Part shown: piece after piece, positions 1 to 64,000 of the stretch | Layout of the letters: each line of letters starts with the position of its first letter | Numbering within the stretch: the first letter of the stretch is position 1 | IMG/VR virus record: IMGVR_UViG_3300025732_000035 | Location: 9,131-73,130 of that record | Length of the DNA stretch: 64,000 nt | Source of the DNA: a virus | Direction: 5' to 3' (one strand) | The notes under the pieces: generated by a model | Databases searched by the model: none | The model's input: only the letters and a program-made list of their open reading frames with translations | What the model was told of the DNA's origin: nothing | Program-made: the position numbers and the translations under genes

Positions 1-1
1 C

Positions 2-751
2 CGTCACGAACCAAATCGGCTTCAACTGAACAAGAAACGCTATTACGTCTGCGACGATTTTCCCAATGTCCCCGTAGGGTATGTTTTGCCCTCTGTGACG
101 ACTATTGCGAGCGCGTGTTCGTCGCCTGGCAAGATTGCAGCTCTCATGAACTGGCGCAGGAAGGTGGGCGATGAAGAAGCTAATCGTCGCACTCGTAATG
201 CTGTGGATCGAGGCAATTGGCTTCACGGTGTTCTAGAAGACCTCTGGAATGGTGAAGACATTCAAGCCCACCTCGACTCGCATAAAAACTACGTGCCTTA
301 TTTTGAAAGCATCATGGGCTTTCTTGAACGCGTAGATAGTCCACTGCTTGTTGAAAGCGCCATCGCTTGGTACGATCCAGCACAAGAAATTGGCTATTCA
401 GGTACTTTTGATATGCTCGCCAAAATGAACAACGGTGCTTATGCGCTGCTTGATTGGAAGACGAGCTACAAGGAAAAGCCTGACACTCAGTTAGCCGACT
501 ATCGCATGCAGCTTGGCGCCTACGTGCAAGCTATTGAACAGATGTATGACATTGAAATCAATGAGGCACATTGCGCCATTGCTATTTATGATCCTGACAC
601 TGGCAATGGCCAGGAGGCGCAAATTATCAGCCTCTCCGAAGCTGAGCTTGCTATGCAAGCAGGCATCATGGTGCAGAAAGTGCAGCAGTTCTTCTTTGAG
701 CACTACCCAGGCGGGCGCCCCTTAACAATTTCTATGGACCGTGGAGCTTGA
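2..751 (+). CDS. PD-(D/E)XK exonuclease (phage recombination exonuclease type), 5'-truncated by the window edge
   Basis: Frame is open from base 2. Motifs LPSVTTI, RGNWLH, YSGTFD, LLDWKTS, QLGAY. Confidence 0.85.
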   Translation, partial: RHEPNRLQLNKKRYYVCDDFPNVPVGYVLPSVTTIASACSSPGKIAALMNWRRKVGDEEANRRTRNAVDRGNWLHGVLEDLWNGEDIQAHLDSHKNYVPYFESIMGFLERVDSPLLVESAIAWYDPAQEIGYSGTFDMLAKMNNGAYALLDWKTSYKEKPDTQLADYRMQLGAYVQAIEQMYDIEINEAHCAIAIYDPDTGNGQEAQIISLSEAELAMQAGIMVQKVQQFFFEHYPGGRPLTISMDRGA

Positions 752-822
752 CTCCTCTGTTCATAGCGCTATGCTTCTTATGCCCCTTCCAGGGCCTACT
801 ACACTCCGTTGAGGAACACTCA

Positions 823-1092
823 ATGCCCGCTGGCGACGCTCCTACTTTTTCTGGCACTCTCGATCTCACTCCTGACATCTTGAACGCGATGAAGAAGGCA
901 GGCACCAACCCCCAAGGAAACTACTCCCTACGTTTTGCGCTTTGGGACAATGACAAGCGCGACAAGGATACTGCCCCTCATTTCAAAGGGCAAGTGACCG
1001 TCAATAAGCTTGACAACTCTCCCAAGGCCTACGCTTCGATGTGGGACAACGGCAACAAGGCAAAGCAAAGCTTCTCTGACGATCCGTTTTGA
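823..1092 (+). CDS. Probable single-stranded DNA-binding protein
   Basis: GAGGA precedes ATG 823. Small beta-rich protein with acidic-aromatic tail (SDDPF), next to the exonuclease. Confidence 0.55.
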   Translation: MPAGDAPTFSGTLDLTPDILNAMKKAGTNPQGNYSLRFALWDNDKRDKDTAPHFKGQVTVNKLDNSPKAYASMWDNGNKAKQSFSDDPF

Positions 1093-1159
1093 TCGTTTCT
1101 TAAAGCTTTTCTTTTCTTGACAACGGGGCTCTTAAGAGCCCTTTTCTTTTTCCAGAACC

Positions 1160-1744
1160 ATGCTTCTTAATGACAAGGAAATCAGCATTCTTGCTGAAAA
1201 TGATCTTATTTTTCCTTTCGTCGCAGAGAAAACCAGGGAGCTTCCCAACGGCACCAAAGCCCTCTCATACGGCTTGAGCCATGCTGGATATGATTTGAGC
1301 CTTTCCCCAAAGGGCTTTATGGTCATCAATAACAATGCTCCCATTGAAGCGTTGGATGTGAAGGCCTTCAACAAAGAGCTGATGTATGAGGCAACGCCTG
1401 TTGAGCAGAATGGCTCCATGTTCTTCGTCCTTCCGCCGTTTTCTTATGCTCTTGGCGTGAGTGTGGAACTCTTGACAATGCCGCCTAACATAATGGGGAT
1501 CACAGACGGCAAGAGCACATATGCTCGACAAGGAACCATTCTTAACGTGTGCCCGATTGAGCCTGGCTGGAGTGGTCACCTTACTATCTCTATTGTCAAT
1601 CCTTTGGCTTTCCCCGTGCGCGTGTACGCAAACGAGGGCATCGTCCAAGTTATGTTCTTGCGTCTTAATTCCGACTCAGCTCAAGACTATGGCGATGGAA
1701 AATATCAAAATCAAGGCGCTAACGTAGCGTTTGCTGCTGTCTAA
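1160..1744 (+). CDS. dcd: dCTP deaminase
   Basis: LSYGLSHAGYDL, GKSTYARQG, PIEPGWSGHLT, YANEGIVQ, GKYQNQ. Confidence 0.93.
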   Translation: MLLNDKEISILAENDLIFPFVAEKTRELPNGTKALSYGLSHAGYDLSLSPKGFMVINNNAPIEALDVKAFNKELMYEATPVEQNGSMFFVLPPFSYALGVSVELLTMPPNIMGITDGKSTYARQGTILNVCPIEPGWSGHLTISIVNPLAFPVRVYANEGIVQVMFLRLNSDSAQDYGDGKYQNQGANVAFAAV

Positions 1745-1747
1745 TTA

Positions 1748-2110
1748 GTGAGCGCTCTTGAAGATCAGTTCTTAGAACTATGGCAAGCGCATTTCCCTGA
1801 CCTTCCATTGACCAGGGAATTCAGCGACGTATCAACCTGGGAATCTGATTTTCAAGAGCGCTATGCAAAAAGCAAGCGTTCAAAACGTTACAGGGCAGAC
1901 TTCGCTCATTTGTCTTCACATTCTCTTATTGAGATACAAGGTGGCACATTTAATCGTGGCCGTCACGTAACTGGCTCAGGTTATGAGCGTGATGCTCGTA
2001 AATTCAATTTGGCAATGATGGGTGGATGGAAAGTGTTTCTTCTTACCAGCCAAACGGCCAAAGATTTTTTTTGGCTTGAGCGGATTGCTGCTTTTCTGCA
2101 AGCGTCTTAA
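1748..2110 (+). CDS. Vsr/DUF559-like PD-(D/E)XK endonuclease
   Basis: RYRADFAH, IEIQGG, GRHVTGSGYERDARKFN, GWKVF. Confidence 0.8.
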   Translation: MSALEDQFLELWQAHFPDLPLTREFSDVSTWESDFQERYAKSKRSKRYRADFAHLSSHSLIEIQGGTFNRGRHVTGSGYERDARKFNLAMMGGWKVFLLTSQTAKDFFWLERIAAFLQAS

Positions 2111-2417
2111 TAGCCTCTCCGGCTTCGCCTAGCAACGCATCAGCGGCTTCAAGATCACACTGCTGCATTTGCATGGCTTGACGCAGTTCAAGATTCTCTT
2201 TTACTAGGGCAGTGACGGCTTCCTGCATGTTGCTCCAGCCTTCCATCATTGTGCAAGCCACTTCCCGTAGCTTCTCAATATCGCCGCATTCGCTTAGGGC
2301 TTTTTTATTGGCAACGAGAGCAAAGTCCCGTTCCATGCTGCGTTCAAAAGGCCCCATAACGCCAATACAATCTTGACCATTGTATTTTAAGCCAATGGGA
2401 ATAGAGAAGGTGTTCAT
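2043..2417 (-). CDS. Helical hypothetical protein, possible NblA-like domain
   Basis: SMERDF...LVK two-helix segment followed by a coiled coil. Confidence 0.5.
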   Translation of the reverse strand: MNTFSIPIGLKYNGQDCIGVMGPFERSMERDFALVANKKALSECGDIEKLREVACTMMEGWSNMQEAVTALVKENLELRQAMQMQQCDLEAADALLGEAGEAIKTLAEKQQSAQAKKNLWPFGW

Positions 2418-2447
2418 TGCTCTTGCATTGTTTCGTTTAGCCTAGCC

Positions 2448-2774
2448 ATGCAGCGATTTGGCAAACGGTTTGTTTATCGGGTGGATGATGGGAAGGATGC
2501 CGTAAAATGCGGGACGGGCTACCGTCCGTACAAGCTCCCTCGCACTCCTCGCAACCATGAATGGCTTCCAGGACAAGACGTGGTGTACGTACAACGTACA
2601 GCAGCAGGGTGGATGCCCTCTTCCATTGTTGGCACCATTGAAGGTTTTGATGCGAGCGGACGTGCCAAGAAGGCACGAGTACGGTGGCATTCAGCTACGA
2701 ACATTGCTCCTACAATCAGTTTGCAACGACTTCGACCCCTCTCGCTGATCAACCATGCTTACCAAAGCAACTGA
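2448..2774 (+). CDS. Hypothetical protein (SH3/KOW-like)
   Basis: ATG ORF in operon context; WLPGQDVVYV...ARVRW beta pattern. Confidence 0.55.
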   Translation: MQRFGKRFVYRVDDGKDAVKCGTGYRPYKLPRTPRNHEWLPGQDVVYVQRTAAGWMPSSIVGTIEGFDASGRAKKARVRWHSATNIAPTISLQRLRPLSLINHAYQSN

Positions 2775-2964
2775 CGACTTGCTTAAGGACTTGTCCAAAA
2801 CTATTGCAGTGTTGCTCGTAGGGTTTGGCGCGCTGTGTTTGCAAGCATGGCTTGTAAGCATTTGTGCAGGCTTGTTGATTCCTAGTTTTTCTTTGACTTT
2901 CTGGAACTGGGTGCTGATTGTCGCCACTTTTCGTTTCCTTATCACGACTGACAAAGCTGAATGA
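2755..2964 (+). CDS. Small membrane protein
   Basis: Two hydrophobic segments; ATGA overlap with thyX. Confidence 0.6.
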   Translation: MLTKATDDLLKDLSKTIAVLLVGFGALCLQAWLVSICAGLLIPSFSLTFWNWVLIVATFRFLITTDKAE

Positions 2965-3668
2965 TGACCAAAATTGATCCGCTAATGGATGGCATTAGCT
3001 TTGTGCGTCTCATTGATTGGATGGGAAGCTCTTTGGATATTGTTTGTGACGCCCGTCAAAGTTTTGATCAAACGAGTAGTGAATGGTCTGAAAAAGACCA
3101 AAAGCTGCTTAATTATTTAGTGCAACACAAGCACACCAGTCCATTTCGTGGTGTCATTACAAAATGGCAAGTGAAAGCTCCACTTTATGTTTGTCGGCAA
3201 TGGTGGAAGCATGTAATTGGTGGAACATTTGCTAACGATACACTTGGCTGGAATGAAAAAAGCTTTCGCTATTGCGAAGCCGATGATGAAGTGTCTTATA
3301 TGCCGCGAGGTTTTCGTTATCAAAGCTCAAACAATAAACAAGCCTCCAGTGGCCCCCTGGAGCCTGCTATGAATCAAGTGGCAATGATTGAATATGCCAA
3401 GGCATTAGAACAGGCTAAACAGGCTTACAGGGCTCTCCTGACGCTAGGAGTGAGCAAGGAGCAAGCGCGAGGAATCCTGCCTATGTCCACTTACACTTCT
3501 TTCACATGGACCTGCAGCTTGCAAGCTTTATTGCATTTTATTTCATTGCGAGATGAAGCTAGTAGTCAATGGGAAATTCAGGCTTATGCTCAAGCCTTAT
3601 CTTCCTTGGCCCGCCCATTGTTTAAAGAAGCTTTTGAAGCTTTTGATCTTCACCAAGCATCATTTTGA
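2961..3668 (+). CDS. thyX: Flavin-dependent thymidylate synthase
   Basis: HTSPF, RQWWKH, NEKSFRY, EQARGILP, FISLR, SQWEI. Confidence 0.93.
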   Translation: MMTKIDPLMDGISFVRLIDWMGSSLDIVCDARQSFDQTSSEWSEKDQKLLNYLVQHKHTSPFRGVITKWQVKAPLYVCRQWWKHVIGGTFANDTLGWNEKSFRYCEADDEVSYMPRGFRYQSSNNKQASSGPLEPAMNQVAMIEYAKALEQAKQAYRALLTLGVSKEQARGILPMSTYTSFTWTCSLQALLHFISLRDEASSQWEIQAYAQALSSLARPLFKEAFEAFDLHQASF

Positions 3669-3670
3669 CC

Positions 3671-4018
3671 ATGCACGATCCTGTTAAAAATCCTCGCCAC
3701 TATGCCAAAAACGGTGGCATTGAATGTATTGAGGCTATCGAAGCCTCAATGGACAAAGACGGCTTTAAGGGTTTCCTAAAGGGAAATATCATCAAATATG
3801 TTTGGCGCTATGAAGACAAGAATGGCTTGGAGGATTTGAAAAAAGCGAGCTGGTATCTTGACCTTCTCATCTTTAATATGGAAAATGAGCCACAGCAAGA
3901 AGCAATTGAAGCTCTTGAAAACGCCTCTCAGCAATGCGAAGGAGGATTTTGTCCGATGCCAGGTGTCCGTTACGATCTTCCAGGAAAACAAGTGATGTTT
4001 GCTCCCGTCGAAAGCTAA
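3671..4018 (+). CDS. DUF3310 / T7 gp1.7-like nucleotide kinase domain protein
   Basis: DPVKNPRHY, IECIEAI, GNIIKYVWRY, KNGLEDLKKASWYL. Confidence 0.85.
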   Translation: MHDPVKNPRHYAKNGGIECIEAIEASMDKDGFKGFLKGNIIKYVWRYEDKNGLEDLKKASWYLDLLIFNMENEPQQEAIEALENASQQCEGGFCPMPGVRYDLPGKQVMFAPVES

Positions 4019-4497
4019 GCAGCACTACAACAAAGCCCCCATAAGGGGGCTTTTTCATGTTCAATTGATTGATGCATCGGCAGGACAATCCCTTTCTTCT
4101 CGCACCATGCTTCAAGCTCTTTTTGGTCGGTGTGAGCACTAACAAAACTATTGCAATATACCCACGCCATTAAAATTTCTTCTTGCTTTTCAGTCCAAAA
4201 TTGCTGAGGACGCCACCATTCAAAAAGGTTTTCATTGCCTTTGGAAAGGTTGCAAGCTCGACAAGAAGGTACAAGATTAAATTTACTAAAATGAGGCCCT
4301 CCCTTGCTCTTTGGAATAATGTGGTCGATTGTAAGCTTTTCTTTCCATTCTCCGCAATATGCACAGGCGCATTGGCCAAATGGTCCCCTTAAAAAATAGT
4401 CTTCAAAGATGCTTTTGCGAAATCTGCGTTTTGCATCACCAGGGCGAAGTTCAATGAGAGAGTAAAGCAGCTCATCAGGACCATTCGCTCTTAGCAT
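4015..4497 (-). CDS. HNH endonuclease
   Basis: CAYCG, LTIDHIIPKSKGG, NLVPSCRACNLSKG. Confidence 0.9.
   Translation of the reverse strand: MLRANGPDELLYSLIELRPGDAKRRFRKSIFEDYFLRGPFGQCACAYCGEWKEKLTIDHIIPKSKGGPHFSKFNLVPSCRACNLSKGNENLFEWWRPQQFWTEKQEEILMAWVYCNSFVSAHTDQKELEAWCEKKGIVLPMHQSIEHEKAPLWGLCCSAA
4032..4055. terminator. Bidirectional intrinsic terminator-like hairpin
   Basis: AAAGCCCCC-ATAA-GGGGGCTTTTT at the junction of convergent genes. Confidence 0.65.
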
Positions 4498-4576
4498 GGC
4501 ACTATTAAATTGTCTTGCCCATAGTTTAACGCTAAATAATGCCTCGTGAATTTTTATAGAATAAGCGTATTGATTG

Positions 4577-4792
4577 ATGGCTATGGACAGTTTCAAGGAG
4601 GGCCTTGCAAATTTTGTAGCCACCATCACGGCTGGCATGTTGCTGTCAACAGGCGCCATGCTTATTGCAGTGGGCACTCAGCAAGCAAGAGTGGCAGTGC
4701 AAATTGAAAGCATCACCGAAAAGCTAAGCGTGCTCACAGACAAGATGAGTGACATTGAAACAAGAGTGCGCAGTTTAGAAATTAAGCGCTAG
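4577..4792 (+). CDS. Membrane/coiled-coil lysis-module protein
   Basis: N-terminal transmembrane segment plus coiled coil, upstream of the endolysin. Confidence 0.55.
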   Translation: MAMDSFKEGLANFVATITAGMLLSTGAMLIAVGTQQARVAVQIESITEKLSVLTDKMSDIETRVRSLEIKR

Positions 4793-4822
4793 CGTATTTA
4801 TATCTTCCTTGCATTGTTCATC

Positions 4823-4966
4823 ATGAGCGGCGCAGAATGGTTTGTTATTGGTGGTATCATTATTGCCGCCGCTGACCAAATTCTGGATCATTCCCCCTGG
4901 AAAAGCAACAACGTTCTTCAGCTTCTTATTGAAGGCCTGAAAACTATTTTCCGCGTGAAGGGCTGA
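4823..4966 (+). CDS. 47-aa putative holin (absent from the ORF track)
   Basis: MSGAEWFVIGGIIIAAADQILDHSPWKSNNVLQLLIEGLKTIFRVKG; ends 4 nt before the endolysin ATG. Confidence 0.6.
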   Translation: MSGAEWFVIGGIIIAAADQILDHSPWKSNNVLQLLIEGLKTIFRVKG

Positions 4967-4970
4967 GGCC

Positions 4971-5915
4971 ATGTGGCCGTCAAATCGAGCATTCTGGGAT
5001 GAATGCTTCCAAATTGCTCGTAAATATGGCGCTCGATATCCAGAACTGGTAGCTGCACAGTGCTGCTTAGAAAGTGGCTTTGGAAAGCACACTTCTGGAA
5101 AGCATAATTATTTAGGCTTAAAAGGAAGTGGCACTACTACAACCACGCAAGAATGGTATGACGGTCAATGGGTGACCATTAAAGCAGGATTCATTGATTT
5201 TCCCAGTCTTGCTGCTTGCATTGAATATCTAATCACGCGATGGTACAAAGATTATCGTCAATTTAAAGGCATTAATAATGCCCCTAATCGTTATGCAGCA
5301 GCGCGAATGCTCAAGGAGCAGTCGTATGCCACTGATCCCGATTACCCTATAAAACTATCTAAACTCATGAAGGAATATGCTCCTGAGAGCACTACTTTTA
5401 CTATGATTGGTCCAAAGAAACGCCCACAAGATTTTGGTTTTAAGAAAGGCGATTCACATTTAATCGTGAACGATGCAATAGAAACCATGAAAGCTTTCTC
5501 GTTTGAAGGAAAGCTGTTATGGGAAATCCCTTGTCTTGCTCGTGGGCAATATAGTGATTTTGAATGGAAGATTACTAATTCAGACACTCCCCCTGGCCTT
5601 TATAAAATTGGTGCCATTTACAAAGACTACGAGAAGGTGGGCGACAAGCCTGCTTATGACCGTACTCTCATGGCTTACGGCTGGTACAGCTTCGATATGG
5701 TCGAACTAGAAAATCAAGAAACCGGCAATAGTAGAGCCGGAATTATGACGCACGGAGGTGGCTCTGCTAATGGCTGGCCCGGCGCATGGGTTCCCAAGCA
5801 GCCCCTGGTCCCCACTCATGGTTGCGTGCGTTGTCATAATATTGACCTGCGCGACAAGATTCTTCCTCTCACTAAAGCCGGCACAGTATTTATTTCAGTG
5901 TTTCAGGAGGGATGA
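4971..5915 (+). CDS. Endolysin: GH73 glucosaminidase fused to an L,D-transpeptidase (YkuD) domain
   Basis: N-terminal AQCCLESGFG, HNYLGLKG, YATDPDY; C-terminal TPPGLY, MTHG...THGCVR. Confidence 0.85.
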   Translation: MWPSNRAFWDECFQIARKYGARYPELVAAQCCLESGFGKHTSGKHNYLGLKGSGTTTTTQEWYDGQWVTIKAGFIDFPSLAACIEYLITRWYKDYRQFKGINNAPNRYAAARMLKEQSYATDPDYPIKLSKLMKEYAPESTTFTMIGPKKRPQDFGFKKGDSHLIVNDAIETMKAFSFEGKLLWEIPCLARGQYSDFEWKITNSDTPPGLYKIGAIYKDYEKVGDKPAYDRTLMAYGWYSFDMVELENQETGNSRAGIMTHGGGSANGWPGAWVPKQPLVPTHGCVRCHNIDLRDKILPLTKAGTVFISVFQEG

Positions 5916-6316
5916 GTAGGCAATCCTGGTTTAATGCCTTGTGCTACGAACTAGGCTTATGGGCCGTCGAAAAGCGGCCCTCTCTTGCTTTGCAGCCATG
6001 GTTCAAAATGCTCATGGCTTATTGCAGGCCTGATTGGGCAGAGTGGAAAACAAAAATTGTTATGGAGAAAATCGACCAACAAACAACTGCGTTGGTCAAG
6101 CAATGGGGAAAAGAAGAGCGTGAAACAAAAGCAAATGCTCTCGCTGAAAAGGCCCATGAGCTTTTCCCTGATGCAAAAGTCACTCCTCTTCCTGATGCCA
6201 TCGTTCCATCTGTGCTTATTGAAAAAGCCCCGCCAGCGGACGCTAGCGAGGCCGTCAAAGCTCTTGGCGGAGAACTAAGGATTACGTACCAGCTCCCAGG
6301 CCCAGAAGCACCCTGA
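5912..6316 (+). CDS. Hypothetical protein
   Basis: ATGA overlap with the endolysin stop. Confidence 0.6.
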   Translation: MSRQSWFNALCYELGLWAVEKRPSLALQPWFKMLMAYCRPDWAEWKTKIVMEKIDQQTTALVKQWGKEERETKANALAEKAHELFPDAKVTPLPDAIVPSVLIEKAPPADASEAVKALGGELRITYQLPGPEAP

Positions 6317-6494
6317 GGCGCTTCCATTTGGCAAGCTCCTTCTCGTGATAGTCTTCCCATGTAGCAATGGTTTCACTCAGGGCCTTACAAGCCATTGCCG
6401 GATCATCATCTGTTAGCAGCTCAGCCAGAATGTCTGAAAGATGTTCGGTTTGCTGCTTGTACCACTCGCCTTCTGCAACAAATGGGAAAGCCAT
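6282..6494 (-). CDS. Hypothetical protein
   Basis: ATG ORF at the end of the leftward operon; helical and acidic. Confidence 0.5.
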   Translation of the reverse strand: MAFPFVAEGEWYKQQTEHLSDILAELLTDDDPAMACKALSETIATWEDYHEKELAKWKRLRVLLGLGAGT

Positions 6495-6530
6495 GAGAAA
6501 AGGGCAGTATGATGCTGCCCAAGCATAGCT

Positions 6531-7343
6531 TCAATATGATCCGCCGTCGATGGTGGAATTGACGATGGTCACGCCACTAAGCGTAACGTTTGAAATGGTG
6601 CCGCCAGTAATAGTCACACCGCTAGCTGCTTGAACAGCGATTGTGCCAAGCTCTAAAGCACTTCGTGCGCCTGATGCAGATGATGCTCCCGTGCCACCAT
6701 AAGCCAGTCCAATAGCAGTACCCTGCCAAATGCCGGTGCCAATAGTGCCAACGCTTGTCAGGCTTGAAGAGACAACGCCAGCACCAAGAGTTGTACCCGT
6801 TAATACAGACGAACCATTGATATAGAAGGCTTTGCCACTTGCAAGATTAATATGCTCACTACTTGTCCAAGCATCCGTAGCATCCACCCAGGAAAACGTC
6901 TTGTCCGTTGTTCCTTTTAAAGTGATGCCACCACCATCAGCGCTAGCGTCAGAAGGCGATGCAGTAGAGCCAAGTTCTAAATTCTTATCATCAACGCTAA
7001 TTGTCGTACTATTAACAGTGGTGGTAGTGCCATTAACGGTTAAATCCCCGCCAATTGTTACAGCGCCAGTTGTAGTAATTGTCGCAATAGTAGCGCCACT
7101 TAAATCAACTGTTCCAGTGAATGTTTTGTTGCCACTAATTGTTTGATTGCCAGTGAGATTTACAAAGGCTCCTTTGCCAGCGATTGCCTCAATGGTAGTA
7201 GCAGTGCTGTTTTGGCCGCCAGTTCCTTTTCCGTAATAAAGCGTATCATCAACTTCATTAAAGGCTAATTCTGCATTGGCTAAACTTGTCGGAGCACCAG
7301 CAGCGCCACTTGCACGACGCTTAATCCGTAAAGTATTAGACAT
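6531..7343 (-). CDS. Tail fibre-like virion protein
   Basis: LRIKRR...SLANAELAFNE N-terminus, GDLTVNGTTTTVNST, IDGGSY C-terminus. Confidence 0.8.
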   Translation of the reverse strand: MSNTLRIKRRASGAAGAPTSLANAELAFNEVDDTLYYGKGTGGQNSTATTIEAIAGKGAFVNLTGNQTISGNKTFTGTVDLSGATIATITTTGAVTIGGDLTVNGTTTTVNSTTISVDDKNLELGSTASPSDASADGGGITLKGTTDKTFSWVDATDAWTSSEHINLASGKAFYINGSSVLTGTTLGAGVVSSSLTSVGTIGTGIWQGTAIGLAYGGTGASSASGARSALELGTIAVQAASGVTITGGTISNVTLSGVTIVNSTIDGGSY

Positions 7344-7645
7344 CAGAAATTGCCTCCATCAGTGAGAAGAGTTTTAGTGATTGTTGCATCTGCTTTGAAC
7401 TTAGCAGCGGCAGCATCGTAGTAAACTACACTTCCATCAATCTTAGCGGTTTCGTCTAAATTAATTCCTTTTTCCCCTTGAGGACCAATGGCCCCTTGAG
7501 GGCCTTCACCAAAAAATTCAAGCCTTGGCGATGGTGGAGGAGCTTGTATTTGTATTGTATTTGCTTCTTGACTAACGACAACAGAAGCGTCTGCCGTTTC
7601 TGCAATTGAAACGATGGAAGAAGACTGTTGTACGACGACTGTCAT
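7343..7645 (-). CDS. Small virion protein with short collagen-like repeat
   Basis: GPQGAIGPQGEKG; DGGNF terminus. Confidence 0.65.
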   Translation of the reverse strand: MTVVVQQSSSIVSIAETADASVVVSQEANTIQIQAPPPSPRLEFFGEGPQGAIGPQGEKGINLDETAKIDGSVVYYDAAAAKFKADATITKTLLTDGGNF

Positions 7646-7980
7646 TTGAAGCTCAAGCCAAGATTAACAAAGGCATTTCCTTCAACTAAATAATATGCGC
7701 TATTGTTAGGCTCAGTTACTAGTACGTCATACTGTCCTTGCTGTGTAATGCCACTAGTCCCTGAGGCTTCTAAACGAATTTTGAATATACCACTAGCTTG
7801 ATTGATATACGTTACTGCAAAATCAGCAAGCTTCGTATTGCCGAGACGGTCGTACAATTTAGACGCAACGGTGTAGCCGCTCATGTTGACCGGCACACCA
7901 GAGGCGTCTTTATATTGCAATTGAAGCTCAAAAGTTGCGCCTTGATAAATCGTAATATCGTGCTTACCTGGCGTAATCAT
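7642..7980 (-). CDS. Putative tail/baseplate-associated protein
   Basis: ITIYQGATF, YDVLVT, YLVEG pattern common next to fibre genes. Confidence 0.6.
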   Translation of the reverse strand: MITPGKHDITIYQGATFELQLQYKDASGVPVNMSGYTVASKLYDRLGNTKLADFAVTYINQASGIFKIRLEASGTSGITQQGQYDVLVTEPNNSAYYLVEGNAFVNLGLSFK

Positions 7981-8015
7981 GATGAGCTTTTTCTTTCATT
8001 GTAATGCGCTTCTGG

Positions 8016-9242
8016 TTAAAGCGTTTCAATCCAGCCCAGCAAGCCAGTTGCTTTGGCATTGCCAGAGCTTGTCACCGTAAGAAACAGCTCATCGCTGACT
8101 CCGCTTCCATTGACACCCAAGGAAAGGCTAAGCCCATCTTGCACGTTAATCTCCACTGAACCAGCGCTGTAATAAAGGCCAGCATTAACAGTGGTGCCGC
8201 CAGAAACAATGCTACCGGCAGAAGTGGTTTCCACATTCCCCCTGCCATTGGCACTAGCGGCCCAAGTAACACCAGAAGTGGTTGGATTACGGCGAAGTTT
8301 CCATTCAATTGTAGTATTATCCTCCGTTACCAAATCAACTTTTACGGGAATAATCACATTGTCGGTGCGGCCACTTGCCATGCGAATACCAGCAACAATG
8401 CGCTCGCCAGTTGTATTAGGAATTACGCCTAGAGCAGGGGCAATTGTATACACTTCGCCGTAAAGTTCGTATCCGCCTTCGCTTGCAACCGTAGAGCAGA
8501 TTTGTTTCATTGTTGCACCACTGGCGCTTGTTGTATGCTTAGCGATGCGATAGGTTTGTGGCAATACTGCCGCTGTCATATAGACACTACTAATATTATT
8601 TGCATGAAGAAATTCATGGCAATAATAATATTCGCCATCAAGAATAAAGCCACAACGTGCTCGTCCTGCCCCTAGCCATTCAAGATCAGTAGTGAAGATA
8701 TTGGCCTTAGAAAAATCAAGCCACGAAGCAGTGTCAATATTCCATTGATCCTGATTAACGACGTTTTCAGTGACAATGCCAGAATATTTTCCTCTGACAA
8801 CAAACTGAAGAGTGGTGCCACTGGCACGAAGAATGATTCCATTATTGTCATCAAATAATCCCACTTCCTGAATAACACCACTTGCTGGTACTGACCCAGC
8901 AAAACTTTGAATGGAAAGCAAAGATTTCCCTGGCTGATAAGGAAATCTTCGGCGAGTGCGCCTCATTACGCTGTCACCAGATGCAGTGGTGACGGTCATA
9001 TTGATAGAGCTTTGATTTGCATCATGAACAGACGATGCAGAGCCAGTAATTGTTTCATTCCACACATCACTGCGCTTGTCGTAACGAAGCACGGAATCAA
9101 ACAATGTATAGGGTTGGCTCACGCGCTTGCGTGCAAACGCATCCACTTCCCCGCTATCAATGCCACGGCGCATAATTTGTCCGCGATAATCAGCGGCAAT
9201 CGCTGTTTCAAACTGCTCTCCACCCCTATTAACTTGTCCCAT
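8016..9242 (-). CDS. Beta-rich virion structural protein
   Basis: DAFARKRVSQPYTLFDS, YQPGKS, DLEWLGAGR; lies in the structural operon. Confidence 0.65.
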   Translation of the reverse strand: MGQVNRGGEQFETAIAADYRGQIMRRGIDSGEVDAFARKRVSQPYTLFDSVLRYDKRSDVWNETITGSASSVHDANQSSINMTVTTASGDSVMRRTRRRFPYQPGKSLLSIQSFAGSVPASGVIQEVGLFDDNNGIILRASGTTLQFVVRGKYSGIVTENVVNQDQWNIDTASWLDFSKANIFTTDLEWLGAGRARCGFILDGEYYYCHEFLHANNISSVYMTAAVLPQTYRIAKHTTSASGATMKQICSTVASEGGYELYGEVYTIAPALGVIPNTTGERIVAGIRMASGRTDNVIIPVKVDLVTEDNTTIEWKLRRNPTTSGVTWAASANGRGNVETTSAGSIVSGGTTVNAGLYYSAGSVEINVQDGLSLSLGVNGSGVSDELFLTVTSSGNAKATGLLGWIETL

Positions 9243-9278
9243 GATGTCTATGCTTTCTTCCCATTGTAACGACAAAAG

Positions 9279-9302
9279 AAAAGGGGCCTTTTGGCCCCTT
9301 TA
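9279..9302. terminator. Intrinsic terminator hairpin
   Basis: AAAAGGGGCC-TTTT-GGCCCCTTT with U-tract on the minus strand. Confidence 0.7.
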
Positions 9303-9443
9303 TTATTTGCCTTGTCCTCGCGTAAGTTTACGTCCGTGACTAGCTTTACTATGTTTTCCTTGGCCTTGCCTTGTAAGTTTTGGCTTGCCAGTTTGATGCA
9401 GCTTTTGCCCGCTAATACCAATCTTTGATTTTGCGGCCATTTA

Positions 9444-9755
9444 TCAAGCCCAGGGAAGGCCAGTGCCAGTTTTCGGCTCACGCTGCTGTTCAATTTGCTG
9501 AGCAAGAGCGTCTTCAATTTCGGCAACTTTTTCGTCGCCAAATTTGTCCTTCACCCAGCCGATGACAATTTCGGGGGTGAGCTGAGCATACGGAATGGCT
9601 TCGTCTTCTTCGGGAGCTTCAAGACCAAGACTGCCATAGGCCGAGCTTGCATAAGTGCCATCATCGGCGGAGATCGTATAGTGAACAGTGCCCACGTAAC
9701 CATTTGAAAGCGTGCGGTCCATATTGGCCACCGCCCATTGATAAGTAATTGCCAT
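9444..9755 (-). CDS. Tail-fibre-associated small protein (assembly chaperone-like)
   Basis: IPYAQLTPEIVIGWVK...GLPW pattern typical downstream of fibre genes. Confidence 0.65.
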   Translation of the reverse strand: MAITYQWAVANMDRTLSNGYVGTVHYTISADDGTYASSAYGSLGLEAPEEDEAIPYAQLTPEIVIGWVKDKFGDEKVAEIEDALAQQIEQQREPKTGTGLPWA

Positions 9756-9830
9756 GATTAAAAAGAATGGTCTTTGTTAGTTTAGCAATGAAAAGAAAGG
9801 CGGTTTCTTCGGAAAACAGCCAGAGCTAGT

Positions 9831-9844
9831 AGTGACGTGGACTA
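9831..9844 (-). repeat. Boundary site 1, TAGTCCACGTCACT
   Basis: Its TAG is the stop of ORF 9842..10363. Confidence 0.8.
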
Positions 9845-10363
9845 ACGGGGTTTCCAGCGGACAAGGTTCCGCAAGGTCACAAGTGTGTACCTAGTCCACT
9901 CATCACCAATTGAGCCATCAATGGGGTACAACTTGCTGTACCACCAGGCGTACTGCTCGGGATTGATCTCCTGCAACCGTTCAAGCATTTCTGCGATGTC
10001 AACACAAAGATCGGGGTCAGGCCAAGCTTTGTCGGCTACCTCCATCAGGTGATCAACAAAGCGTTGAAGCTCCTCACGGCTACCGAAGATTTGCTCGTAC
10101 TCACCATCGGAGTCGTTGCACAGCAGGACTTTGCCGTTCTTGGCCCAAGCGTAGTGCTGGTAGATGCCTTCGCTTGGGTCGTAATAAAAATCTGGAAAAT
10201 GATGTGAACTCATCTGCCCAAAACTAAGGAAATTGGCGCGGTAGTCTGTAAGCCATTCTTCGCCCATCAACTCTACCAGCTCTTCGCGGGTCAAGTTGTG
10301 GATCCATTCAAGACAAACTTTGAAACGCCACTCGTTTTCCTCCGGTGTAATGTCGTCAAGCAT
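9842..10363 (-). CDS. Acidic hypothetical protein (cassette cargo)
   Basis: 173-aa ORF bounded by boundary sites 2 and 1. Confidence 0.7.
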   Translation of the reverse strand: MLDDITPEENEWRFKVCLEWIHNLTREELVELMGEEWLTDYRANFLSFGQMSSHHFPDFYYDPSEGIYQHYAWAKNGKVLLCNDSDGEYEQIFGSREELQRFVDHLMEVADKAWPDPDLCVDIAEMLERLQEINPEQYAWWYSKLYPIDGSIGDEWTRYTLVTLRNLVRWKPR

Positions 10364-10366
10364 ACG

Positions 10367-10380
10367 AGTGAAGGGGACTA
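10367..10380 (-). repeat. Boundary site 2, TAGTCCCCTTCACT
   Basis: Ends 3 nt upstream of the ATG at 10363. Confidence 0.8.
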
Positions 10381-10395
10381 CCGAGTCTCATGTAC

Positions 10396-10424
10396 TTGAC
10401 AGGTTAGACCCAATGTGCTATAGT
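10396..10424 (+). promoter_or_regulatory. Near-consensus sigma70 promoter
   Basis: TTGACA-17 bp-TATAGT with an extended -10 TG. Confidence 0.85.
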
Positions 10425-10461
10425 GGTGTTAAGGGGAGAGATCCCCACTGCACCTAGAAAA

Positions 10462-10647
10462 ATGAATTACCGCACAGTTAAGGCTGTTCGAGACGAGCTG
10501 CATCGCCGTGGTGGTTGGCTCGAAACCATCAAAGACACCGAACGACCTGAGTACGCCCCGCATCTTTCTTTTGAGGAGTCGGGATGGATTCATGGGATTT
10601 GGATCAAAGATGAGTTGCTTGCTTGGGCAGTTGAAAACTTGAACTAA
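10462..10647 (+). CDS. 61-aa hypothetical protein, inverted relative to the operon
   Basis: ATG ORF between its own promoter and terminator. Confidence 0.7.
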   Translation: MNYRTVKAVRDELHRRGGWLETIKDTERPEYAPHLSFEESGWIHGIWIKDELLAWAVENLN

Positions 10648-10653
10648 CCACTG

Positions 10654-10677
10654 GCCCGCCTTAGAGCGGGCTTTTTT
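10654..10677 (+). terminator. Rho-independent terminator
   Basis: GCCCGC-CTTAGA-GCGGGC-TTTTTT. Confidence 0.85.
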
Positions 10678-10763
10678 GTGCCGGGGATCCTGCAATACAA
10701 GACCCGCTGGTCGGGGAATACAGGGGGCCTCGCAGTGGCTATCGACCCCCCGGCAACCCTTTT

Positions 10764-10777
10764 AGTGAGTAGGACTA
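10764..10777 (-). repeat. Boundary site 3, TAGTCCTACTCACT
   Basis: Its TAG is the tail fibre stop codon. Confidence 0.8.
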
Positions 10778-12904
10778 CGAGAGCTGGGCTTTAACAGCAG
10801 CCATCTCGGATTCCAGGGTTTCGATACGGAGCTGCGCCTCTTGCAGTGCCTTGATGGCCATCCACATCATCTGCTGTTCTTTGACACCGATGCGCTCTTC
10901 CTGAGCAGGCTGGTCCTCAGTTGCTTCCTTGGCTTCTTGGAAGACGGTAATCACTTCCGGGCAGCTTTCCGCCACCTGCTGGGCAATTACACCCATGCTC
11001 AAGTCGGCTTCGTCTGACTGGTCCTTGTAGCGGAAGTTGACGATTTCCCATTCTTTTAAGCAGTCCCATGTGCCAGCGGCAGGCGCGATGTCCTTTTTGA
11101 CGTTGCGGTCAGAAAGGTTGACGTTATTGGCGCTGTAATTAGCTATGCCACCATTAGACCGAATTGTTGCTCTTTCCGTCGTTGCGCCAACACACTGCAG
11201 AAAAAAGCGCGTACCATCATTTTGATCATTTGCTGTTTCAATGTATAAACCGTATTGCTGACCACTGGCGGCTGTGGACCTTATATATACAGATACGATA
11301 TCATCTGCGTTATTAACAAATTCGTGAAAAGCGGCAGTAGAGTTGATATAACTACCAGTATTTGTAGCCTTAAAGGCACCTCTTTGAGTGATTCTTGCCC
11401 GCTCCGTAGGGCTGCTCGCTCCGTCGGCAGTAGTGGAGAACACTAAGCACGTTGGATGGCTAGTACCAGCGGTCCATGTACCGTCACCGTTCGCAGAGAT
11501 AAATGCGCCAGCGTCGTTAGCAGAATTGGCGAAGCTGATATAGCCAATCGTGCTACCAGCGGATGCAGTAGTTGCGTTCCGCTGGATATTTATTGCTCCA
11601 CCGGCAGCAGTAGTTCCACCTTGGACGATAAATTTAGCCTCGGCAGAACTAGAAGACGTGCCCACTAAAAATCGACCACTTGAATCCCAGCGGCCACGCT
11701 CAGTCCCGTTTGTACCAAACAAGACAGGATGCGCTCCTCGCGCCCATCCCCCATAGACATTGTTAGAGGAATCTTGACCGTATAAAGCACTGCTGGTTTG
11801 CGGGGTATTTCCGTTCCCTGCCATCTCCAGTAGGCAGTTTTGGCCTGAACCATTTGCAACCCAAACATCACCACCAGCGCCATTGCTGACGATGTGTAGC
11901 TTAGTGCTAACTGAAGTAGTGCCAATCCCTACGCGCTGTGACGAGTCAATAGTTACTGCACGTGTGTTTCCATTCGTGGCAAGAATTAGATTTGCTTCTG
12001 CGCGAACAAGCCCATCGGTAGCTGCGGATCCACTAAGCCAACTTGAACCAGCGGTTCCGGTATAAAGAGCTTGAGTGCCTGATTGAAGAAATACCGTGCC
12101 ACCGCCGCCGGCGGTGGTGGTATTGACATAGAGCGGTTGATAAGAGCTACCAACAATATGCAGTTGGCTATTCGCATCTGGGCTAGAAGTCCCCAGACCT
12201 AGAGCACCTGTCGAAGTGAGGCGCATGCGCTCGGCGCCACCTGCGCCAAACTGCATACTTTCAGAGCCAACTGCAGTGAGCACAAGCCTTCCGGCCGCCG
12301 ATCCATGTGACTGGCCAAATGCGAGAATGTTCGCACCTGCACCAGCACCATCTCCACCATCAATCCGGATATAACTAGTTGCAGAAGTTTGAGAAATTTC
12401 ACCAATAGATACTTTAATGTTTCCACTGCTATCAACAAACAACCGCCCAGTGCCATTAGTCGAGATGGCTAATTGGTCTGCGCCGGGTGAATAGAGGCCC
12501 GTATTCGTGTCGCCCGAGAAGTAGAGCCCTGGCGATCCAGCCGAGCCGGCGATGATGCCGAGCGCGCCGGTCATTACGTCGCCGTTGACGTCCACGAACG
12601 TGCCGGATTCGCTGCGCCATGCGCCACCGTCCCACACCTTGAACACATAGGTGTCGCCGGTAGTATCAAGCCATTGCTCACCCTTGGAATTGCCAGCAGT
12701 GCCGCCGCTTGCAGGACTAACATTAGGCGCAGTCGTGCCTACGTGTACAGGCCCCACTTTTACTAAATTGCCATTGCTGTCCTTAAAGAACATGCCAGGG
12801 CTTCCACTTGCATAGTTAATGGCAACTTGCCCATCAACCATGGAAGCAGGATTGGGACGCTTATCCAGCGTCGAGGAACGTAAATGCTGAAGAACGCCAG
12901 CCAT
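10775..12904 (-). CDS. Tail fibre with C-terminal peptidase S74 chaperone domain
   Basis: Repeated ERMR...G.GT.S modules; LSDRNVKKDI, GVIAQQV, terminal coiled coil. Confidence 0.9.
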   Translation of the reverse strand: MAGVLQHLRSSTLDKRPNPASMVDGQVAINYASGSPGMFFKDSNGNLVKVGPVHVGTTAPNVSPASGGTAGNSKGEQWLDTTGDTYVFKVWDGGAWRSESGTFVDVNGDVMTGALGIIAGSAGSPGLYFSGDTNTGLYSPGADQLAISTNGTGRLFVDSSGNIKVSIGEISQTSATSYIRIDGGDGAGAGANILAFGQSHGSAAGRLVLTAVGSESMQFGAGGAERMRLTSTGALGLGTSSPDANSQLHIVGSSYQPLYVNTTTAGGGGTVFLQSGTQALYTGTAGSSWLSGSAATDGLVRAEANLILATNGNTRAVTIDSSQRVGIGTTSVSTKLHIVSNGAGGDVWVANGSGQNCLLEMAGNGNTPQTSSALYGQDSSNNVYGGWARGAHPVLFGTNGTERGRWDSSGRFLVGTSSSSAEAKFIVQGGTTAAGGAINIQRNATTASAGSTIGYISFANSANDAGAFISANGDGTWTAGTSHPTCLVFSTTADGASSPTERARITQRGAFKATNTGSYINSTAAFHEFVNNADDIVSVYIRSTAASGQQYGLYIETANDQNDGTRFFLQCVGATTERATIRSNGGIANYSANNVNLSDRNVKKDIAPAAGTWDCLKEWEIVNFRYKDQSDEADLSMGVIAQQVAESCPEVITVFQEAKEATEDQPAQEERIGVKEQQMMWMAIKALQEAQLRIETLESEMAAVKAQLS

Positions 12905-12977
12905 AATTAAAAGCCTTTCAAAATCAAGAGGACTAATTAGTCTTTCGCAATTCTAAAAGGCTTTTGTTTTTTAATGA

Positions 12978-15900
12978 TTAGAACGTGCCTTCATCAACGG
13001 TGGCGTTAATGGTGCCAGCAGAGAAGTTGCCACTACCATCACGAGCAACAATTGCACTAGCAGTGTTAGCGCTGGTAGCAGTAGTGGCGCTGTTGCTAAC
13101 TTTTCCAGCAGTGGAAATTGTAGAAAGCTTAGTATCAGCAATGCTGCCAGCAAGCATTAAATTAGTAACCGTACCAGTGTCGCCAGTTGTGACAATGGTT
13201 CCTGTGACATTGGGAAGCGTGATTGTTCTATCTGCAGTGGCATCTGCCGCAGCAAGTTGAATTTCAAAAGCGTCATCACTGGCCCCTTCAAAAAGAAGCG
13301 TACCTGCACTGCCAATGACTACTTCGCCAGCAATGGTACCACCCGCTCTGGGTAATGCAGCATTAGCTAAGTCATAGGCGCTCTTCACTGCAGTGGCAGT
13401 AGCAGCAAGTGAAGAGCTAGTAGTGCTTGTTGAATCAGTAAGAATAACAGTGCCACGTACACTAGTCGTGGCATCAGGAATAGAAATGACGGGCGTTGTT
13501 GTGCCGCTAACAACAGTGAGCGGAGAATTAACACTCACCGACAGAACAGTGCCGCTCGCTGGCGTAACCCAGTGAACACCAGCGCCAAATGCAGAATTAA
13601 CAGTGAGCACTTGTCCGTTAGTTCCAATTGCTTGCTTAACTAATGTGGTGCCACTACCAACAAGAATATCACCTTTGGTGTAAGAATTAATTCCAGTGCC
13701 ACCATAACCAGTGGCCAAAATGCCACTAGCCACATTGTTAACATTGCGGCATTCAGTGTTTACTTCCTCAATAGCAGACTGGACGTTTGTACTTCCAATG
13801 GTTCCTGCTGGCGCAAAAGCTACGTTAGAAGCAGTTTGCGATAGATAGGTAGAACTAACATCAAGCTCTACCCACGCTGTGCCATTGCAAAGAAGAATAT
13901 CGGGCGGCTGCAGAATAGTTTCAGGAGCTGGTGAAGTGCCAGTACCACCACTAGCAACTACAACGTAATAACGATTAAAAGTGGTCGATGCAGCCGGTAG
14001 TGGTTGTCCCACAGAAAGACCAATTCCAGCACCATCAGCACTAACACTTGCAATCGTGTTTCCAGAAGCATTATAAGTGCCACCAAAAATAATCTCACCA
14101 ACGCTAATACCAACTGGATTCCAAACGTTACCATCCCATAGATAGAGGTCTTTCTCCAATGGATTGAAGAAGAATTGCCCAATAAAATCTGCTACAGGCG
14201 GCGCTTCGCCAAACTGACTAACAGAATAGTTGGCAAGCTTAGAAGCAAGAATTGATTCGTCTGCAATAAACCCACTTCCAAAGGTGCCAGTGGTAATTTT
14301 GCTTGCAGAAAGAGCAGGGATGTCATCTGCTACAAGACTGGCTGCGCCAGCGCTTACATGTCCCTGCGCGTCTACTGTCACCTTGTAATACGTGCCAGAT
14401 GCCACGCTGTTGGCGTGATTAAAAACGCCACTGACAGTAACGAGTCCAGTGCCAGCTTGAGCAACGCCTAAATCGCTGGTGGTGGCCTTTGGAAGATCGC
14501 TAGCCGTGATAGCCCGGAAAGTAGGAGCTGCATCTGCACTTCCACTGGCTGGACCAGCAAAGAAGCGTGTAGCAACTTGCGTATTTAAAGAAGGAACAAT
14601 GGAGGCGCTAAAAGCATCAGGATAGGAAGTGGCAAAACTGTAAACAGTATCTCCTGAAACGACAGTTGTCGAAAGGCCACTTTGACGCTGCCAAACACTA
14701 CCAGTCCAAGTATATTCAACGCCAGTATTTGTATTAAGCCATTGCTGACCAATAAAATCACCGTCACCTGTAGGAGTGGAACCAGCGACAATTGCAGCAG
14801 AGTTGTCAGAAAGTTTTGCTGCAGTAACTCCGCTATCAACAATCTTTGCAGTTGTAATAGCGCTATCAAAAATTTTGACTGTTGTTACAGCATTATTAGA
14901 AATAGTGGTGCTAAATCCGGCTGTTCCTGTGCCAGTAACATCTCCCGAAAGAGTAATGGTTTGATCACCCGTATTAGTGCCAGTGGATGTGCCGGAGAAT
15001 GTGCCATTTTGCGTAGCTAGCGTTCCAAGGCCGAGCGTTGTGCGCTGAGCGCTCGCATCAGCATCATCCAACAATGCTCTGCCAGCAGCAGTAAGCGTAA
15101 TCTCTTCAATATTTCCACTTCCCGCAGAAGCCCTGCCAAGCAGTACTCCACTAGCCACTTGTTGAATTTTTGCAAAAGTGACTGCGTTATCCGCGATGGC
15201 AGCAGTGGGAATAGAACCACTTGCATAGCTTCCAGAAGGTATAGAGCTTGCAGTAATAAGAGTGCCAGAAAGTTCGCCAGAGGAGAGAGAAAGCTTGGCA
15301 AGCGTAACGGAGCCAGACGCAAGTTTCGCTGCAGTAACATTCCCGTCTGTAATATTTACAGTGGCTACTGCATTAGCGGCAAGTTTTACTTGCGTAACAC
15401 CGCTATCGGCGATGTAAGCAGTAGCAATGCTTCCACTTGCTAGCTTGCTTTGCGTAATGCTTCCATCGACGATGTGAACGCCGCTGACCGCAGCGACTCC
15501 AATTTTTGTGCCCGTAATTGCATTGTCAGCAATATTGACGGTGACTACAGCGTCAGCAGCCAGTTTTCCTGCAGTTACGCCACTAACAACTAGTTGTATG
15601 CTGCCGACTGAATTCGCGGCAAGCTTTGCGTTTGTTACGCCACTATCCGCAATCTTGACAGTGGTTACACTGCCGCTTGCTAATTTTGCACTGGTAACGC
15701 TCTCGTCTTCAATTAAAGCAGTGTTAACTGTATTGCCAGTCGCAACAACCCCCAAGCCAATAGTGGTACGAACCGTTGCGGCATCGGCGTCGTCAAGAAT
15801 GGTGCGAGCAAATGAAGTGCAAGTAATCTCTTCAACGTTGCCGCTGCCAGCAGAAGATCTCCCTAAAAGCTTGTCTGCAGCACTAACGTTTTGAATTTTT

Positions 15901-16139
15901 GCATAGGTAATGGCGCCATCCGCGATGGCAGTAGCACCAATCTTTGTAGTGCTACTTTGGTTGATTTTTGCAATATCTAATGTCGAGGAATCCGCTAAAT
16001 TAAATCCAGCCTGAATTAGGTTTTTTACCTGCACCTTCTTGGTTTGACTGGCGCTAATGTCTACAATCGGCAATACGTCGCCAGAAGCAACTGCCCCTTG
16101 GGAGAGTTCAACAAGTTCCGTGATTCTTTGATCGGCCAT
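12978..16139 (-). CDS. Long tail fibre / repeat-rich virion protein
   Basis: Many 10-aa (V/I)TxxK(L/I)Axx repeats, DATTSVRGTV and LAATATAVKSAYD fibre motifs, DEGTF end. Confidence 0.85.
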   Translation of the reverse strand: MADQRITELVELSQGAVASGDVLPIVDISASQTKKVQVKNLIQAGFNLADSSTLDIAKINQSSTTKIGATAIADGAITYAKIQNVSAADKLLGRSSAGSGNVEEITCTSFARTILDDADAATVRTTIGLGVVATGNTVNTALIEDESVTSAKLASGSVTTVKIADSGVTNAKLAANSVGSIQLVVSGVTAGKLAADAVVTVNIADNAITGTKIGVAAVSGVHIVDGSITQSKLASGSIATAYIADSGVTQVKLAANAVATVNITDGNVTAAKLASGSVTLAKLSLSSGELSGTLITASSIPSGSYASGSIPTAAIADNAVTFAKIQQVASGVLLGRASAGSGNIEEITLTAAGRALLDDADASAQRTTLGLGTLATQNGTFSGTSTGTNTGDQTITLSGDVTGTGTAGFSTTISNNAVTTVKIFDSAITTAKIVDSGVTAAKLSDNSAAIVAGSTPTGDGDFIGQQWLNTNTGVEYTWTGSVWQRQSGLSTTVVSGDTVYSFATSYPDAFSASIVPSLNTQVATRFFAGPASGSADAAPTFRAITASDLPKATTSDLGVAQAGTGLVTVSGVFNHANSVASGTYYKVTVDAQGHVSAGAASLVADDIPALSASKITTGTFGSGFIADESILASKLANYSVSQFGEAPPVADFIGQFFFNPLEKDLYLWDGNVWNPVGISVGEIIFGGTYNASGNTIASVSADGAGIGLSVGQPLPAASTTFNRYYVVVASGGTGTSPAPETILQPPDILLCNGTAWVELDVSSTYLSQTASNVAFAPAGTIGSTNVQSAIEEVNTECRNVNNVASGILATGYGGTGINSYTKGDILVGSGTTLVKQAIGTNGQVLTVNSAFGAGVHWVTPASGTVLSVSVNSPLTVVSGTTTPVISIPDATTSVRGTVILTDSTSTTSSSLAATATAVKSAYDLANAALPRAGGTIAGEVVIGSAGTLLFEGASDDAFEIQLAAADATADRTITLPNVTGTIVTTGDTGTVTNLMLAGSIADTKLSTISTAGKVSNSATTATSANTASAIVARDGSGNFSAGTINATVDEGTF

Positions 16140-16193
16140 CTCTCAGAAGGGCAAAGCTAAATACAGTCTAGTCTTAAACGATAATAGCTATTA

Positions 16194-17069
16194 TCAGTCC
16201 GTTACTTCCTGGAGGAGATAATCAAGACTCTGTTCAAGGTAAATAGCGTCATCGTCCTCTTTCAGAATATATTCTGACGGCACGCCAATGCGAAGTTTAA
16301 ATTCGCCGGTAGTCACAAAGTCAACGGAGCAGGAAACAAGCGAATCTGCTGTCACTGTTACACCAGCTCTTGTTATCACTGCCTCCACTTCGTAATACAC
16401 CTCTTCAGTAAAAGAAGAAGTTTTTTCGACGGATGACAAGGAAAGAAGCGCCTTGAAATTGCTTCCTATATCTAGACGATCAATAATTTGAAGTAATAAT
16501 AACGGAGTCTCGGAAACGCCCGTTGTTTCATAACTAAATAAACATTCAATGCTGCCATTGCCACTTAATAGCCCTGCAGAATACTGTTGTCTAAATACAT
16601 CGGATAAACTTGTTGTCTCCATCGCCCCTCTGTCTGTATTAATCTCAAAAGAGGTGACGCTTCCAAGCGTATTGTACCTTGTATCTCTTACAGCAATAGA
16701 AACCTCCAGATCAGCACCGTTAAAAGCAGATAGTGTTATTTCTTCAGCTCTAACATTATTGATGGCATCAGCAAAGTTGCGATAAAGACGAATGCCGCCA
16801 ACATTATTAACATTGACGACCGCCCTTGCGTTGTTGGCCTTTTGCCCTTCGGGTAATCCCCAAAAGGACGATGGAAGAAAGTCTATCCCTCTTGCATCTG
16901 TTGTTGATATTTCGATCAGATCTCCAGTAATTAAATTATCTTCGCTTTTTTCAAAACTAAACCTATTGAGAGTGGTATTAATATCTGCTGGCGAAATTAC
17001 AGCAGGAAAACTGCTGCTGGCGTTGCGCTGAAGCCTAACAATTCCAGTGTGGCCAACAAAAAATGTCAT
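16194..17069 (-). CDS. Tail-tube-like protein with an inserted domain
   Basis: FFVGHTG start and VTSFEINTDR..METTSLSD..GSIE resemble 17130..17549. Confidence 0.55.
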   Translation of the reverse strand: MTFFVGHTGIVRLQRNASSSFPAVISPADINTTLNRFSFEKSEDNLITGDLIEISTTDARGIDFLPSSFWGLPEGQKANNARAVVNVNNVGGIRLYRNFADAINNVRAEEITLSAFNGADLEVSIAVRDTRYNTLGSVTSFEINTDRGAMETTSLSDVFRQQYSAGLLSGNGSIECLFSYETTGVSETPLLLLQIIDRLDIGSNFKALLSLSSVEKTSSFTEEVYYEVEAVITRAGVTVTADSLVSCSVDFVTTGEFKLRIGVPSEYILKEDDDAIYLEQSLDYLLQEVTD

Positions 17070-17129
17070 CTCGCTTCAGCGACTATGCTTTCATTGTACG
17101 GACAATGCAAATGATCAATTGGCAATGGT

Positions 17130-17549
17130 TCAAGTAGTGCCAGAGAGTGTAACAGTAGTTAACGGGCCATTAATAGTAAAGTTAAATGAAACAGTAGTCA
17201 GTTCATCGGTGGACGATGTGATGCTGGCACTATTAATAAAAGCATCTGCCGTAAAGAGCTGACTTGTTCCCACTTCAAACGTAAGCGTCACTTCATCACT
17301 ATCAGTAATGGCGCCAGTCTTGGCAATCTTTTCAAGAAGATTTGTCACGTCAGTAGTGTCACCGTTGTAATAGGACAACGTAGCGCTACCTGTGGCACTA
17401 AACAGGCCAGGAGTGAAGGTGTTAGCAGTGTCTCCAAGAGCTGTGGTGTCCAGCATGTTTACAGACGTATCTAACGTCCAATTGCGCACCTTGGACACCT
17501 CGCTTCCGCCAAGCTTTAATTTGCCAGTGCGGCCAGTATAAAAGGGCAT
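17130..17549 (-). CDS. Tail-tube-like protein
   Basis: FYTGRTGKL, VRNWTLDTS, DTTALGD, VSFNFTING. Confidence 0.65.
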   Translation of the reverse strand: MPFYTGRTGKLKLGGSEVSKVRNWTLDTSVNMLDTTALGDTANTFTPGLFSATGSATLSYYNGDTTDVTNLLEKIAKTGAITDSDEVTLTFEVGTSQLFTADAFINSASITSSTDELTTVSFNFTINGPLTTVTLSGTT

Positions 17550-17592
17550 CGTCTTAAAGCTTTTGTTTTAATCTTAGCACTTTCAAGAATGA

Positions 17593-20500
17593 TTAATCAA
17601 TGCGGTACAAAGACTGATCAAAGCGCACAATCCAAGAAAGCGTTTGTCCTCCAATTTCTTCGCATGGATGCTCAATAGCTCTTACGGTAATTTCGCCTTC
17701 TTCTTCCATTGTCACTTCTGTCACGCGGAAAACACGCTTTGTTGTCACTGCATTGCCCAAGACAAATAGCCATCCTTCATAAGGAGCGAATGATGCTGAT
17801 TGACTGTCTGTCACTGACACTGAAAGTTTGACAATTCCTTCTTTGGGACTGCCACTATACAAAAGCGCCGTATAAGAGCCGTTAATTGGATCTTCTGCCA
17901 ATGGAGTATTGAGCTTACCGTCTGCCTCGACAATGCCACTACGGAAATCATCCCATTGATTCTGATCGGTTTGAACATAAATGTAGCTGCCAGGCTCAAT
18001 AGGGCTTTCAGTGGGGAATGTTTTAAACTCCACTGCTCGCCTTGAAAGCCTTCGCTGCTGACATAAAAGCATCCCATAATGCAAGGCTTGCGTTCTATTC
18101 GTAACAAAATCAGAGAGATTAAATGTTTGGCGAATACTTAAAGCTTCATTGGCATCAACAAGTGCAATTGTTACACTTGTATTACTAGGGAACACGTCAT
18201 CATTTTGAGTGTCCCGGTAGAGAATGGTGGCAATTAAATCTTGCGTGTTATCGCCATAATCAAGAAATTCTTCTTTGTAACTATCTTCAAGGATATTACC
18301 TTGATTAAACAATGCGGAAATAGAAACATTCCTTGTCACTTTCCCAAAAACATCGTATGGCACCGCAGGAACAAGTGTTTCCTTCCCTCCAATGCGAGCA
18401 AATTCAAGAAGAGAATACGGCGCAACTGTACTCCAAAATTCTCGCCATGACTGCGGCTCTGCAATTACACCGTCCATGTAATAATTGTTTTCTCGGCAAA
18501 ATTTTTGCGCAATGCCAAGTCGTACTTTATCAATGCCATTAATATTTGCATAAGAACCAATGCCATTTGTTGCATCAAGAATAGTATCAAGAAAAATTTC
18601 TGGAGCAAAGCTGGTTGAAGATACAATGTCTTCTGAAATGTCACCATTATCAGCAAGTTTTTTAACCTTCTTTCCTTTTGACACCCAAGCACTAAGGGAG
18701 CGCAAATCTTGCACGCCCTGTCCGCTATAAATATTCAAGCCAAGCATTGCCAAGTCTTGATAAATGGTGGGAGGAAGTGCTTCACGTCGCTGCTCTGTTA
18801 CGGCCGTTAATGTGTGCTCAGGTCCGCTATCAAAAGAAAAAGCAATTTGAGTGTCAGAACGCAATGAAAATAGTCCCCATTCGTCAACAAATTGTGGCGT
18901 GCGATTTAGTTTTGGACGCAAGCGAACAGTTTTGCGAATGATTCCACGAAAAACCAATTGATGACCGCTTCCAATGTTTATAGTTTTTTGTCTATCATTT
19001 AAGCCGTAGCCAAATGTACGAAGATAAAGAATGTCAATTTGTTGCCCATCATTATGAGTGCGTAGCTCAGCAGGAAGATCGACAATGGGCTCAAATTTAA
19101 ATTGCCATTTCTCTTTTGATGCAGCCCAAAAACGGAGATGAGTGTAAATATCCACTTCTTTTCCATTGCGAATGGCTAGTACATATGGAATCCTTGTAAA
19201 GCGCTCATCTTCAGGCTTTTTATAGTGCATCCAGAATAGAGACGTGCGATTGCGTACACCATTATCACTGTCTTTGTGACCCTGCATGTCCTCTTCTGCA
19301 TATTTACTTTGTCTTCCCTGTATACGTTGAAATACCTTGCTCTTAAAACAAAAATTTACAATGTCGCAATTGGTGACAGCTTCATATTCAATTTCATTGA
19401 TTTTGGCAATACATTTAGTATTAAAATAATCATTCCAGTTGTCTTTATTTTTTAATTCTATTTTTGTCTCGTTCAACTCTCGTTCTGCTTCGTCATAATC
19501 CCTTTGCCATTGCCTTTGCGCTTCTGTTTCTGCCGGGATGTCTCGCTGATCCCTGATAAGCTCATCAATCTGTCGCCGAATCGTGCGACGCTCATCGCGC
19601 ATAGCACGTAGCTCAGTTTTTAAATCAGTTCTTGGTGATTCATCAAATAAGCCTTCTTCAATGGCTCGTGGCATAAGCCTACGAACAAGATCATTAATTT
19701 GTTTGCGACTTTCTTTTTTAGCCGTGGTTTGATTGCGAATAGATTCTCTTTTATCTCCGCGTCTTTCCCTGAGGCGTTTAATCCTGTCTCGTTGATTATC
19801 GGTAAAAGGCCTTTCTGCTAGTAAATCTTGAATAGCAGAGTTAATGTCTTCTAGCTCTTCACGGCGGGCGTCAATAATCCTGTTGCGCTCTCTAATGTCA
19901 TCTTCCAAGCTGTTAATTTGTCTATTTACATCTTGGAAGGCGCCTGTCTCATCTAAAAGATCTCTAAAATCTTTAGACGATAAATCTCCTTTTCTAATTG
20001 CCGATGCTTTTAAAATATTTTCGTCTAACTCTGCCAGTCTCTGGGCATACTGGTTAATTTGATCAGCAGTTGCACCTTTAATTTTATTACCAAAAGCTTC
20101 GCCTTTAATTGAAAGCAAGTAAATGATGCGATTTTCTAATTCTTTTTTCTTTGCTTTTAATTCCTCGCCATTTTCTTGATAATTTAAAGTTTTGTAATCT
20201 TCTTCACATAACACCCCCGGCTCTATACATTTAAAAGTAAATTGACCTTCAATGTCAACATCGTCCTTAATATTACTAGAAATCATCTTTAACTTAGCGG
20301 CGCCAAGTTTATATAAACTAGCTGAATCAAAAACAGTAATATAAGAACTACGCAAATCAACGGCAGCCCTTTCTACGTCTTCGTCAACGCGTTTGCCATC
20401 TTCTTCGTTGAAAACAATTGTCAACCTTTCTCCTTTTGGCAATGCAGGGCGTACTTCCACGACGGGCCAGCTTTGTGGCCAGTATTGTCCTCTGTCTGTC

Positions 20501-21309
20501 ATTGTAATTCCAAGCTTATCGCGATCTTCCCTGCCTTCGTCATCCCTGTCTTCTACTTGCACATTAATAGGCACCACGTCATATACACCTAATGAAGCGG
20601 CAGTGGTTGGAGAAAAAGCTTGGCTAAATCCTTCTGGCCTTTTAATCCCAGCAGTGTTTGTCTTATAAACACCGTCGGAAGGCGTAATACCTTCTCGTGA
20701 CGGGTCATCTTCATTTAGTGGTTTTGGGTATTGGTTGTCAAGAAAACGAAGAGGCCCGCCTTCTGGTTTAGCATAAAGCCATAGGCGTTGATCTGGAATA
20801 TCTCTTAATGGTATCTGTCCAAAGGCAGTGCGTCTATAATCAAGCTCTTCAATGGGGCCAGCGCCAATTACTGAAAGCATTTGCATGAACTGGCTAGACC
20901 CAAGACTATGCACAGCCGACCATACCAGCGAAGTGTTAACTCTTACGCCGCCAGCAGGATTTTGCGAATCATTGGTATAAACAAGATTAACTGGATCGCC
21001 GTAACGCGCCACTTCCTGGAAAGAATTGAAGCCATAGCGAGGCGCAAAGAAAAGATTTCGGGACTGGCGTCCCATTCTTTGTTGCGCGTCCGGCCTGGGA
21101 GCGAGAAGTGCCGCTGCCACTTGGGCGATTGTTCCGACAATAGAAAGCACCAGCGCAATGGTGCTGATCGGTTCATTTCTAATGTCAAGGATAGTGCCCT
21201 GTTTAGGATCCCGATAATTTAATCGCGCCAAATAAAACTGCCAATATTCTTCCTCTGAAATTTGCAGAGCATCGATCAGGGCTTTTTCGTAAGGAAGAAG
21301 CTTGCGCAT
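17593..21309 (-). CDS. Tail tip / host-specificity protein (lambda J-like)
   Basis: Follows Dit, L-like and NlpC genes; ARYGDPVNLVY, FRVTEVT..GEITVRAIEH. Confidence 0.8.
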   Translation of the reverse strand: MRKLLPYEKALIDALQISEEEYWQFYLARLNYRDPKQGTILDIRNEPISTIALVLSIVGTIAQVAAALLAPRPDAQQRMGRQSRNLFFAPRYGFNSFQEVARYGDPVNLVYTNDSQNPAGGVRVNTSLVWSAVHSLGSSQFMQMLSVIGAGPIEELDYRRTAFGQIPLRDIPDQRLWLYAKPEGGPLRFLDNQYPKPLNEDDPSREGITPSDGVYKTNTAGIKRPEGFSQAFSPTTAASLGVYDVVPINVQVEDRDDEGREDRDKLGITMTDRGQYWPQSWPVVEVRPALPKGERLTIVFNEEDGKRVDEDVERAAVDLRSSYITVFDSASLYKLGAAKLKMISSNIKDDVDIEGQFTFKCIEPGVLCEEDYKTLNYQENGEELKAKKKELENRIIYLLSIKGEAFGNKIKGATADQINQYAQRLAELDENILKASAIRKGDLSSKDFRDLLDETGAFQDVNRQINSLEDDIRERNRIIDARREELEDINSAIQDLLAERPFTDNQRDRIKRLRERRGDKRESIRNQTTAKKESRKQINDLVRRLMPRAIEEGLFDESPRTDLKTELRAMRDERRTIRRQIDELIRDQRDIPAETEAQRQWQRDYDEAERELNETKIELKNKDNWNDYFNTKCIAKINEIEYEAVTNCDIVNFCFKSKVFQRIQGRQSKYAEEDMQGHKDSDNGVRNRTSLFWMHYKKPEDERFTRIPYVLAIRNGKEVDIYTHLRFWAASKEKWQFKFEPIVDLPAELRTHNDGQQIDILYLRTFGYGLNDRQKTINIGSGHQLVFRGIIRKTVRLRPKLNRTPQFVDEWGLFSLRSDTQIAFSFDSGPEHTLTAVTEQRREALPPTIYQDLAMLGLNIYSGQGVQDLRSLSAWVSKGKKVKKLADNGDISEDIVSSTSFAPEIFLDTILDATNGIGSYANINGIDKVRLGIAQKFCRENNYYMDGVIAEPQSWREFWSTVAPYSLLEFARIGGKETLVPAVPYDVFGKVTRNVSISALFNQGNILEDSYKEEFLDYGDNTQDLIATILYRDTQNDDVFPSNTSVTIALVDANEALSIRQTFNLSDFVTNRTQALHYGMLLCQQRRLSRRAVEFKTFPTESPIEPGSYIYVQTDQNQWDDFRSGIVEADGKLNTPLAEDPINGSYTALLYSGSPKEGIVKLSVSVTDSQSASFAPYEGWLFVLGNAVTTKRVFRVTEVTMEEEGEITVRAIEHPCEEIGGQTLSWIVRFDQSLYRID

Positions 21310-21311
21310 TG

Positions 21312-21689
21312 CTATCTCGGTCTGAACCAATATGCGTACGATAATACGCTTTCATCGCATTCAATGCTAACGCTTCTTCCTTTGGGAGCTATGCAAAAAG
21401 CTCGCCCATCCACAACCGTAATTAATGCTGCTTTCTCAATACACATGCCAACGTCACCATTTTGCAGTGAGTCAATGGGCAAGCAATTATCCTTCAGCCA
21501 TCGAAGTAATAGTCGAGCAGAAAAACTGTCTTCGTTATATTTTTTATACGCCCATGCAAAAGCTGGAGCGTAATCTTTCAATCCAAGCCTGCGCCTAATA
21601 GTGCAGCAAAGTTGAAAACAATCAGACTTGCCATTGCCATCATCTGGACTTGCGCCCCATTCATATTGCAAGCCAATTAAATCATTCAT
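21312..21689 (-). CDS. NlpC/P60-like tail assembly protein
   Basis: IGLQYEWGA..DCFQL motif; position in the tail operon. Confidence 0.7.
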   Translation of the reverse strand: MNDLIGLQYEWGASPDDGNGKSDCFQLCCTIRRRLGLKDYAPAFAWAYKKYNEDSFSARLLLRWLKDNCLPIDSLQNGDVGMCIEKAALITVVDGRAFCIAPKGRSVSIECDESVLSYAYWFRPR

Positions 21690-22201
21690 CGCAGGCTAAT
21701 TTCCGCGTTCAATGGTAAGAACCCAACATTCTTGGACGAGAACGTTTGCCTTGGAAAAGATGCACCCACACTATCCATTGCACTCCTAAAGCGCAGTTCT
21801 ACAGTCGTATCATCAAAGGAAGCGCCAACACCCACATAGAATTCTTCGTATTCAGCAGTTTTTGTATAGCTACTGTAATCAGTGATAGAACCAGTGGTTG
21901 CCATCCATACTGTCTTTAGGGAAAGCTTGCTAAGGCGATTGCCTTCTCCATTTTCAACAAGTGCAATGGTAAAAGCACTATGGGGAAATAAAACGCGCAA
22001 TAAACTGTTTTCTCCATTTAATGAAGACAACGCTCCCTCCACGCGAAACGGAGCATGACGATAAACGGGAGATGCCGACCCTGGTACTGATACTGCAGTA
22101 AAATCCTTGCCAAAGAAATAATTCTGATAATAGTGCGATTGCTTGTTAGCCGTTTCAATAAAAAGAAAATGAGCGATGTGAACAGAGGTTTCCATGATCA
22201 A
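21686..22201 (-). CDS. Minor tail protein (lambda L-like position)
   Basis: Synteny; VELRFRSAMDSV..FPR. Confidence 0.6.
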   Translation of the reverse strand: MIMETSVHIAHFLFIETANKQSHYYQNYFFGKDFTAVSVPGSASPVYRHAPFRVEGALSSLNGENSLLRVLFPHSAFTIALVENGEGNRLSKLSLKTVWMATTGSITDYSSYTKTAEYEEFYVGVGASFDDTTVELRFRSAMDSVGASFPRQTFSSKNVGFLPLNAEISLR

Positions 22202-22593
22202 ACGCCAGAATAATCAAGCTCGCCAATCAAGCGCACTGTAACAGTACTGCGTCCATTGAACACGCTTTCTACTTGCGGAGGCTCAGCATATTCCCAGAGG
22301 CCATTTGTTGGCGCTTGCACAACACTTTTTAGCGTTGTGCTCATGCCAGAAAACACATCATCGGGAAGCGTGAAGCGAGCATAGCTGCCAAACTGGCCAT
22401 AGTAATGATCAAGAATGGCTTTCGTATTAGCGTCAGAAATATTTTCAAACTGAAGATCAATGGCATGACCAAATGACCGATTGCCAAACACTCGCTTGAC
22501 GGTTGCTCCTGAAAGTCCACGATAAACCTTCGTGGGAAATTGTCCTGGAGAATAAGAACGTCCAGTTGGCCTAATAGAAGGAAATATTGCCAT
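22198..22593 (-). CDS. Distal tail protein
   Basis: Directly downstream of the tape measure gene; FPSIRPT, WEYAEPPQV. Confidence 0.65.
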   Translation of the reverse strand: MAIFPSIRPTGRSYSPGQFPTKVYRGLSGATVKRVFGNRSFGHAIDLQFENISDANTKAILDHYYGQFGSYARFTLPDDVFSGMSTTLKSVVQAPTNGLWEYAEPPQVESVFNGRSTVTVRLIGELDYSGV

Positions 22594-25500
22594 TAGCGGA
22601 TACCAATGCTAGAGCGAGTGGAGGGGCTTTGCTTAATCTTATCAAGCGTCATTGACATGCCTCGTTGAGCACCACCTGCAATGGAAGCACGGCGAGTTTC
22701 TGCCATTGCTTGCTCTAACTGTTCCCGGCTAACGTATTCTACGCCATTAATCTTAGTCGTTTCAAACTTCATGCTCAGAGAAGGTGCTTGAGGCATGCCT
22801 GGGGCGCCATTGCCCATGAGGTCACGGGCAGAACGTCCGCCAAGCTGCACGGGAATGGAACGACCGTCTGGGAGTGGGACAACGGCTTCGTTGTACTTGC
22901 CTTCGCCCATTAGGCCAAGAGTTGGACCGCCCACAACTCCTCCATTGGCGAATGCCCTAAAACCTCCCCTGGCAATGCCACCATTGGCAAAGACTGCACC
23001 TAGTTTTGGCGCAAAAGGTGCAGCCCCAAGCGCATCTGCAGTGCCGTTGAAAGAAGAGCTGGTTCCGAATTGACCAACAGATCCGCCTCCAAACATGCCG
23101 CTAAATCCACCAAGAAGACTCCCAGCCATAGAGGCAATCATGCCAATGCCGCCAAGCACGTTAGATGTGCCTCCTTCTTTGATTTGATTAATACCAGCCA
23201 TGATGCCCATGATGCTGCCAGCAGCCATGCCAATGCCGCCAACAACACCAGCAAGACTTTGTTGCCAAGTTTTACCAGCAGCACCATTTGGTCCCATTTC
23301 TTCACCGGCGGCGCCTACTGTCATTGCGCTATTCCAAACTGAAGCGTCCACTTGCCCTAATTGTTCTGCGTAAGCATTGGCGCTTTCAGTGAGGGAGCCA
23401 AGCTCTGGCATCTGAAGCGCATTTCCGCTAGCGTAATCCAAGGAGAACATGCCACCAGACTGAGACGCATATGGTCCGGCACCTGTTGCGGCACCTCCGG
23501 CCCCAGTCATCGCAGCAGTATTGGCCTTAATCGCTTCTGTGTTGAGCTTGGTTTCTGCAGTGTTCTTATCTTGAGCCTCAATAGGAGTAGTTGAAGGCTT
23601 CGTTCCTTCAGGCATATTTTCAATCGCGCCTTTCGGGAAGAATTTTTCAATGGCAAACTTAGAAAGTCCCTCTTTGAAGAATTTTTCCACTGGAGCCATG
23701 GCAAAATCAAGGAAAATGGTCAGCGTGCGATCCTTGAGGGCTTCTTGGAATTTCTTAAGAGATTCCACTGCGTCTTCGCCACTAATGACTTCTTTGAGGA
23801 AGCCTTTGTAGTCGGAAGAAGTGTCAGTCACAAAGCTATCAATGGTCTCGCGGACAGCTTTAATGTTGTCGCGAACTTTCTCAAGATCGTAAATGAGATT
23901 TAACTGCTCCGCCGTAGCGTCTTTGTTTTCTTGGGCAATCCTAAGTCTTTTCTGTTCTTCTTCGCTAATCGCTCTCAATAAGGATAGTTGATCTCGGAGA
24001 CCTTTAATTGTCTGTTCTATCTGCAATGCACGCGCCGCTTTAATTCGCTCCAGTGTTACTTCTTTTAGGTTCTCAATTTCGGTTTCAATAAGCTTTTGCT
24101 GTTTAGTCTTCAACTCTCTAATTTTATCTTCAATAATAAAATTAGCTTCTTGCTCGACAGTAAGACCATCGTAACCATTTCTTAAATTACCTAAAAGTAC
24201 CATTTGTTTTTTAATTTCAATATTCTCATCCCTGATGCCTTCCTTGAACGGACGAGCCAACTTAAGTTTGGCACCTTTTATAGATGTCTGATATTCTTCT
24301 TCGACCAGTTGTCTTTCGTTTTCTGCCAATTGTTCAAATACTGCTAACTGCTTTGCGCGAATGGAGGCTTCATAGTCGCCAATTCCTGCTTTTTTGTCGG
24401 CTAATGCTTGATCAATGACCAATAGTTCAAATTTTCGTTTATTTGATGCAGAAGCAATTTCATATTCTGTTTCGTCAATAATTTCTAATTGTCGCTGTTG
24501 TTCTAATTTTGCTTGTGCAATTCTTTCATTTACTTTTAACTGCTCAATTGCTTCACTTTGAAAATCACGCAATTGCCGTTCTCTTTTGCTCTTATCCGTA
24601 TCTTGACCAGCAGATAAATCAATAGGGCCTGGCTTAAGTTGCGCGTCAAGGCGGTTTTGTTCTTGTTGTGCTTTTGATCTTTGACCAGCAAGAATAGCCT
24701 GCATTTTTCTTCTCTCATCTCTATTCTTGTTAATTGCATCCATCACTTTCGATATGTCTTCCGGGATTACATAATTACCGGCTGGTCCAGTTTGCACATA
24801 TCCTCCGAGGCCGGCCCGTTTCATTGCCTCAGTTGTCGCCTTGTCAATGCGAGCACTTTCATATGGACGAGATTCTGGATTTATGTCTGCTTTGCTCATT
24901 GCCTTAGCAATTTTTTCGTAAGTATTTGCTTGTTCTAATAGGCTTTTATTTAAACGATCAATTCCCGCAACATTTCCACTTTCCCCCATTAGACGAGCTT
25001 GGTCTCCAATATTTTTGTATCTTCCAGCGATATCATCCATCACTCCCCGAAGACGAACAAATTCTGATACAGCAAAAGTAACAGCAGTTGCAATTGCTCC
25101 AACGACAGTTGTAAGCATTGCAGTTCTAACGACAGAGGCAAATGCTGTAACAGCGCCACCAGTAGCGGCTAGTCCGCTTGATAAAAGCCTTAATTGCAAT
25201 TGAGTGCCAGCCAATGTGCTGTTGGTTGCAATTGTGGCCATATTTAATGCGGTCATTCGGCCAATAGTTTGAACTAATGATACAATTAAGCCCGCTAATA
25301 TCCTGCCCCCAAGCAACGTAAACGCTCCATTGAGAAGCAAAATGGTCGTGTAAACTTGGGCAAACACTCCAACTATAGGTAAAGACAATATTTGTAAAAA
25401 GCCCTTTAAGACAGGCGCTAAAGCGTTTGCGACGCCTTTTATAGCCTGACCCGCCATTTGCATATTTTGCCAAATGCCTTGCAGCGATGGAATGATAGAT

Positions 25501-28358
25501 TGCATGCTTGCAGCAAGCTGAGATCCACCTTCAGTGACGGCTTCTTGTTTAGATATTAATGAATTAAAAGCATCAGTAACAATGCGCACACCATTAGTAA
25601 TTGGCAAAATAAACTTATTGGCAAACAAAATTGCTGCAGGTTCAAATGTTTCATAAAAAAGTTGAACTGTTGTTTGAAGCCTGTTCATTACGCCTTGGAA
25701 TGTACTTGCAGCACCAACAGCGCCTTTGCCAAACTCATCTTTCATCGTGGCGCCAACATTAACAAGCAATTGCTTCATTGCATCACCTTTAAACGCGCCA
25801 TCTTCCATCGCTTGACTAAAGTCCTGCACGCTCATTTTTGCGGCTTTTGCAAATAATGCGAGCGCGCCAGGGAGAACATCTCCAAGTTGACTTTTAAGCT
25901 CTTCACTCATAACTTGCCCCTTGCTTGCCATTTGAGCAAAAGCATACATAACACGATCAACCTTGTCTGCGCTCATTCCAAATGTAGCCGCGCCCATTGA
26001 AATGCCTTCAAAAATGCCACGAATTTCTTGTCCCGAAAAACCCGCTGGCTTCATTGACGCATACAATTTTGTAAATCCATCTCTTGCCGATTGAAGAGGA
26101 ATATTATATTGATCGACTAAAGATAGTATGTATTTATTTGAAGTTGAAAACTCTTGCGCGGATGGCGTAATAGCGTCAAGAGTGTTGCGAAAATTTTGGA
26201 GTTGACTTACTGCGTTTGCCACCTGCGATGGGAAGTCTTGAATAAACGCTAAAAGCTTATATGCTTGACCAAACAGAAGCACTTGTTTTGTTGCAAATGC
26301 AAATTCACTGCCAAGTTCTTTGATGGTGCCAGCACCAGGAAGATTTCCAAAACCTCCCATCGCACGCCCGAAGCCTCCCATTCCTCCAGTGCCGCCAAAT
26401 CGGCCTCCTCCGCCACTAGGGGGAATTGCTCCTCCTCCTGTCATTGATGGTTGCGGAACAATAGCGCCACCCGCCGCATAAGGAACAATGGCACTTAATG
26501 AGCGAGCACTTCTATATGTTTGCGAATAAGGAGCAGGGGCGCGTCCAGCGCCACCTCCCATTACATCTATGCCACGCAAGTCAGAACGCATGCGAGCTTC
26601 ACGCTCACGACGAGCCATCATTTCAACTCTCGTTTCACCTCCAATGGCGCCAGTTGCGTATGGGCTCGGAGCGCGACCGACACCAGCGGGAAGCAAGCCA
26701 GCAATATGCTGTCCTTGTAACATTCTTTGCGAAGTCCCAAGATCAGCCACTTGTGCCGGAATAATTCGAGCACGCGATTGCGCCAGTTTGATAGCGCCCT
26801 CGATTTCGCGCATCAACGAAGAAACAGCATCGTCAATTCTTGCGTCCTTCGTTCTCGCCTCCGCGTCTTTTAACGCTTGAACAAGATACGCAAACGCCCC
26901 CATTGCGTCTTTGATGCCAGAAGACGTCTCGCGCACTTCAGTATCAATGACTGTAAATTGACGCTGTAGAATCTCGTCTAAATTCTTGCGAAGCGCCGCA
27001 TAAATGCGTTTTGTATCAACAAGTTGTCCGCCGCCGGAAGGCAATGCTCGTGGACCTTGTTGTGCGATTAAAGCGTCAACAGCGGCCTTAATTTGAGACT
27101 GTACTGACATTGCAGGCAGTAGTCCTGCAGGCGGCCTCGCGCCTCCTATTAGGCCAGCAGCAGACGCGCCAGCAGGCAAAGCCCTGCCAGTTCCCGATGG
27201 TCCAATGGGGATGTTTCTTTGTGGAATGGTTGCGGGGAAATTGACGCCAGGCAAAGCGCGTTGTTGCGCCATTTCACGACGAATAGTCGCCGGATCCATT
27301 CCAAGCATCTGGAATAGTCCCCTAGCAAAAGTATCAAGAACTTTATTTAATCCGCTCCTATCTGGATTCCTCATCATTGCTTGAGGATCAAGATATTTAG
27401 TGATAGCCTCAATGCTTGCTTCTTGAACAAGTTTGTCAATCAATGCAGCCGCTGTATCGCTTTTGTACTTATAAGCGCCCTTCACTCCAACTTGGCTAGC
27501 AATATTTTTTAAGCTTCCAATGCCTTCTCCTGTGATTGCAGTGCGGAATTGCTCGCGTCGCGCAGTCTCCGTAACCCCGCCACCGGCCATTCGCTCAGCG
27601 CCAATGCGAGCGATGTCTTCCATTTTCCTTGCCACTTCGGCTTGGATTTGAGAAGGAGTTTTTGCAATGTCAACTTCAGCTTTTATCTTAATTGCAATGT
27701 TGCCCAGTTTCTCATTGACTACTTTTTTGAATTCAGAAACATCAGCATTATTGATTGACGCTTTTATGCTCGTGGGAATACGAAGCTTTCCGCCTCCCTG
27801 TTTGATTTTCTGATCGGATTGAATACGTGCTTGAATGGCATCTAGTACACTTCTCGCCTCTTTACCAGTGGCGCCATTCTTGATTCCAATGGTAACTTGC
27901 GCCTGTCTAGAAAGTTCCTTAATAAATGCAGCCGTTTTGGGAGTGGCAAGTTTTGTTGGGAGTTGAATTTCGCCCGCCCCGCCGGACACAATATCCCTAT
28001 AAATTTGCGCTCGTATCTTGCGAACTTTTTCTTTGCTGAATTTTTCAACATTAGCTGATGCATTAATACTCAGCTTAATTTTTTCATCTTTAAGCGCTTT
28101 TAAAGTTTTCTGAAAATTAGCGACTTTATCGGTTAGCACATTTAAAGTATTGCTTTCAATTTTTACGTCAAAAGACTTCTTGCCGCCAAGGTAACGACTT
28201 AGCAGTCTGTATTGATCTGCAACGCTTTTTTTATTAAAACGAACGTTAATATCAATCGGCTGTCCCGCAAGAGAGGAAGTGGCCTTTAGCAATTCTTGCT
28301 TGAAGAAATTAAGGTCAAGACCCACCTTGAGGGTCATATCAGCATTTTGACCTGCCAT
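22593..28358 (-). CDS. Tape measure protein
   Basis: 1921 aa; AFAQMASKGQVMSEELKSQLGD domain; FANGG and GEGKYNEAVVPL near the C-terminus. Confidence 0.95.
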   Translation of the reverse strand: MAGQNADMTLKVGLDLNFFKQELLKATSSLAGQPIDINVRFNKKSVADQYRLLSRYLGGKKSFDVKIESNTLNVLTDKVANFQKTLKALKDEKIKLSINASANVEKFSKEKVRKIRAQIYRDIVSGGAGEIQLPTKLATPKTAAFIKELSRQAQVTIGIKNGATGKEARSVLDAIQARIQSDQKIKQGGGKLRIPTSIKASINNADVSEFKKVVNEKLGNIAIKIKAEVDIAKTPSQIQAEVARKMEDIARIGAERMAGGGVTETARREQFRTAITGEGIGSLKNIASQVGVKGAYKYKSDTAAALIDKLVQEASIEAITKYLDPQAMMRNPDRSGLNKVLDTFARGLFQMLGMDPATIRREMAQQRALPGVNFPATIPQRNIPIGPSGTGRALPAGASAAGLIGGARPPAGLLPAMSVQSQIKAAVDALIAQQGPRALPSGGGQLVDTKRIYAALRKNLDEILQRQFTVIDTEVRETSSGIKDAMGAFAYLVQALKDAEARTKDARIDDAVSSLMREIEGAIKLAQSRARIIPAQVADLGTSQRMLQGQHIAGLLPAGVGRAPSPYATGAIGGETRVEMMARREREARMRSDLRGIDVMGGGAGRAPAPYSQTYRSARSLSAIVPYAAGGAIVPQPSMTGGGAIPPSGGGGRFGGTGGMGGFGRAMGGFGNLPGAGTIKELGSEFAFATKQVLLFGQAYKLLAFIQDFPSQVANAVSQLQNFRNTLDAITPSAQEFSTSNKYILSLVDQYNIPLQSARDGFTKLYASMKPAGFSGQEIRGIFEGISMGAATFGMSADKVDRVMYAFAQMASKGQVMSEELKSQLGDVLPGALALFAKAAKMSVQDFSQAMEDGAFKGDAMKQLLVNVGATMKDEFGKGAVGAASTFQGVMNRLQTTVQLFYETFEPAAILFANKFILPITNGVRIVTDAFNSLISKQEAVTEGGSQLAASMQSIIPSLQGIWQNMQMAGQAIKGVANALAPVLKGFLQILSLPIVGVFAQVYTTILLLNGAFTLLGGRILAGLIVSLVQTIGRMTALNMATIATNSTLAGTQLQLRLLSSGLAATGGAVTAFASVVRTAMLTTVVGAIATAVTFAVSEFVRLRGVMDDIAGRYKNIGDQARLMGESGNVAGIDRLNKSLLEQANTYEKIAKAMSKADINPESRPYESARIDKATTEAMKRAGLGGYVQTGPAGNYVIPEDISKVMDAINKNRDERRKMQAILAGQRSKAQQEQNRLDAQLKPGPIDLSAGQDTDKSKRERQLRDFQSEAIEQLKVNERIAQAKLEQQRQLEIIDETEYEIASASNKRKFELLVIDQALADKKAGIGDYEASIRAKQLAVFEQLAENERQLVEEEYQTSIKGAKLKLARPFKEGIRDENIEIKKQMVLLGNLRNGYDGLTVEQEANFIIEDKIRELKTKQQKLIETEIENLKEVTLERIKAARALQIEQTIKGLRDQLSLLRAISEEEQKRLRIAQENKDATAEQLNLIYDLEKVRDNIKAVRETIDSFVTDTSSDYKGFLKEVISGEDAVESLKKFQEALKDRTLTIFLDFAMAPVEKFFKEGLSKFAIEKFFPKGAIENMPEGTKPSTTPIEAQDKNTAETKLNTEAIKANTAAMTGAGGAATGAGPYASQSGGMFSLDYASGNALQMPELGSLTESANAYAEQLGQVDASVWNSAMTVGAAGEEMGPNGAAGKTWQQSLAGVVGGIGMAAGSIMGIMAGINQIKEGGTSNVLGGIGMIASMAGSLLGGFSGMFGGGSVGQFGTSSSFNGTADALGAAPFAPKLGAVFANGGIARGGFRAFANGGVVGGPTLGLMGEGKYNEAVVPLPDGRSIPVQLGGRSARDLMGNGAPGMPQAPSLSMKFETTKINGVEYVSREQLEQAMAETRRASIAGGAQRGMSMTLDKIKQSPSTRSSIGIR

Positions 28359-28391
28359 CTTCAGCTACTCATTATTGTCTCCATTCTATAA

Positions 28392-28865
28392 TCATTGCTC
28401 TTGATTACGTCCAGCAAAAGCCTTCATCTCATCAGCAAGTAACGCAATAACGCGCCCATCCATCTTTCTTGTCTTCATTAAACGCTGCAGAACAATCAAG
28501 CTTGCATCCGTCACGCCATCTTCTTTCTTGATCTGCTTCGTATCAAACGGCAGGAAATCTTCCGGCTTCACCTTACTCTTTCTTCCCGCCATCATTCCTG
28601 CTGCCATTGTGCCAAGCTTGGCTACGGCAACGCTGCTGACATTGTATTTTGCGATGTCATGACGATCAAGATATTTCAGCGCACTCTTAACGTCATCAAG
28701 CCTCTGGAGGCCAAAATTCTTGGCACTCCATCGCTCGTCCTTAAAGTCGGAAGCTGAGAGCCTGAAATAGATTTCGTTCCAATCTGTCAGGCTCTTAAGC
28801 TGCTTTCTGGCTTGTGCTTCAAGCCTTTCTGCTACTGAGGACCATTCCTCTTCGCTGCTTTTTTT
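28392..28865 (-). CDS. Tail assembly chaperone -1 frameshift extension (GT-like)
   Basis: The -1 frame is open from the A AAA AAA site (28859-28865) to the stop at 28392. Confidence 0.8.
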   Translation of the reverse strand, partial: KKSSEEEWSSVAERLEAQARKQLKSLTDWNEIYFRLSASDFKDERWSAKNFGLQRLDDVKSALKYLDRHDIAKYNVSSVAVAKLGTMAAGMMAGRKSKVKPEDFLPFDTKQIKKEDGVTDASLIVLQRLMKTRKMDGRVIALLADEMKAFAGRNQEQ

Positions 28866-29365
28866 GCTTCTACAGCCTCCTGCGTCTCAGCATTTTGCTC
28901 TTCAGCAATAAATTCAACCACTTTTGCAATGGCTTTGCGGGGAAGATTTTTGGTGTCTTCAATCTCCCAATCGCCAAGATCTTGCCATTCGCCATCAATA
29001 AGGCCTTGGCCACGAGAGCGAATAAAGGCAGTGACCATACGGGCATTAGTGGCTTCCACCGATGATCCGCTGGTAATCATACTCAGCGTTTCTTCCGTGA
29101 ACTCAGAGAGCAGCTCAGCTTCTGAAATGGAACCACCGCCCTGCAACAGTGCAAAGGCCTCGTCCAAGGGAATCTCACGGGAGGCGGCAATGCGCTTCGC
29201 AAGCTGAACAGCACGAATAGTAGCTTGGCTTTGCAGTTTGCTGATTTCCTCCTGCTCAATGGATTCAGCAACAAGCCAACTGCCATATTTCTTCAGACGG
29301 ATTTCGGGCAGCAGCTCAAAATAGCCTTCAGTCTTGGTTTGAACTAGGAAGCTGTATTTGCTCAT
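28832..29365 (-). CDS. Tail assembly chaperone (G-like)
   Basis: Lies before the tape measure gene; slippery site near its 3' end. Confidence 0.8.
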   Translation of the reverse strand: MSKYSFLVQTKTEGYFELLPEIRLKKYGSWLVAESIEQEEISKLQSQATIRAVQLAKRIAASREIPLDEAFALLQGGGSISEAELLSEFTEETLSMITSGSSVEATNARMVTAFIRSRGQGLIDGEWQDLGDWEIEDTKNLPRKAIAKVVEFIAEEQNAETQEAVEAKKAAKRNGPQ

Positions 29366-29591
29366 GATCGAGAATGTTTAACAATGCGTTGAACACCTTC
29401 ACTCGCTCATGAGAAGAGCGAAATTCTGGCGGCACTTCAATCAGCATTGAATGATTGTCGTTGCTAATTCTAATGGTCATTTCCCTGCAAGAAACAAGAC
29501 AAAGGATGCCCACTTCCAAAGCAGCGCCATCAATCAAGCAATTAATGGCATGTACTGTATTATCAGCACTCCATAAATAGTCGATTTTCAT
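29328..29591 (-). CDS. Hypothetical protein
   Basis: Overlapping ORF in the tail operon. Confidence 0.5.
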   Translation of the reverse strand: MKIDYLWSADNTVHAINCLIDGAALEVGILCLVSCREMTIRISNDNHSMLIEVPPEFRSSHERVKVFNALLNILDHEQIQLPSSNQD

Positions 29592-30049
29592 CGTCCCATC
29601 GCAGAACGAATGCGCTGTAGAAGCCGTTGTTTAATAGCGCTTTGCTCAAACCGGCTTGGAATGGCAACATCTTGAGTCCATGGTCTAGCAAATGGCACGT
29701 TTGTTCCTCTCAATGCGTCGTGTACGTATCGAGCATAAGGCTGGCCGCTGCTATTGGTGGCGTCCCAATTCCAAGTGGCTTCAGCGCCAGATGAAGACAA
29801 AGACACGTCAAAGCTATCTCTTCCACTCTTGTAAAGATCGCCAAGATCATAAATATCACGAACACCTGCATTAACAAAGTCTCCATTTTTCCTCTTCGTA
29901 TCCCTTCCATAATCCCATTTCTCCTCAAAGAATTGATCACGAAAGTGATCATTCACATCAAAGCGTGTCCAAGTTTTAAAAGCTTTTGCAAGCTTATTGA
30001 CGAGGTCTTCAGGATTAACAAAACTACCACCAGTGATAATTGCCGACAT
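29588..30049 (-). CDS. Tail completion/neck protein (HK97 gp10-like)
   Basis: RDIYDLGDLYKS, YARYVH, ARPW. Confidence 0.65.
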   Translation of the reverse strand: MSAIITGGSFVNPEDLVNKLAKAFKTWTRFDVNDHFRDQFFEEKWDYGRDTKRKNGDFVNAGVRDIYDLGDLYKSGRDSFDVSLSSSGAEATWNWDATNSSGQPYARYVHDALRGTNVPFARPWTQDVAIPSRFEQSAIKQRLLQRIRSAMGR

Positions 30050-30459
30050 TAGCTTGCTGGATACAATTGTTTAACAATGCGATCAGGAATGATAAATTTA
30101 CATTGCTCGTAGGCAATATCGTCGCCAGGAAAGTATGACGGAGTGCAATCAGGAAACCTCCTAACCATTCTTTCCATCGCTTCATTTAATGTGGCACTGC
30201 TTGGCGTAAACTGGGCCAGTCTCACTTCCCACAACTGATTAACTTGCACCATTCCTACCATGGCGCGAGGTAGCCGATTAGGGAATTCTTGCATGGTCAC
30301 TTCTAGCCCTTTCGCTTTCCATTCCTTTGGTACGCTTTGCCTGCCCACTACATACACAGCAGGAAGCGTTGAATTATTTGGCAGTGTATAAGTGCCAATA
30401 AGATTAGGCGATGCAGAAAGCAGCTCAGTAACAGTTTCTCGCAGTTGTGAAATGTTCAT
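30049..30459 (-). CDS. Tail terminator-like protein
   Basis: Synteny and size; LPAVYV. Confidence 0.5.
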   Translation of the reverse strand: MNISQLRETVTELLSASPNLIGTYTLPNNSTLPAVYVVGRQSVPKEWKAKGLEVTMQEFPNRLPRAMVGMVQVNQLWEVRLAQFTPSSATLNEAMERMVRRFPDCTPSYFPGDDIAYEQCKFIIPDRIVKQLYPAS

Positions 30460-30460
30460 T

Positions 30461-30488
30461 AAAAAGCCTGTCCCCGTAGGGACAGGCT
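30461..30488 (-). terminator. Terminator after the major tail gene
   Basis: AGCCTGTCCC-4 nt loop-GGGACAGGCT with U-tract on the minus strand. Confidence 0.8.
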
Positions 30489-30509
30489 AGCGAAGATTCA
30501 ATGGAAGAA

Positions 30510-31088
30510 TCAGGAATTAGGAGCTGTCGGGATGATGCTGCCAGTTTCAGAGGCATTCTGATGAATGCCAATGCGACCACGACTGGTAAGATCAAACGTC
30601 ACTTCCACGAGATTATCAGCGGGATAGCTCTCGTTGTAGTTCATCACGCAAGCAACAAATGCCACGCGATCATAGTAGTAAGTGTTGCCAGAAGCGCCAA
30701 GCTGTTTATTAATCTCCACGTACACTTCGTGGTTCTTGTCGTAACGGCTAGCACTCACTGCCTGGAAAGCTTCATCAAAGCTGTTCGGCAGGAACACAGT
30801 GCCATCAACATCCTTCTGGAAGTAGGAAGTAATGGAAGCAGTGGCTTGACTGGTAGTGATCACGCTATCAGCAAAACCACCGCCGCCCAGCAGGTAAAAT
30901 TCTTGGTTGCCATCGTTAAAGGCAACAGAGGCAGTAGTAGCTGCCTGCAGAGTATAGAGAGTAGGAGCGCCGCTAACGGTGAAAGTGGCACCACTTTGAG
31001 TGATGATGGGACGAGAAGTGCCGCCAATGGAGCCCACGCGGACAATCACGTCCTGGCTCTTCACTAGCTCAGTGGGATGGTAGAGCAT
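30510..31088 (-). CDS. Major tail (tube) protein
   Basis: Position, trailing terminator, YNESYPADNLVEVTFDLTSRG. Confidence 0.75.
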   Translation of the reverse strand: MLYHPTELVKSQDVIVRVGSIGGTSRPIITQSGATFTVSGAPTLYTLQAATTASVAFNDGNQEFYLLGGGGFADSVITTSQATASITSYFQKDVDGTVFLPNSFDEAFQAVSASRYDKNHEVYVEINKQLGASGNTYYYDRVAFVACVMNYNESYPADNLVEVTFDLTSRGRIGIHQNASETGSIIPTAPNS

Positions 31089-31115
31089 GAGAAATTCCTC
31101 AATGAAAGAAGAGAG

Positions 31116-31505
31116 TTAAGCGTTGTCCACGCTTCCTTTGCCAATTAGTCTAAAAATTCCCCTAATTGGCGTGCCTAAGAATTGCCAATAGTGAATAGCA
31201 ATTTGTTCATTCGGCAATAGTTCAAACCTTCCTTCTCTTCCATTGATAATTGCCTGAGCACTATCACCAACAGTCACGCCAGACAACGTGAGGGGACTGG
31301 TCATCCTGCCTTCCATGTAGACAGCAGTCAGATCAGCCCCCAATAGTTGGTCGTAACGGGGATTTTGCTTTTGCTTAAGCGTGGCGTAAAACGTCACACC
31401 AGAAGAAACCGGAACATAATTACCAGTTTCGCTATCAAGAGCATAGCCCGAAGCCACATGAAACACCAAGGTGGCATTAGCAAGTGGCTCCAGGAAATTA
31501 CTCAC
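31116..31505 (-). CDS. Head closure / head-tail joining protein
   Basis: Synteny; beta-rich, 129 aa. Confidence 0.55.
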   Translation of the reverse strand: MSNFLEPLANATLVFHVASGYALDSETGNYVPVSSGVTFYATLKQKQNPRYDQLLGADLTAVYMEGRMTSPLTLSGVTVGDSAQAIINGREGRFELLPNEQIAIHYWQFLGTPIRGIFRLIGKGSVDNA

Positions 31506-31813
31506 ACGACAAACCCAACGGAAGAAAGAGGAAGATTATTGGTCATTCGTTTAAACTCCTGACCGTATTGAGTGGCATCAAGCCCCTCGCCATATACCTT
31601 GCCATCAGTGGCACCAATTTGAATGCCCATTTGAGCAAGTTGAATGGCAATAATATGAGCAGCAAGAAATTTGACTGCCCTATCAGTTTGATCCCCAAAT
31701 ACATCACTAGAAGCATCGTAAGAAGCTTCCGTAATGGCACCATTAACAATGCCAGAAGGATGTGGACTGAATTCAGGAAAGCGCTCAAGAAAGCTTGCGT
31801 AGGTAACTGCCAT
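31502..31813 (-). CDS. Head-tail adaptor (DUF4054-like)
   Basis: FLERFPEF, LAAH, TQYGQEF. Confidence 0.8.
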   Translation of the reverse strand: MAVTYASFLERFPEFSPHPSGIVNGAITEASYDASSDVFGDQTDRAVKFLAAHIIAIQLAQMGIQIGATDGKVYGEGLDATQYGQEFKRMTNNLPLSSVGFVV

Positions 31814-31815
31814 AA

Positions 31816-32202
31816 TCAGGCTTTCCCAATACGAATGGCTTCAATGCGCTTTGCAATGGCATTCCTCACGCGAATGCGCCCTTCAATCTTCTTCCAATCT
31901 GCCAGACGATCTGGATCATGGATGAGTTCAATGGCGCGAATAGCTTGCGTAAGGGGAAGTTCGCTAAGGCTTTGAACATTTTCAGGCAGGTCTTCTACCA
32001 TCACTTGTTCTTTCATTTCTTCAATGGCACCAATAGCAAGAAGCTTTTTAACAGTGCCGTTTTCCTTCGCTTCCTTCCATTTTTCATCAGGAATTTCCTG
32101 ATTAAGACCAGGCGTCAGTTGAATGAGCCCGCTCTTGGTAATAATGCCAAACCCTGCATCACGAGGGGGATTTTCAAGTTCGGGACGATAAGCAATCAGC
32201 AT
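31816..32202 (-). CDS. Hypothetical head-module protein
   Basis: Directly after the major capsid gene. Confidence 0.65.
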   Translation of the reverse strand: MLIAYRPELENPPRDAGFGIITKSGLIQLTPGLNQEIPDEKWKEAKENGTVKKLLAIGAIEEMKEQVMVEDLPENVQSLSELPLTQAIRAIELIHDPDRLADWKKIEGRIRVRNAIAKRIEAIRIGKA

Positions 32203-32258
32203 TGTTCAAGAAAAACAATTGCTAATAGCTTAACGTCCATCTTCTTGATTAACTATCC

Positions 32259-33167
32259 TCAGCTAGACGCTTGAACGTAGATCATGCTCTTGGGATAGTA
32301 CAGAGCAACACCACCCACACGGGCATGAGCAGGAACGATGAATTCCAGACCACGTTGCTGGGGCGGGAACAGCTCAAGGGGCTGAGGAATGTGCAGTTGC
32401 ACCTTCTCAGGATCACGCTTGTACACCACCATGCGGTCTGTGTTCAGCGGGCTGTTGTCAGCTTCCAACTGGTTAATGGGCTCAACGTTGCGGATATAAG
32501 GGTTGGTACGCAGGAAGTACTCAAGCACGGTCACGTCCGAAGAGTCGGAATTGCGAGTGGTGCTAATCTTGTTGTAATCCGCGTAGGACAGCAAGATGGT
32601 ATCGGGCTGTTCCTTCATCTTGGAGCCGTTGATAATGGCAGTCACGCCATAGTTCAGCAGTTCCAGCATTTCCTGAGCGGTGGTGCCGGCAGTGGTGAAC
32701 CACTTATCAGCAGCAACAACGTCCACAGTTGAGTTGTTGAAGAAGCCAGCGAGACCCACAGAGCTTTCGCCGAAGAAAGCCAGGCTCTCCACTTTCTCTT
32801 CATAGGCACGACGCACAGCAGCAGCACGACGCTGCTCCAGGGCGATGTTCGCCATTTGAGCAGCACGCAGTTCTTGCACGGTGTAGCCAAAGCTGCCACC
32901 GAAAGAACGGATGTTGATGCTCTTCTCCACTTGGCTGATGTCAGCACGGGGCAGATCATCGGCAGCGTCCGCAATCAGACGGAACTCACCAGTGGAGTCC
33001 ATGATGCGATAGGTGAAGGTCTGGGCGCCAGGACCAGCTTCAGCAGTGACGGGAAGAACAGTGGGATATTTAATATCCGCATACTGCACTTCAAAAACTT
33101 GGGGGCGAATGTACTCAAGCTGACGCTCAAGGAACAGGCCCGCATCATCCATACGGAATTCAGACAT
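32259..33167 (-). CDS. Major capsid protein (DUF2184/HK97 fold)
   Basis: AGGAGG SD before ATG 33167; FLERQLEYI, ADDLPRAD, GYTVQELRAA, GGVALYYP. Confidence 0.92.
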   Translation of the reverse strand: MSEFRMDDAGLFLERQLEYIRPQVFEVQYADIKYPTVLPVTAEAGPGAQTFTYRIMDSTGEFRLIADAADDLPRADISQVEKSINIRSFGGSFGYTVQELRAAQMANIALEQRRAAAVRRAYEEKVESLAFFGESSVGLAGFFNNSTVDVVAADKWFTTAGTTAQEMLELLNYGVTAIINGSKMKEQPDTILLSYADYNKISTTRNSDSSDVTVLEYFLRTNPYIRNVEPINQLEADNSPLNTDRMVVYKRDPEKVQLHIPQPLELFPPQQRGLEFIVPAHARVGGVALYYPKSMIYVQASS

Positions 33168-33183
33168 TTTTAAGAGCCTCCTA

Positions 33184-33744
33184 TCAAGAATCAGCAGAGA
33201 GGGTGAAGCTCGGACCATTCAGCTCCAGAACAGCAAGGCCGCTGCCAGTAGTGGAGGTGAGGAAACGAGCGTTAGCGAGGCGAACAGTTTTGCCCGATGC
33301 AAAAGCATGAGAGAACTGACCGGCCTTGCCAGTGCCGCTAGCGGAATACAGCACACGCACGGGAGATGCGGGAGTAACAGCGCCAGTCACATAAACGGCA
33401 ACTGCACCTTCATTGGCCACGTTCATGGCTTGCTGGTTCTTCACGCCAGGACGGTTATTTGCGTCCAGAGCGGTTTCATCAACATAGGTGAGGACGTTAA
33501 CGCCCAGCACGGTATCAGAAGTGCCAGAAATGGTGGTAGCAGAATTGGCAACAGTGCCAGCAGTGTTGTACACAGCCAGATTGCCAAAAGGAATAACAGC
33601 GCCGGTCTCGTTGAGCCGGGTGGTGATAGTGTTGTCGCGGATGTCAGACAGTTGACCTTCCAGCAGTGCATTGTGCTGCAGGCTATAAGCCTGCTGCACG
33701 CCACCAGCGGAGGCGGTGCCCGAAGCAGAGAAAGTTACGGCCAT
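33184..33744 (-). CDS. Capsid decoration/cement protein
   Basis: Between scaffold and capsid genes; IPFG, GAVAV, LANARF. Confidence 0.75.
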   Translation of the reverse strand: MAVTFSASGTASAGGVQQAYSLQHNALLEGQLSDIRDNTITTRLNETGAVIPFGNLAVYNTAGTVANSATTISGTSDTVLGVNVLTYVDETALDANNRPGVKNQQAMNVANEGAVAVYVTGAVTPASPVRVLYSASGTGKAGQFSHAFASGKTVRLANARFLTSTTGSGLAVLELNGPSFTLSADS

Positions 33745-33746
33745 AA

Positions 33747-34940
33747 TTACTTAGCCTCCTTGGAGATGGAAAGGGGCTTCTTCCAAGCATTCTGCAGCAT
33801 GTCCATATAGGACGAAGGTGCAGACACGGGAGAAGCAATGGAAGCTACGACTTTGCGCAGCTCATCAGTGGTGGCAGAATCTTTGCGACCCTCAGAGAGA
33901 GTATCAAACATTGCTTGCACGTAGTCATCGCTCTTCTCGGAAAGATCAAGCTCGTCACCACGTACTGCCTTAATGGAATCAACCATCACTTCACGGGCAG
34001 TTTTGCCAGCGAAAGCGTAAGCAGCATCGAGAACAGGCTTAGCCTTCTCGATGAGAGCAACGCGCTCTTCCACCATGGAATCAAGATTGATTTCCTTGGA
34101 AGCTACCAGTTCAGCGTTCAGCTCTTCAATTTGCTCAGCTAGGGCATCGGCGCGACCTTCGGCAGCGTCCATTTTGCCCTTCATTTCTTTTTCCATGGCA
34201 TCCATTTCTTCCTTCATTTTGGAAGCTTCAGTCACCATGCCATCGTACTTTTTCTTCATGTCTTCGTAAGACATACGGCCATCTTCCCGTTCTTTGGTGA
34301 TCGCAAGAGCAACGCTCTCACTCACCTCAAACTCGGCGCCGTCAAATACGACTTTTGCAGTCATAAGACGTTCCTCGGTGTTTTGAATTAAAGAGGGGTC
34401 AGCAGCATCTTGTCGATCAAGATGGAGCTTCACCTGTGGGCCAGCACGGCCCCGTCGAACAACGGCGATGTGATTTCCAACGATTTCCTTTTGGATGCCG
34501 TCGTAATGCTCACCGCTATCGGTAACGCCAGGTGTAGGGTCATAACTGACTCGATAACCAGCGCTAACTTCACGAGCATCGCCGCGCATAATACGATCAA
34601 TGGCGTCTTGATCTGTGATTGTCATCACAGCCTTGACGAAACCATTGTCATACACCACTTCAGTGCTGCTAAATCCTACTTGGTAGTCTTTAGTATTGTT
34701 AGCATCTAAAAGAACGGGCGGATGTTCGGCGGTTACGGCCTTGCCAGCAAAAGAGGCTAGGCTCGCGGGAGAGGCCACTTCTTCTTCAGGTCTATATTCG
34801 CGACGCACTGAACCATCAGCATCTGTATAGAGCTGAATACCAGTGCGAGCAATAGAGGCCCATGCCCGAAGATAACCTTCAGGCGTCACCTCATATTTCT
34901 CAATGGGAGAGAAATCGTAGCGACAAGATGTGGTGCTCAT
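33747..34940 (-). CDS. DUF2213 prohead protease/scaffold protein
   Basis: TPEGYL, ARTGIQLY, VTAEHP, EVSAGY, GNHIAVVRRGRAG; coiled-coil C-terminus. Confidence 0.9.
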   Translation of the reverse strand: MSTTSCRYDFSPIEKYEVTPEGYLRAWASIARTGIQLYTDADGSVRREYRPEEEVASPASLASFAGKAVTAEHPPVLLDANNTKDYQVGFSSTEVVYDNGFVKAVMTITDQDAIDRIMRGDAREVSAGYRVSYDPTPGVTDSGEHYDGIQKEIVGNHIAVVRRGRAGPQVKLHLDRQDAADPSLIQNTEERLMTAKVVFDGAEFEVSESVALAITKEREDGRMSYEDMKKKYDGMVTEASKMKEEMDAMEKEMKGKMDAAEGRADALAEQIEELNAELVASKEINLDSMVEERVALIEKAKPVLDAAYAFAGKTAREVMVDSIKAVRGDELDLSEKSDDYVQAMFDTLSEGRKDSATTDELRKVVASIASPVSAPSSYMDMLQNAWKKPLSISKEAK

Positions 34941-35002
34941 ATACTCACTTTATCAATAAACTTAGTTTATTATAAAAACAACTATTCAGAACTGACTAGG
35001 AA

Positions 35003-35287
35003 ATGATGTTTCTCAAGAAGAGCGGCGCCGATGTGCTTAAAATGCCCCATCAGCAAGCTCGCCTACTCATTGCTTCTCGCATTAAAGAAGCCCGCCTTAA
35101 CAGCGGGCTTTCACAGAAGAATGTAGCAGAAGCTTTACATACAAGTCAGAGTTCTTATTCTCGAATGGAACGCGCTGAACTGGCTCCTGACTGCGTGCAA
35201 ATTCGCACTCTCAGCGGTCTCTATGGAATAAGCGTACTGTGGCTGATGGGCTACCCATCGTTCATTCTCAATACGAAGCGCGATTAA
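35003..35287 (+). CDS. XRE-family HTH regulator
   Basis: RIKEARLNSGLSQKNVAEAL..SQSSYSRMER. Confidence 0.88.
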   Translation: MMFLKKSGADVLKMPHQQARLLIASRIKEARLNSGLSQKNVAEALHTSQSSYSRMERAELAPDCVQIRTLSGLYGISVLWLMGYPSFILNTKRD

Positions 35288-35598
35288 TCTTCGTCCTCAT
35301 CGTCGTCGTCGCGAATATCACGAAGCTGGTCTTCAATGCCTTCCATGATGTACGATTTTGCCATTGCCTCAATTTCAAACGTTAAAAACTTAGTTGGCTC
35401 AAAATGAGGATCAGGCTTTTCGTAAACGCTCATTACATAGATGTGAGTTTCGTCTAGCCGACCATTTTTAAAGCATTGCTTCTCAACTAGCTCCCAGCGT
35501 GAAGTATTGCGATGCTCGTTAGAAGAAAGAATAGACAACGCCTGCAAAAGACCAATACCTTCATCCTCTTGTTCGATGACGCGCACGTATTCGCTCAT
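35284..35598 (-). CDS. Acidic hypothetical protein
   Basis: ATGA overlap with the upstream ORF. Confidence 0.6.
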   Translation of the reverse strand: MSEYVRVIEQEDEGIGLLQALSILSSNEHRNTSRWELVEKQCFKNGRLDETHIYVMSVYEKPDPHFEPTKFLTFEIEAMAKSYIMEGIEDQLRDIRDDDDEDED

Positions 35599-35954
35599 TG
35601 ATCTTTGTTTCGACTTTCCAGCATTTTAATGATGCGTCGAGCCCAAGACTCTCCCGCATCGCCGCCCCATAAATCCCAGCTAATTTTTCCTGCATCATCT
35701 TCTCCACCGCTTTTATTCTTTCGATGGCGAGAGAAGAAAGCTGCCATACGCTTGATAGTGGCATAACTAACTTTTTCTCCGTTGGCCAAGCTTGTAGCCC
35801 TAGCCACTCCACTGCCAATACCCTGCTTCCCCGCCTCCTGCGTCGTTAAACCGCCTTTGCCGTGTTTCCTGCGCAGCTCCAAGCCACGACGGGCAGCGCT
35901 CCTTACGGCAGGAGGAGGGGAGAAGCTTTCAGCGTCTCCCCTCAGCGCTTTTTT
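35595..35954 (-). CDS. Basic head-associated domain, probably translated by -1 frameshift
   Basis: GVARA..IKRMAAFFSRH..WDLWGGDAG; no ATG near the 5' end. Confidence 0.75.
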   Translation of the reverse strand, partial: KKALRGDAESFSPPPAVRSAARRGLELRRKHGKGGLTTQEAGKQGIGSGVARATSLANGEKVSYATIKRMAAFFSRHRKNKSGGEDDAGKISWDLWGGDAGESWARRIIKMLESRNKDQ

Positions 35955-36205
35955 CCGCAACTCCCATCCATTTCCCCTTCTTCTTCCTGTTCCTCTTCTT
36001 CTCCGGCTAGCTCCTTAAAGAAGCCCATGTAATACTCATCGCTCATATCTTTTTTCGGTTTGCGTGACATACCAGCTTCGGACAGGGCAATTGCCAGCGC
36101 CTGCTTCGGGCTCTTAACTGGTTCACCACTGCTGCTCTTAAGCTTGCCACCCTTAAATTCGCGCATTACCTTGGCAATTTTTGCCTGCTTTTCTTTCTTG
36201 GTCAT
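35942..36205 (-). CDS. DUF6496-like small protein
   Basis: KVMREFKGGKLKSSSG..KQALAIALSEAG. Confidence 0.75.
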   Translation of the reverse strand: MTKKEKQAKIAKVMREFKGGKLKSSSGEPVKSPKQALAIALSEAGMSRKPKKDMSDEYYMGFFKELAGEEEEQEEEGEMDGSCGKKR

Positions 36206-36231
36206 GGTCTAAATGCTTTTCTTAAGCATAA

Positions 36232-36948
36232 TCAATGGATGAATCCTATAGGAGCAGTGGCGATGTTCATGTCAGGAAAAAGTTTGTCACGATACAAAAC
36301 CATGCCAGTAATGAGACGTTCAGCAATAAAAGCTAACGCTCGCTTGTCATAGCCTCCAATGCGAAGAAACTGCTTTTCATGTTTGTGCCAAATAGGAGCT
36401 AGAGCTACAAACAATGTGCTCATAAATTGCTTGTACTGAACATTACTTCCTCTGGCCATATTGCAGCCAATAAAGCTGTTCTGTTTCCAAATGGCATCAA
36501 TTTCTTCCCTTGAAAAAATCCAGCTTCCCGAATCTGCAATTTCCCTGGTGATAGCAGGAGCATCAAAAGCAGAATGTCCACCATAGAACTGCTGCTCTAG
36601 CGTGCAACTAAACAATGCAGGCTCCGGGAAATACAACGTATTTTTGTCGTACCATTGATCATTTGGCTCTAACCAATTGCGTCTGTATTGTGCATTGCCG
36701 ATGTTCTTTTCATTCGCATTGAGAATCATCCAAGAAATGCAAGACAGCTCTCCCCATCGACTATTGCGAGTGGAAAGAGAAGCATTCTCATCATCAAATA
36801 CATAACCTTCCCCACGGAGCGTTTCACGCTCCTCACTAGACAAAGCATATGCTCCTCCCATGATGGGAACAATACGAGAGCGAGCTTCATACCTCACCTT
36901 CTCACCAGGAATACACACGGCATAAATGGTGCAATCAGACGGTTGCAT
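36232..36948 (-). CDS. DUF4422-like putative glycosyltransferase
   Basis: NSRWGELS, IGNAQYRR, CNM, RALAFIAERL. Confidence 0.7.
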   Translation of the reverse strand: MQPSDCTIYAVCIPGEKVRYEARSRIVPIMGGAYALSSEERETLRGEGYVFDDENASLSTRNSRWGELSCISWMILNANEKNIGNAQYRRNWLEPNDQWYDKNTLYFPEPALFSCTLEQQFYGGHSAFDAPAITREIADSGSWIFSREEIDAIWKQNSFIGCNMARGSNVQYKQFMSTLFVALAPIWHKHEKQFLRIGGYDKRALAFIAERLITGMVLYRDKLFPDMNIATAPIGFIH

Positions 36949-37660
36949 AGACTTTCCTCGTAGCCCAAAGCTCGTTGTAATTGTTCACGCCCCTAGCACC
37001 AAGCCCGGTAAGATCGCCGCCTCCTGCAGGCTTGCTCCAGGCCATAATCGTACCATCGGGAAGCACAAACGCTCTGTTCTTCTGGCCATGCGTAGGCGTC
37101 AATTCAAGGTAGTCACCGTAGACAAAATTGGCTTGACTGCCATTTACGGCAAGCGCTTTACCTAAAAGAGTGGGGCCGGTGGGACATAATGGCGTGATGC
37201 CATAGTATTGCTCAATGCAATTGGCCACAATCATTTCAATGGCAGTTTGTAGTGCTGCATTGTCTGGCTTGGAATAGAGCACGGTTGTAGCGCAGGCCCA
37301 GCTTGTGTAGCTAAAGCGTTGGATATCACGAAAAGCCAAGAATTCAATGCGATCACCAAGATCCACTGCATTAAAAGCTCTCACGCCAATGTCAAAATAC
37401 CAGCCGCCAAGCTTGTTCAGCAGGCAGAATCGGCCAAGATCCGCCTTGTAAGAAAATGGCACCAAGCAATCATATGCCCATACCACTTCCTCCCCATAGT
37501 TCTCAGCGATGAAAGCGCGAAGCGCGTCGTTGTTGTAAATAACATGCTCAGCATTAGGGAAGCATGCATCAATAGTTCCCGTGGCATGCTTAAGAAATGG
37601 ACTCAGTTCTTCCGCCGGATCGGTAGAAAGAAAGATTTGTGAAATTTGCATGGCGATCAA
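36935..37660 (-). CDS. GT32/OCH1-like glycosyltransferase
   Basis: KADLGRFCLL..GGWYFDI, PTGPTLL. Confidence 0.85.
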   Translation of the reverse strand: MIAMQISQIFLSTDPAEELSPFLKHATGTIDACFPNAEHVIYNNDALRAFIAENYGEEVVWAYDCLVPFSYKADLGRFCLLNKLGGWYFDIGVRAFNAVDLGDRIEFLAFRDIQRFSYTSWACATTVLYSKPDNAALQTAIEMIVANCIEQYYGITPLCPTGPTLLGKALAVNGSQANFVYGDYLELTPTHGQKNRAFVLPDGTIMAWSKPAGGGDLTGLGARGVNNYNELWATRKVYATV

Positions 37661-38880
37661 ACAATCTTGGCAGGAGTACCAAAGCCCTTAAATTCGGGCT
37701 CTGCAGGCTTAGCAGCAAGAGTTTCATTCACTGCATCTTTAAGCTGCTGCTGAATATATGGCCATGTAAAGGGCTCTTCATGGAGACGTTTGTAGCACCA
37801 TTGTCCATGCTGCTTCAGAATGTCGCGGTTCTCGTAATAGTAAGTGAGAATATTTGCAGCGCACTCAGGATCTGGAAGCAAACGCTCCAAGCCGTAGTTC
37901 CTATCAGTTTCACTGGCATTGCATTCAATGCGAGGTATCTCATCGAAGATTTCAGCCAGGCTTGTATGGTCAGGAACTACTTGCGCCACGCCAGTGGCGC
38001 CATGTTCCGAGTTGACTAAGCCCCATCCTTCGCCAATGCAAGTGTTAATGCCAATATCGGCAGCGTTATACACTTGATTCAACTGTTCAATGGGAAGACA
38101 GTTGTCTACTGAATAATGTGGGCTTGTCAAGATGAGCTTGCTTGTTGGATCAAAGCCTTCATCACGCGCCACACGCTTAAACAGCGGAACCAATTCCCAC
38201 CCCAAATCTTTGCTGCCCATATTCAGCCATAGACGAGCGTCGTCCTTGTCTTTGGCAAACTTAATGAACGCTTTAATTGTCAAATCAATGCGCTTACGCG
38301 GTTGGTTCCTGTTGCCATTGAATACAACAAATACATCATCTGGCACACCAAGTTTCTTACGGCATTCTTCCTTGTCCATAGGGAAGAATTTTGTAAAGTC
38401 TGTGCCATGGCCAATAATACGCACGGGCTTTGTGTAGCCCATCAGTTCAAGCTCTTTCTTGGCAAATTCCGTATAAGTGGCAAGCCCATCCCATTCCATC
38501 ATGGGCTTGGCTAAGTCTGGGAACAAGCCATAAGAATCAATGGGAGTGTAGACAAACCATTTGAAGCCAAACTGCTCCTTTAATGGCTTTGCCTTTTCCC
38601 ATAGTTGCAAAGCAATCCAAATGTCATTGGTCACCCATACAAGGTCTGGCTTAAATGCTTGAATGACGCTTGTAATGCGATGGGAGCCAAATGGATCATT
38701 GCCATGCAACATGGCAGGATACACCGTATAGTTCTTCGCTTCTGGATGGGGGTCGCCGTGGAAGTTTACGGCCAACACAGCCACTTCATGCTCTTCTGCT
38801 AATGCAGGAAGCAAATATTGCGCCACTCGTCCGAAGCCTGTCTCTACAAACGCATCGCCACAATAAAGAATGCGGGCCAT
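37657..38880 (-). CDS. GT4 (GT-B) glycosyltransferase
   Basis: TGFGRV, NRNQPRKRID, YNAAD, GEGWGLVNSE. Confidence 0.9.
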   Translation of the reverse strand: MARILYCGDAFVETGFGRVAQYLLPALAEEHEVAVLAVNFHGDPHPEAKNYTVYPAMLHGNDPFGSHRITSVIQAFKPDLVWVTNDIWIALQLWEKAKPLKEQFGFKWFVYTPIDSYGLFPDLAKPMMEWDGLATYTEFAKKELELMGYTKPVRIIGHGTDFTKFFPMDKEECRKKLGVPDDVFVVFNGNRNQPRKRIDLTIKAFIKFAKDKDDARLWLNMGSKDLGWELVPLFKRVARDEGFDPTSKLILTSPHYSVDNCLPIEQLNQVYNAADIGINTCIGEGWGLVNSEHGATGVAQVVPDHTSLAEIFDEIPRIECNASETDRNYGLERLLPDPECAANILTYYYENRDILKQHGQWCYKRLHEEPFTWPYIQQQLKDAVNETLAAKPAEPEFKGFGTPAKIV

Positions 38881-38940
38881 AGTTTCCCCTGAATCTTCGT
38901 CATCTTAAGGGGCTTTTATACTGATGGCAAAAGGAGGCTA

Positions 38941-39636
38941 ATGACATTACCATCTGGTTCAATACGCTTTTGCATTAGCACTTGCAAGAAGTTTGCCCCG
39001 CATACGATTCCTGTCATCATCCCTAGCTTGTTTGCTGCTGGCATCAAGCAAGAAGAAATTTTGATTGTTAATGGCGGCCAAACTGTTCGCGCCAATACAA
39101 GCTACAAGGGCGTGCCAATGCTGCTGACGCAGCAGAATTCTTTTGAATACACGCCACTCATTGAAATTGTGGAGCATTTAATGGAAAGCGAGTATTGGTT
39201 TCTCCTTCATGACACATGCATTGCAGGCCCTCTCTTCAAGGCGTTGGCTTATAAGCCTCCCGTGGAGGCCCCGGAGAAAGTGGCAATGAAGCAAACGCCT
39301 TCAATGAGCATCGGGCTTTATCGCCACGACTACCTCATGACCCACAAGGAGCGCTTGATGGCCATCAAAAACTTGGACAGCTCTCCTGAAGCATTGCAGA
39401 AATGGAAGCAGTGGGGCGTACCAAACGAGGACTACATGCTTTGGAAGCTCCAAGACGTACCTTGCCACATTTATCATCCAGATAAGCACGGCCCTGACGA
39501 ATGGAATTGTCAGGGGCACGCAGACCCATATGGAACTGGCATGCAGCGCCGCATTGAATACTTTCCGCAATTGCACCTTGCTAAAGCCAAAAGCAATTGG
39601 CAAGGCGTTCAACCCCACCTTTGCATTGACATCTGA
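38941..39636 (+). CDS. GT-A-like putative glycosyltransferase
   Basis: ILIVNGG, NSFEY, WFLLHDTC, NEDY. Confidence 0.55.
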   Translation: MTLPSGSIRFCISTCKKFAPHTIPVIIPSLFAAGIKQEEILIVNGGQTVRANTSYKGVPMLLTQQNSFEYTPLIEIVEHLMESEYWFLLHDTCIAGPLFKALAYKPPVEAPEKVAMKQTPSMSIGLYRHDYLMTHKERLMAIKNLDSSPEALQKWKQWGVPNEDYMLWKLQDVPCHIYHPDKHGPDEWNCQGHADPYGTGMQRRIEYFPQLHLAKAKSNWQGVQPHLCIDI

Positions 39637-40589
39637 TGAAGCGCTTGGCAATTATCGGCGGAGGCTGGGTGGGATGTCATTTAGCAATGGCGCTCCGTAA
39701 TGAAATGGAAGTGACGCTGTACGAAAAGAATCATACGCTCATTTCAGAAACTTCTTTTATTAATCAAAATCGCTTGCACTATGGCTATCACTATGCCAGA
39801 AATGCCGCAACTCGCCGCTTGTGCGCTACTACTTTCGTGCGCTTCATGGAGGATTATGGCGATCTCGTTCATGATGTAGAAAATAATTACTACGCAGTGT
39901 CGGAAGATGAAAGCCTTCTTGATGCTGAAACCATTTCAATTATTTTTGGAAATGGTCCGCACGCTCAACTAGATCCACAGGTATTTAATCACACATCGCT
40001 TTTGTTAACTACGCCTGAAAAGCGTATTAATGCCATTGGAGCAAGCCTGTATTTTCAATGGTGCCTAGATCCGTTGGTGAAAAAGGAAAAGATTCAACAA
40101 TCTAATCTGCAAGCACTAAAGCAAGATTATGATTTTGTTTTTGATTGCACCAATAATACTCTCTTGGAGCCATTGCCCTCTCATTTTTTTGAAGCAGTGG
40201 CAATGTTTATCTATCGCCCCAAAAAAGATCTTCCGTTCGGCGCTCTCACTTATATTGATGGAGAACTATTTTCTGTCTATCCATATAACGATAAATGCTT
40301 CTCATTAAGTCATGTGAAGCATGGTATCATGAAAAACAACTCGCTCGACAATGCGGACAATGCAAGGCAGCTAATTGAACAGCATGTGGAGCGTTATTGG
40401 CCAGGTTTTACTGATAGCTTTGACTATTTATTTCCCACTCTTTCAATTAAAGCGAAGACGAAAGACTGCAGCGCTAATCGCACGCCATTGATGCGTCAAG
40501 ATGAAAATCTATTTTCTTTCTTCACGGGCAAAATCCAAGGCATCTATGCCATTGAAGCCATGGCTAGGCAAATTATCGCTCAGCCATAA
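39636..40589 (+). CDS. FAD-dependent oxidoreductase
   Basis: IIGGGWVG, NQNRLHYGYHY, TGKI. Confidence 0.85.
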   Translation: MKRLAIIGGGWVGCHLAMALRNEMEVTLYEKNHTLISETSFINQNRLHYGYHYARNAATRRLCATTFVRFMEDYGDLVHDVENNYYAVSEDESLLDAETISIIFGNGPHAQLDPQVFNHTSLLLTTPEKRINAIGASLYFQWCLDPLVKKEKIQQSNLQALKQDYDFVFDCTNNTLLEPLPSHFFEAVAMFIYRPKKDLPFGALTYIDGELFSVYPYNDKCFSLSHVKHGIMKNNSLDNADNARQLIEQHVERYWPGFTDSFDYLFPTLSIKAKTKDCSANRTPLMRQDENLFSFFTGKIQGIYAIEAMARQIIAQP

Positions 40590-41320
40590 AGCTGCCTAAA
40601 CAGCGGATATTCTCGATGGTGCTGAGAAACATTTACCAGCTCGCGAGTGATTCCACCTTGGTAGCTGCTTGCGACTAAGAGCCGTTTGATTTGCTTGTGT
40701 TCATACTGATTCAAAATGGGACCATTGTCAGTGTCACTGATATGAACGTGCGCAATGAAACGGAAGTAATGTTTAATAATCTTTGTTGGACTATCGCCCT
40801 GCAACCAGGCATTATTTGTATCAAGCATTGTCTTTACATTGCGCAAATTGTAAAAATCAATGTGATTAATAATCTCCTCGACTGTATAAAAATACTTTCC
40901 GCCAAATACTTTGGCGATGGGTTCAATGCAAAGGATGGCATCGTTAGCTTCCAAGATTGAATCCATACGCTTCAAAACTTCCATCAAGCTTGACGGACTC
41001 CCTCGGCGCAAAGCAGGGCTTCCGAGAACAAAGCGCTTAATACCCATCAATGAGCCAAGTTTCGCCACTCGCAGCAAATGCTCTTGCGTGGCAGCGGTGT
41101 CTTCAAAGCTTTGAACGACGCTGTCGTAGAACAGCGCCTGGGCTGAATATGCCCAAAGCCCATAATGCTCCCTGTAGCGCTTTGCAATATCGCTAAAGTC
41201 TTCGTTTCTGGCAAAGATGCGAGATGGCACCAGTTCAATGAAATTAAAAGCTCCAGCATTAGCGCTTAAGATTTCATGCTCTTCTTCGTCTTTCCAGCCA
41301 ATTGCACTAATTCCAAGCAT
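40580..41320 (-). CDS. Sugar phosphate isomerase/epimerase (xylose isomerase-like TIM barrel)
   Basis: ISAIGW, VLGSP..R, CIEP, MLDTNN, HVHIS. Confidence 0.85.
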   Translation of the reverse strand: MLGISAIGWKDEEEHEILSANAGAFNFIELVPSRIFARNEDFSDIAKRYREHYGLWAYSAQALFYDSVVQSFEDTAATQEHLLRVAKLGSLMGIKRFVLGSPALRRGSPSSLMEVLKRMDSILEANDAILCIEPIAKVFGGKYFYTVEEIINHIDFYNLRNVKTMLDTNNAWLQGDSPTKIIKHYFRFIAHVHISDTDNGPILNQYEHKQIKRLLVASSYQGGITRELVNVSQHHREYPLFRQLYG

Positions 41321-42038
41321 TGATAAACTCCTCCATCTTCTTCAGCGATATTTCTTTGCTAGAAAAATACGGCGAATAACTATATTCAATGCGTCGCCCA
41401 CAATCGACAATCTCTCTCGCCCAAGGAAACCATTTCTCAACAATCTCTAAAGTTTCTATGGGTTCTGGAAATAACTGATGCTCTCGCTCCCATCCTTTCC
41501 TGCAAGCTTCAGTATCAGCCCATAAATCATTAAGATCGTACCACTGGTAACAAGAATTGGCGTTGATTTTTTCCACATTATTCTTGGTGAGAAGATCAAA
41601 CAAGACATTTTTCTTAATGCGCCGATGGAATAACGCAGGCAAGCGAATAATGGTAATGGCTGAATCAGGGAAAGTGCTCCTGATTAGCATTTCAAAAATG
41701 TAACGAACAGAGCCATAGTCAATTCCGTGAATTTCAGGAAAGTTCGGTACATATTCGTGCGTTTGACTATAAACATCGATGGTGGAATAAAGAATGACTT
41801 CCTTTGGTCTCAATAGTCTTATTTTTGTCAAAACATGATACATATTGTCGAAATCAGCCATCGGCGCCTGATTTGCTTTCCACTTTTCCGCTGGCAAACA
41901 AGCCAAATAAAGCTTGTCAATGTCCTCCTTCAACAATGGAGCAAGATGAATGTTTTCAGAATTAAAGCGGCAATCAAAATCATGATGCTCGCGCAAAACA
42001 CTGCCAATCAGGCCAGTGCTTCCAATTAATACATCCAT
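41307..42038 (-). CDS. NAD-dependent epimerase/dehydratase
   Basis: LIGSTGLIG, PAEKWKAN, STIDVY, IRLPALF. Confidence 0.85.
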   Translation of the reverse strand: MDVLIGSTGLIGSVLREHHDFDCRFNSENIHLAPLLKEDIDKLYLACLPAEKWKANQAPMADFDNMYHVLTKIRLLRPKEVILYSTIDVYSQTHEYVPNFPEIHGIDYGSVRYIFEMLIRSTFPDSAITIIRLPALFHRRIKKNVLFDLLTKNNVEKINANSCYQWYDLNDLWADTEACRKGWEREHQLFPEPIETLEIVEKWFPWAREIVDCGRRIEYSYSPYFSSKEISLKKMEEFINAWN

Positions 42039-42040
42039 GC

Positions 42041-42724
42041 TCAAACCGCCACTACGGGCGCTTGTTGACGCATGTATTGTACGCGGCATTTGCAGTTACT
42101 CATGCAAGCACAACGTTGTCCTGGCATCGGCAAGCTACCAATAGGGACAACGCCTCTAGCTGCAAAGTCCACACAATCGCTGCAATGCTTCGCTTGCGGG
42201 TCCAAAATGCGTCGCATCAAACTATAGCCTTGTCGTTCTTGGCGAATTGCGGAACCTTCCCAGTAAGAACCTCGCACAGATTGAGAATACATGCTGATAC
42301 GAGCAAGAGCCATGGGAGTAGAAACGCTCCCAGCCAGAAGATCGCGAGCAAAACCCTCCAAGTAACGGTATTCCGCACGAAGGCGCTGACCGATGCGACC
42401 CCAGTCTGAAGCTTGCATCGTATCCCGTCCACCATTGCCAATGATCGCTGCTTGTACATGCGCAAGCTTAAGCGCTTCCCTTACGCTTTGCTGCCACTGA
42501 TCCAGCGTAATATCGCCGCTGCTAAGCATGTTTGTAAAACGATGTAACAAAGTGCCAAGCTTGTTAATTCGACCATCAACCAAAGCCTCCACGGCAGACT
42601 GACTGAGGAACCTTCCATTGCTTCCGCGATAACGGCCAGCAACGGGATCGTAACGCCATGAGGATTGGTCAAGACGCTGTTCAAAAACGGCAGCGAACGT
42701 TGATAAATCATTCAGGCTTTGCAT
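42041..42724 (-). CDS. Head morphogenesis (SPP1 gp7/Mu F-like) protein
   Basis: Follows the portal gene; C-terminal HCSDC...CMSNCKC. Confidence 0.7.
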   Translation of the reverse strand: MQSLNDLSTFAAVFEQRLDQSSWRYDPVAGRYRGSNGRFLSQSAVEALVDGRINKLGTLLHRFTNMLSSGDITLDQWQQSVREALKLAHVQAAIIGNGGRDTMQASDWGRIGQRLRAEYRYLEGFARDLLAGSVSTPMALARISMYSQSVRGSYWEGSAIRQERQGYSLMRRILDPQAKHCSDCVDFAARGVVPIGSLPMPGQRCACMSNCKCRVQYMRQQAPVVAV

Positions 42725-44582
42725 CTTCAGCCTCCAGAATATCCTTAAAACGCTCAGGCGCTTCCTTCTTCCATTGATTCAATGCAGCGTCAATGTCTTC
42801 GGGACTGATCAATGCGGCCTCATCCAAGTCAGACAGAATGAGCCCTTCTACTTTCATAGGCTCCATTGCGTCTTTCTTAAAATATTCTGCTTGTTCTTTC
42901 TTGCCGCTAAAAGCGCCTTCCATGGAGCCATGCTTACGCTTGTATAAAGCTTTGTATTTTTGCGTGACGTAAGCTCCTGCAACTGCACTCGGCCACACTT
43001 TGAACTTTGTTTTTGCTGCTGCAATGGCTTGTTTATGCAGCTCCTTGTCTTTAAAAATGGCATCTTCTTTTTCTTCGCCACGCTTGTGCTCAAGGTCGCC
43101 AGGAAGATAAAGGCCAGCACTATCCTCCACTTCACGACTACCGTCCATGGGAAGCGTGCCATTCTCCTCGTTCATTGGATCACGGCCACCAGGAGGCACT
43201 GCCATTTTTCCGTCACCCCCTTTCTGAGTGGAACCACCCCCAGCTTGAGTGGGTAATTCTCGGATGACACTGGGATCGAGCGTAAGCTCCATGCTCCATT
43301 CAGAGCCGCCATAACGGGCATCTGCCACTTCCTTCGGACTCAGTACACCCAGTTGGATGTAACGGCCGTCTACAGCCGCCACACGCGCCCGCACATCTGC
43401 CATTTCGCGCTCATTAAGTTCAAACAATGGATTGAACGAAATGCGCCATGATTCAGGCAGTTCCCCTTTTGTTGGTCCCTCCTTGCTAAGCATGATCAGC
43501 TCCATCAGTTTTTTGATGGGCCGTTTGAAATGGACGCTTTGATAATCGGAAAGTGTCTTAGCGAAATCACGCTCTTCACTCCGACCAGTGGAGCCAAGAC
43601 CGCTTGGACTTTCGCCAAACAACACAGTATGAGGAATCTTGCTAGCACCAATAATGTCTACGCGCAACTTCTCTAAGATTTCTCCAATGCCGCCAAAATT
43701 ACGACTAATAAATTCAAGCTCCTCTTTCTCTGCATCAATTGCGTAGCCGCGATAGATGCTCTTGCTCATATCGTTCACTTGCAAGCGATCACGAATGGAG
43801 CTTTCCTTGCCAGCAGCCAACATTGCTGCTAAGCCCCTCACTTTATGAACAAAAATGTCAAACTCAGTGAGGAGCGTTGCTGCTGAATTCAAGCCCGTCC
43901 AATAATGACGGAAGCTGTCATAAACAGTTTGCAAGCTGCTCATGCCCCATCCATAGTTCCTTTGCCTAATGCGATAGGGCAGCCAATCGCCATCAAAACG
44001 CAAGATCCTATCTTTATGAATATAAGTAAGCTGCGGCTGGTTAATTAAATCTCCAGAGATGATCTGATAATAAGTGGCTTTTGAATAGTCGTATAAGTTT
44101 TCCTCATTAATAACGGGCGCAATTTGCCATCGGTCCAAGCACTCAATGTCTTCAATCCGACGAATATTGCGTTTATCGACAGGCATATAAGCGGGACGCC
44201 CATCGTCAATAAAAAGAAGTAAACAAGCACCCCCGTAAAGGCGGGCGTTTTTCGCTGCGAGATTGAGATGTTCGAGGATGTATAGGTCTTCAATAATTTG
44301 CTCAATCCCTTGCACTTCCTCGGCTCTAACGCCATCTCCGCCAAACAATACTTTGAAGCCTTTCCGCGTGGCTTGATCAGCATAAATATCAACAATGCGA
44401 CGAGGAAGCCATTCACCATAAAGATTTTCTAGTTCTTCTTGCGCTAGGAATACTGTGGCTGTAGTTTTGGTATATTGCGCCTTGTCACGACCAGTGCCCA
44501 TGCCGATGAGCACGTTCTGAAGGCCATCTGCCCTCACGCCACCGCTACCGGCATGACCGAGATCAACTGCTTCGCTTTCCAT
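42708..44582 (-). CDS. Portal protein (DUF1073 type) with C-terminal extension
   Basis: RRIVDIYA, ARLYGG, IHKDRILRF, IPHTVLFGESPSGL, FNPL. Confidence 0.9.
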   Translation of the reverse strand: MESEAVDLGHAGSGGVRADGLQNVLIGMGTGRDKAQYTKTTATVFLAQEELENLYGEWLPRRIVDIYADQATRKGFKVLFGGDGVRAEEVQGIEQIIEDLYILEHLNLAAKNARLYGGACLLLFIDDGRPAYMPVDKRNIRRIEDIECLDRWQIAPVINEENLYDYSKATYYQIISGDLINQPQLTYIHKDRILRFDGDWLPYRIRQRNYGWGMSSLQTVYDSFRHYWTGLNSAATLLTEFDIFVHKVRGLAAMLAAGKESSIRDRLQVNDMSKSIYRGYAIDAEKEELEFISRNFGGIGEILEKLRVDIIGASKIPHTVLFGESPSGLGSTGRSEERDFAKTLSDYQSVHFKRPIKKLMELIMLSKEGPTKGELPESWRISFNPLFELNEREMADVRARVAAVDGRYIQLGVLSPKEVADARYGGSEWSMELTLDPSVIRELPTQAGGGSTQKGGDGKMAVPPGGRDPMNEENGTLPMDGSREVEDSAGLYLPGDLEHKRGEEKEDAIFKDKELHKQAIAAAKTKFKVWPSAVAGAYVTQKYKALYKRKHGSMEGAFSGKKEQAEYFKKDAMEPMKVEGLILSDLDEAALISPEDIDAALNQWKKEAPERFKDILEAEDAKPE

Positions 44583-44648
44583 AAGCTTTATTTATGGCCA
44601 TGATGTGTTGCTTTTATTCTAGAACCCGGCTACATTGTCACGTAGCTT

Positions 44649-45164
44649 ATGCACACTATGGCCAGCTTTGGTATTGTTTTCCATTTCAGCGAGGAAGACA
44701 AAAAGCTCGTGCGGACAGAAGCCATGCGCAGGCAGCGTTTCAATGAAAGAAAAGGCCTAAAGGGACGCAATGGAGGCCCGAAAGAAGGAGAGAAAGCTCT
44801 TTTCGCTCACAAGCTTGGTGCCGCTGGCGAACTAGCAGTGGCAGATTATCTCCATCTACGGGAGTTTCTCTATCAAGAAACAGAAGCAATTCGCGGATCC
44901 TTTGATCTCCCTCCCAACATCGACGTGAAAACACGCTCTCGTCATAACTATGATCTCATCTGCCAACTAGACGAGAAGCCCGGAAAAACTTTAGTGCTGG
45001 TTACAATTCAAAACAAAATCACTCTTCTCCATGGCTGGATAAGGAGTGAGGATGCCATGAAAGAACAATGGAAGAAAGATCCTGCTCATGGAAGACCTGC
45101 TTATTTCGTTCCACAATCTGCATTGCTTCCTCTTATAGACTTGCGCCATGCTGAAATGTTCTGA
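44649..45164 (+). CDS. PD-(D/E)XK-like protein upstream of the terminase
   Basis: GAAGELAVADYL..FDL...IDVKT. Confidence 0.6.
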   Translation: MHTMASFGIVFHFSEEDKKLVRTEAMRRQRFNERKGLKGRNGGPKEGEKALFAHKLGAAGELAVADYLHLREFLYQETEAIRGSFDLPPNIDVKTRSRHNYDLICQLDEKPGKTLVLVTIQNKITLLHGWIRSEDAMKEQWKKDPAHGRPAYFVPQSALLPLIDLRHAEMF

Positions 45165-46515
45165 CTTTTCAAGACACGCCCTTAAGCTCGATCTCTATCC
45201 GAGGCAAGCGCAAATTCTTGACAATTTCTTCCAGCCAGATAAAAGCCATGCAGTGTGGGCACTTGGACGGCGATCAGGCAAAACTGTCATGGCTGCAGTG
45301 GCTTGCGTCTATATGTGCTTCGTCCTGGAAGATGAATATCGCAGACGCGTGAGAAAAGGCGAAAAATGGTACATCGTGACCGTAGCAAACAGTCAGGATC
45401 AGGCCCGCATTGCTCTTAATAACATTCGCCAGCTAATTCTCGATAGCCCCTTCGCTCAAGAAATTGTCAGAGAAACTGCCGACATTATTGAATTAAGCAA
45501 TAATTGCGTCTTTAAGGCCATCCCCACTTCAGGTCGTGCCGCTCGTGGTCTTGCTTGCGCAGGCGCAGTATTTGACGAGCTTGCCTTTGCCACTGAAGGC
45601 GATGCAAATAGTGGAGGCCGTGGTATTTACGACGCACTTTCTCCTGCCATTGCTCAGTTCGGAGGAAAAGGACGCATCCTTGAACTCTCCTCACCATGGC
45701 TAACAGACGGCATCTTCTATCAGCATTTCAAAGAAGCAAGCTCTGGCCGCTTCCCTTTTATGCAAGCAGTGAATCTCCCAACATGGGAGATGAACCCAAG
45801 TATTTCGCAAGAGTTTCTTGACACAGAGCGCCAGCGTGATCCAGAAAAATTTAAAGTTGAGTATGGGGCGCAATTCGCGAGCAATCTTTCGGCCCTTGTT
45901 GCAAGCGATGTTATTGATGCCTGTATTGATGACCGCCGAGCGGCTCTACCACCACGCCCTGAATTCCAAGGAGCTTATGTACTTGCCCTTGACCCCGCCC
46001 GTGGTGGCGTTGGCCGTGACGACTACACTGCTTGTATTGTTCACTATGAAAACGGCACGTTAGTCGTTGATAAATTCCATTCGTTCGTTGCTGATTTTGA
46101 AATCAATGGAAGAATGGAAGTGAATATCAATGCAGTGGAAGATTGGATTAAGGAACAGCATCGTCTATATGTGTTTGACACTATTGTGATGGACCAGTTC
46201 AATAGTGCTGGCACCATTCAAAGCTTGGCGAGTGATTTGCCCATCACTGAACTTACTTGGACAGTCAGCTCCAAGATGAAAGCATTTAGCAAGATGCGAG
46301 AGCTATTTAATTCAGGACAGATCAATATTTATCGTCATGAGAAGGCGATTATGCAACTTAAGAATCTTACTGTCATCTATAAACCCAGCGGACAATGGAG
46401 CGTCACTGGTGGTAAAGCTTCTGGAATTGACGACTTAGCGTTTGCAATGGCAGGGGCAATTCTTGCTGCTAGTAAAGATGATGATATTGGTTGGATTGAA
46501 AGCCTGATTTCCTAA
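45148..46515 (+). CDS. terL: Terminase large subunit
   Basis: Walker A GRRSGKT, Walker B AVFDE, nuclease ALDPA and DDLAFA. Confidence 0.93.
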   Translation: MLKCSDFSRHALKLDLYPRQAQILDNFFQPDKSHAVWALGRRSGKTVMAAVACVYMCFVLEDEYRRRVRKGEKWYIVTVANSQDQARIALNNIRQLILDSPFAQEIVRETADIIELSNNCVFKAIPTSGRAARGLACAGAVFDELAFATEGDANSGGRGIYDALSPAIAQFGGKGRILELSSPWLTDGIFYQHFKEASSGRFPFMQAVNLPTWEMNPSISQEFLDTERQRDPEKFKVEYGAQFASNLSALVASDVIDACIDDRRAALPPRPEFQGAYVLALDPARGGVGRDDYTACIVHYENGTLVVDKFHSFVADFEINGRMEVNINAVEDWIKEQHRLYVFDTIVMDQFNSAGTIQSLASDLPITELTWTVSSKMKAFSKMRELFNSGQINIYRHEKAIMQLKNLTVIYKPSGQWSVTGGKASGIDDLAFAMAGAILAASKDDDIGWIESLIS

Positions 46516-46560
46516 AAGCATTGGCTTAGTATGATTTTCAAACAATAGTTCTCCTATGGA

Positions 46561-46806
46561 ATGAAGAACAGCGATTTAACTATGCAGGAGGTAAAGTTTC
46601 TTATCTCCTTGCTTGAATGCGGAAGCTCCAATAGGCAAACTGCCTTACAGCTTCTTGCAGCCGAACATCTCTACATTCCCACTCTCCTTCCTAAGCTCCA
46701 AGCCCATGCCAAGCGCCTGAAGCAAATTGAAGCTCTTGAACAGGCTTACGACGCAGACGAAGGTTTCTTTCCTGAAAACGCTTCCTTAAAAGAATATGAC
46801 GTTTGA
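46561..46806 (+). CDS. Hypothetical protein
   Basis: ATG ORF after terL. Confidence 0.5.
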   Translation: MKNSDLTMQEVKFLISLLECGSSNRQTALQLLAAEHLYIPTLLPKLQAHAKRLKQIEALEQAYDADEGFFPENASLKEYDV

Positions 46807-46991
46807 CGGCGAATAACCGTGCTATGCTTTTGGAGCTTTCGCGAAGCACGCTGGCCAGCGTTAGTTCAACAAGGAACAATGGTTTCAGGAGCCATTGTTT
46901 CCTTCTAGGGGAAAGAGGGAAACGGGCCAACCCGTTTTGAAATGTCGTACAAGGCGGATTGAAGCCCCGCTCGGCGCCCTCAACTTCACTA

Positions 46992-47065
46992 GCCCTCGTA
47001 GCCCAATCGGAAGAGGTATTCGGTTTAAGCCCGAAGGAGTGTCAGTTCAAATCTGACCGAGGGTA
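46992..47065 (+). tRNA. tRNA-Leu(TAA) with a short variable loop
   Basis: Acceptor GCCCTCG/CGAGGGT; anticodon arm TTCGG-TTTAAGC-CCGAA; T arm GTCAG-TTCAAAT-CTGAC; no encoded CCA. Confidence 0.85.
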
Positions 47066-47070
47066 TGAAC

Positions 47071-47092
47071 GGGAGTTTAAGCTCCCTTTTTT
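47071..47092 (+). terminator. Terminator after the tRNA
   Basis: GGGAG-TTTAAG-CTCCC-TTTTTT. Confidence 0.75.
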
Positions 47093-47286
47093 ATTGTTTG
47101 AACGCAACCAGAAGGTTGCTTTTCCCAATGCCTCGCAGCATTTGCAATGATGGCAACGTTAGTAATTAAATACGATGCAAAGATAAGGGTGCGAATGAAT
47201 GCCACTTTATCTGCTTCATGATCATGCTTGCTCGCTTTTTCTCCTAACGCTTTCGCCCAAATTCTCCATGCGTTCTTCCTGCTCAT
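47077..47286 (-). CDS. Small membrane protein
   Basis: WRIWAKALGEKA..ADKVAFIRT followed by a transmembrane segment. Confidence 0.65.
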   Translation of the reverse strand: MSRKNAWRIWAKALGEKASKHDHEADKVAFIRTLIFASYLITNVAIIANAARHWEKQPSGCVQTIKKGA

Positions 47287-47464
47287 AAATCCAGGCCTTT
47301 AGTTCCCTGACATACTGTCTAATGATGGCAGCTTTTTCTAAATGCCACTGGTCCATGGTGAGAAAATATTGGGCATTATGCCAATCAATGGCTCGCAAAG
47401 ATTGGTAAATAATAGGATTGAGCGGCTCACGCAATGGCGTGTTGAACGTTCGGCGCTCGGTCAT
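47222..47464 (-). CDS. Hypothetical protein
   Basis: FNTPLREP..AIDWHN..WHLEKA; operon context. Confidence 0.6.
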   Translation of the reverse strand: MTERRTFNTPLREPLNPIIYQSLRAIDWHNAQYFLTMDQWHLEKAAIIRQYVRELKAWIYEQEERMENLGESVRRKSEQA

Positions 47465-47984
47465 TGGAGGAGAAATAAAGCATCGCCTCGTCCCAATGAA
47501 TGGGCGCGAAGTTGTGTTGTTCTACACAACAATTAAGATAGCGCCTATCTAGGCTCCCATCAGGGAGTCTCACGTTATGACAATGTAAGTGACCATGAAT
47601 ATTTCCTTTAAATCGCTGTTTAAACAGCTCAGGATGTAGCGGAATGTGGCTCATCATGAATTCATGATGATAAAAACATCCACGAATGTCATCAAAATAC
47701 TGCGCATAATCTTGCAGCTTGAAAATATCATGGTTACCACGCACTAATACTTTCCTCCCATTGAGCTGCTCCAAGATCTTCAAGCCGCGACGGGCAATTG
47801 CCACGTCACCAAGCACGTAAATGCGATCTTTAGGCTTAACGCGCTTGTTCCATTGCTCCACCATGAACGCATCACCTTCTGCTGCGTCCTTAAATGGACG
47901 CAGTTTCTCGCCATCAGGCCTCAAAAACGTATAGGCCTTATCGTGGCAAAAGTGATTGTCTGACGTGAGCCAACAGTTGATCAT
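47427..47984 (-). CDS. Calcineurin-like metallophosphoesterase
   Basis: SDNHFCH, LGDV, GNHD, SHIP, NIHGHLH. Confidence 0.92.
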   Translation of the reverse strand: MINCWLTSDNHFCHDKAYTFLRPDGEKLRPFKDAAEGDAFMVEQWNKRVKPKDRIYVLGDVAIARRGLKILEQLNGRKVLVRGNHDIFKLQDYAQYFDDIRGCFYHHEFMMSHIPLHPELFKQRFKGNIHGHLHCHNVRLPDGSLDRRYLNCCVEQHNFAPIHWDEAMLYFSSNDRAPNVQHAIA

Positions 47985-48178
47985 TGGCTGTATTCCTTAA
48001 CCACTTGCCGCTTGATCGGCTTTGTCATTTTTAGCTCAGCCACGCGAAGTTCCGCCTCAGCTAAAGACTCGCAGATCCCACGCGGCTCCCACCACCACCA
48101 ACAACGCTCTTCCACGTCGAAAATTGGCACGCCTAAATTCAAAAAAGAGGCCCGTCGAACAATGCGATAGCGGATCAT
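47981..48178 (-). CDS. Hypothetical protein
   Basis: ATG at 48178; ATGA overlap with the phosphoesterase. Confidence 0.5.
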   Translation of the reverse strand: MIRYRIVRRASFLNLGVPIFDVEERCWWWWEPRGICESLAEAELRVAELKMTKPIKRQVVKEYSQ

Positions 48179-48181
48179 GAA

Positions 48182-48250
48182 AGGCGCTGCCGGGAATCGA
48201 ACCACGGAATTCTAGGCTATCTGCCTAACGTGTACCAACACTTCAGGGCC
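48182..48250 (-). ncRNA. Atypical tRNA-like element (GAT at the anticodon position)
   Basis: Cloverleaf with TTCGATT T-loop, but a C-C acceptor mismatch, 4-nt D-loop, A33 and a bulged T-stem. Confidence 0.55.
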
Positions 48251-48353
48251 AGATGGCTTAAGCGTGAAGCGATTAACAAGTGCTAATCGCTTCAGAGGCT
48301 TAAGCTCTATCAGCCCGATGCTAATGCATAGCGGGAACTTGGTCAATATAGCA

Positions 48354-49094
48354 TTACGCTCTGCCGTAGCTAGGAAGTGATACGTTTGAACTCTCAAAAA
48401 AAGCTATAGCCCGGCTTGCACGCAGAGAGGAAAGGTCTTCAGCTTTGCCAGTCCAAAACAAACTCTTGGACTGACGCAGCCAGAAATCCTTATCAAGCCA
48501 TTTATTGGAAGAACTGCCAAGCTTTTCAAACATCCATGCAGCAGTGGCAGCACGAAGCTTGTCAAGACTTTGACTTTCTTTCTCGCCAAGTTCTTTGCTG
48601 AGCATGCCATTCACCGCCACATGAACGCGCTCGTCTTTGGAAATGTCTTGCGACACAGTGCGCATACCAACATCGCCAGTTTGGCGGAAGAATGGTAGCG
48701 CCACGAAGAAGATAGAACGCTCCATAATGCCCGCCTTAAGAATGGGGTGGGCAGGGTGGTCGTTCCAGGCTTGCAGAATACTCATGACTTCCTTCTCGGC
48801 CTTGGCATCAGTGCCATGGGCGACAGCGACGTAATTAAGGGCTTCCAAATGGCGGTCCTCATCGTCTTGGTTGGAACGCAGCGCTTCAATGATGCCAGGC
48901 GTAGAAGGAAGCTCACGCTCCATGCCCTGCTCCAGAAGCTCCTTTACGGGAATCTCCAGATGGCGCAGTGCAAGCATCTTGAGCAGCGTCTCTTCAGCCC
49001 CTTCAAGCACTTGCCCTTTGTCAACGGCAACGGCCTGCCACGGGCTCTTCTTGGCAATGGTGGACGAATAAGGGGAGGCAATGGCAGTGGTCAT
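48354..49094 (-). CDS. nrdB: Class I ribonucleotide reductase beta subunit (small ferritin-like)
   Basis: Two ExxH motifs (DEDRH, DERVH); directly after the alpha subunit. Confidence 0.8.
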   Translation of the reverse strand: MTTAIASPYSSTIAKKSPWQAVAVDKGQVLEGAEETLLKMLALRHLEIPVKELLEQGMERELPSTPGIIEALRSNQDDEDRHLEALNYVAVAHGTDAKAEKEVMSILQAWNDHPAHPILKAGIMERSIFFVALPFFRQTGDVGMRTVSQDISKDERVHVAVNGMLSKELGEKESQSLDKLRAATAAWMFEKLGSSSNKWLDKDFWLRQSKSLFWTGKAEDLSSLRASRAIAFFESSNVSLPSYGRA

Positions 49095-49148
49095 TTTCTA
49101 ACAATGCAAAAGTGATTTGGGCAAGAAAGGGGCCGTTAGGCCCCTTTC

Positions 49149-50594
49149 TCATTCGGCGCAGCTAGAGCAAAATCCTGCATCTAGCGAACAGCTTTCAGAA
49201 GAATCGTCAACTTCATCATTGAAGCCAAACATGCTCTTAAAGTCTTCATCTAGCGCTGCATACGCATCATCTTTCCGCTGCATGTCCGGGAGAACCTGCA
49301 AGCTGTAGTAGATGCTCGTCTGAGGTGATTCTAGCCAAGAGCGCAAGAATGCTTCGTCGTAAATAACCAAATCCCCCCAAGTGTTCATTGAATATCCATG
49401 GAATAATCCTGTGCGCTGAAACAATGCGACAAAGCCATTGGCCACTTTAAAGAACTTATCCCAGCCAACTTCTGCGGCAATTTCTACGTCGCCATAATCA
49501 AATTGCTCCACGCCAAAAGTGCCACTATCCCGATCAACAATGCGGCCGATGGGAGGAGCAATTTCAGGGGCTGTAGTAAAACCTTTTGTGTCAAGATAGC
49601 GGTAGGAACATGATGCAGTGGGAGCAATGCAGAAAGCACGTTCCATGCCATGTTCGCGAGCAATTTCCGCTGCTTTTTGAATGCCTTGATCAAGATGCCA
49701 TACAGCATCACCAGAGAGAGTGCCGTTCCAGAAATCATTCCAATTACGCGGGTCTTCGGCTAGATAAGCCTCAAGAGCATTACCAAAATCTTCGTAGCTA
49801 ACGCCATGAATAGCCAAGAAATTAGCCAAACCAAGCACGCCTAGTCCTACCTGCTTATCGACAGCCGGGGAAAGATATTCGCCAGTATCGCCAACACCAG
49901 TACCAGGATGCAACTCGCAGAGCTGTTTCATGCCTTCAATAAATGCACCTTGAAGGTTTTCCATGGTGCAGGCGCCAAGATTTACATGCTGCAACAAGCA
50001 AGTACCACGATGCTTCAGCCAAATTTCTTCGCAAACATTTGGCCAAATGCGTTCGCCTTTGCTATCAACACGCTTCTTGGTTAGCCATAAGTCTCCCGTT
50101 TCAAGGCCGCGCAAAACCGCTGCCATTAATGCAGGAGAAGCTTTCTCCATAAACTGTTCGTCAACGGTCAAAGAGCGCTTCACCCAAGGAAGTTCAGCTC
50201 GCGGAGCTTGGATGAAATCAATGGCATCAGGATGATCGTAATCAAGATGCAAAGTAACAGCGCCATTTTTAAATTTTCCACCACGACGCAACACTTCATT
50301 CAGCTTGCTGTAAATACCAGCAAAGCTTACGGGGCCACTGGCAACAAGCCCTTTCCCGTTTTCTTCGCCTTTGGGGCGCAACTTTGAAAGATTTACAGCA
50401 GCGCCAGCAGCATTGCGAAGAGCATGACTAACGAAACGCCAAGACGCCTCAATGCCATCAGGCCCTTCCATTGAGTCCTCCACTGCAAACGTAGTGCAAC
50501 TTACGGCTAACCGCCCTTCTGGATCATTAAGCCAATCCTGCACTCGACCAGTGCGAGCAATCATTTCGCACTTCGCTTTTCCCTTCAAACTCAT
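49149..50594 (-). CDS. nrdA: Ribonucleotide reductase alpha subunit (P-SSP7-like cyanophage clade)
   Basis: VSCT, ASGPVSF, RRGG, NVCEE, IAPTAS, IYY, C-terminal CSSC. Confidence 0.88.
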   Translation of the reverse strand: MSLKGKAKCEMIARTGRVQDWLNDPEGRLAVSCTTFAVEDSMEGPDGIEASWRFVSHALRNAAGAAVNLSKLRPKGEENGKGLVASGPVSFAGIYSKLNEVLRRGGKFKNGAVTLHLDYDHPDAIDFIQAPRAELPWVKRSLTVDEQFMEKASPALMAAVLRGLETGDLWLTKKRVDSKGERIWPNVCEEIWLKHRGTCLLQHVNLGACTMENLQGAFIEGMKQLCELHPGTGVGDTGEYLSPAVDKQVGLGVLGLANFLAIHGVSYEDFGNALEAYLAEDPRNWNDFWNGTLSGDAVWHLDQGIQKAAEIAREHGMERAFCIAPTASCSYRYLDTKGFTTAPEIAPPIGRIVDRDSGTFGVEQFDYGDVEIAAEVGWDKFFKVANGFVALFQRTGLFHGYSMNTWGDLVIYDEAFLRSWLESPQTSIYYSLQVLPDMQRKDDAYAALDEDFKSMFGFNDEVDDSSESCSLDAGFCSSCAE

Positions 50595-50650
50595 GAGACA
50601 ACAAAGCCCCGCGATGCGGGGCGCGACCAACGAAAGCAGGCTAGCGCAAA

Positions 50651-51229
50651 TCAGCTCGCCGGAACGATCAAATCGTTAAGAAAAGCATATGATCCATGCA
50701 GCTCAGAAGCTGCTTTGTTGTAGGCCATCGCGGCCTCTTCTTCGGTGGCAAAAGTACCCAGGTATTTACGCTTTTTCTGCCAATCAATATATGCCATCCA
50801 TGGCTTATTTTCTGAACGCTTATTTCTGCAGACGCCCTTAAATTGACTCGACGTGAGTTGATTCCTCTTAGGGGCATTCGCCCTGTTTTGAGAATCGGAA
50901 ACAAGACGCAAATTCAATGGATTGTGATTGAATTTATTCCCATCAATGTGATCAATTTGATATTCGCTTGGATCAACCTTGTAATGCAAAAAATAAACAA
51001 TGCGGTGGCCAAGAAATAGAACGTCCTTTCCTTCCACTCGAATGCCCACTTGAAAGTAGCCCGTACTGCGACTTCCGCTTGTATCTTGCCATCCAGCGTG
51101 GTCACCAGGCTTGAGCTTTCTGCTGCGAGGATTGCGCCAAGAAAGCCAGCTTGGACTTTCGGGGTCAAGAATCAACAAATCCTCCAAGAGCTGCAATGAA
51201 GGAAGAGAACGATGTGCTAGCTTTGCCAT
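50651..51229 (-). CDS. HNH-AP2 homing endonuclease
   Basis: HRIVY, IDHIDGNKFNH..NLR, SSQFKGV, YLGTFATEEEAAMAYN. Confidence 0.9.
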   Translation of the reverse strand: MAKLAHRSLPSLQLLEDLLILDPESPSWLSWRNPRSRKLKPGDHAGWQDTSGSRSTGYFQVGIRVEGKDVLFLGHRIVYFLHYKVDPSEYQIDHIDGNKFNHNPLNLRLVSDSQNRANAPKRNQLTSSQFKGVCRNKRSENKPWMAYIDWQKKRKYLGTFATEEEAAMAYNKAASELHGSYAFLNDLIVPAS

Positions 51230-51304
51230 GTCATCTAGTAGTAGTAGGTGGCCAGAAGCGGAACGCGCCAACGTTGCCGCTTCACAATATTTTAGCAAAT
51301 GGCT

Positions 51305-51496
51305 TTAATCGCAAAGCCCCTCTGGATCGTCCACTGCCAATAAGTCCTTGACAAACAACTTGGCTTCATTTGTGGTCCTGAAATAAAATGGCTTGCCATC
51401 AATGGCAGCAAACCATTGAAATTCTGGCTTGCTAAAACATGGCCACAATTTATACGGGCCAATGTTAAATGGCTGGCGATCAGGCAGTCCCCACAT
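51305..51496 (-). CDS. Hypothetical protein
   Basis: 63-aa ATG ORF. Confidence 0.5.
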   Translation of the reverse strand: MWGLPDRQPFNIGPYKLWPCFSKPEFQWFAAIDGKPFYFRTTNEAKLFVKDLLAVDDPEGLCD

Positions 51497-52216
51497 AATG
51501 CTTTATCGAAGATCATCTCACGCTAATCGTTATCAAGAATTACGTAAGTAGGTTTTAATACTTTCTCCACCTTTGTGTCTGTATTACCATTGAATCCTTA
51601 AGAAAAACGGAAAAAATTTGGGCTTTTGTATCACTACGATACCAAAAACATCACATTTGAGCCACGGTGCGAGATACGATAGCTAAAGCGGAGCTGCTGC
51701 CTAGTGCAAGCAAGAGCAGCACCGCTGGTCTAGACGACGTTCCTCAAGCCAAAGCACCCTGGCAAGTGGAGACGCCCCAAGCGTCGGAACGTCTACTAGC
51801 TAAAAGGCTAGACAAGCCGCTTAATTCTCATGAAGTGGAGCCCCCAAAAGGGCGGAACGCTCCAGACAAGCGGCGAAACACCAAGGGCTGATCCAGATCC
51901 TAAGTAATGGGTCGCGCATACTATGCGTCGCTGCGGGAAAAGCAAAAAATCATTGATTTCCATCTTTATCTTCTGAGCAGCGGCCCCTTTAAGGGCCGCT
52001 TTCTGGCATTAAGAGCAATGCAAAGAAGGAATGCGCGAATCGTTAGCGCTTGCTTTTGATTAGTGCGTCATTCCGACGCCTTTAGGGCGTCTCCATTGGT
52101 CTAGAAAATTGCTTGAGATCTCTAGAGATGCCTCAGGCGGCGTCTTCGACTTGCCTTCGGCATAGTGCAACTAGCTTTTTACTCGTTAAATTTTGACGAA
52201 AGCACGCTGCCTCTTA

Positions 52217-52645
52217 ATGAATCCTGGCTTGCTACAAGGCAATCTCTTCTCAATCCTCTTAAGTAATTCACATGCAACTGAAGCAACTAAAACTTGTCAG
52301 CTCTGCAAAGAATCAAAACCACTAATCGCTTTTCCTAATCAACCTCGCAATAAAGATAATCTTGATTCTCGTTGTAGAACCTGCATTCGACAACACACTA
52401 AATTACGTGCTCGCTTAAAACGAAAATTTCCAGTGCCTCCTCCAGGTTTATGCCCTATATGCCATCGCTATACAGAAGAATGGGTGCTTGATCATTGTCA
52501 TAACACTGATGCCTTTCGTGGTTACATCTGTAGATCATGCAATCTTGGCCTTGGTCATTTTGATGACAATCCAGATCTTGTCCAAGCTGCCCTTGATTAC
52601 TTGCTAGGTATAAATACTAAAGGCGATTTTCTAGATGAAAAATGA
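52217..52645 (+). CDS. Endonuclease VII-like HNH nuclease with N-terminal Zn finger
   Basis: CQLC, CRTC, CPIC, LDHCH..FRGYICRSCNLGLGHFDDN. Confidence 0.88.
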   Translation: MNPGLLQGNLFSILLSNSHATEATKTCQLCKESKPLIAFPNQPRNKDNLDSRCRTCIRQHTKLRARLKRKFPVPPPGLCPICHRYTEEWVLDHCHNTDAFRGYICRSCNLGLGHFDDNPDLVQAALDYLLGINTKGDFLDEK

Positions 52646-52754
52646 CGCCACATTATGGAGGATATACCGCAGCCCCGCAAACAAAAACAGCCGGGCTACC
52701 GCGCCACGGCTCAAATGTCAAGCACTTGCAACAATACGTTACACGGCGGATTGT

Positions 52755-52797
52755 TGCAAAACTAATCCCGAGTTGGCAGGTCGGGATTAGTTTTGCA
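52755..52797. repeat. Perfect 17-bp inverted repeat
   Basis: TGCAAAACTAATCCCGA-9 nt-TCGGGATTAGTTTTGCA. Confidence 0.9.
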
Positions 52798-52892
52798 CAG
52801 CCCTGCGGAAAAAGATATTCTCTCCACCGATAGGATCGCCAGTAGGAGACTGACCGCCAGAGCCCGCTAGGATCGGCATCCTGAGGCGATAA

Positions 52893-52920
52893 AGCCCGCT
52901 AGGTGAGAGGCTAGCGGGCT
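52893..52920 (-). terminator. Terminator-like hairpin
   Basis: AGCCCGCTAG-8 nt-CTAGCGGGCT downstream of ORF 52954..53193. Confidence 0.6.
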
Positions 52921-52953
52921 CAGCTTGTGACGTCTTGTGAGAGCTTCTAGAGG

Positions 52954-53193
52954 CTAGTCTAGAAGCTGATCAGCCATAGAAGCTTCAAGACCAAACTCTA
53001 GAAGGTATCGTCTAGCGGCTTCTATATCACCGTAGTAGTCGGTGATATCTTCTAAGATTGCGTCTTGATCTAGGTCATAGTCTGCCACTAGGTGTTCAAT
53101 AAGTAAACTTATTGCGTCACGTGGGTCCATGTTGTGAACCACGCGTGTTAGGTGGTCGCGGGAGAGGGTCCGGATTTGCGTGTTAGTGAGCAT
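52954..53193 (-). CDS. Small acidic hypothetical protein
   Basis: ATG ORF, D/E-rich C-terminal half. Confidence 0.6.
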   Translation of the reverse strand: MLTNTQIRTLSRDHLTRVVHNMDPRDAISLLIEHLVADYDLDQDAILEDITDYYGDIEAARRYLLEFGLEASMADQLLD

Positions 53194-53358
53194 GGCTGCG
53201 GGCTTCGGTAGCGGTACGAAAAGGGGCGGCTGGTGAGAGAGTTTGAAGCGCTTCTAGAAGCGCTTCTAGCGTGGGCAGTTCGTCGTGGTCGGCTTGTGGT
53301 AAGTAAGATTCCACAAGATATAGAAGCATGAACGCTTGTGAACGTGATAGCTTCATTA

Positions 53359-54021
53359 TTAGTAGTTATTGTGGAGAATAAAGACGGAATTATCGAACTC
53401 TATGGTTGAGAAATCATAGGTAAGCTGATGGTCCCAAGCACGCTGCCAGTCAATAAAGCAAGCTACAGGGCTATCAGCGATGCTGTAATCGAGCTCACAG
53501 TAGTATTCCTCAGCAAATTCTCGTTCCCAATGATAGTTTGGATGGTGGATGACGGTATAAAAGGCATCTTCTAGCTGCTGCGCAGTAGTGATGCCAAGAT
53601 CATCCAACTCAGCCATAAAGTCTAGAGTTTGGCGATGAGTCCACTTCTCGCCGAACTTATCAGTGATGTCGTTGTACAGTTCTTGCAACGGTAGGCTAAG
53701 TGCGTCAAATTCTTTATCTTCATCAATAGCGTCTTGAAGCGTTACGTGATAGTTAGGGTCGGCCCCTAGTTTGGCTTCCAAGAGGGCTTCATAAAAGCTA
53801 ATAAAGCTGACCTTGCCGTTCTCGCGAACGTGGCCGGATGCGGCCACAAGATCAGTTTTGCTGGGGAATCGTTCGGGGTATTGCTTAGCGTGCTCGATAA
53901 GATCGGCGCCTTTAAGTGGAACGCTGGGAACCACGTAGTAGTAAGCACTGATCGCGGCTGCACAAGCAGTGCCGGGATAGAAGCCAGTGATGCCGGAAGC
54001 GGCAATAGGAAGGGCAAGCAT
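53359..54021 (-). CDS. AbrB-like N-domain fused to an ArdA-like antirestriction domain
   Basis: LKGADLI..SKTDLVAASGH..FYEALLEAK; acidic C-terminus EREFAEEYY..FIDWQRAW..YDF. Confidence 0.65.
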   Translation of the reverse strand: MLALPIAASGITGFYPGTACAAAISAYYYVVPSVPLKGADLIEHAKQYPERFPSKTDLVAASGHVRENGKVSFISFYEALLEAKLGADPNYHVTLQDAIDEDKEFDALSLPLQELYNDITDKFGEKWTHRQTLDFMAELDDLGITTAQQLEDAFYTVIHHPNYHWEREFAEEYYCELDYSIADSPVACFIDWQRAWDHQLTYDFSTIEFDNSVFILHNNY

Positions 54022-54390
54022 GATCGAAAGTAAGCAAGAGGGCCGCATCGCTGCGGCTAAAGGAACAATACCACCGATAAGGGGCAAAGCGAGGCTAGAA
54101 GCGCCTGCGATAAGCACAGGCGATCGTTTGGCGTTGAAAAGGCCGCTGATAAGCGGATAGGCTTATCAGTGCCCGATCCGCGACGCAATGACAAGCCAGG
54201 CTTATCAGTGGGGAGAGACTGCGCGCAGTGCTCAGCAGAGAAACGATCGCGCGCACGCGCGTATCATCTCTCCTGCCAAAAGGTCAACCGCCGCAACAAT
54301 CCGCAACATTCAGCGCTCATACCATTGGAAGCGCCAGAACCGCCATCGGCGTTACGTATTGAAATATCTACACTTAGGGCTGAACAGTAG

Positions 54391-54474
54391 GGCTCAACTA
54401 GCGCTAAACAGTGAGAGAGAACTAGCGCTAAACAGTGAGAGAGAACTAGCGCTAAACAGTGAGGCTCAACTAGC
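54391..54474 (+). repeat. 24-bp tandem repeat, about 3.5 copies
   Basis: AACTAGCGCTAAACAGTGAG(AGAG/GCTC) starting at 54396, 54420, 54444, partial at 54468. Confidence 0.9.
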
Positions 54475-54950
54475 ACTGCGCAGTAAAGCTCACCTAAGGC
54501 CTAGCGGTAGACAGCACAAATACGGCGGAACGGTAAACATAGGCGATCGCGGCAGAATCACGCTGGTGAGAGTAGACAGCCACTCGCGGCAGTTAGTCTC
54601 ACTGAAGCTCGGCAGAATCGCGCCAGTAAGTAAGTGGAATCAGCACACTGCCAGTAGCCTACATTTAAGGCCGCCACCAATAGGAGACACCTAGTACGGC
54701 CACAAGTGAGCCTCACTTAGCACGGTCACAAGTGAGCCTCTCTTAAGGCCGTCACCAGTAGGGTATATCTACGCTTGCTGGGTAGGGTATATCTACGGCC
54801 GCTAGGTAGAGTATATTCTCCCTATTCCCCACCGGAGAACCGGGGAATCGCCCTCGCTTCGGACTAGTACGCCTATACTATTTATGTCTGTATGCGCATA
54901 TAATGGCAGCGTGATGATGTGATGATGAGAAGGTGTGATGAAATGGTATA

Positions 54951-55043
54951 AAACAAGCCTTTTTTCAGCCGTGCCCTAAACAAGCCAAAACCCAGCCGTG
55001 CCCAATTTTTCAAAACAAGCCTTTTTCTATCCGTGTCCAAATT
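54951..55043 (+). repeat. Three imperfect direct repeats AAACAAGCC...CCGTGYCC
   Basis: Direct reading of the sequence. Confidence 0.75.
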
Positions 55044-55626
55044 TGCTATACCACTTTGCCCGGATCCTGCCACGAAGATTAAGGTCTTGATGGCGCCAAC
55101 TATCAAAACGACAAATCTTTTTAATAGTTCCATGCGAAACATTTAATTCTTTTGCAATGGAATAAGCGCTTTCACCATATTTCACGCGCAAACGAACTGC
55201 TGTAATTTGCCGCGATGTAAATTTAGCATTTTTCTTTGCCTCTCCACAGGCTTGCAGTCCATTATCCCAAGCGTGCTTTGCGTTGTCGCTGTTTGTGGTC
55301 CATTCAAGATTAGAAATATGATTATTAAGTTTATTTCCATCTTTATGATTTACACACCATTTATCGCCACCAGACCCTATTTCCCCGGGCGCAGGAGGCA
55401 TCCAAGTAAGACGCATTAAATAATGAATAGTACGAGGTTGTTTCTTCTTGTTATTCTCCGTGATTAGCACCCATGGATAATCTTTGCTTCCGCTGGTTTG
55501 CGGACTCATGAGTCTTGATTTGGCAAGACTCCACACCTCGCCCTTCTCATTGATGAAATAGCGTCCGTTATACCCAGGGATCTCCTTAAACCCTGTAGGC
55601 ACGCTGCTATGCTTATTTGTAGCCAT
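55027..55626 (-). CDS. NUMOD4-HNH homing endonuclease
   Basis: FKEIPGYNGRYFINEKGEV, VNHKDGNKLNNHISNLEWTT..NAKHA. Confidence 0.9.
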   Translation of the reverse strand: MATNKHSSVPTGFKEIPGYNGRYFINEKGEVWSLAKSRLMSPQTSGSKDYPWVLITENNKKKQPRTIHYLMRLTWMPPAPGEIGSGGDKWCVNHKDGNKLNNHISNLEWTTNSDNAKHAWDNGLQACGEAKKNAKFTSRQITAVRLRVKYGESAYSIAKELNVSHGTIKKICRFDSWRHQDLNLRGRIRAKWYSKFGHG

Positions 55627-55711
55627 GGCCAAACTCCTCTTGGTAGTGGTTAGAAACGTCACGAGATGCCAGTCTCGCGTCGTTTCGCCATGCTAACAAT
55701 TATTTCAAGCT

Positions 55712-55870
55712 TTACCAGCCATGCCCATCAAAAGCCGCCTTTATGGCGGCTTCTTCATTGGAAAACGGCCCGCCTATTACGGAATCATCTGCATCATCGT
55801 AGAAATACCAGCCTTCAATGAGTTCAGTGCCTTTGCAAGAAGCTTCATCAAAGAAATCAATGAGAATCAT
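55712..55870 (-). CDS. 52-aa acidic protein (absent from the ORF track)
   Basis: MILIDFFDEASCKGTELIEGWYFYDDADDSVIGGPFSNEEAAIKAAFDGHGW. Confidence 0.6.
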   Translation of the reverse strand: MILIDFFDEASCKGTELIEGWYFYDDADDSVIGGPFSNEEAAIKAAFDGHGW

Positions 55871-55872
55871 GA

Positions 55873-56061
55873 TTAACCTTGCGAAATAATGCGAAAATCA
55901 GGATCGTTATCTTTCTTTATCCATCGACATTGATTGAATTGAGGCAACACAATAAAAAGCTTATCGTGGTGGTTCTGCTCAACAATGGCAGTGGTGATGT
56001 GAGTGCCAATACGTGATCGGCCTCGATTGCTGATGGCGAGAATGTTAATTGAGTCTTGCAT
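55873..56061 (-). CDS. Hypothetical protein
   Basis: TTAAAACC-ATG start context shared by early genes. Confidence 0.6.
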   Translation of the reverse strand: MQDSINILAISNRGRSRIGTHITTAIVEQNHHDKLFIVLPQFNQCRWIKKDNDPDFRIISQG

Positions 56062-56109
56062 GGTTTTAAGGAGGAGAGCGGGGCGCTTTGGGGCGCCCCT
56101 TTTGCTAAA

Positions 56110-56391
56110 TCAGGCTGCTTGTAGCTTCCATTGCTTTTCAAGCCATTCCTGGCGATCCTGCAGGTGCTCAAACAACGCTACAGGCTCTTCGCTATCAGGC
56201 TTGGTGCAGAAGAACTTCTGGCAGATGAACTTGCCGCTGCGGGCTTCGCGAAAATCAGCAGTCCAGAGGAAAAAGCCCATGTGGGAAGCCACAAGACTCA
56301 CTCGACGCTCAGTATTGTCATTGCGCATGTCCTTCCACCATTGCCCCTGAGTGGAGCTGAAGGAAGCCATGTCGAAGATCAGGCGAGTCAT
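56110..56391 (-). CDS. Hypothetical protein
   Basis: TTAAAACC-ATG start; promoter upstream. Confidence 0.65.
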   Translation of the reverse strand: MTRLIFDMASFSSTQGQWWKDMRNDNTERRVSLVASHMGFFLWTADFREARSGKFICQKFFCTKPDSEEPVALFEHLQDRQEWLEKQWKLQAA

Positions 56392-56431
56392 GGTTTTAAG
56401 CCAGAGGAGAGGCTCGCGCCTCGTTGAACAA

Positions 56432-56483
56432 ACAATACAGCAGAAAGGGGCCTGGAGGCCCCTTGTTAACAAAACGAAACAAT
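56432..56483 (-). promoter_or_regulatory. Early promoter: HLR1-like repeat, 28 bp, -10 TATTGT
   Basis: Plus-strand TTAACAAA-AC-GAAACAAT at 56466-56483. Confidence 0.6.
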
Positions 56484-56528
56484 GCCTGAACAGGGTTTAA
56501 GAAGGGAGCATCCAAGATGCTCCTTCAA

Positions 56529-56831
56529 TCAAGCCAGTTGCCTTTGCAGGAAGTCCCACGTCCATTTGCTTTTGGTGCTTGGCCTGAGCAGTTCATAGCC
56601 CTCGTGATCTACGATGGTGTCGCCAGCACTGTCTACGTGCCCTTCGATATCGAGCTGCCAGACGCCCTTGCAGGCCCCATCGGGGCCAAAGATGCCAATG
56701 ACATGCTCACGGTCTTCCATCGCCTGCCTGACGTGAAAAACAAGCTGCTGGAGCGAGGCAGCTTGGTAGCTGCCTCTTGTGCAGGAGAAATACGGGCCGT
56801 TGTCTTGGTAGGTCTTGATGGTGGTGATCAT
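56529..56831 (-). CDS. Hypothetical protein
   Basis: ATG ORF in the early cluster. Confidence 0.6.
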   Translation of the reverse strand: MITTIKTYQDNGPYFSCTRGSYQAASLQQLVFHVRQAMEDREHVIGIFGPDGACKGVWQLDIEGHVDSAGDTIVDHEGYELLRPSTKSKWTWDFLQRQLA

Positions 56832-56840
56832 TGGTGGCTA

Positions 56841-57170
56841 TCAAAGATGAGAATCAATTAAATCAGCCAGTTCTGTAAAGCTTGTCCCCTCATCATTCCA
56901 AGAAGTGATGTGGTAGCCGGCAAGATAGGGATTGGGATCGTGAAGTTGCGCCCATTGCTGCACTGAAAGAGGAAGAATGCCTCCTTCGGTTTCAAAGCTA
57001 TAACAACAACCAGCATCATGATGCCATTCTTGATTAGTCTCTTGAATGTAGAGGTCCGTGAGAACGCCAAGGCAGCAGAATTTACCATTGCTATAGAGAC
57101 TTTCTTTGCCTTGTTCGTACTGGCCAGAGCGAAGAGCATTAGTCCAGGCCTGTTTGATGGAAGCGTTCAT
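56841..57170 (-). CDS. Conserved phage hypothetical protein
   Basis: ALRSGQYEQG, FCCLGVL, NDEGTSFTELADLI. Confidence 0.7.
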   Translation of the reverse strand: MNASIKQAWTNALRSGQYEQGKESLYSNGKFCCLGVLTDLYIQETNQEWHHDAGCCYSFETEGGILPLSVQQWAQLHDPNPYLAGYHITSWNDEGTSFTELADLIDSHL

Positions 57171-57199
57171 GGTAATAATGGAAAAAAGATGAATGAAAA

Positions 57200-57400
57200 T
57201 CAAAGAGCAGAGTATTCGTGACGAACAGCACGAATAGCCTTCACGTTCCAGGATTCAGGAAAACGATGCTCGGCCAGCGTTTTAGCTTCTTCTTCGCTGG
57301 TGGCATCAAGGTTGATAGTTTGCCAGTTGAAATAGATGTCGCCGTAATGGTGCTCGATGGTGACGGCGTAAGTGTGTTTTGCAGCAGGCAGGGTGCTCAT
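57200..57400 (-). CDS. Hypothetical protein
   Basis: TTAAAACC-ATG start. Confidence 0.6.
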   Translation of the reverse strand: MSTLPAAKHTYAVTIEHHYGDIYFNWQTINLDATSEEEAKTLAEHRFPESWNVKAIRAVRHEYSAL

Positions 57401-57439
57401 GGTTTTAAAAATTGAGGGAAGCTCGCGCTTCATGAGAGA

Positions 57440-57492
57440 ACAATAGTCTGAAAGGGGCCGTGGTCGGCCCCGTTTTAACAATCAGTCACAAA
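57440..57492 (-). promoter_or_regulatory. Early promoter: HLR1-like repeat, 29 bp, -10 TATTGT
   Basis: Plus-strand TTAACAAT-CA-GTCACAAA at 57475-57492. Confidence 0.6.
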
Positions 57493-57844
57493 GCTGAGTT
57501 TTGATGCCATGGGCCTCGGCATTGCGCCACAGCTCACGAGCCTCTTCTACATCAGTGATGCGCTTCACCCACTTGTCCTTGCCCCATTCCTTCATTGGGC
57601 CATGGGAAGGGCTGACATAGCTCTCCCAGGTGCGGCAACGCAGATGGGCGTCATAGAACTTGCCTTTCCACATGGACACTTCCAGGATCACATCGCTGTT
57701 GTCGCCGATGAAGGTCTTGAAGGTGATGGTGCCGGTGCCGCCGCAGGCAAAGCAAGTGCCGTTGGCGATGTGACTGAAGTGGGGAAGCTTGCCAGAGCCG
57801 CTGCAGACGGGGCAGGTGGCGGTTTCGCGGGTGATGGTGGCCAT
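57482..57844 (-). CDS. DnaJ-type zinc-finger protein
   Basis: CPVCSGSG...CFACGGTG. Confidence 0.7.
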   Translation of the reverse strand: MATITRETATCPVCSGSGKLPHFSHIANGTCFACGGTGTITFKTFIGDNSDVILEVSMWKGKFYDAHLRCRTWESYVSPSHGPMKEWGKDKWVKRITDVEEARELWRNAEAHGIKTQLCD

Positions 57845-57940
57845 GGTTTTTAAAACGTGGCGTGGACATCGCTGCCCTTGACAAAATAAAAGTTAGTTCA
57901 TTTCGCGGGGGCTGTAAAGCCCCCTTGCTATTAGCGTTGC

Positions 57941-58945
57941 TTATGCGAGCGCCAGGGAGTGAGCCTTGTTCAGCGTGGCTGCTCCACTTCCCCAGTAAAG
58001 GCTCTCCAGGCGGCGTCGAGCCGTATCGAGATTATCTGCATCACCACGACCAGCTTCGTGCGTAAGAAATTCAGTGACAGTATTGTAAGCCCCCCACATA
58101 GTCCCTTGCACACCTTTGATATCGAAACCAATGCCGTCGCCAGCGAATTTATTAGCCAAGGAATCCCACTGGGGCAGGTCTGCAATGGTCTTGGGGCGAG
58201 CAGTGGCCTTATCTCCACGCTTGTCGTTAATAGTGCCTGCCAGTTGATCGGCAAATACTTGCTCACAATATTGCTTGAACATTTCAGACGTGCAGGGTTT
58301 AGCAGCCATTGCCTGCAGTTCTTCAATGGTGGCAGTGAATTGTTGCCGCTTCATGTCAATAATCTCAGGAAGACGATCAATGAGAGAATTGGCATTGGCA
58401 GTGTGGCGAATGCTCATGCGCTTGCTTACGCCAGAACGTGCAGCATGGTTGAGCGTGGCTGAAAGCGTATTCATGCACACCACTCGGATGGGCGAAAAGA
58501 TGGCTTGGAAAGCAATAGTGCCATCGTGAGAAGTGGTGCCAACAAAATATTGATTAATTTCATCGCCTTTTACCACTTCGCCCTCTGCATTGTTGATGCG
58601 AGCAGTAAAGGCCACTTTTCTACCTTCCTGAAGGACAACTACGGCATCCATGGAGGCATCTTCATGCAGGGCTTCAGCCAGGCGGATGAGCTGTTCGTTC
58701 TGAACGATGGTATAAGAATCTTTCTGAACACTGAGTACTTGCCCATTGTCTCCACGAGAAATGGCTTGATAACCCTCGATAGGTGAACCAGTGGGATCGA
58801 AGATGGGAGTGGACAGCACGTCCCAATCGGCATCGGCCAAGCGGAAAGCCTCGCGAGCAGGGAGGGTGCCGTCGAGGACAGTGCCAAGACGATGCCAGGC
58901 AGCTTTGCCATTGAAGAAAGCGCCGGAGGTGAATTCGTGAGCCAT
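57941..58945 (-). CDS. DUF932 family phage/plasmid protein
   Basis: AWHRLGTV, YTIVQNE, SHDG, RVVCMNT, IRHT, GTMWGAYNTVTE. Confidence 0.9.
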   Translation of the reverse strand: MAHEFTSGAFFNGKAAWHRLGTVLDGTLPAREAFRLADADWDVLSTPIFDPTGSPIEGYQAISRGDNGQVLSVQKDSYTIVQNEQLIRLAEALHEDASMDAVVVLQEGRKVAFTARINNAEGEVVKGDEINQYFVGTTSHDGTIAFQAIFSPIRVVCMNTLSATLNHAARSGVSKRMSIRHTANANSLIDRLPEIIDMKRQQFTATIEELQAMAAKPCTSEMFKQYCEQVFADQLAGTINDKRGDKATARPKTIADLPQWDSLANKFAGDGIGFDIKGVQGTMWGAYNTVTEFLTHEAGRGDADNLDTARRRLESLYWGSGAATLNKAHSLALA

Positions 58946-58987
58946 GGCTTTGAAGAGAGGGGGCAGTCGCTGCCCTTGACAAAATAA

Positions 58988-59039
58988 AAATTAGATGAAA
59001 GCGGAGCCGAAGTCAAGCGTTGTTACATTTTGAAATATT
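58988..59039 (-). promoter_or_regulatory. Early promoter: HLR1-like repeat with TTGACT-17-TAATTT
   Basis: Plus-strand GTTACATT-TT-GAAATATT at 59022-59039, 28 bp from the -10. Confidence 0.65.
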
Positions 59040-59040
59040 C

Positions 59041-59241
59041 TCAATAGAGGCTCTTTATTGAGAATGGGCCAAGCCTGCTCATGCGTAGCTTGTCTTCGCT
59101 TACAAATTGCTGGCTATTGGTTTTGGTGTTTTTAATCTTATGCAGGCCATTATCACCTAGTTTCATCACAATATATTCTCCTCTCCATTGCTTAAAACCA
59201 AAATCGTAAAGATCAACGAGAGTGCCAATGGGAAAGGGCAT
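59041..59241 (-). CDS. Small SH3-like hypothetical protein
   Basis: FPIGTLV..QFVSEDKLR. Confidence 0.55.
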   Translation of the reverse strand: MPFPIGTLVDLYDFGFKQWRGEYIVMKLGDNGLHKIKNTKTNSQQFVSEDKLRMSRLGPFSIKSLY

Positions 59242-59273
59242 AAAAAAGGGGCCTAGTGGCCCCTAGTCTAAAA

Positions 59274-59534
59274 TCAACGCTGTTGGTCGCAGATACCAGC
59301 AAGCATTTCGCCAGCATATTGATGAGCCTCGCGGAGGCTATCGAGAGCCGTTTGGCGCTCATCACGAGCTTTGTAATAAGCATCAGGCCCTTGCGGATAG
59401 TAATCGCGGCCATTCAGTTCAGCTTTTGCTAGGGCATCAATAGCCTTGTTGATGGCATCGTAGGCAGCAGCGTATTCATCACGGAGAGTAATGAAGCCAG
59501 TGCCATTGAGATGGATGGTGGGGATGGTTGCCAT
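59274..59534 (-). CDS. Hypothetical protein
   Basis: PTIHLNGT..NGRDYYPQG. Confidence 0.7.
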   Translation of the reverse strand: MATIPTIHLNGTGFITLRDEYAAAYDAINKAIDALAKAELNGRDYYPQGPDAYYKARDERQTALDSLREAHQYAGEMLAGICDQQR

Positions 59535-59565
59535 TTGGAGAGGCGTCGCCGCCGAACACTTGGTA

Positions 59566-59617
59566 ATAATACAGAAGAAAGGCCCTGTTTCCGGGGTCTG
59601 TTATAAAACGTTACAAA
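59566..59617 (-). promoter_or_regulatory. Early promoter: HLR1-like repeat, 28 bp, -10 TATTAT
   Basis: Plus-strand GTTATAAA-AC-GTTACAAA at 59600-59617. Confidence 0.7.
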
Positions 59618-59798
59618 GCCAAAATCTTTTTGATATTGCTTTCAGTTCAGCTTTTGCTAGGGCATCAATAGCTTTAAGGCATTTTCAGCAGTTGCTGAAA
59701 AGCCCTGCAAGAGTGAAATTAAGTCTAGAGTCGTCAGTGGGATGTCCCTTCAACATTTGCTGAAACCAGCCCAGAAAAGGGGCCTGATGACCCCCTTT

Positions 59799-59816
59799 GT
59801 TACAAACCTTTACAAA
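59799..59816. promoter_or_regulatory. Perfect HLR1 consensus repeat
   Basis: GTTACAAA-CC-TTTACAAA; no clear -10 at the expected distance. Confidence 0.6.
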
Positions 59817-59818
59817 GA

Positions 59819-60655
59819 TCAAGCTGCCATTGGAGGGTTAGCAATTTGAATCATTGGGGGAATGGTGGGAGGGCGGAACTTGCGCATTGAAGAACCTGTC
59901 ACATATTTGTTAAAACAACAAATAAGCGAAGCAAGAGTTTGCAGGCGCTGCTGATTCATATTGCAACGAAGAACATTGTTTGTCACGTACTGCCGATAGG
60001 CAAGAATTGGTGATCCGTTTTCCAGTTCAGCTCCAGAACCAAACAAATTAGAAAATTCAAGCAATACGTCATGCTCCCATCCTTTATTGATAGCAAGATA
60101 AAGGAAGGTGAAATAAATTGACTTAGAGAACGTAGTAAATTGTTTATGGACAGAAGAAGAAAGATTTGCGCACCATTCGCATTGATCCTTAGTCTGATTC
60201 CATAGATCTAAAATCTCTTCGTTGGTGATGCCTTGTGAAATAGCAAAATAAGCTTCTGAGTCTTCAATGAGAGGAATAGCAAGGCGAAGACCGGACGATA
60301 CAATCCCCTGATGCTGAGAAAGTCCAGCAATCTTCAACACGTCAGTAGCGCTTCTGGCGCGACCCGTATCAAAAACAGCGAATGAATCTTCGTCACAATT
60401 CCAAGCAACGACCATAGGCACAGAGCGTCCGCTTTGAACGACTGCACTTAATCGAGTTTGGCCATCAAGAAGCCTGCCATTAGAGGCGACAGAAATGCCT
60501 TGACCAGTTTTACGCCACTTGCCATTGATAATTTGCTTAGCAAAAGACTTAACTTTTGTGCGCGAAAGACCACGATTATTGACGTTGCCTTTGAGGAGTT
60601 CTGAAGCCCATTCGGGCGTCATGTCAACAACTTGAGTGTGGAAAGAATCGGTCAT
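59819..60655 (-). CDS. ParB/Srx-like N-terminal domain protein
   Basis: MTPEWASELL..NNR..GKW..GRLLDGQTRLSAV. Confidence 0.75.
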   Translation of the reverse strand: MTDSFHTQVVDMTPEWASELLKGNVNNRGLSRTKVKSFAKQIINGKWRKTGQGISVASNGRLLDGQTRLSAVVQSGRSVPMVVAWNCDEDSFAVFDTGRARSATDVLKIAGLSQHQGIVSSGLRLAIPLIEDSEAYFAISQGITNEEILDLWNQTKDQCEWCANLSSSVHKQFTTFSKSIYFTFLYLAINKGWEHDVLLEFSNLFGSGAELENGSPILAYRQYVTNNVLRCNMNQQRLQTLASLICCFNKYVTGSSMRKFRPPTIPPMIQIANPPMAA

Positions 60656-60691
60656 GGTTTTGAAAGGGAGGATGTCCTTGTGGACTTGCCT

Positions 60692-60744
60692 AAGTTAGAG
60701 GAAATTAAAATGCGGGGCAAGGGCTTGTTGCAAAACGTTACGAA
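60692..60744 (-). promoter_or_regulatory. Early promoter: HLR1-like repeat, 29 bp, -10 TAACTT
   Basis: Plus-strand GTTGCAAA-AC-GTTACGAA at 60727-60744. Confidence 0.6.
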
Positions 60745-60929
60745 GCCAAAATCTTTTTGATATTGCTTTCAATATTTCTAAGCAGGCGCTTGTCCATGCT
60801 GCTTTTGCTTGTAACAAGAATTTTGCCAGAAGCATGCTTAAAAACATAATGTTTTGTCTCACGATGGAGAACAAAACCATATTTTGCGGCAAGTGCAATT
60901 ACTGCTCTTCTATTGTCTTTAAGCGCCAT
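60738..60929 (-). CDS. HicA-like small basic protein
   Basis: AKYGFVLHRETKHYVFKHASG..NIESNIKK. Confidence 0.6.
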   Translation of the reverse strand: MALKDNRRAVIALAAKYGFVLHRETKHYVFKHASGKILVTSKSSMDKRLLRNIESNIKKILAS

Positions 60930-61135
60930 TAAAGCACTTTCCAAATGTCATCTTGCAAAGCATCTGCAAGAGTGACTAGCAAGTCCCGTTTCTTTTTATA
61001 AGCGGGCTTATCAATGCGGGAAAGAATAAAGCTGCGAGCAGAAAAACGATCATCGGCGCTGTAATCCTTCCATTTGTGCTTTGCATTGTCAGAAACCATT
61101 TTGGCAATGGCTTGTTGCGTTTTTGTGAGAGGCAT
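60929..61135 (-). CDS. Hypothetical protein
   Basis: TAATG coupling to the next gene. Confidence 0.55.
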   Translation of the reverse strand: MPLTKTQQAIAKMVSDNAKHKWKDYSADDRFSARSFILSRIDKPAYKKKRDLLVTLADALQDDIWKVL

Positions 61136-61138
61136 AGT

Positions 61139-61345
61139 TCAAAGATTGCGAGAGTGAATGTAAATGGATAAGCTTTTAATGCGACCTTCTAGATCACCAA
61201 TGTAATTAAACAAGCGCTCTAACATCACGCCGTCTTCTTCCATTAATTCTTCTGCCACTGGTCGCCCTTCTGAGCGCAGATACCGAGAAAGCAACACGCG
61301 ATCTCTATTTGACATGCGCGGCTTGGATTTACGAAAGAGCCCCAT
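61139..61345 (-). CDS. Hypothetical protein
   Basis: ATG ORF in a tightly packed operon. Confidence 0.55.
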   Translation of the reverse strand: MGLFRKSKPRMSNRDRVLLSRYLRSEGRPVAEELMEEDGVMLERLFNYIGDLEGRIKSLSIYIHSRNL

Positions 61346-61348
61346 GGT

Positions 61349-61627
61349 TCAGAAGACGAGGGTTTCACCATTGGCCTTGATGCTTACGACGCGCTCGCAA
61401 TCAAACGAACGCCAGGCGCCTTCTCCTTCTTTGCGAGCAATGGAGAAATCACGACAACGTACAATGTTAGGCTTCTTTACTGCCGTGCCCGTGCCCTTGA
61501 TTTCCTTGGTATCCCAAGGATTGAACTGAAGCTTACGCACAGAGCCATCGGCTTTGATGAACTCAACGCTCACAATGCTGTGTCCAGCATTGAAGATGAA
61601 CTGTTTGATTTTGTTAGTTTTGTCCAT
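61349..61627 (-). CDS. WYL-like SH3 beta-barrel protein
   Basis: SVEFIKADGSVR...AWRSF..ERVVSI. Confidence 0.7.
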   Translation of the reverse strand: MDKTNKIKQFIFNAGHSIVSVEFIKADGSVRKLQFNPWDTKEIKGTGTAVKKPNIVRCRDFSIARKEGEGAWRSFDCERVVSIKANGETLVF

Positions 61628-61716
61628 GAGGAGCCTGTCGCCAGGGGGTATAAAAATGGAAGAAAGGGGGAGCCTCTTGCGAAGCTCCTTCCCCATCGAC
61701 CGAGGGAACTGTAGGT

Positions 61717-61905
61717 CTATTTGGCCCGGCTGTCAAGCTTGGCTACGGGGAAGCCGTTAGCGATGCGGCAGTAGCGCTCAGGATGCAGGAGCATGCATTT
61801 TGCCAGGCCCTCCTTATTGGGCAGCACATTAGGAGAAGCTGCAATAGCAAAAGTGCCGAGCCCAAAGATGAGGCTCACCAGCAGGAATGAAGCTGCGTCT
61901 TTCAT
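61717..61905 (-). CDS. Small exported/membrane protein
   Basis: Hydrophobic N-terminus and a Cys pair; ATGA overlap with the RlpA-like gene. Confidence 0.5.
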
Positions 61906-62252
61906 AGCTTTGAAATGCAGATGGAGGCTTCGCCTTGAGAAGGGGAAGCAATGCGAGAGAAGCTGCCGTAGGACAAGTCCAGGATGCGACCCCCGTAGTA
62001 TGGGCCTCGATCATTGATTGTCACCACCACCGACTTGCCATTGTTGCGATTCTTAACGTGGAGCTTGGTGCCGAATGGAAGCCAAGGGTGGGCAGCCGTG
62101 AGGGCGTAAGCGTCAAAGCGGGAGCCGTTAGCAGCTCGTTGTCCGTGGTAACCGTCGCCAATGCCGTAGTGCGAGGCGTAGCCACATTGGAGCGTTGCTG
62201 CTTGCGCTTGTAAGGGGCAGAGCAGCAGGAGAGAGAAAAGGAATCGTTTCAT
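61902..62252 (-). CDS. RlpA-like (DPBB) lytic transglycosylase with signal peptide
   Basis: [36 protein letters not shown]. Confidence 0.9.
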
Positions 62253-62619
62253 CAATTAGTACGAAAGAACTAGCGAGGGCCATGCCGTCTCCGACAAGGC
62301 AATGCCCATTGTGCCATGAAAAGACCAGTTGCTGCCGAGCGGGCAAGGTGTGTTATGCTTTTGAAGCATTCGGTCCTAGCGGCTTAACTGCTGCTCTCGT
62401 CTTCGGGCGAGCCGTGAGGGTGGACGCCGATGATGATGCGGGCGAAGCCGTATGGCTTAGCCAAGGAGTTTTGCATGGTCTCCTGCGAGGCGCATCATCT
62501 CCCTTGTATCTTCAGGGAAAATTCGGCATCGGAGGATGTGAAGAAAAGGGGCTGTAAGGCCCCTTTTCTTTTGCCTATACAAAGCCAGCTAGACTCGGAC
62601 AATACAAGATCAGCCGATC

Positions 62620-62799
62620 ATGAAGCTTTCTGCAGAGCAGGAAAAGGAAAGGCTTAAGCGATGGATGGCAAAGGGGGAAATGTACGATCCTCGCAATGAA
62701 GAAGATTTTGCTAGAAAACTAAGGAATTGCGATGATTACGACGATTGGAATGTAGGTCTTGAGCCTATTCCTTTTGATTCGACTTGGAAAAAATCCTAA
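62620..62799 (+). CDS. 59-aa hypothetical protein (absent from the ORF track)
   Basis: MKLSAEQEKERLKRW...WNVGLEPIPFDSTWKKS. Confidence 0.55.
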   Translation: MKLSAEQEKERLKRWMAKGEMYDPRNEEDFARKLRNCDDYDDWNVGLEPIPFDSTWKKS

Positions 62800-63433
62800 C
62801 TGGTTTTGTCAATGCGTCTTGCATATTCCACCCCCTGCCTAGCCTTTGATAAACAGCCCGCACCTCAATGTCGTAATCTTTGCACCATTCAGAGACTGTT
62901 TTTGTCACGCCATCTATTGTTTGATAATTATTTGTCCTTCGATTATTGCATTGCTTTGCTCGTGAAGCCCAGCAGCAGTTTTCGGGTGAATAACCCTGAT
63001 TATTATCTATCCGCTCAAGAGTCATATTTTCTGGTCTTGGATACATATCAAGCTTGAAATTCCAATAATTATGCCAACGCTCACAAACAGTTATCCCCCT
63101 CTTTCCATAATGGCGATAAGCCCCATCACTGGGATTGTAACAGCGACGCATCATTAATCTCCAAATATGGCGAAATGGTTTTTCCTCTTTTGTAAACTGC
63201 CTGCGTTTGGCCCGTGATTGAATTAATGCTTCGCTTACAATACAGCCGCAACTTTTAGTTCTTCCTTGTTTTAAGTTTTCACCGTCGCACGTCTTCTTTT
63301 TCCCGCAATCACAGATGCAATCCCAAATTTTTCGCTTTGTGGTGGAGCGTTCCGTATTAAGAGACCCAACGGTTAAGGCGCCAAATCTACGGCCAGATAA
63401 ATCTACAAAAGCAGGCATTGGACAAGTGTTCAT
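62765..63433 (-). CDS. HNH-family homing endonuclease
   Basis: DLSGRRFGALTV, CICDCG, KSCGC, YGKRGITVCERW, TLERIDNNQGYSPENC. Confidence 0.9.
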   Translation of the reverse strand: MNTCPMPAFVDLSGRRFGALTVGSLNTERSTTKRKIWDCICDCGKKKTCDGENLKQGRTKSCGCIVSEALIQSRAKRRQFTKEEKPFRHIWRLMMRRCYNPSDGAYRHYGKRGITVCERWHNYWNFKLDMYPRPENMTLERIDNNQGYSPENCCWASRAKQCNNRRTNNYQTIDGVTKTVSEWCKDYDIEVRAVYQRLGRGWNMQDALTKPVRIFSKSNQKE

Positions 63434-63466
63434 AACGTAACGAGTATAGCGTGGATTTCGTGGGGT

Positions 63467-63568
63467 ATGGTATTTAGCAAAACATGCTTTGATACCTGGG
63501 ACAGAGGCATGGAGCCTCTTCCTGGTGATACTACGTGGGCAAAGAAAAAGCCCCTTAAGGGGCTTTAG
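63467..63568 (+). pseudogene. Diverged second copy of the 3' end of 62620..62799
   Basis: FDTWDRGMEPLPGDTTWAK vs YDDWNVGLEPIPFDSTWKK, 10/19 identical. Confidence 0.55.
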
Positions 63569-63678
63569 CAGGAATCTTGATAAATGACGTTTATTGGAAA
63601 TCCTGATAAATTAAGACAATCTGTCAGGGAAATTAAGAATGTTTAACACATTTACGCAATGTGTAAACATTGCTGACA

Positions 63679-63693
63679 AGTGGGGTCTGACTA
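63679..63693 (-). repeat. Boundary site 4, TAGTCAGACCCCACT (15 bp)
   Basis: Its TAG is the stop of ORF 63691..63867. Confidence 0.65.
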
Positions 63694-63867
63694 CAAAGCT
63701 TTGATCCGTTCAGCAAAGTCCCGCAGCGATTGCATCTTGCGCTGCTCGTAGCTGCTCCAGGTGTCGCTGATGTCTTCGGTTGGGTCACTGGGGCTGGTCA
63801 GTGCCCAGCAATCTGGGAAGCACAGACCTGCATCAAGAGCGGCTTGGATGATCTGTTGGTCAGTCAT
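63691..63867 (-). CDS. 58-aa hypothetical protein (cassette cargo; absent from the ORF track)
   Basis: MTDQQIIQAALDAGLCFPDCW...RDFAERIKAL, filling the space between two sites. Confidence 0.7.
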   Translation of the reverse strand: MTDQQIIQAALDAGLCFPDCWALTSPSDPTEDISDTWSSYEQRKMQSLRDFAERIKAL

Positions 63868-63868
63868 A

Positions 63869-63882
63869 AGTTGATCGGACTA
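63869..63882 (-). repeat. Boundary site 5, TAGTCCGATCAACT
   Basis: Its TAG is the upstream stop; the next ATG follows after 1 nt. Confidence 0.75.
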
Positions 63883-63999
63883 CTGGGCTTCAAGTTCGTC
63901 AGCAATTGCACGCTGCTCTTTTAGGGCTTGCTTGTACCCCCATTCAGCAGCAGCGTAAAAGCTGGCGCAGGATCCTTTAATTTTCTCCCAGTCATCAAC
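63880..63999 (-). CDS. 3' end of a hypothetical protein (truncated by the window)
   Basis: Open frame ...EQRAIADELEAQ*. Confidence 0.6.
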   Translation of the reverse strand, partial: VDDWEKIKGSCASFYAAAEWGYKQALKEQRAIADELEAQ

Positions 64000-64000
64000 C

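What the first reader, a model, noticed from the sequence alone, without database searches (positions are those of the whole stretch)
9831..10777. Integron-like gene-cassette array bounded by 14-bp TAGTCCnnnTCACT sites
Seen (minus strand): three direct copies, TAGTCCtacTCACT (10764-10777), TAGTCCcctTCACT (10367-10380) and TAGTCCacgTCACT (9831-9844), with 11 of 14 bases invariant. Two supply the TAG stop of the preceding gene; the third ends 3 nt before an ATG. They cut the DNA between the tail fibre and its usual partner gene into two units (383 and 522 bp between sites), each holding one unrelated non-structural gene. The site has inverted arms (AGT...ACT) around a variable core. Known: this geometry recalls tyrosine-recombinase core sites, and stop codons within the site are typical of integron cassettes, but attC sites are far longer. 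Inference: an undescribed minimal-site cassette capture or shuffling system. No recombinase is visible in this window. An RNA-processing or translational signal is an alternative.
Basis: partly seen in the sequence, partly recalled or inferred. Interest (0 to 1): 0.88.

Follow-up and report, generated by a model that had tools for sequence, protein, structure and literature searches.

The report
Cassette junction motif behind cyanophage tail fibre
A short DNA signal repeated three times behind the tail-fibre gene of this freshwater cyanobacterial virus marks the exact joints where small accessory genes are swapped in and out among many related viruses, but nothing shows that a dedicated integron-type enzyme does the swapping.

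Summary
TAGTCCNNNTCACT occurs exactly three times in the window and in the whole 73-kb phage record. All three copies are co-oriented and lie behind the tail-fibre gene (0.01 expected by chance).

The phage is a relative of Synechococcus siphovirus S-CBS4. The motif is a widespread junction element in uncultured viral contigs and in five of ten cultured Synechococcus phage records examined, both podoviruses and siphoviruses. It starts with the TAG stop of the tail-fibre gene or of a small ORF. It often ends 3 nt before the next ATG, and it brackets at least 15 unrelated small-ORF families.

Homology between relatives starts or stops exactly at the motif. One public contig joins site B to site A and skips one unit exactly.

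This genome has no tyrosine or serine recombinase, and the sites are not attC-like. Many relatives carry an S-LBS1-type integrase directly behind the array, probably as an optional passenger.

Best reading: a conserved linker at which cassettes are exchanged by short-homology recombination, as at T4 PeSLs. The integron reading is partly supported in architecture but not in mechanism.

An earlier report of this scan (e1-5850039) reached the same conclusion on other DNA.

The parts
10775..12904 (-). Tail-fibre gene (709 aa) with a C-terminal Peptidase_S74 chaperone domain. Its TAG stop is the first three bases of site A.
   Evidence: ORF list; PHROG tail-fibre families; Pfam PF13884.
10764..10777 (-). 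Site A, TAGTCCTACTCACT ('TAC type'). This is the usual first site behind tail-fibre genes.
   Evidence: L004 becomes 99.9% identical to the window from the second base of this site onward, although its fibre C-terminus is unrelated. Contigs of runs X6 and X21 break here.
10679..10763 (+). sRNA-Xcc1-like structured element on the opposite strand. It abuts site A.
   Evidence: Rfam RF02221, 42.7 bits (gathering score 53), E 2.4e-5 over 4.2 kb, full model 1-87. The same element lies beside the ORF's homologue in L004 and L061.
10653..10672 (+). Terminator-like hairpin plus T run that closes the 61-aa ORF.
10462..10647 (+). 61-aa ORF of unknown function on the opposite strand. It is the cargo of unit A-B.
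   Evidence: 27 homologues of about 61 aa, all unnamed. No Pfam or PHROG family.
10396..10424 (+). Sigma-70-like promoter (11 of 12 matches, with TG) for the 61-aa ORF.
   Evidence: It is conserved in L061.
10367..10380 (-). Site B, TAGTCCCCTTCACT ('CCT type'). It ends 3 nt before the ATG of the 173-aa ORF. Its TAG closes no gene here.
   Evidence: The same 14-mer occurs in 103 distinct contexts in viral contigs. An X9 contig joins this site to site A.
9842..10363 (-). 173-aa ORF, the cargo of unit B-C. Residues 1-45 are a widespread 46-aa small ORF family. Residues about 51-171 are a separate gene in L049 and L050.
9831..9844 (-). Site C, TAGTCCACGTCACT ('ACG type'). It supplies the TAG stop of the 173-aa ORF and is the usual closing partner of a CCT-type site.
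   Evidence: L008 homology starts at this site. X9 contigs break here.
9791..9821 (-). Terminator-like hairpin plus T run after the last site.
   Evidence: Read by eye. The stem is perfect in relatives L005, L008 and L010. The scan did not list it.
9444..9755 (-). DUF7936 gene, the conserved right-hand neighbour of the slot.
   Evidence: Pfam PF25590, E 4.7e-36. It is shared by cyanopodoviruses and cyanosiphoviruses.

Best explanation
The 14-nt motif is a conserved junction (linker) of a hypervariable slot between the tail-fibre gene and the DUF7936 gene of picocyanobacterial phages. Each unit in the slot is a small accessory gene, or a self-contained moron, bounded by motif copies. The copies differ in their middle and follow an order: TAC or CCT type first, TCACCTTC or ACG type last.

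Shown: the motif is non-random, it is conserved across phage families, and it is the exact point where homology between relatives begins or ends. Left and right modules are combined freely across it.

Inferred: units are gained, lost and replaced by recombination inside the 14-26 nt of shared sequence during co-infection, by the general short-homology recombination of lytic phages and not by a dedicated site-specific enzyme. Recombination between two copies in one genome deletes a unit.

Also inferred: the motif stays conserved because it does a job in expression. It is a G-poor stop-to-start spacer that supplies the upstream TAG and places the next ATG 3 nt behind it.
For: 1. Non-random and local. 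There are 3 copies against 0.01 expected, the only 3 in the genome. Relatives and the T7-like phage S-CBP4 carry 1-3 copies per genome.

2. Breakpoints.
- L004 is 99.9% identical over 4,874 nt starting at site A, behind a fibre C-terminus only 29% identical in protein.
- L008 homology starts at site C.
- L005, L007, L009 and L032 have fibre stop, motif, terminator and DUF7936 with no unit between.
- 64 of 918 HSP endpoints lie within 10 nt of a motif, against 4.4 expected.
- 40 of 60 motif sites carry such an endpoint, against 71 of 459 ordinary ORF ends (odds ratio 10.9).
- 31 of 42 HSPs that start at a motif start at base 0 or -1, and 66 of 70 that end there include the whole motif.

3. Combinatorics. 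The exact CCT-type 14-mer was found in 103 contexts, forming 51 left and 74 right flank clusters. The fibre-end cluster (38 members) is joined to at least 13 recurrent right clusters plus 18 singletons. Six complete 2x2 squares of left-right combinations were seen.

4. Cargo. 29 distinct small ORFs in 15 BLASTP-unrelated families follow motif + 3 nt + ATG. Most end in TAG plus another motif copy.

5. Independent samples. One X9 contig joins 10374 to 10772, skipping 397 nt, which is exactly unit A-B. Contigs of X6, X9 and X21 break at sites A, B and C.

6. No recombinase in the complete genome.

7. Conservation. The motif is identical in five loci whose coding flanks differ at many positions. 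Given only the left 11-mer, the right half is kept in 183, 202 and 210 of 236 contexts.

8. Not a host element. 101 genomes of the family of a Synechococcus MAG held 26 matches, against about 75 for the reversed control. None has the phage middle triplets.
Against: - No crossover was observed directly. Everything rests on comparing sequences.
- Most loci used in the breakpoint statistics were fetched with the motif itself as query, and fibre 3' ends are variable for other reasons. Both would enrich endpoints there.
- No pair of relatives at 80% identity or more on both sides differs by a clean motif-to-motif indel (0 of 13 indels found).
- The X9 joint is one contig at depth 2.6 with only 25 letters on the short side.
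- Fourteen nucleotides is very short for homologous recombination.
- The expression role is untested. In the unbiased scan only 14 of 99 CCT-type copies have ATG at +3, and terminal copies before a terminator are also exact.
- A tyrosine recombinase lies within 650 nt downstream of a motif in 34 of 60 integrase loci. This keeps a site-specific mechanism open.
Confidence: 0.6

Rival explanations
1. Integron-like site-specific system. The S-LBS1-type tyrosine recombinase that sits directly behind such arrays in many relatives recognises the motif and inserts or excises units. This genome's array would be an integrase-less array served in trans during co-infection, comparable to integrase-less attC clusters.
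For: - A PF00589 protein (47.7 bits, cut-off 27.1) lies between the last motif and DUF7936 in 14 of the loci fetched earlier.
- IMG/VR holds 335 stretches that encode it.
- Of 60 integrase loci with at least 650 nt upstream, 34 have a motif (2 mismatches or fewer) on the same strand within 650 nt, against 2 on the opposite strand.
- No integrated copy was found among one genome each of 185,579 species. There were 3 close hits, all short MAG contigs; the two closest also carry DUF7936, one of them vsp419 as well.
- The S-LBS1 paper reports no evidence of lysogeny (PMC6157547, passages read).
- The first and last sites of arrays differ in type.
- One unit here carries an sRNA-Xcc1-like RNA. That RNA family is known from a reverse-oriented Xanthomonas integron cassette (10.1101/2025.06.18.660453, passages read).
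Against: - The integrase is absent from this complete genome.
- No integrase is annotated in the fetched regions of S-CBP1, S-CBP3, S-CBP4 and KBS-S-2A, which carry the motif, and S-CBP3 and KBS-S-2A carry units.
- The integrase gene has a motif only on its left, has its own promoter, and behaves like one more right-hand module.
- The site has a 4-bp dyad around a 7-nt spacer, no covariation and no second arm. It is unlike known core sites or attC.
- 26 of 60 integrase loci show no motif at 2 mismatches or fewer.
- Adjacency is expected anyway if the slot is a hot spot for any cargo.
Confidence: 0.17
2. Purely an expression signal: a translation termination-reinitiation spacer, an RNA-processing site or a protein-binding site at gene ends. 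It would have no special role in recombination. Breakpoints would coincide with it only because it sits at gene boundaries and is the one conserved island there.
For: - The motif begins with the upstream gene's TAG in most family instances.
- The spacer to the next ATG is 3 nt in 29 of 32 small ORFs, although most of these were selected for that spacing.
- The motif is G-poor, and few genes of this phage have a Shine-Dalgarno sequence.
- TAG is the rarest stop codon (4 of 26 ORFs), and 2 of the 4 are motif TAGs.
- The motif is more conserved than the adjacent coding sequence.
Against: - Only 3 of the many gene junctions in this genome have it.
- Exact copies stand before terminators, before a reverse-oriented unit, and where the TAG closes no gene, as at site B.
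- In several loci the gene has its own TAG directly before the motif's TAG.
- Only 14 of 99 unbiased CCT-type copies have ATG at +3.
- Chance coincidence with boundaries does not explain 31 of 42 block starts at base 0 or -1, nor the free left-right combinations.
Confidence: 0.18
3. Phage-type promoter or host regulator site. Its right half recalls, from my memory only, the conserved core of T7-group promoters.
For: The motif occurs in T7-like cyanopodoviruses S-CBP1, S-CBP3 and S-CBP4. With a 3-nt spacer, a T7-like start point would fall on the A of the ATG. That spacing argument is recalled, not tested.
Against: - S-CBP4 has a single exact copy in 44,147 bp.
- Siphoviruses carry the same motif.
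- The motif did not match the sigma-70 scan.
- It is not enriched in host-family genomes: 26 matches against about 75 for the control.
Confidence: 0.03

Closest known systems
PeSLs (promoter-early stem-loops) of T4-type phages (PMC2839356 and PMC4122927; abstracts and outlines read)
   Same: Short conserved intergenic elements are repeated in a hyperplastic region. They flank small, mostly ORFan genes. Insertions, deletions and replacements between relatives map to them. They are proposed to act as points of homologous exchange.
   Different: PeSLs are composite sigma-70-like promoters plus terminator stem-loops with shown regulatory activity, and mini-circles were detected. This motif is 14 nt with no promoter or stem-loop. 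It overlaps the stop codon, is confined to one slot behind the fibre gene with 1-3 copies per genome in most records searched (up to six in the longest chains), and is shared across podoviruses and siphoviruses. No circles were looked for.
Integron cassette arrays (attC, attI, IntI)
   Same: A co-oriented array of small, mostly promoterless cassettes, each bounded by a recombination-associated site. There is presence/absence polymorphism at the sites. One reverse-oriented unit carries an sRNA-Xcc1-like RNA, as does the commonest Xanthomonas integron cassette (10.1101/2025.06.18.660453, passages). A tyrosine recombinase gene lies beside the array in many relatives.
   Different: There is no integrase in this genome. 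The site is 14 nt with a 4-bp dyad, not a 55-141 nt imperfect palindrome (attC sizes recalled). The neighbouring recombinase in relatives is co-oriented and optional, and nothing shows it acts on the sites.
Stoperators of cluster A mycobacteriophages (recalled; no paper read here)
   Same: Asymmetric sites of 13-14 bp, oriented with transcription, at or overlapping stop and start codons in short intergenic gaps.
   Different: Stoperators occur in tens of copies over the whole genome and bind the phage repressor. Here there are 3 local copies, no repressor link, and clear mosaic breakpoints.
Exchange of T-even tail-fibre adhesin segments at conserved motifs (Tetart et al. 1998; seen only as an entry in the reference list of PMC7468147)
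   Same: Short conserved sequences in the fibre locus serve as crossover points for host-range modules.
   Different: Those motifs are coding sequences inside the adhesin gene. Here the motif is non-coding apart from the TAG, and what is swapped is the gene set behind the fibre as well as the fibre end.

Membership tests
Integron | Integron-type tyrosine recombinase (IntI) encoded beside the array | tested here: not met
   No PF00589 match in the whole record, which CheckV rates 100% complete. No homologue of the S-LBS1-type integrase in it. Relatives have a PF00589 gene beside the array; whether it has the IntI-specific insertion was not tested.
Integron | attC sites: long imperfect palindromes with paired R/L boxes at each cassette end | tested here: not met
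   The shared element is 14 nt. The imperfect inverted repeats around sites A and B involve module-specific flanks and are not shared by the sites. The dyad is TAGT/ACTA only, with no covariation at the next pairs.
Integron | Cassettes inserted or excised at the sites, so that relatives differ by whole cassettes | tested here: met
   Empty, one-unit and two-unit forms exist with breakpoints at the motif.
PeSL-type regulatory cassette | Composite of a sigma-70-like early promoter and a terminator stem-loop | tested here: not met
   No promoter-like or terminator-like site coincides with any of the three sites. The terminators lie beside the sites, not in them.
PeSL-type regulatory cassette | Indels and replacements between relatives bounded by the repeated element | tested here: met
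PeSL-type regulatory cassette | Circular excision products | not testable with these tools
   Only assembled contigs of public runs could be laid. One deletion joint was seen and no circle junction.
Tyrosine-recombinase core site | Two inverted binding arms of about 7-11 bp around a 6-8 bp overlap region (recalled) | tested here: not met
   The arms are 4 bp (72% paired at the fourth pair) around 7 nt. The fifth pair is paired in 46% of contexts, against 49% in shuffles.
Rfam RF02221 sRNA-Xcc1 (element at 10679-10763) | Score at or above the family's gathering score | tested here: not met
   42.7 bits against 53, but a full-length match with E 2.4e-5. It is a likely distant relative, not a curated-threshold member.

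The most novel reading that the evidence does not exclude
The motif array together with the S-LBS1-type tyrosine recombinase is a phage-borne, integron-like cassette platform. The 'orphan' integrase, found in the tail-fibre module of hundreds of freshwater cyanophage contigs and never seen as a prophage, would serve cassette capture at the 14-nt sites, not lysogeny. Integrase-less arrays such as this one would be serviced in trans.
Probability: 0.15. Interest if true: 0.9.

Novelty: new variant of a known kind. Interest (0 to 1): 0.64.

Why it matters
Conserved 'linker' sequences at module joints were proposed decades ago as the basis of phage mosaicism (recalled), but few concrete examples exist. 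PeSLs of T4-type phages are the best documented.

Here a minimal 14-nt linker organises a gene-swapping slot next to the host-recognition gene. It is shared by siphoviruses and T7-like podoviruses of the same picocyanobacterial hosts, so it is a candidate route for gene flow between phage families.

It is directly testable. S-CBP1, S-CBP3 and S-CBP4 carry the same site type and infect the same strain, and KBS-S-2A and S-LBS1 carry units or the integrase.

It also gives a handle on at least 15 families of tiny unknown proteins that travel with tail fibres, and on the unexplained integrase of phages that show no lysogeny.

Tried and rejected
- **Chance.** Rejected.
- **Wider degenerate family in this genome.** Rejected. 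There are 16 hits at 2 mismatches or fewer against 9.65 expected. The copy at 12922-12935 is not conserved in L005 or L008. A copy outside the window (genome 7606-7619) closes no ORF.
- **Genome-wide promoter.** Rejected by copy number.
- **Host attB or host regulatory site.** Not found in the 101 host-family genomes searched.
- **Clean motif-to-motif indels** between pairs at least 80% identical on both flanks: 0 of 13 indels found.
- **tRNA genes as att sites.** None in 11 integrase loci or MAG contigs. The window has one tRNA-Leu far away.
- **Suppressor tRNA for TAG read-through.** None.
- **Frame relation.** The downstream ATG lies in the -1 frame of the upstream gene, but no slippery sequence precedes the TAG (by eye).
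- **Function of the cargo.** No usable Pfam, PHROG or Atlas lead for the 61-aa and 173-aa ORFs.
- **DUF7936 as a DNA-binding or annealing protein.** The model has pLDDT 78.7. Foldseek found nothing at E 0.001 or below, with weak Rad52 rows at E about 1. VIA-align's best match is Z 6.0 to LptE-like lipoproteins, which is within the range called common. No support.
- **Dyad or hairpin reading.** No covariation.
- **Literature.** Searches and passages of PMC4646655, PMC7468147 and PMC10579305 gave no description of this motif. Supplements are closed and could hold relevant tables.
- **RNA library.** Contigs of X21 cover the 61-aa ORF and the sRNA-like part. This does not show transcription.
- **Not done.** Context of further homologues of the 61-aa ORF.
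Full report
**What is there.**

The window is bases 9131-73130 of a 73,130-bp IMG/VR virus record that CheckV rates complete. It is a siphovirus. It encodes a tape-measure protein, major head protein, portal and terminase. Its head protein is 86% identical to that of Synechococcus phage S-CBS4. Public runs that hold the stretch are freshwater metagenomes (24 runs of 16 studies).

On the minus strand the order is as follows:
- a 1053-aa fibre gene;
- a 709-aa fibre gene with a Peptidase_S74 chaperone end;
- site A;
- a reverse-oriented unit;
- site B;
- a 173-aa ORF;
- site C;
- a terminator-like hairpin;
- the DUF7936 gene;
- a 419-aa virion protein.

**The observation.**

TAGTCCNNNTCACT has exactly three matches at the stated coordinates, with 0.01 expected by chance. 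These are the only three in the whole genome. Relaxing to two mismatches gives no excess (16 hits against 9.65 expected).

The A-B unit is a self-contained moron on the other strand. It has a promoter-like site (11 of 12 matches), a 61-aa ORF with 27 unnamed homologues, and a terminator. It also has an 85-nt element that matches Rfam sRNA-Xcc1 over its full length at 42.7 bits. That is below the gathering score of 53, with E 2.4e-5. The same ORF-plus-RNA pair, again between two motif copies, lies behind another fibre gene in L061. In L062 and L063 the ORF stands in motif-free contexts.

The 173-aa ORF is a fusion. Its first 45 residues are a widespread 46-aa ORF whose own TAG has gone out of frame. 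The rest is a separate gene in L049 and L050.

**The motif elsewhere.**

Relatives were fetched with the 419-aa protein, so without reference to the motif. They show three states:
- L005, L007, L009 and L032 have fibre stop, TAGTCCACATCGCT, terminator and DUF7936 with nothing between.
- L012, L010, L019 and L008 have variants at the same place.
- L004 has both units behind a different fibre.

Relatives of the 173-aa ORF show the 46-aa ORF preceded by motif + 3 nt + ATG and followed by TAG plus another motif variant.

The middle triplets TAC (12 loci) and CCT (9 loci) stand out. In 18 of these 21 loci the TAG closes an ORF of at least 50 codons, mostly 350-960. That holds for only 3 of the other 59 loci.

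A scan for the exact CCT-type 14-mer gave 99 non-redundant contexts. In 48 the TAG closes an ORF of at least 100 codons. About 38 contexts share a fibre C-terminal coiled-coil end. Only 14 have ATG at +3.

Fifty-two aligned instances show about 2 bits at TAGTC(C) and (T)CACT and little outside. The 3-nt spacer is variable and the first codons of the next ORF are weakly kept. The small ORFs behind the motif fall into 15 BLASTP-unrelated families of 31-173 aa.

Arrays have an order. The first site is TAC type (23 arrays) or CCT type (22). The last is TCACCTTC type (20) or ACG type (9). This is out of 92 chains, which also include chance pairs.

Cultured phages:

| Phage | State behind the fibre gene |
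|---|---|
| S-CBP1, S-CBP4 | empty site |
| S-CBP3 | one 52-aa ORF between motif copies |
| KBS-S-2A | one 54-aa ORF of the commonest family |
| S-LBS1 | motif followed by the integrase |
| S-CBS4 (first 50 kb), S-CRES2, S-H1, S-RIP1, S-CBP2 | no convincing copy |

S-CBP4 has one exact copy in its whole genome, so the motif is not a general promoter. In 101 genomes of the family of a Synechococcus MAG the pattern is no commoner than its reversed control. None of the matches has the phage middle triplets, so it is not a host site.

**Breakpoints.**

The window and L004 are 99.9% identical for 4,874 nt beginning at the second base of site A. Upstream, the fibre C-termini share 29% of residues and no nucleotide match. 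L008 homology begins at site C.

Over 45 motif-bearing loci:
- 64 of 918 distinct blastn block ends lie within 10 nt of a motif, against 4.4 expected.
- 40 of 60 motif sites have such an end, against 71 of 459 ordinary ORF ends on the same strand.
- Blocks that begin at a motif begin at base 0 or -1 in 31 of 42 cases.
- Blocks that end there include the whole motif in 66 of 70 cases.

Flank clustering of 103 CCT-type contexts gives 51 left and 74 right clusters and six complete 2x2 combinations.

Caveats. Many loci were fetched with the motif as query. Fibre ends are variable for their own reasons. No pair that is similar on both sides differs by a clean motif-to-motif indel.

Independent samples agree. 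One X9 contig joins 10374 to 10772 and skips the 397 nt of unit A-B, with six shared letters. It is weak: depth 2.6 and 25 letters on one side. Other X9 contigs stop or start at site C. X6 contigs stop or start at site A. Two contigs of the RNA library X21 carry the A-B unit with unlike sequence beyond both sites.

**Mechanism.**

This genome has no tyrosine or serine recombinase. It has two HNH endonucleases far away. The sites share no attC-like palindrome. Their dyad is four base pairs without covariation. So the integron mechanism is not supported here.

A PF00589 recombinase of the S-LBS1 type nevertheless sits between the last motif and DUF7936 in 14 earlier loci. IMG/VR holds 335 stretches encoding it. 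Of 60 such loci with enough upstream sequence:
- 34 have a motif on the same strand within 650 nt, against 2 on the opposite strand;
- 56 have DUF7936 within 136 nt downstream.

The recombinase gene has its own promoter-like site and no motif on its right. It was not found integrated in any of the species genomes scanned. The S-LBS1 authors found no lysogeny (PMC6157547, passages).

I read the integrase as an optional right-hand module of the slot, and I keep the integrase-driven model as the main novel alternative.

The best-supported model is exchange by short-homology recombination in the shared 14-26 nt, as proposed for PeSLs (PMC2839356 and PMC4122927, abstracts). The motif would be kept by a role at the stop-start junction. 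That role is inferred from the following:
- the motif's TAG is the stop of the upstream gene;
- the spacer to the next ATG is fixed at 3 nt;
- the motif is G-poor;
- TAG is otherwise the rarest stop codon here (4 of 26 ORFs);
- the motif is better conserved than its coding flanks.

**Comparison and novelty.**

The system works like PeSL-mediated modular shuffling, but it fails the PeSL definition because it has no promoter and no stem-loop. It looks like an integron array, but it fails on integrase and attC. I found no description of the motif in print (searches; passages). Supplements were closed.

An earlier report of this scan on another genome (e1-5850039) describes the same hot spot, with the integrase as passenger and PeSLs as closest known. 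I reached the same view from my own calls before reading it. Another report (e1-5411703) notes the same integrase behind an imported fibre gene in a T4-like cyanophage. I did not check that.

**Verdict.**

The feature is real and widespread. I class it as a new variant of linker-mediated modular shuffling. Interest 0.64.

Noticed in passing
window 10679-10763 (+): Full-length but sub-threshold match to Rfam sRNA-Xcc1 (42.7 bits against 53). It is paired with a 61-aa ORF, and the pair recurs in L004 and L061 (Rfam) and, by eye, in L063. In Xanthomonas this RNA travels with symE in a reverse-oriented integron cassette (paper passages). The ORF here is not SymE by Pfam.
   Followed up: partly
window 9842-10363 (-); L049 3974-4495: Neighbouring small ORFs of the slot get fused. 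The 173-aa ORF joins a 46-aa family member to a second gene through a one-base frame change. In L049 that second gene is fused in frame to a member of the commonest small-ORF family.
   Followed up: partly
L281 3090-3941 (S-LBS1) and L294-L372: The S-LBS1-type tyrosine recombinase is common in viral contigs (335 stretches). It is almost always followed by DUF7936 within 136 nt (56 of 60 loci). It was not found as a prophage in one genome each of 185,579 species. Its biological role is open.
   Followed up: partly
window 9756-9790 (-) and relatives: A conserved stretch (taaactaac-n-aagaccatt) lies 12-30 nt before the DUF7936 start. It is present in loci with and without motif or integrase. It may be that gene's own promoter or leader.
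   Followed up: no
window 9444-9755 (-): The DUF7936 model (pLDDT 78.7) is a three-stranded sheet followed by two helices. The best structural match is Z 6.0 to LptE-like lipoproteins, which is not decisive.
   Followed up: partly
window 11400-12470 (-): The 709-aa fibre gene shares 50-nt stretches of 94-96% identity with fibre genes of T7-like cyanopodoviruses S-CBP3, S-CBP4 and S-CBP42. Depth spikes in run X6 at 11368-11474 suggest a widely shared fibre segment.
   Followed up: no
window 50651-51298 (-) and 55027-55662 (-): Two free-standing HNH endonuclease genes lie in the replication/nucleotide-metabolism region. No link to the motif was seen.
   Followed up: no
L011 1205-1215: In L011 the motif behind the fibre stop is cut down to TAGTCC followed directly by A + ATG of a small ORF. 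This is a deletion inside the motif that keeps the downstream ORF.
   Followed up: no

Follow-up and report, generated by a model that had tools for sequence, protein, structure and literature searches.

Small accessory genes in freshwater cyanophages seem to be punctuated, in short arrays, by a 14-nt motif, TAGTC-N6-ACT. The motif is interpreted here as a portable stop-restart linker, at which short-homology recombination would exchange units made of an ORF and the site at its 3′ end; a probability of about 0.55 is assigned to this reading. Sequence comparison of related phages shows that the sites are places where neighbouring genes change and that the moving unit is the ORF with its 3′ site. 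The DNA analyzed, referred to as the window, is a stretch of 64,000 nt from the 73-kb contig of an S-CBS4-like freshwater cyanosiphophage (record G000; other records and loci are numbered G and L).

The motif and its sites in one cyanophage genome

The window has four matches to TAGTC-N6-ACT, each of them on the minus strand (9831, 10367, 10764 and 63869); the mean after shuffling of the window was 0.88, and four or more copies arose in 1 of 100 shuffles. The form with a seven-base core has two matches, one at 63679 on the minus strand and an unrelated one at 22754 on the plus strand, with 0.65 expected; by count alone, this N7 site is not significant. For an independent test, a position matrix was built only from junctions of other contigs (66 unique, 38 of them without the bait variant). 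The four 14-nt sites scored 12.2–31.5 bits, far above the best scores of the reversed-sequence control (7.4–8.7 bits). The site at 63869–63882 scores 31.5 or 18.4 bits, and its exact 14-mer recurs in other viral contigs, at no fewer than 71 distinct, valid junction contexts. A chance origin of the sites was rejected on the basis of the independent matrix scan and of recurrence in relatives.

Table 1. Junction sites, cassette ORFs and neighbouring features, in window coordinates.
Feature	Position	Strand	Remarks
Junction site TAGTCCGATCAACT	63869–63882	minus	TAG is the stop of the upstream ORF; ATG 1 nt later
Junction site TAGTCAGACCCCACT	63679–63693	minus	15 nt; TAG ends the 58-aa ORF; final site of the array
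Junction site TAGTCCTACTCACT	10764–10777	minus	TAG ends the 709-aa tail-fibre gene (10775–12904)
Junction site TAGTCCCCTTCACT	10367–10380	minus	3 nt upstream of the ATG of the 173-aa ORF; no stop role
Junction site TAGTCCACGTCACT	9831–9844	minus	TAG is the stop of the 173-aa ORF
Family B ORF, 3′ part, 39 codons (...AIADELEAQ)	63883–64000	minus	5′-truncated by the contig end
Family A cassette ORF, 58 aa	63691–63867	minus	Predicted three-helix protein
Terminator-like hairpin and T-run	63547–63566	minus	Closes the transcription unit of the array
HNH endonuclease gene, 222 aa	62765–63433	minus	phrog_374, E 5e-63
Moron-like insert between two sites	10381–10763	plus	Opposite strand to the sites
Sigma-70-like promoter of the insert	10396–10424
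61-aa ORF of the insert	10462–10647
Terminator of the insert	10653–10672
Cassette ORF, 173 aa	9842–10363	minus	Ends at the TAG of TAGTCCACGTCACT

The second array had been described as carrying the boundary site of the first, and both of its sites do belong to the same motif family and lie on the minus strand at the positions given. The ORF ending in ...ADELEAQ stops at the TAG of TAGTCCGATCAACT, 1 nt after which an ATG (63865–63867) opens the 58-aa ORF, and the latter stops, as claimed, at the TAG of TAGTCAGACCCCACT. The earlier count of four stop-providing sites among five was right; the exception is the site at 10367–10380, preceded by only 16 open codons. The longer core noted for one site reflects a one-C insertion: the 15-nt site at 63679–63693 is TAGTCAGACCCACT with one additional C, and TAGTCAGACCCACT is common in relatives, where it lies 3′ of the homologous 58-aa ORF in L003, L008 and L009. 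The statement that the site abuts the next start applies to 63869–63882 and fails for 63679–63693, which is followed by ~110 nt of non-coding DNA and then the hairpin; in a five-way alignment, every sequence diverges directly past this site. Sites of the first array recur as well, TAGTCCTACTCACT being found 3′ of tail-fibre genes in L012 and L019 (with a one-letter variant in L017) and TAGTCCCCTTCACT 5′ of the ORF homologous to the 173-aa ORF in L010, L013 and L014. The motif often has CAG directly 5′. Its inverted symmetry is limited to TAGT/ACTA (3–4 nt), and only with A after ACT, and no hairpin was found within its 14–15 nt.

The continuation of the second array past the window edge was borne out: the edge is the contig end, the opposite contig end carries the start of the array, and the assembly breaks within it. 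The description of the system as genome-wide did not hold. A search of contig bases 1–9130 gave no additional copies, and the whole genome contains only five sites and one degenerate copy, grouped as two short clusters. Four relatives (three of them 90–100% complete) carry one array each, of 3–4 sites, and their genome-total pattern counts are no higher than those of a backwards-pattern control. S-CBS4, the closest isolate, has a single motif match, which is not a stop, and no array. An exact-match search of 185,579 prokaryote species genomes with two motif-spanning 20-mers returned 0 hits, on which basis a host or prophage origin was rejected.

The ORF at 63883–64000 aligns with the C-termini of 60–107-aa ORFs in L004, L005, L006 and L112, and joining of the contig ends gave no canonical start for it. 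Homologues of family A occur in nine IMG/VR loci, and its structure model has a pLDDT of 82; neither this model nor that of the phrog_32006-like family matched the PDB at E ≤ 0.001. The 58-aa ORF, family B and the 173-aa ORF had no hits in Pfam and PHROG; of the 173-aa ORF, relatives share only the N-terminal 45 residues, in the form of 46-aa ORFs. L019, L017 and L012 lack the moron-like insert, and their tail-fibre site is followed immediately by the next ORF. The DNA around the hairpin at 63547–63566 is homologous to sequences downstream of the arrays in G002 and L006. Compared with the near-identical phage G002, the HNH gene is an insertion (~777 nt around it have no counterpart there), and it lies outside the cassette unit. 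The endonuclease was rejected as the agent of exchange: this gene is absent from G002, and HNH genes are adjacent to only 8 of the 54 array-bearing loci listed.

Recurrence in other viral contigs and exchange of cargo

Many uncultured viral contigs contain TAGTC-N6-ACT, grouped into short arrays of 2–6 sites that are all co-oriented, with each copy pointing along transcription. A viral-contig scan with one variant gave at least 117 loci; loci were collected through one site variant or cargo proteins, which inflates the counts of that variant. The loci listed contain 179 distinct matches, 124 of which terminate, in frame, an ORF of 30 codons or more; an ATG ORF of that minimum length begins within 15 nt of 97 matches, and stop and start are combined at 81. 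Two or more sites fall inside 1.5 kb in 54 of the 105 site-bearing loci listed. Among the valid sites listed, 43 of 140 have no ORF start within 15 nt, array-final sites included.

The motif is not confined to one kind of gene or phage. Identical 14-mers are present where no homologue of this phage's capsid protein is detectable (4 of 5 records) and flank about 20 unrelated ORF families; they end genes as different as those of a tail fibre, a DUF3310-type protein, a phrog_419-type protein and family A. Conservation extends to the whole 14-mer with its core, in records ranging from 45 to 64% GC. Single-letter variants are common at every “conserved” motif position. The core variants are limited and recur in the order AACATC, CACCTC, CGATCA, AGACCC; this order tends to be kept while the intervening cargo differs.

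A check proposed earlier was whether the cargo is always accompanied by the site. This is true of homologues of the 58-aa ORF, with the motif at their 3′ side in nine of nine loci (six in the strict form, three as variants differing by one to a few letters) and also upstream in four of seven full-length homologues. It is not true of family-B-like and phrog_32006-like genes, in which 15 of 59 and 11 of 26 ends, respectively, lack the site and have TGA instead; the motif is therefore not required for their expression.

The view that the motif bounds exchangeable ORF units, and that the same cargo occurs in other orders in other phages, was upheld by three kinds of comparison. The first is swapped order. 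Family B precedes family A in the window, L004, L002 and L001, and A precedes B in L005 and L006, although L006 shares both array flanks with this genome. The second is replaced cargo. The capsid protein of G002 is 99% identical to that of this genome and its Sak protein 86%, and the regions flanking the array on either side are collinear in the two genomes. Both arrays are anchored by the same left element (...TTCTACACACT) and the same last two sites, but the cargo enclosed is different: ...B′ followed by A in this genome, and in G002 a phrog_32006-like gene, then an 82-aa B, a 156-aa ORF and finally a 72-aa B. The third is the extent of homology. Among the loci listed, nucleotide homology stops at the site-bearing gene ends that it reaches in 688 of 774 locus pairs (89%), compared with 1967 of 5572 (35%) at other gene ends, with the proviso that locus collection concentrated homology around sites and that many close relatives make the pairs non-independent. 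The linkage of the core points to the upstream ORF as its partner. In pairs with at least one site other than the bait variant, drawn from the loci listed, the core is identical in 16 of 25 pairs sharing the upstream flank only and in 5 of 26 sharing the downstream flank only, against a background of 168/2369.

Breaks at a site were also observed in metagenomes, where the comparison was made with assembled contigs of public runs. In run X12, a 33-nt replacement begins one base from the site at 9831–9844 (joint 9845>10044); in run X8 (record 28), a 1242-nt contig joins foreign sequence within this site; and in run X17 (record 14), a contig diverges from the window at or beside it. As a separate observation, all three runs had little or no cover over ~10.4–12.3 kb of the window.

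Mechanism and competing explanations

The TAG of a copy usually ends the upstream ORF, and the next ORF usually begins 1–14 nt on, without a Shine-Dalgarno (SD) sequence. According to the linker reading, exchange would proceed by recombination at the short shared motif, and the conserved ends of the commonest cargo family would extend the homology where they are present. The work would fall to general recombination enzymes of phage or host, with a dedicated integrase unneeded. The motif would be kept intact because it doubles as a compact stop-restart junction, through whose unstructured, G-poor, SD-less spacer ribosomes may pass from cistron to cistron. Several points speak against this reading. 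Fourteen nucleotides are short for homologous recombination, and exchange at the motif is deduced from aligned sequences; the accessory regions that hold the arrays are mosaic in any case; and simple paralogy could account for some of the junction conservation, as much of the cargo belongs to one superfamily with conserved ends. The roughly one-third of valid sites without a following ORF is a misfit with a pure restart signal. The conservation of 14-mers across 45–64% GC is obviously explained by neither the short-homology nor the restart model.

The motif could instead be a gene-expression element only, serving translational coupling or initiation or binding a phage or host factor that recognises RNA or DNA, with the mosaic boundaries incidental because a conserved sequence attracts recombination. 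This is unlikely on balance but deserves serious consideration. Orientation is fixed with transcription, and the ATG lies 1–14 nt past the motif in the 81 stop-and-start junctions listed, with a distance of exactly 1 or 3 nt at 49 of these. Site junctions show weaker pairing of the start region (0.61 vs. 0.41), the G content is 12% vs. 23%, and an SD-like 4-mer is present in 1 of these 81 junctions vs. 22% of 150 controls. Whole 14-mers are conserved across lineages, and TAG is retained where it is unneeded as a stop, both in TAGTAGTC (L053, L100 and L013) and at the site at 10367–10380. The SAS repeats of mycobacteriophages show that such elements exist (PMC3203893). However, the core is linked to the upstream and not the downstream ORF, the 43 of 140 listed valid sites without a following ORF include the last of each array, homologous genes manage without the motif, and no candidate factor was identified. 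None of the five sites had a promoter-like or terminator-like match, and Rfam at the gathering threshold returned only a tRNA, so that no known RNA family lies at the sites. Recoding of TAG by a suppressor tRNA was rejected, as the sole tRNA is Leu (taa) and no more than 43 of the 81 junctions listed have TAG and the downstream ATG in the same reading frame.

Two further explanations lie closer to integrons. Integron cassettes are co-oriented, mostly promoterless small ORFs, each with a 3′ site that may overlap the stop codon, and attC is a hairpin-forming imperfect inverted repeat many times longer than 14–15 nt. The cyanophage arrays are likewise co-oriented and composed of small, mostly promoterless ORFs, each with a 3′ site that can overlap the stop codon, the unit of ORF and 3′ site being supported by the core linkage given above. 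They differ in that no intI-type recombinase is adjacent and no attI or Pc was recognised, in the length of the motif and the lack of conservation of its flanks where neighbours are unrelated, and in their occurrence in virulent-type phage genomes, with no exact hit in the prokaryote genomes searched. A profile search for tyrosine recombinases (PF00589) was negative in 4/4 genomes (G000, G003, G004 and G005), with controls positive in 14/14; the single match in G002 lies 20 kb away from the array. The serine recombinase profile (PF00239) found nothing in five records (G000 and G002–G005), with a positive control, and a PHROG scan of 88 of the 122 contig ORFs, leaving out the structural block at 12978–34940, gave no integrase. 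No recombinase-like gene recurs beside the arrays among the loci listed. What this genome does encode is a Sak-like single-strand annealing protein (SSAP) and an exonuclease; the Sak-like gene is restricted to G000 and G002 (one of five other records searched) and therefore cannot be the general agent.

An integron-like site-specific mechanism found no backing in a genome lacking PF00589 and PF00239 matches and with a hairpin-less motif of 14–15 nt. One related reading is an integrase-less or novel-recombinase counterpart of integrons in lytic viruses: unrelated freshwater cyanophage lineages would share the exchange of ORFs with a 3′ 14-nt site, and the 6-nt core would act as a slot address for slot-by-slot swaps at co-infection. 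This is a speculative reading with a rather low probability. A more literal “phage integron”, in which an unrecognised recombinase would act on the 14-nt sites, with the core as its specificity or overlap region, and excise and insert ORF-plus-site units, is doubtful. The single-orientation architecture, the unit itself, the few core variants in a recurring order with differing cargo, and the sites common to phage lineages not sharing a capsid gene are all consistent with it. However, in addition to the profile results, the commonest neighbour of the sites, the phrog_32006-like family, has a predicted helical fold without a PDB match. The motif is also far shorter than known recombinase sites and nearly devoid of inverted symmetry, and single-letter changes at its “conserved” positions are common.

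A passive origin would make the arrays products of tandem duplication of a small gene and its spacer, with the motif as an inherited, functionless gene end. A single superfamily, conserved at its N- and C-termini, accounts for most flanking ORFs (115 of those clustered in the loci listed), the codons before TAG are often conserved too (...GCCCAG), and sites drift through single substitutions. This explanation is nevertheless improbable, as the same 14-mers end the unrelated genes named above, and 49 junctions in the loci listed with neither neighbour in the big family keep the motif positions and not the flanks. Identical variants also persist at 45–64% GC despite diverged neighbouring coding sequence. 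Finally, the idea that the motif serves a T7-type (single-subunit) phage RNA polymerase as its promoter is close to refuted. The right half of the motif resembles, as a CACTA-like element only, the conserved right half of such promoters, and the sites precede small early-type genes. Against this, PF00940 was found in 0/10 array-bearing records including this genome (control S-CBP3 positive), the core is linked to the upstream gene, and most junctions have their ATG 1–3 nt past the motif, a distance too small for the ATG to be part of the transcript.

Known repeats and the meaning of the proposed linker

The motif appears to be undescribed in cyanophages. No description was found in the literature outside subscription papers (such as the original S-CBS4 genome paper) and supplements, and the three commonest 14-mers do not occur in the text of the papers searched. 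Its closest counterparts are the SAS repeats of mycobacteriophages and the PeSLs of T4-type phages. In Cluster K mycobacteriophages, SAS is a near-invariant 13 bp asymmetric repeat of one orientation and unknown function that holds the Shine-Dalgarno core, lies a few bases before the starts of non-structural genes of different families, sometimes contains the stop of the upstream gene, and is absent from host genomes (PMC3203893). The cyanophage motif is similarly a short, asymmetric, one-orientation repeat that contains the upstream stop, beside genes of different families and with no exact hit in the prokaryote genomes searched. An ATG lies close behind it in the 81 junctions listed, and 43 of the 140 valid sites listed have no ORF within 15 nt. 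Unlike SAS, it is SD-less, with a fixed 5′ TAG and a variable 6-nt core, and it is linked to the upstream gene, in one or two short arrays, at mosaic boundaries.

PeSLs, as described by Arbiol et al. (2010), combine a sigma-70-like promoter with a terminator stem-loop and are repeated between small non-essential ORFs in hyperplastic regions, where copies recombine to give insertions, deletions and replacements between near-identical phages (PMC2839356). Copies of the cyanophage motif likewise lie between small ORFs and bound differing cargo between collinear flanks in G000 and G002, whereas its five sites have no promoter or terminator and lie inside a polycistronic unit, carrying a stop codon. 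Mini-circles are a feature of PeSLs; the cyanophage motif was compared from assembled contigs only. Two other repeats are partly similar. Cluster A stoperators are short, asymmetric, transcription-oriented sites in short intergenic spaces, numerous genome-wide and bound by the immunity repressor (PMC9283540, PMC4351075). The cyanophage motif shares the first of these properties and the short intergenic spaces, yet it has five sites in two clusters, a variable core and, in relatives, one array each. The 17-bp repeat of Cluster O, a palindrome spread over the genome, flanks Corndog gene 14 and is present once in relatives, for which recombination was invoked (PMC4351075). The moron between the sites at 10764 and 10367 is similarly flanked by two copies, in this case of a motif that is not a genome-spread palindrome.

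The motif also accounts for a practical difficulty, namely that assemblies, this contig included, break inside the arrays. It would offer an example of SD-less stop-restart junctions in cyanophage operons.

“Linker” or boundary sequences have long been proposed in the modular theory of phage evolution, and it is debated whether phage mosaicism reflects random exchange sorted by selection or special linker sequences. To our knowledge, no particular stop-codon motif has been attached to the classical linker idea. Here, a defined and searchable motif, common to lineages not sharing a capsid gene, marks where small accessory genes are exchanged in freshwater cyanophages that are abundant and uncultured, and it provides a testable case for short-homology modular exchange. 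It can also serve as a handle for finding accessory-gene arrays in viromes, and these arrays may plausibly hold genes for host takeover or counter-defence.

Boundary sites at the window end and the genome that carries them

The original prediction placed two sites of the pattern TAGTC...ACT on the minus strand at the window end, with their TAGs as stops and an ATG 1 nt past the site at 63869-63882, and this was confirmed, as was its count of four stop-providing sites among five in the window, the exception being the site at 10367-10380. The core of the second site is indeed one base longer: this 15-nt site equals TAGTCAGACCCACT plus one extra C, and the TAGTCAGACCCACT variant sits behind a homologue of the 58-aa ORF (family A) in three IMG/VR loci (L003, L008, L009). 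The claim that the site abuts the next start holds for 63869-63882; past the site at 63679-63693 come ~110 nt of non-coding DNA and a hairpin in place of a start.

Features of the window and of the other contig end
Feature	Position	Strand	Remarks
Family-B ORF end (...AIADELEAQ)	runs off window end	minus	stop is the TAG of TAGTCCGATCAACT
Site TAGTCCGATCAACT	63869-63882	minus	TAG ends upstream ORF; ATG 1 nt on
Family A ORF, 58 aa	63691-63867	minus	stop is the TAG of TAGTCAGACCCCACT
Site TAGTCAGACCCCACT, 15 nt	63679-63693	minus	stop of 58-aa ORF
Terminator-like hairpin	63547-63566		beyond site 63679-63693
HNH endonuclease genes	4018-4677; 50654-51298; 55030-55662; 62765-63433	minus (62765-63433)	
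HNH endonuclease insertion	62765-63433 plus flanks, about 63434-63540	minus	phrog_374
Endonuclease VII gene	52193-52642		
DUF7936 / phrog_7802 gene	9444-9755	minus	E 5e-36; directly downstream of first array
Opposite-strand unit between sites	10381-10763	plus	promoter, 61-aa ORF, terminator
Sigma-70-like promoter, strong	10396-10424	plus	TTGACA-17-TATAGT with TG
61-aa ORF	10462-10647	plus	no family match
Terminator	10653-10672	plus	
Degenerate site-like element ...CAGTTCTACACACT	L141:21-34	minus	

The N6 pattern (TAGTC-N6-ACT) has four matches in the window, all on the minus strand, with 0.88 expected, and four were reached in 1 of 100 shuffles. The N7 pattern (2 matches vs 0.65 expected) is not significant alone. 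Because the pattern was originally picked after the sites had been viewed, a matrix was built only from junctions of other contigs, with the present genome and its near-copy L010 excluded (66 unique junctions, or 38 once the bait variant, which is the 14-mer found at 63869-63882, is left out). Under it the 14-nt sites, four in all, score between 12.2 and 31.5 bits, with a reversed-sequence control maximum of 7.4-8.7. The two sites at the window end belong, as predicted, to the same motif family as those of the first cluster behind the tail-fibre gene. Rank 5 of the scan (12458-12471) has its TAG out of frame and lies in a high-depth tail-fibre segment. In metagenome run X6, the short tail-fibre segments 11319-11519 and 12324-12524, which are common to many other phages in that sample, reach summed contig depths of 1538 and 1715 (~5 nearby), and loose contig ends are numerous at 11399, 12423 and 12431.

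The record is 73,130 bp long (47% G+C; the window is its bases 9131-73130), is classed by IMG/VR as linear without end repeats, and is present in 20 public runs that carry the label freshwater or aquatic metagenome. The major capsid protein shares 86% identity with its counterpart in Synechococcus phage S-CBS4 (a siphovirus that infects Synechococcus sp. CB0101), and the DNA matches of the tail-fibre gene are Synechococcus phages. The genome encodes structural and packaging proteins (tape-measure, tail, portal, terminase), nucleotide and replication enzymes (ribonucleotide reductase, ThyX, dCTP deaminase, primase/helicase), a Sak-like single-strand annealing protein with an exonuclease, and, in the window, one endonuclease VII and four HNH endonucleases. 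The sole Rfam or ARAGORN match in the window is a tRNA-Leu (anticodon taa) at 46992-47065 on the plus strand. The contig ends are not contiguous: one breaks off after the first 7 bases of a gene (ATGACTC), as in the phrog_32006-type gene of locus L005, and the other starts midway through a family-B ORF. The break in the assembly thus falls within a variable array, though CheckV estimates the record to be 100% complete. The original prediction held that the array may continue past the window edge, and it does; the window end is the contig end, within the family-B ORF.

Motif and cargo genes in other viral contigs

Homologues of the 58-aa ORF occur in nine IMG/VR loci, all with the motif at the ORF stop: strict in six, with TAA for TAG in L002 and L004, and with a GCT ending in L005. 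Upstream of the seven full-length copies, a strict site is found in three and a variant in L002; a site is absent just upstream in L001, L003 and L007. At L008:2537-2614 and L009:3810-3887, the last 20 codons of the ORF remain, fused directly to TAGTC, the first five letters of a site; the joint resembles one formed illegitimately or through micro-homology within the array.

The bait variant was found at 117 loci or more, some of them chance matches in unrelated contigs, and its counts and the homology density around sites are inflated because the loci were fished by one variant or by cargo proteins. All loci fished and the present genome hold 179 distinct strict matches after removal of identical 140-nt contexts. 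The motif is the in-frame stop of an ORF of at least 30 codons in 124 of these, in 97 an ORF that opens with ATG and spans 30 codons or more begins within the next 15 nt, and both apply to 81. The largest array (L112) has six sites, and spacing in arrays is about 90-550 bp. A few cores recur, such as CGATCA, AACATC, AGACCC and CACCTC, often in the same order, and the TAG is frequently preceded by CAG.

The ORFs flanking sites form 54 single-linkage families. The biggest, to which the ORF cut off at the window end belongs, comprises 115 small proteins whose N-terminus (M-S/T-E-L-S-P-A-A-Q-A-V-L) and C-terminus (...L-A-I-A-D-E-L-E-A-Q) are conserved and whose middle is variable. Among the others are family A and DUF3310-, phrog_419- and phrog_32006-type families, and the majority are without annotation. 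Predicted structures of family A and phrog_32006-like proteins are helical and confident (pLDDT 82-83), with no solved-structure match at E <= 0.001. The site is frequent yet dispensable at gene ends in sets chosen by protein pattern alone: 26 phrog_32006-like ends comprise 10 strict sites, 4 one-letter variants, 1 decayed copy and 11 TGA stops without a site, and 59 B-like ends comprise 23 strict sites, 14 other TAG stops (chiefly one-letter variants), 15 TGA and 7 TAA.

Sites as boundaries of exchangeable modules

As a description, it is near certain that the motif is a junction that bounds exchangeable cassettes. Nucleotide homology reaching a motif-bearing gene end stops there in 688/774 locus pairs, against 1967/5572 for motif-less ends; the pairs are interdependent, and the arrays lie in accessory parts of the genome. 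Cargo genes occur in other orders elsewhere: B precedes A in the window, L004, L002 and L001, and A precedes B in L005 and L006, the latter having flanking genes on both sides in common with the present phage. Among site pairs with at least one non-bait variant, the core is shared by 16/25 pairs with homologous upstream and unrelated downstream flanks, by 5/26 with the reverse, and by 168/2369 unrelated pairs. The core thus goes with the upstream flank, so the unit is an ORF plus its 3' site.

The complete record G002 (73,391 bp, terminal repeats) encodes capsid and Sak-like proteins 99% and 86% identical to those of the present phage and aligns with it at 78-91% identity to the left and right of the array. 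The homology ends exactly after the site-like element ...TTCTACACACT (L141:21-34, minus strand) and returns shortly past the last site. The G002 array reads phrog_32006-like gene, AACATC, 82-aa B, CACCTC, 156-aa ORF, CGATCA, 72-aa B, AGACCC; the present one reads 7 bases of gene start, contig break, B end, CGATCA, family A, AGACCCC. Near-identical phages therefore have the same two final sites and different cargo. The HNH (phrog_374) gene with its flanks is an insertion of ~777 nt relative to G002.

In the first array, L019 and L017 have the tail-fibre stop within site CCTACT and the next ORF 3 nt on; in the window, a 383-bp unit on the opposite strand, which looks like a classic moron, comes after the CCTACT site, and site CCCCTT and an ORF homologous to that in L019/L017 come next. 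Among metagenome contigs of other studies, one has 33 other letters in place of 9846-10043, starting 1 base off site 9831-9844, a 1242-nt contig matches the window from 9834 onward only, and another matches up to 9843 only; since contigs are assembled, these breakpoints are weak evidence. The neighbouring DUF7936 gene is conserved at the DNA level in Synechococcus phages S-CBP1, S-LBS1 and KBS-S-2A.

The prediction of a genome-wide system was not borne out. Sites are local, in two clusters here and in one array of 3-4 sites each in G002, G003, G004 and G005; total counts in G002-G005 do not exceed the backwards-pattern control level, and S-CBS4 has a single match, not a stop. Records G003-G006 (behind L051, L077, L088 and L111) have no detectable homologue of the present capsid or Sak-like protein and carry the same 14-mers, so cassettes or sites cross phage lineages. 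A family-A DNA polymerase lies beside the array in several of them. Neither of two 20-mers that span the motif has an exact match among 185,579 prokaryote species genomes.

Possible mechanisms and known systems

The most likely reading is a conserved linker at which general recombination would exchange modules. Annealing protein and exonuclease pairs can act on short, imperfect homology, and the pair encoded here is candidate machinery; of five other array-bearing records searched, four lack its Sak-like protein and G002 has it. Between family-B neighbours, the conserved gene ends would extend the shared homology. Site junctions are G-poor, without Shine-Dalgarno sequences and with start regions predicted open, and the ATG is mostly 1 or 3 nt past the motif, features that fit a stop-restart junction; many sites, however, have no gene following, which does not fit a pure restart signal. 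Homology-driven exchange and a restart function acting jointly have about an even chance of being correct. The cassette-system reading stands as to exchangeable, cassette-like units and falls as to its extent, and nothing points to a dedicated recombinase. A classical integron-type mechanism is unlikely. The present genome and G003-G005 yield no match to tyrosine or serine recombinases, and the one tyrosine recombinase of G002 lies 20 kb off its array. No recombinase-like gene recurs adjoining arrays, and the motif is 14-15 nt long and nearly devoid of dyad symmetry. A T7-type promoter reading was excluded, with no PF00940 match in ten array-bearing records.

No description of the motif was found in openly accessible main texts of the literature. 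Two systems come closest: start-associated sequences in Cluster K mycobacteriophages (PMC3203893) and PeSL cassettes in T4-type phages (PMC2839356). Stoperators (PMC4351075; PMC9283540) and the Cluster O repeat (PMC4351075) are more distant. Because it differs from each in a defining feature, the motif is grouped with none of these systems and is classed as a repeated junction motif in the accessory regions of phages.
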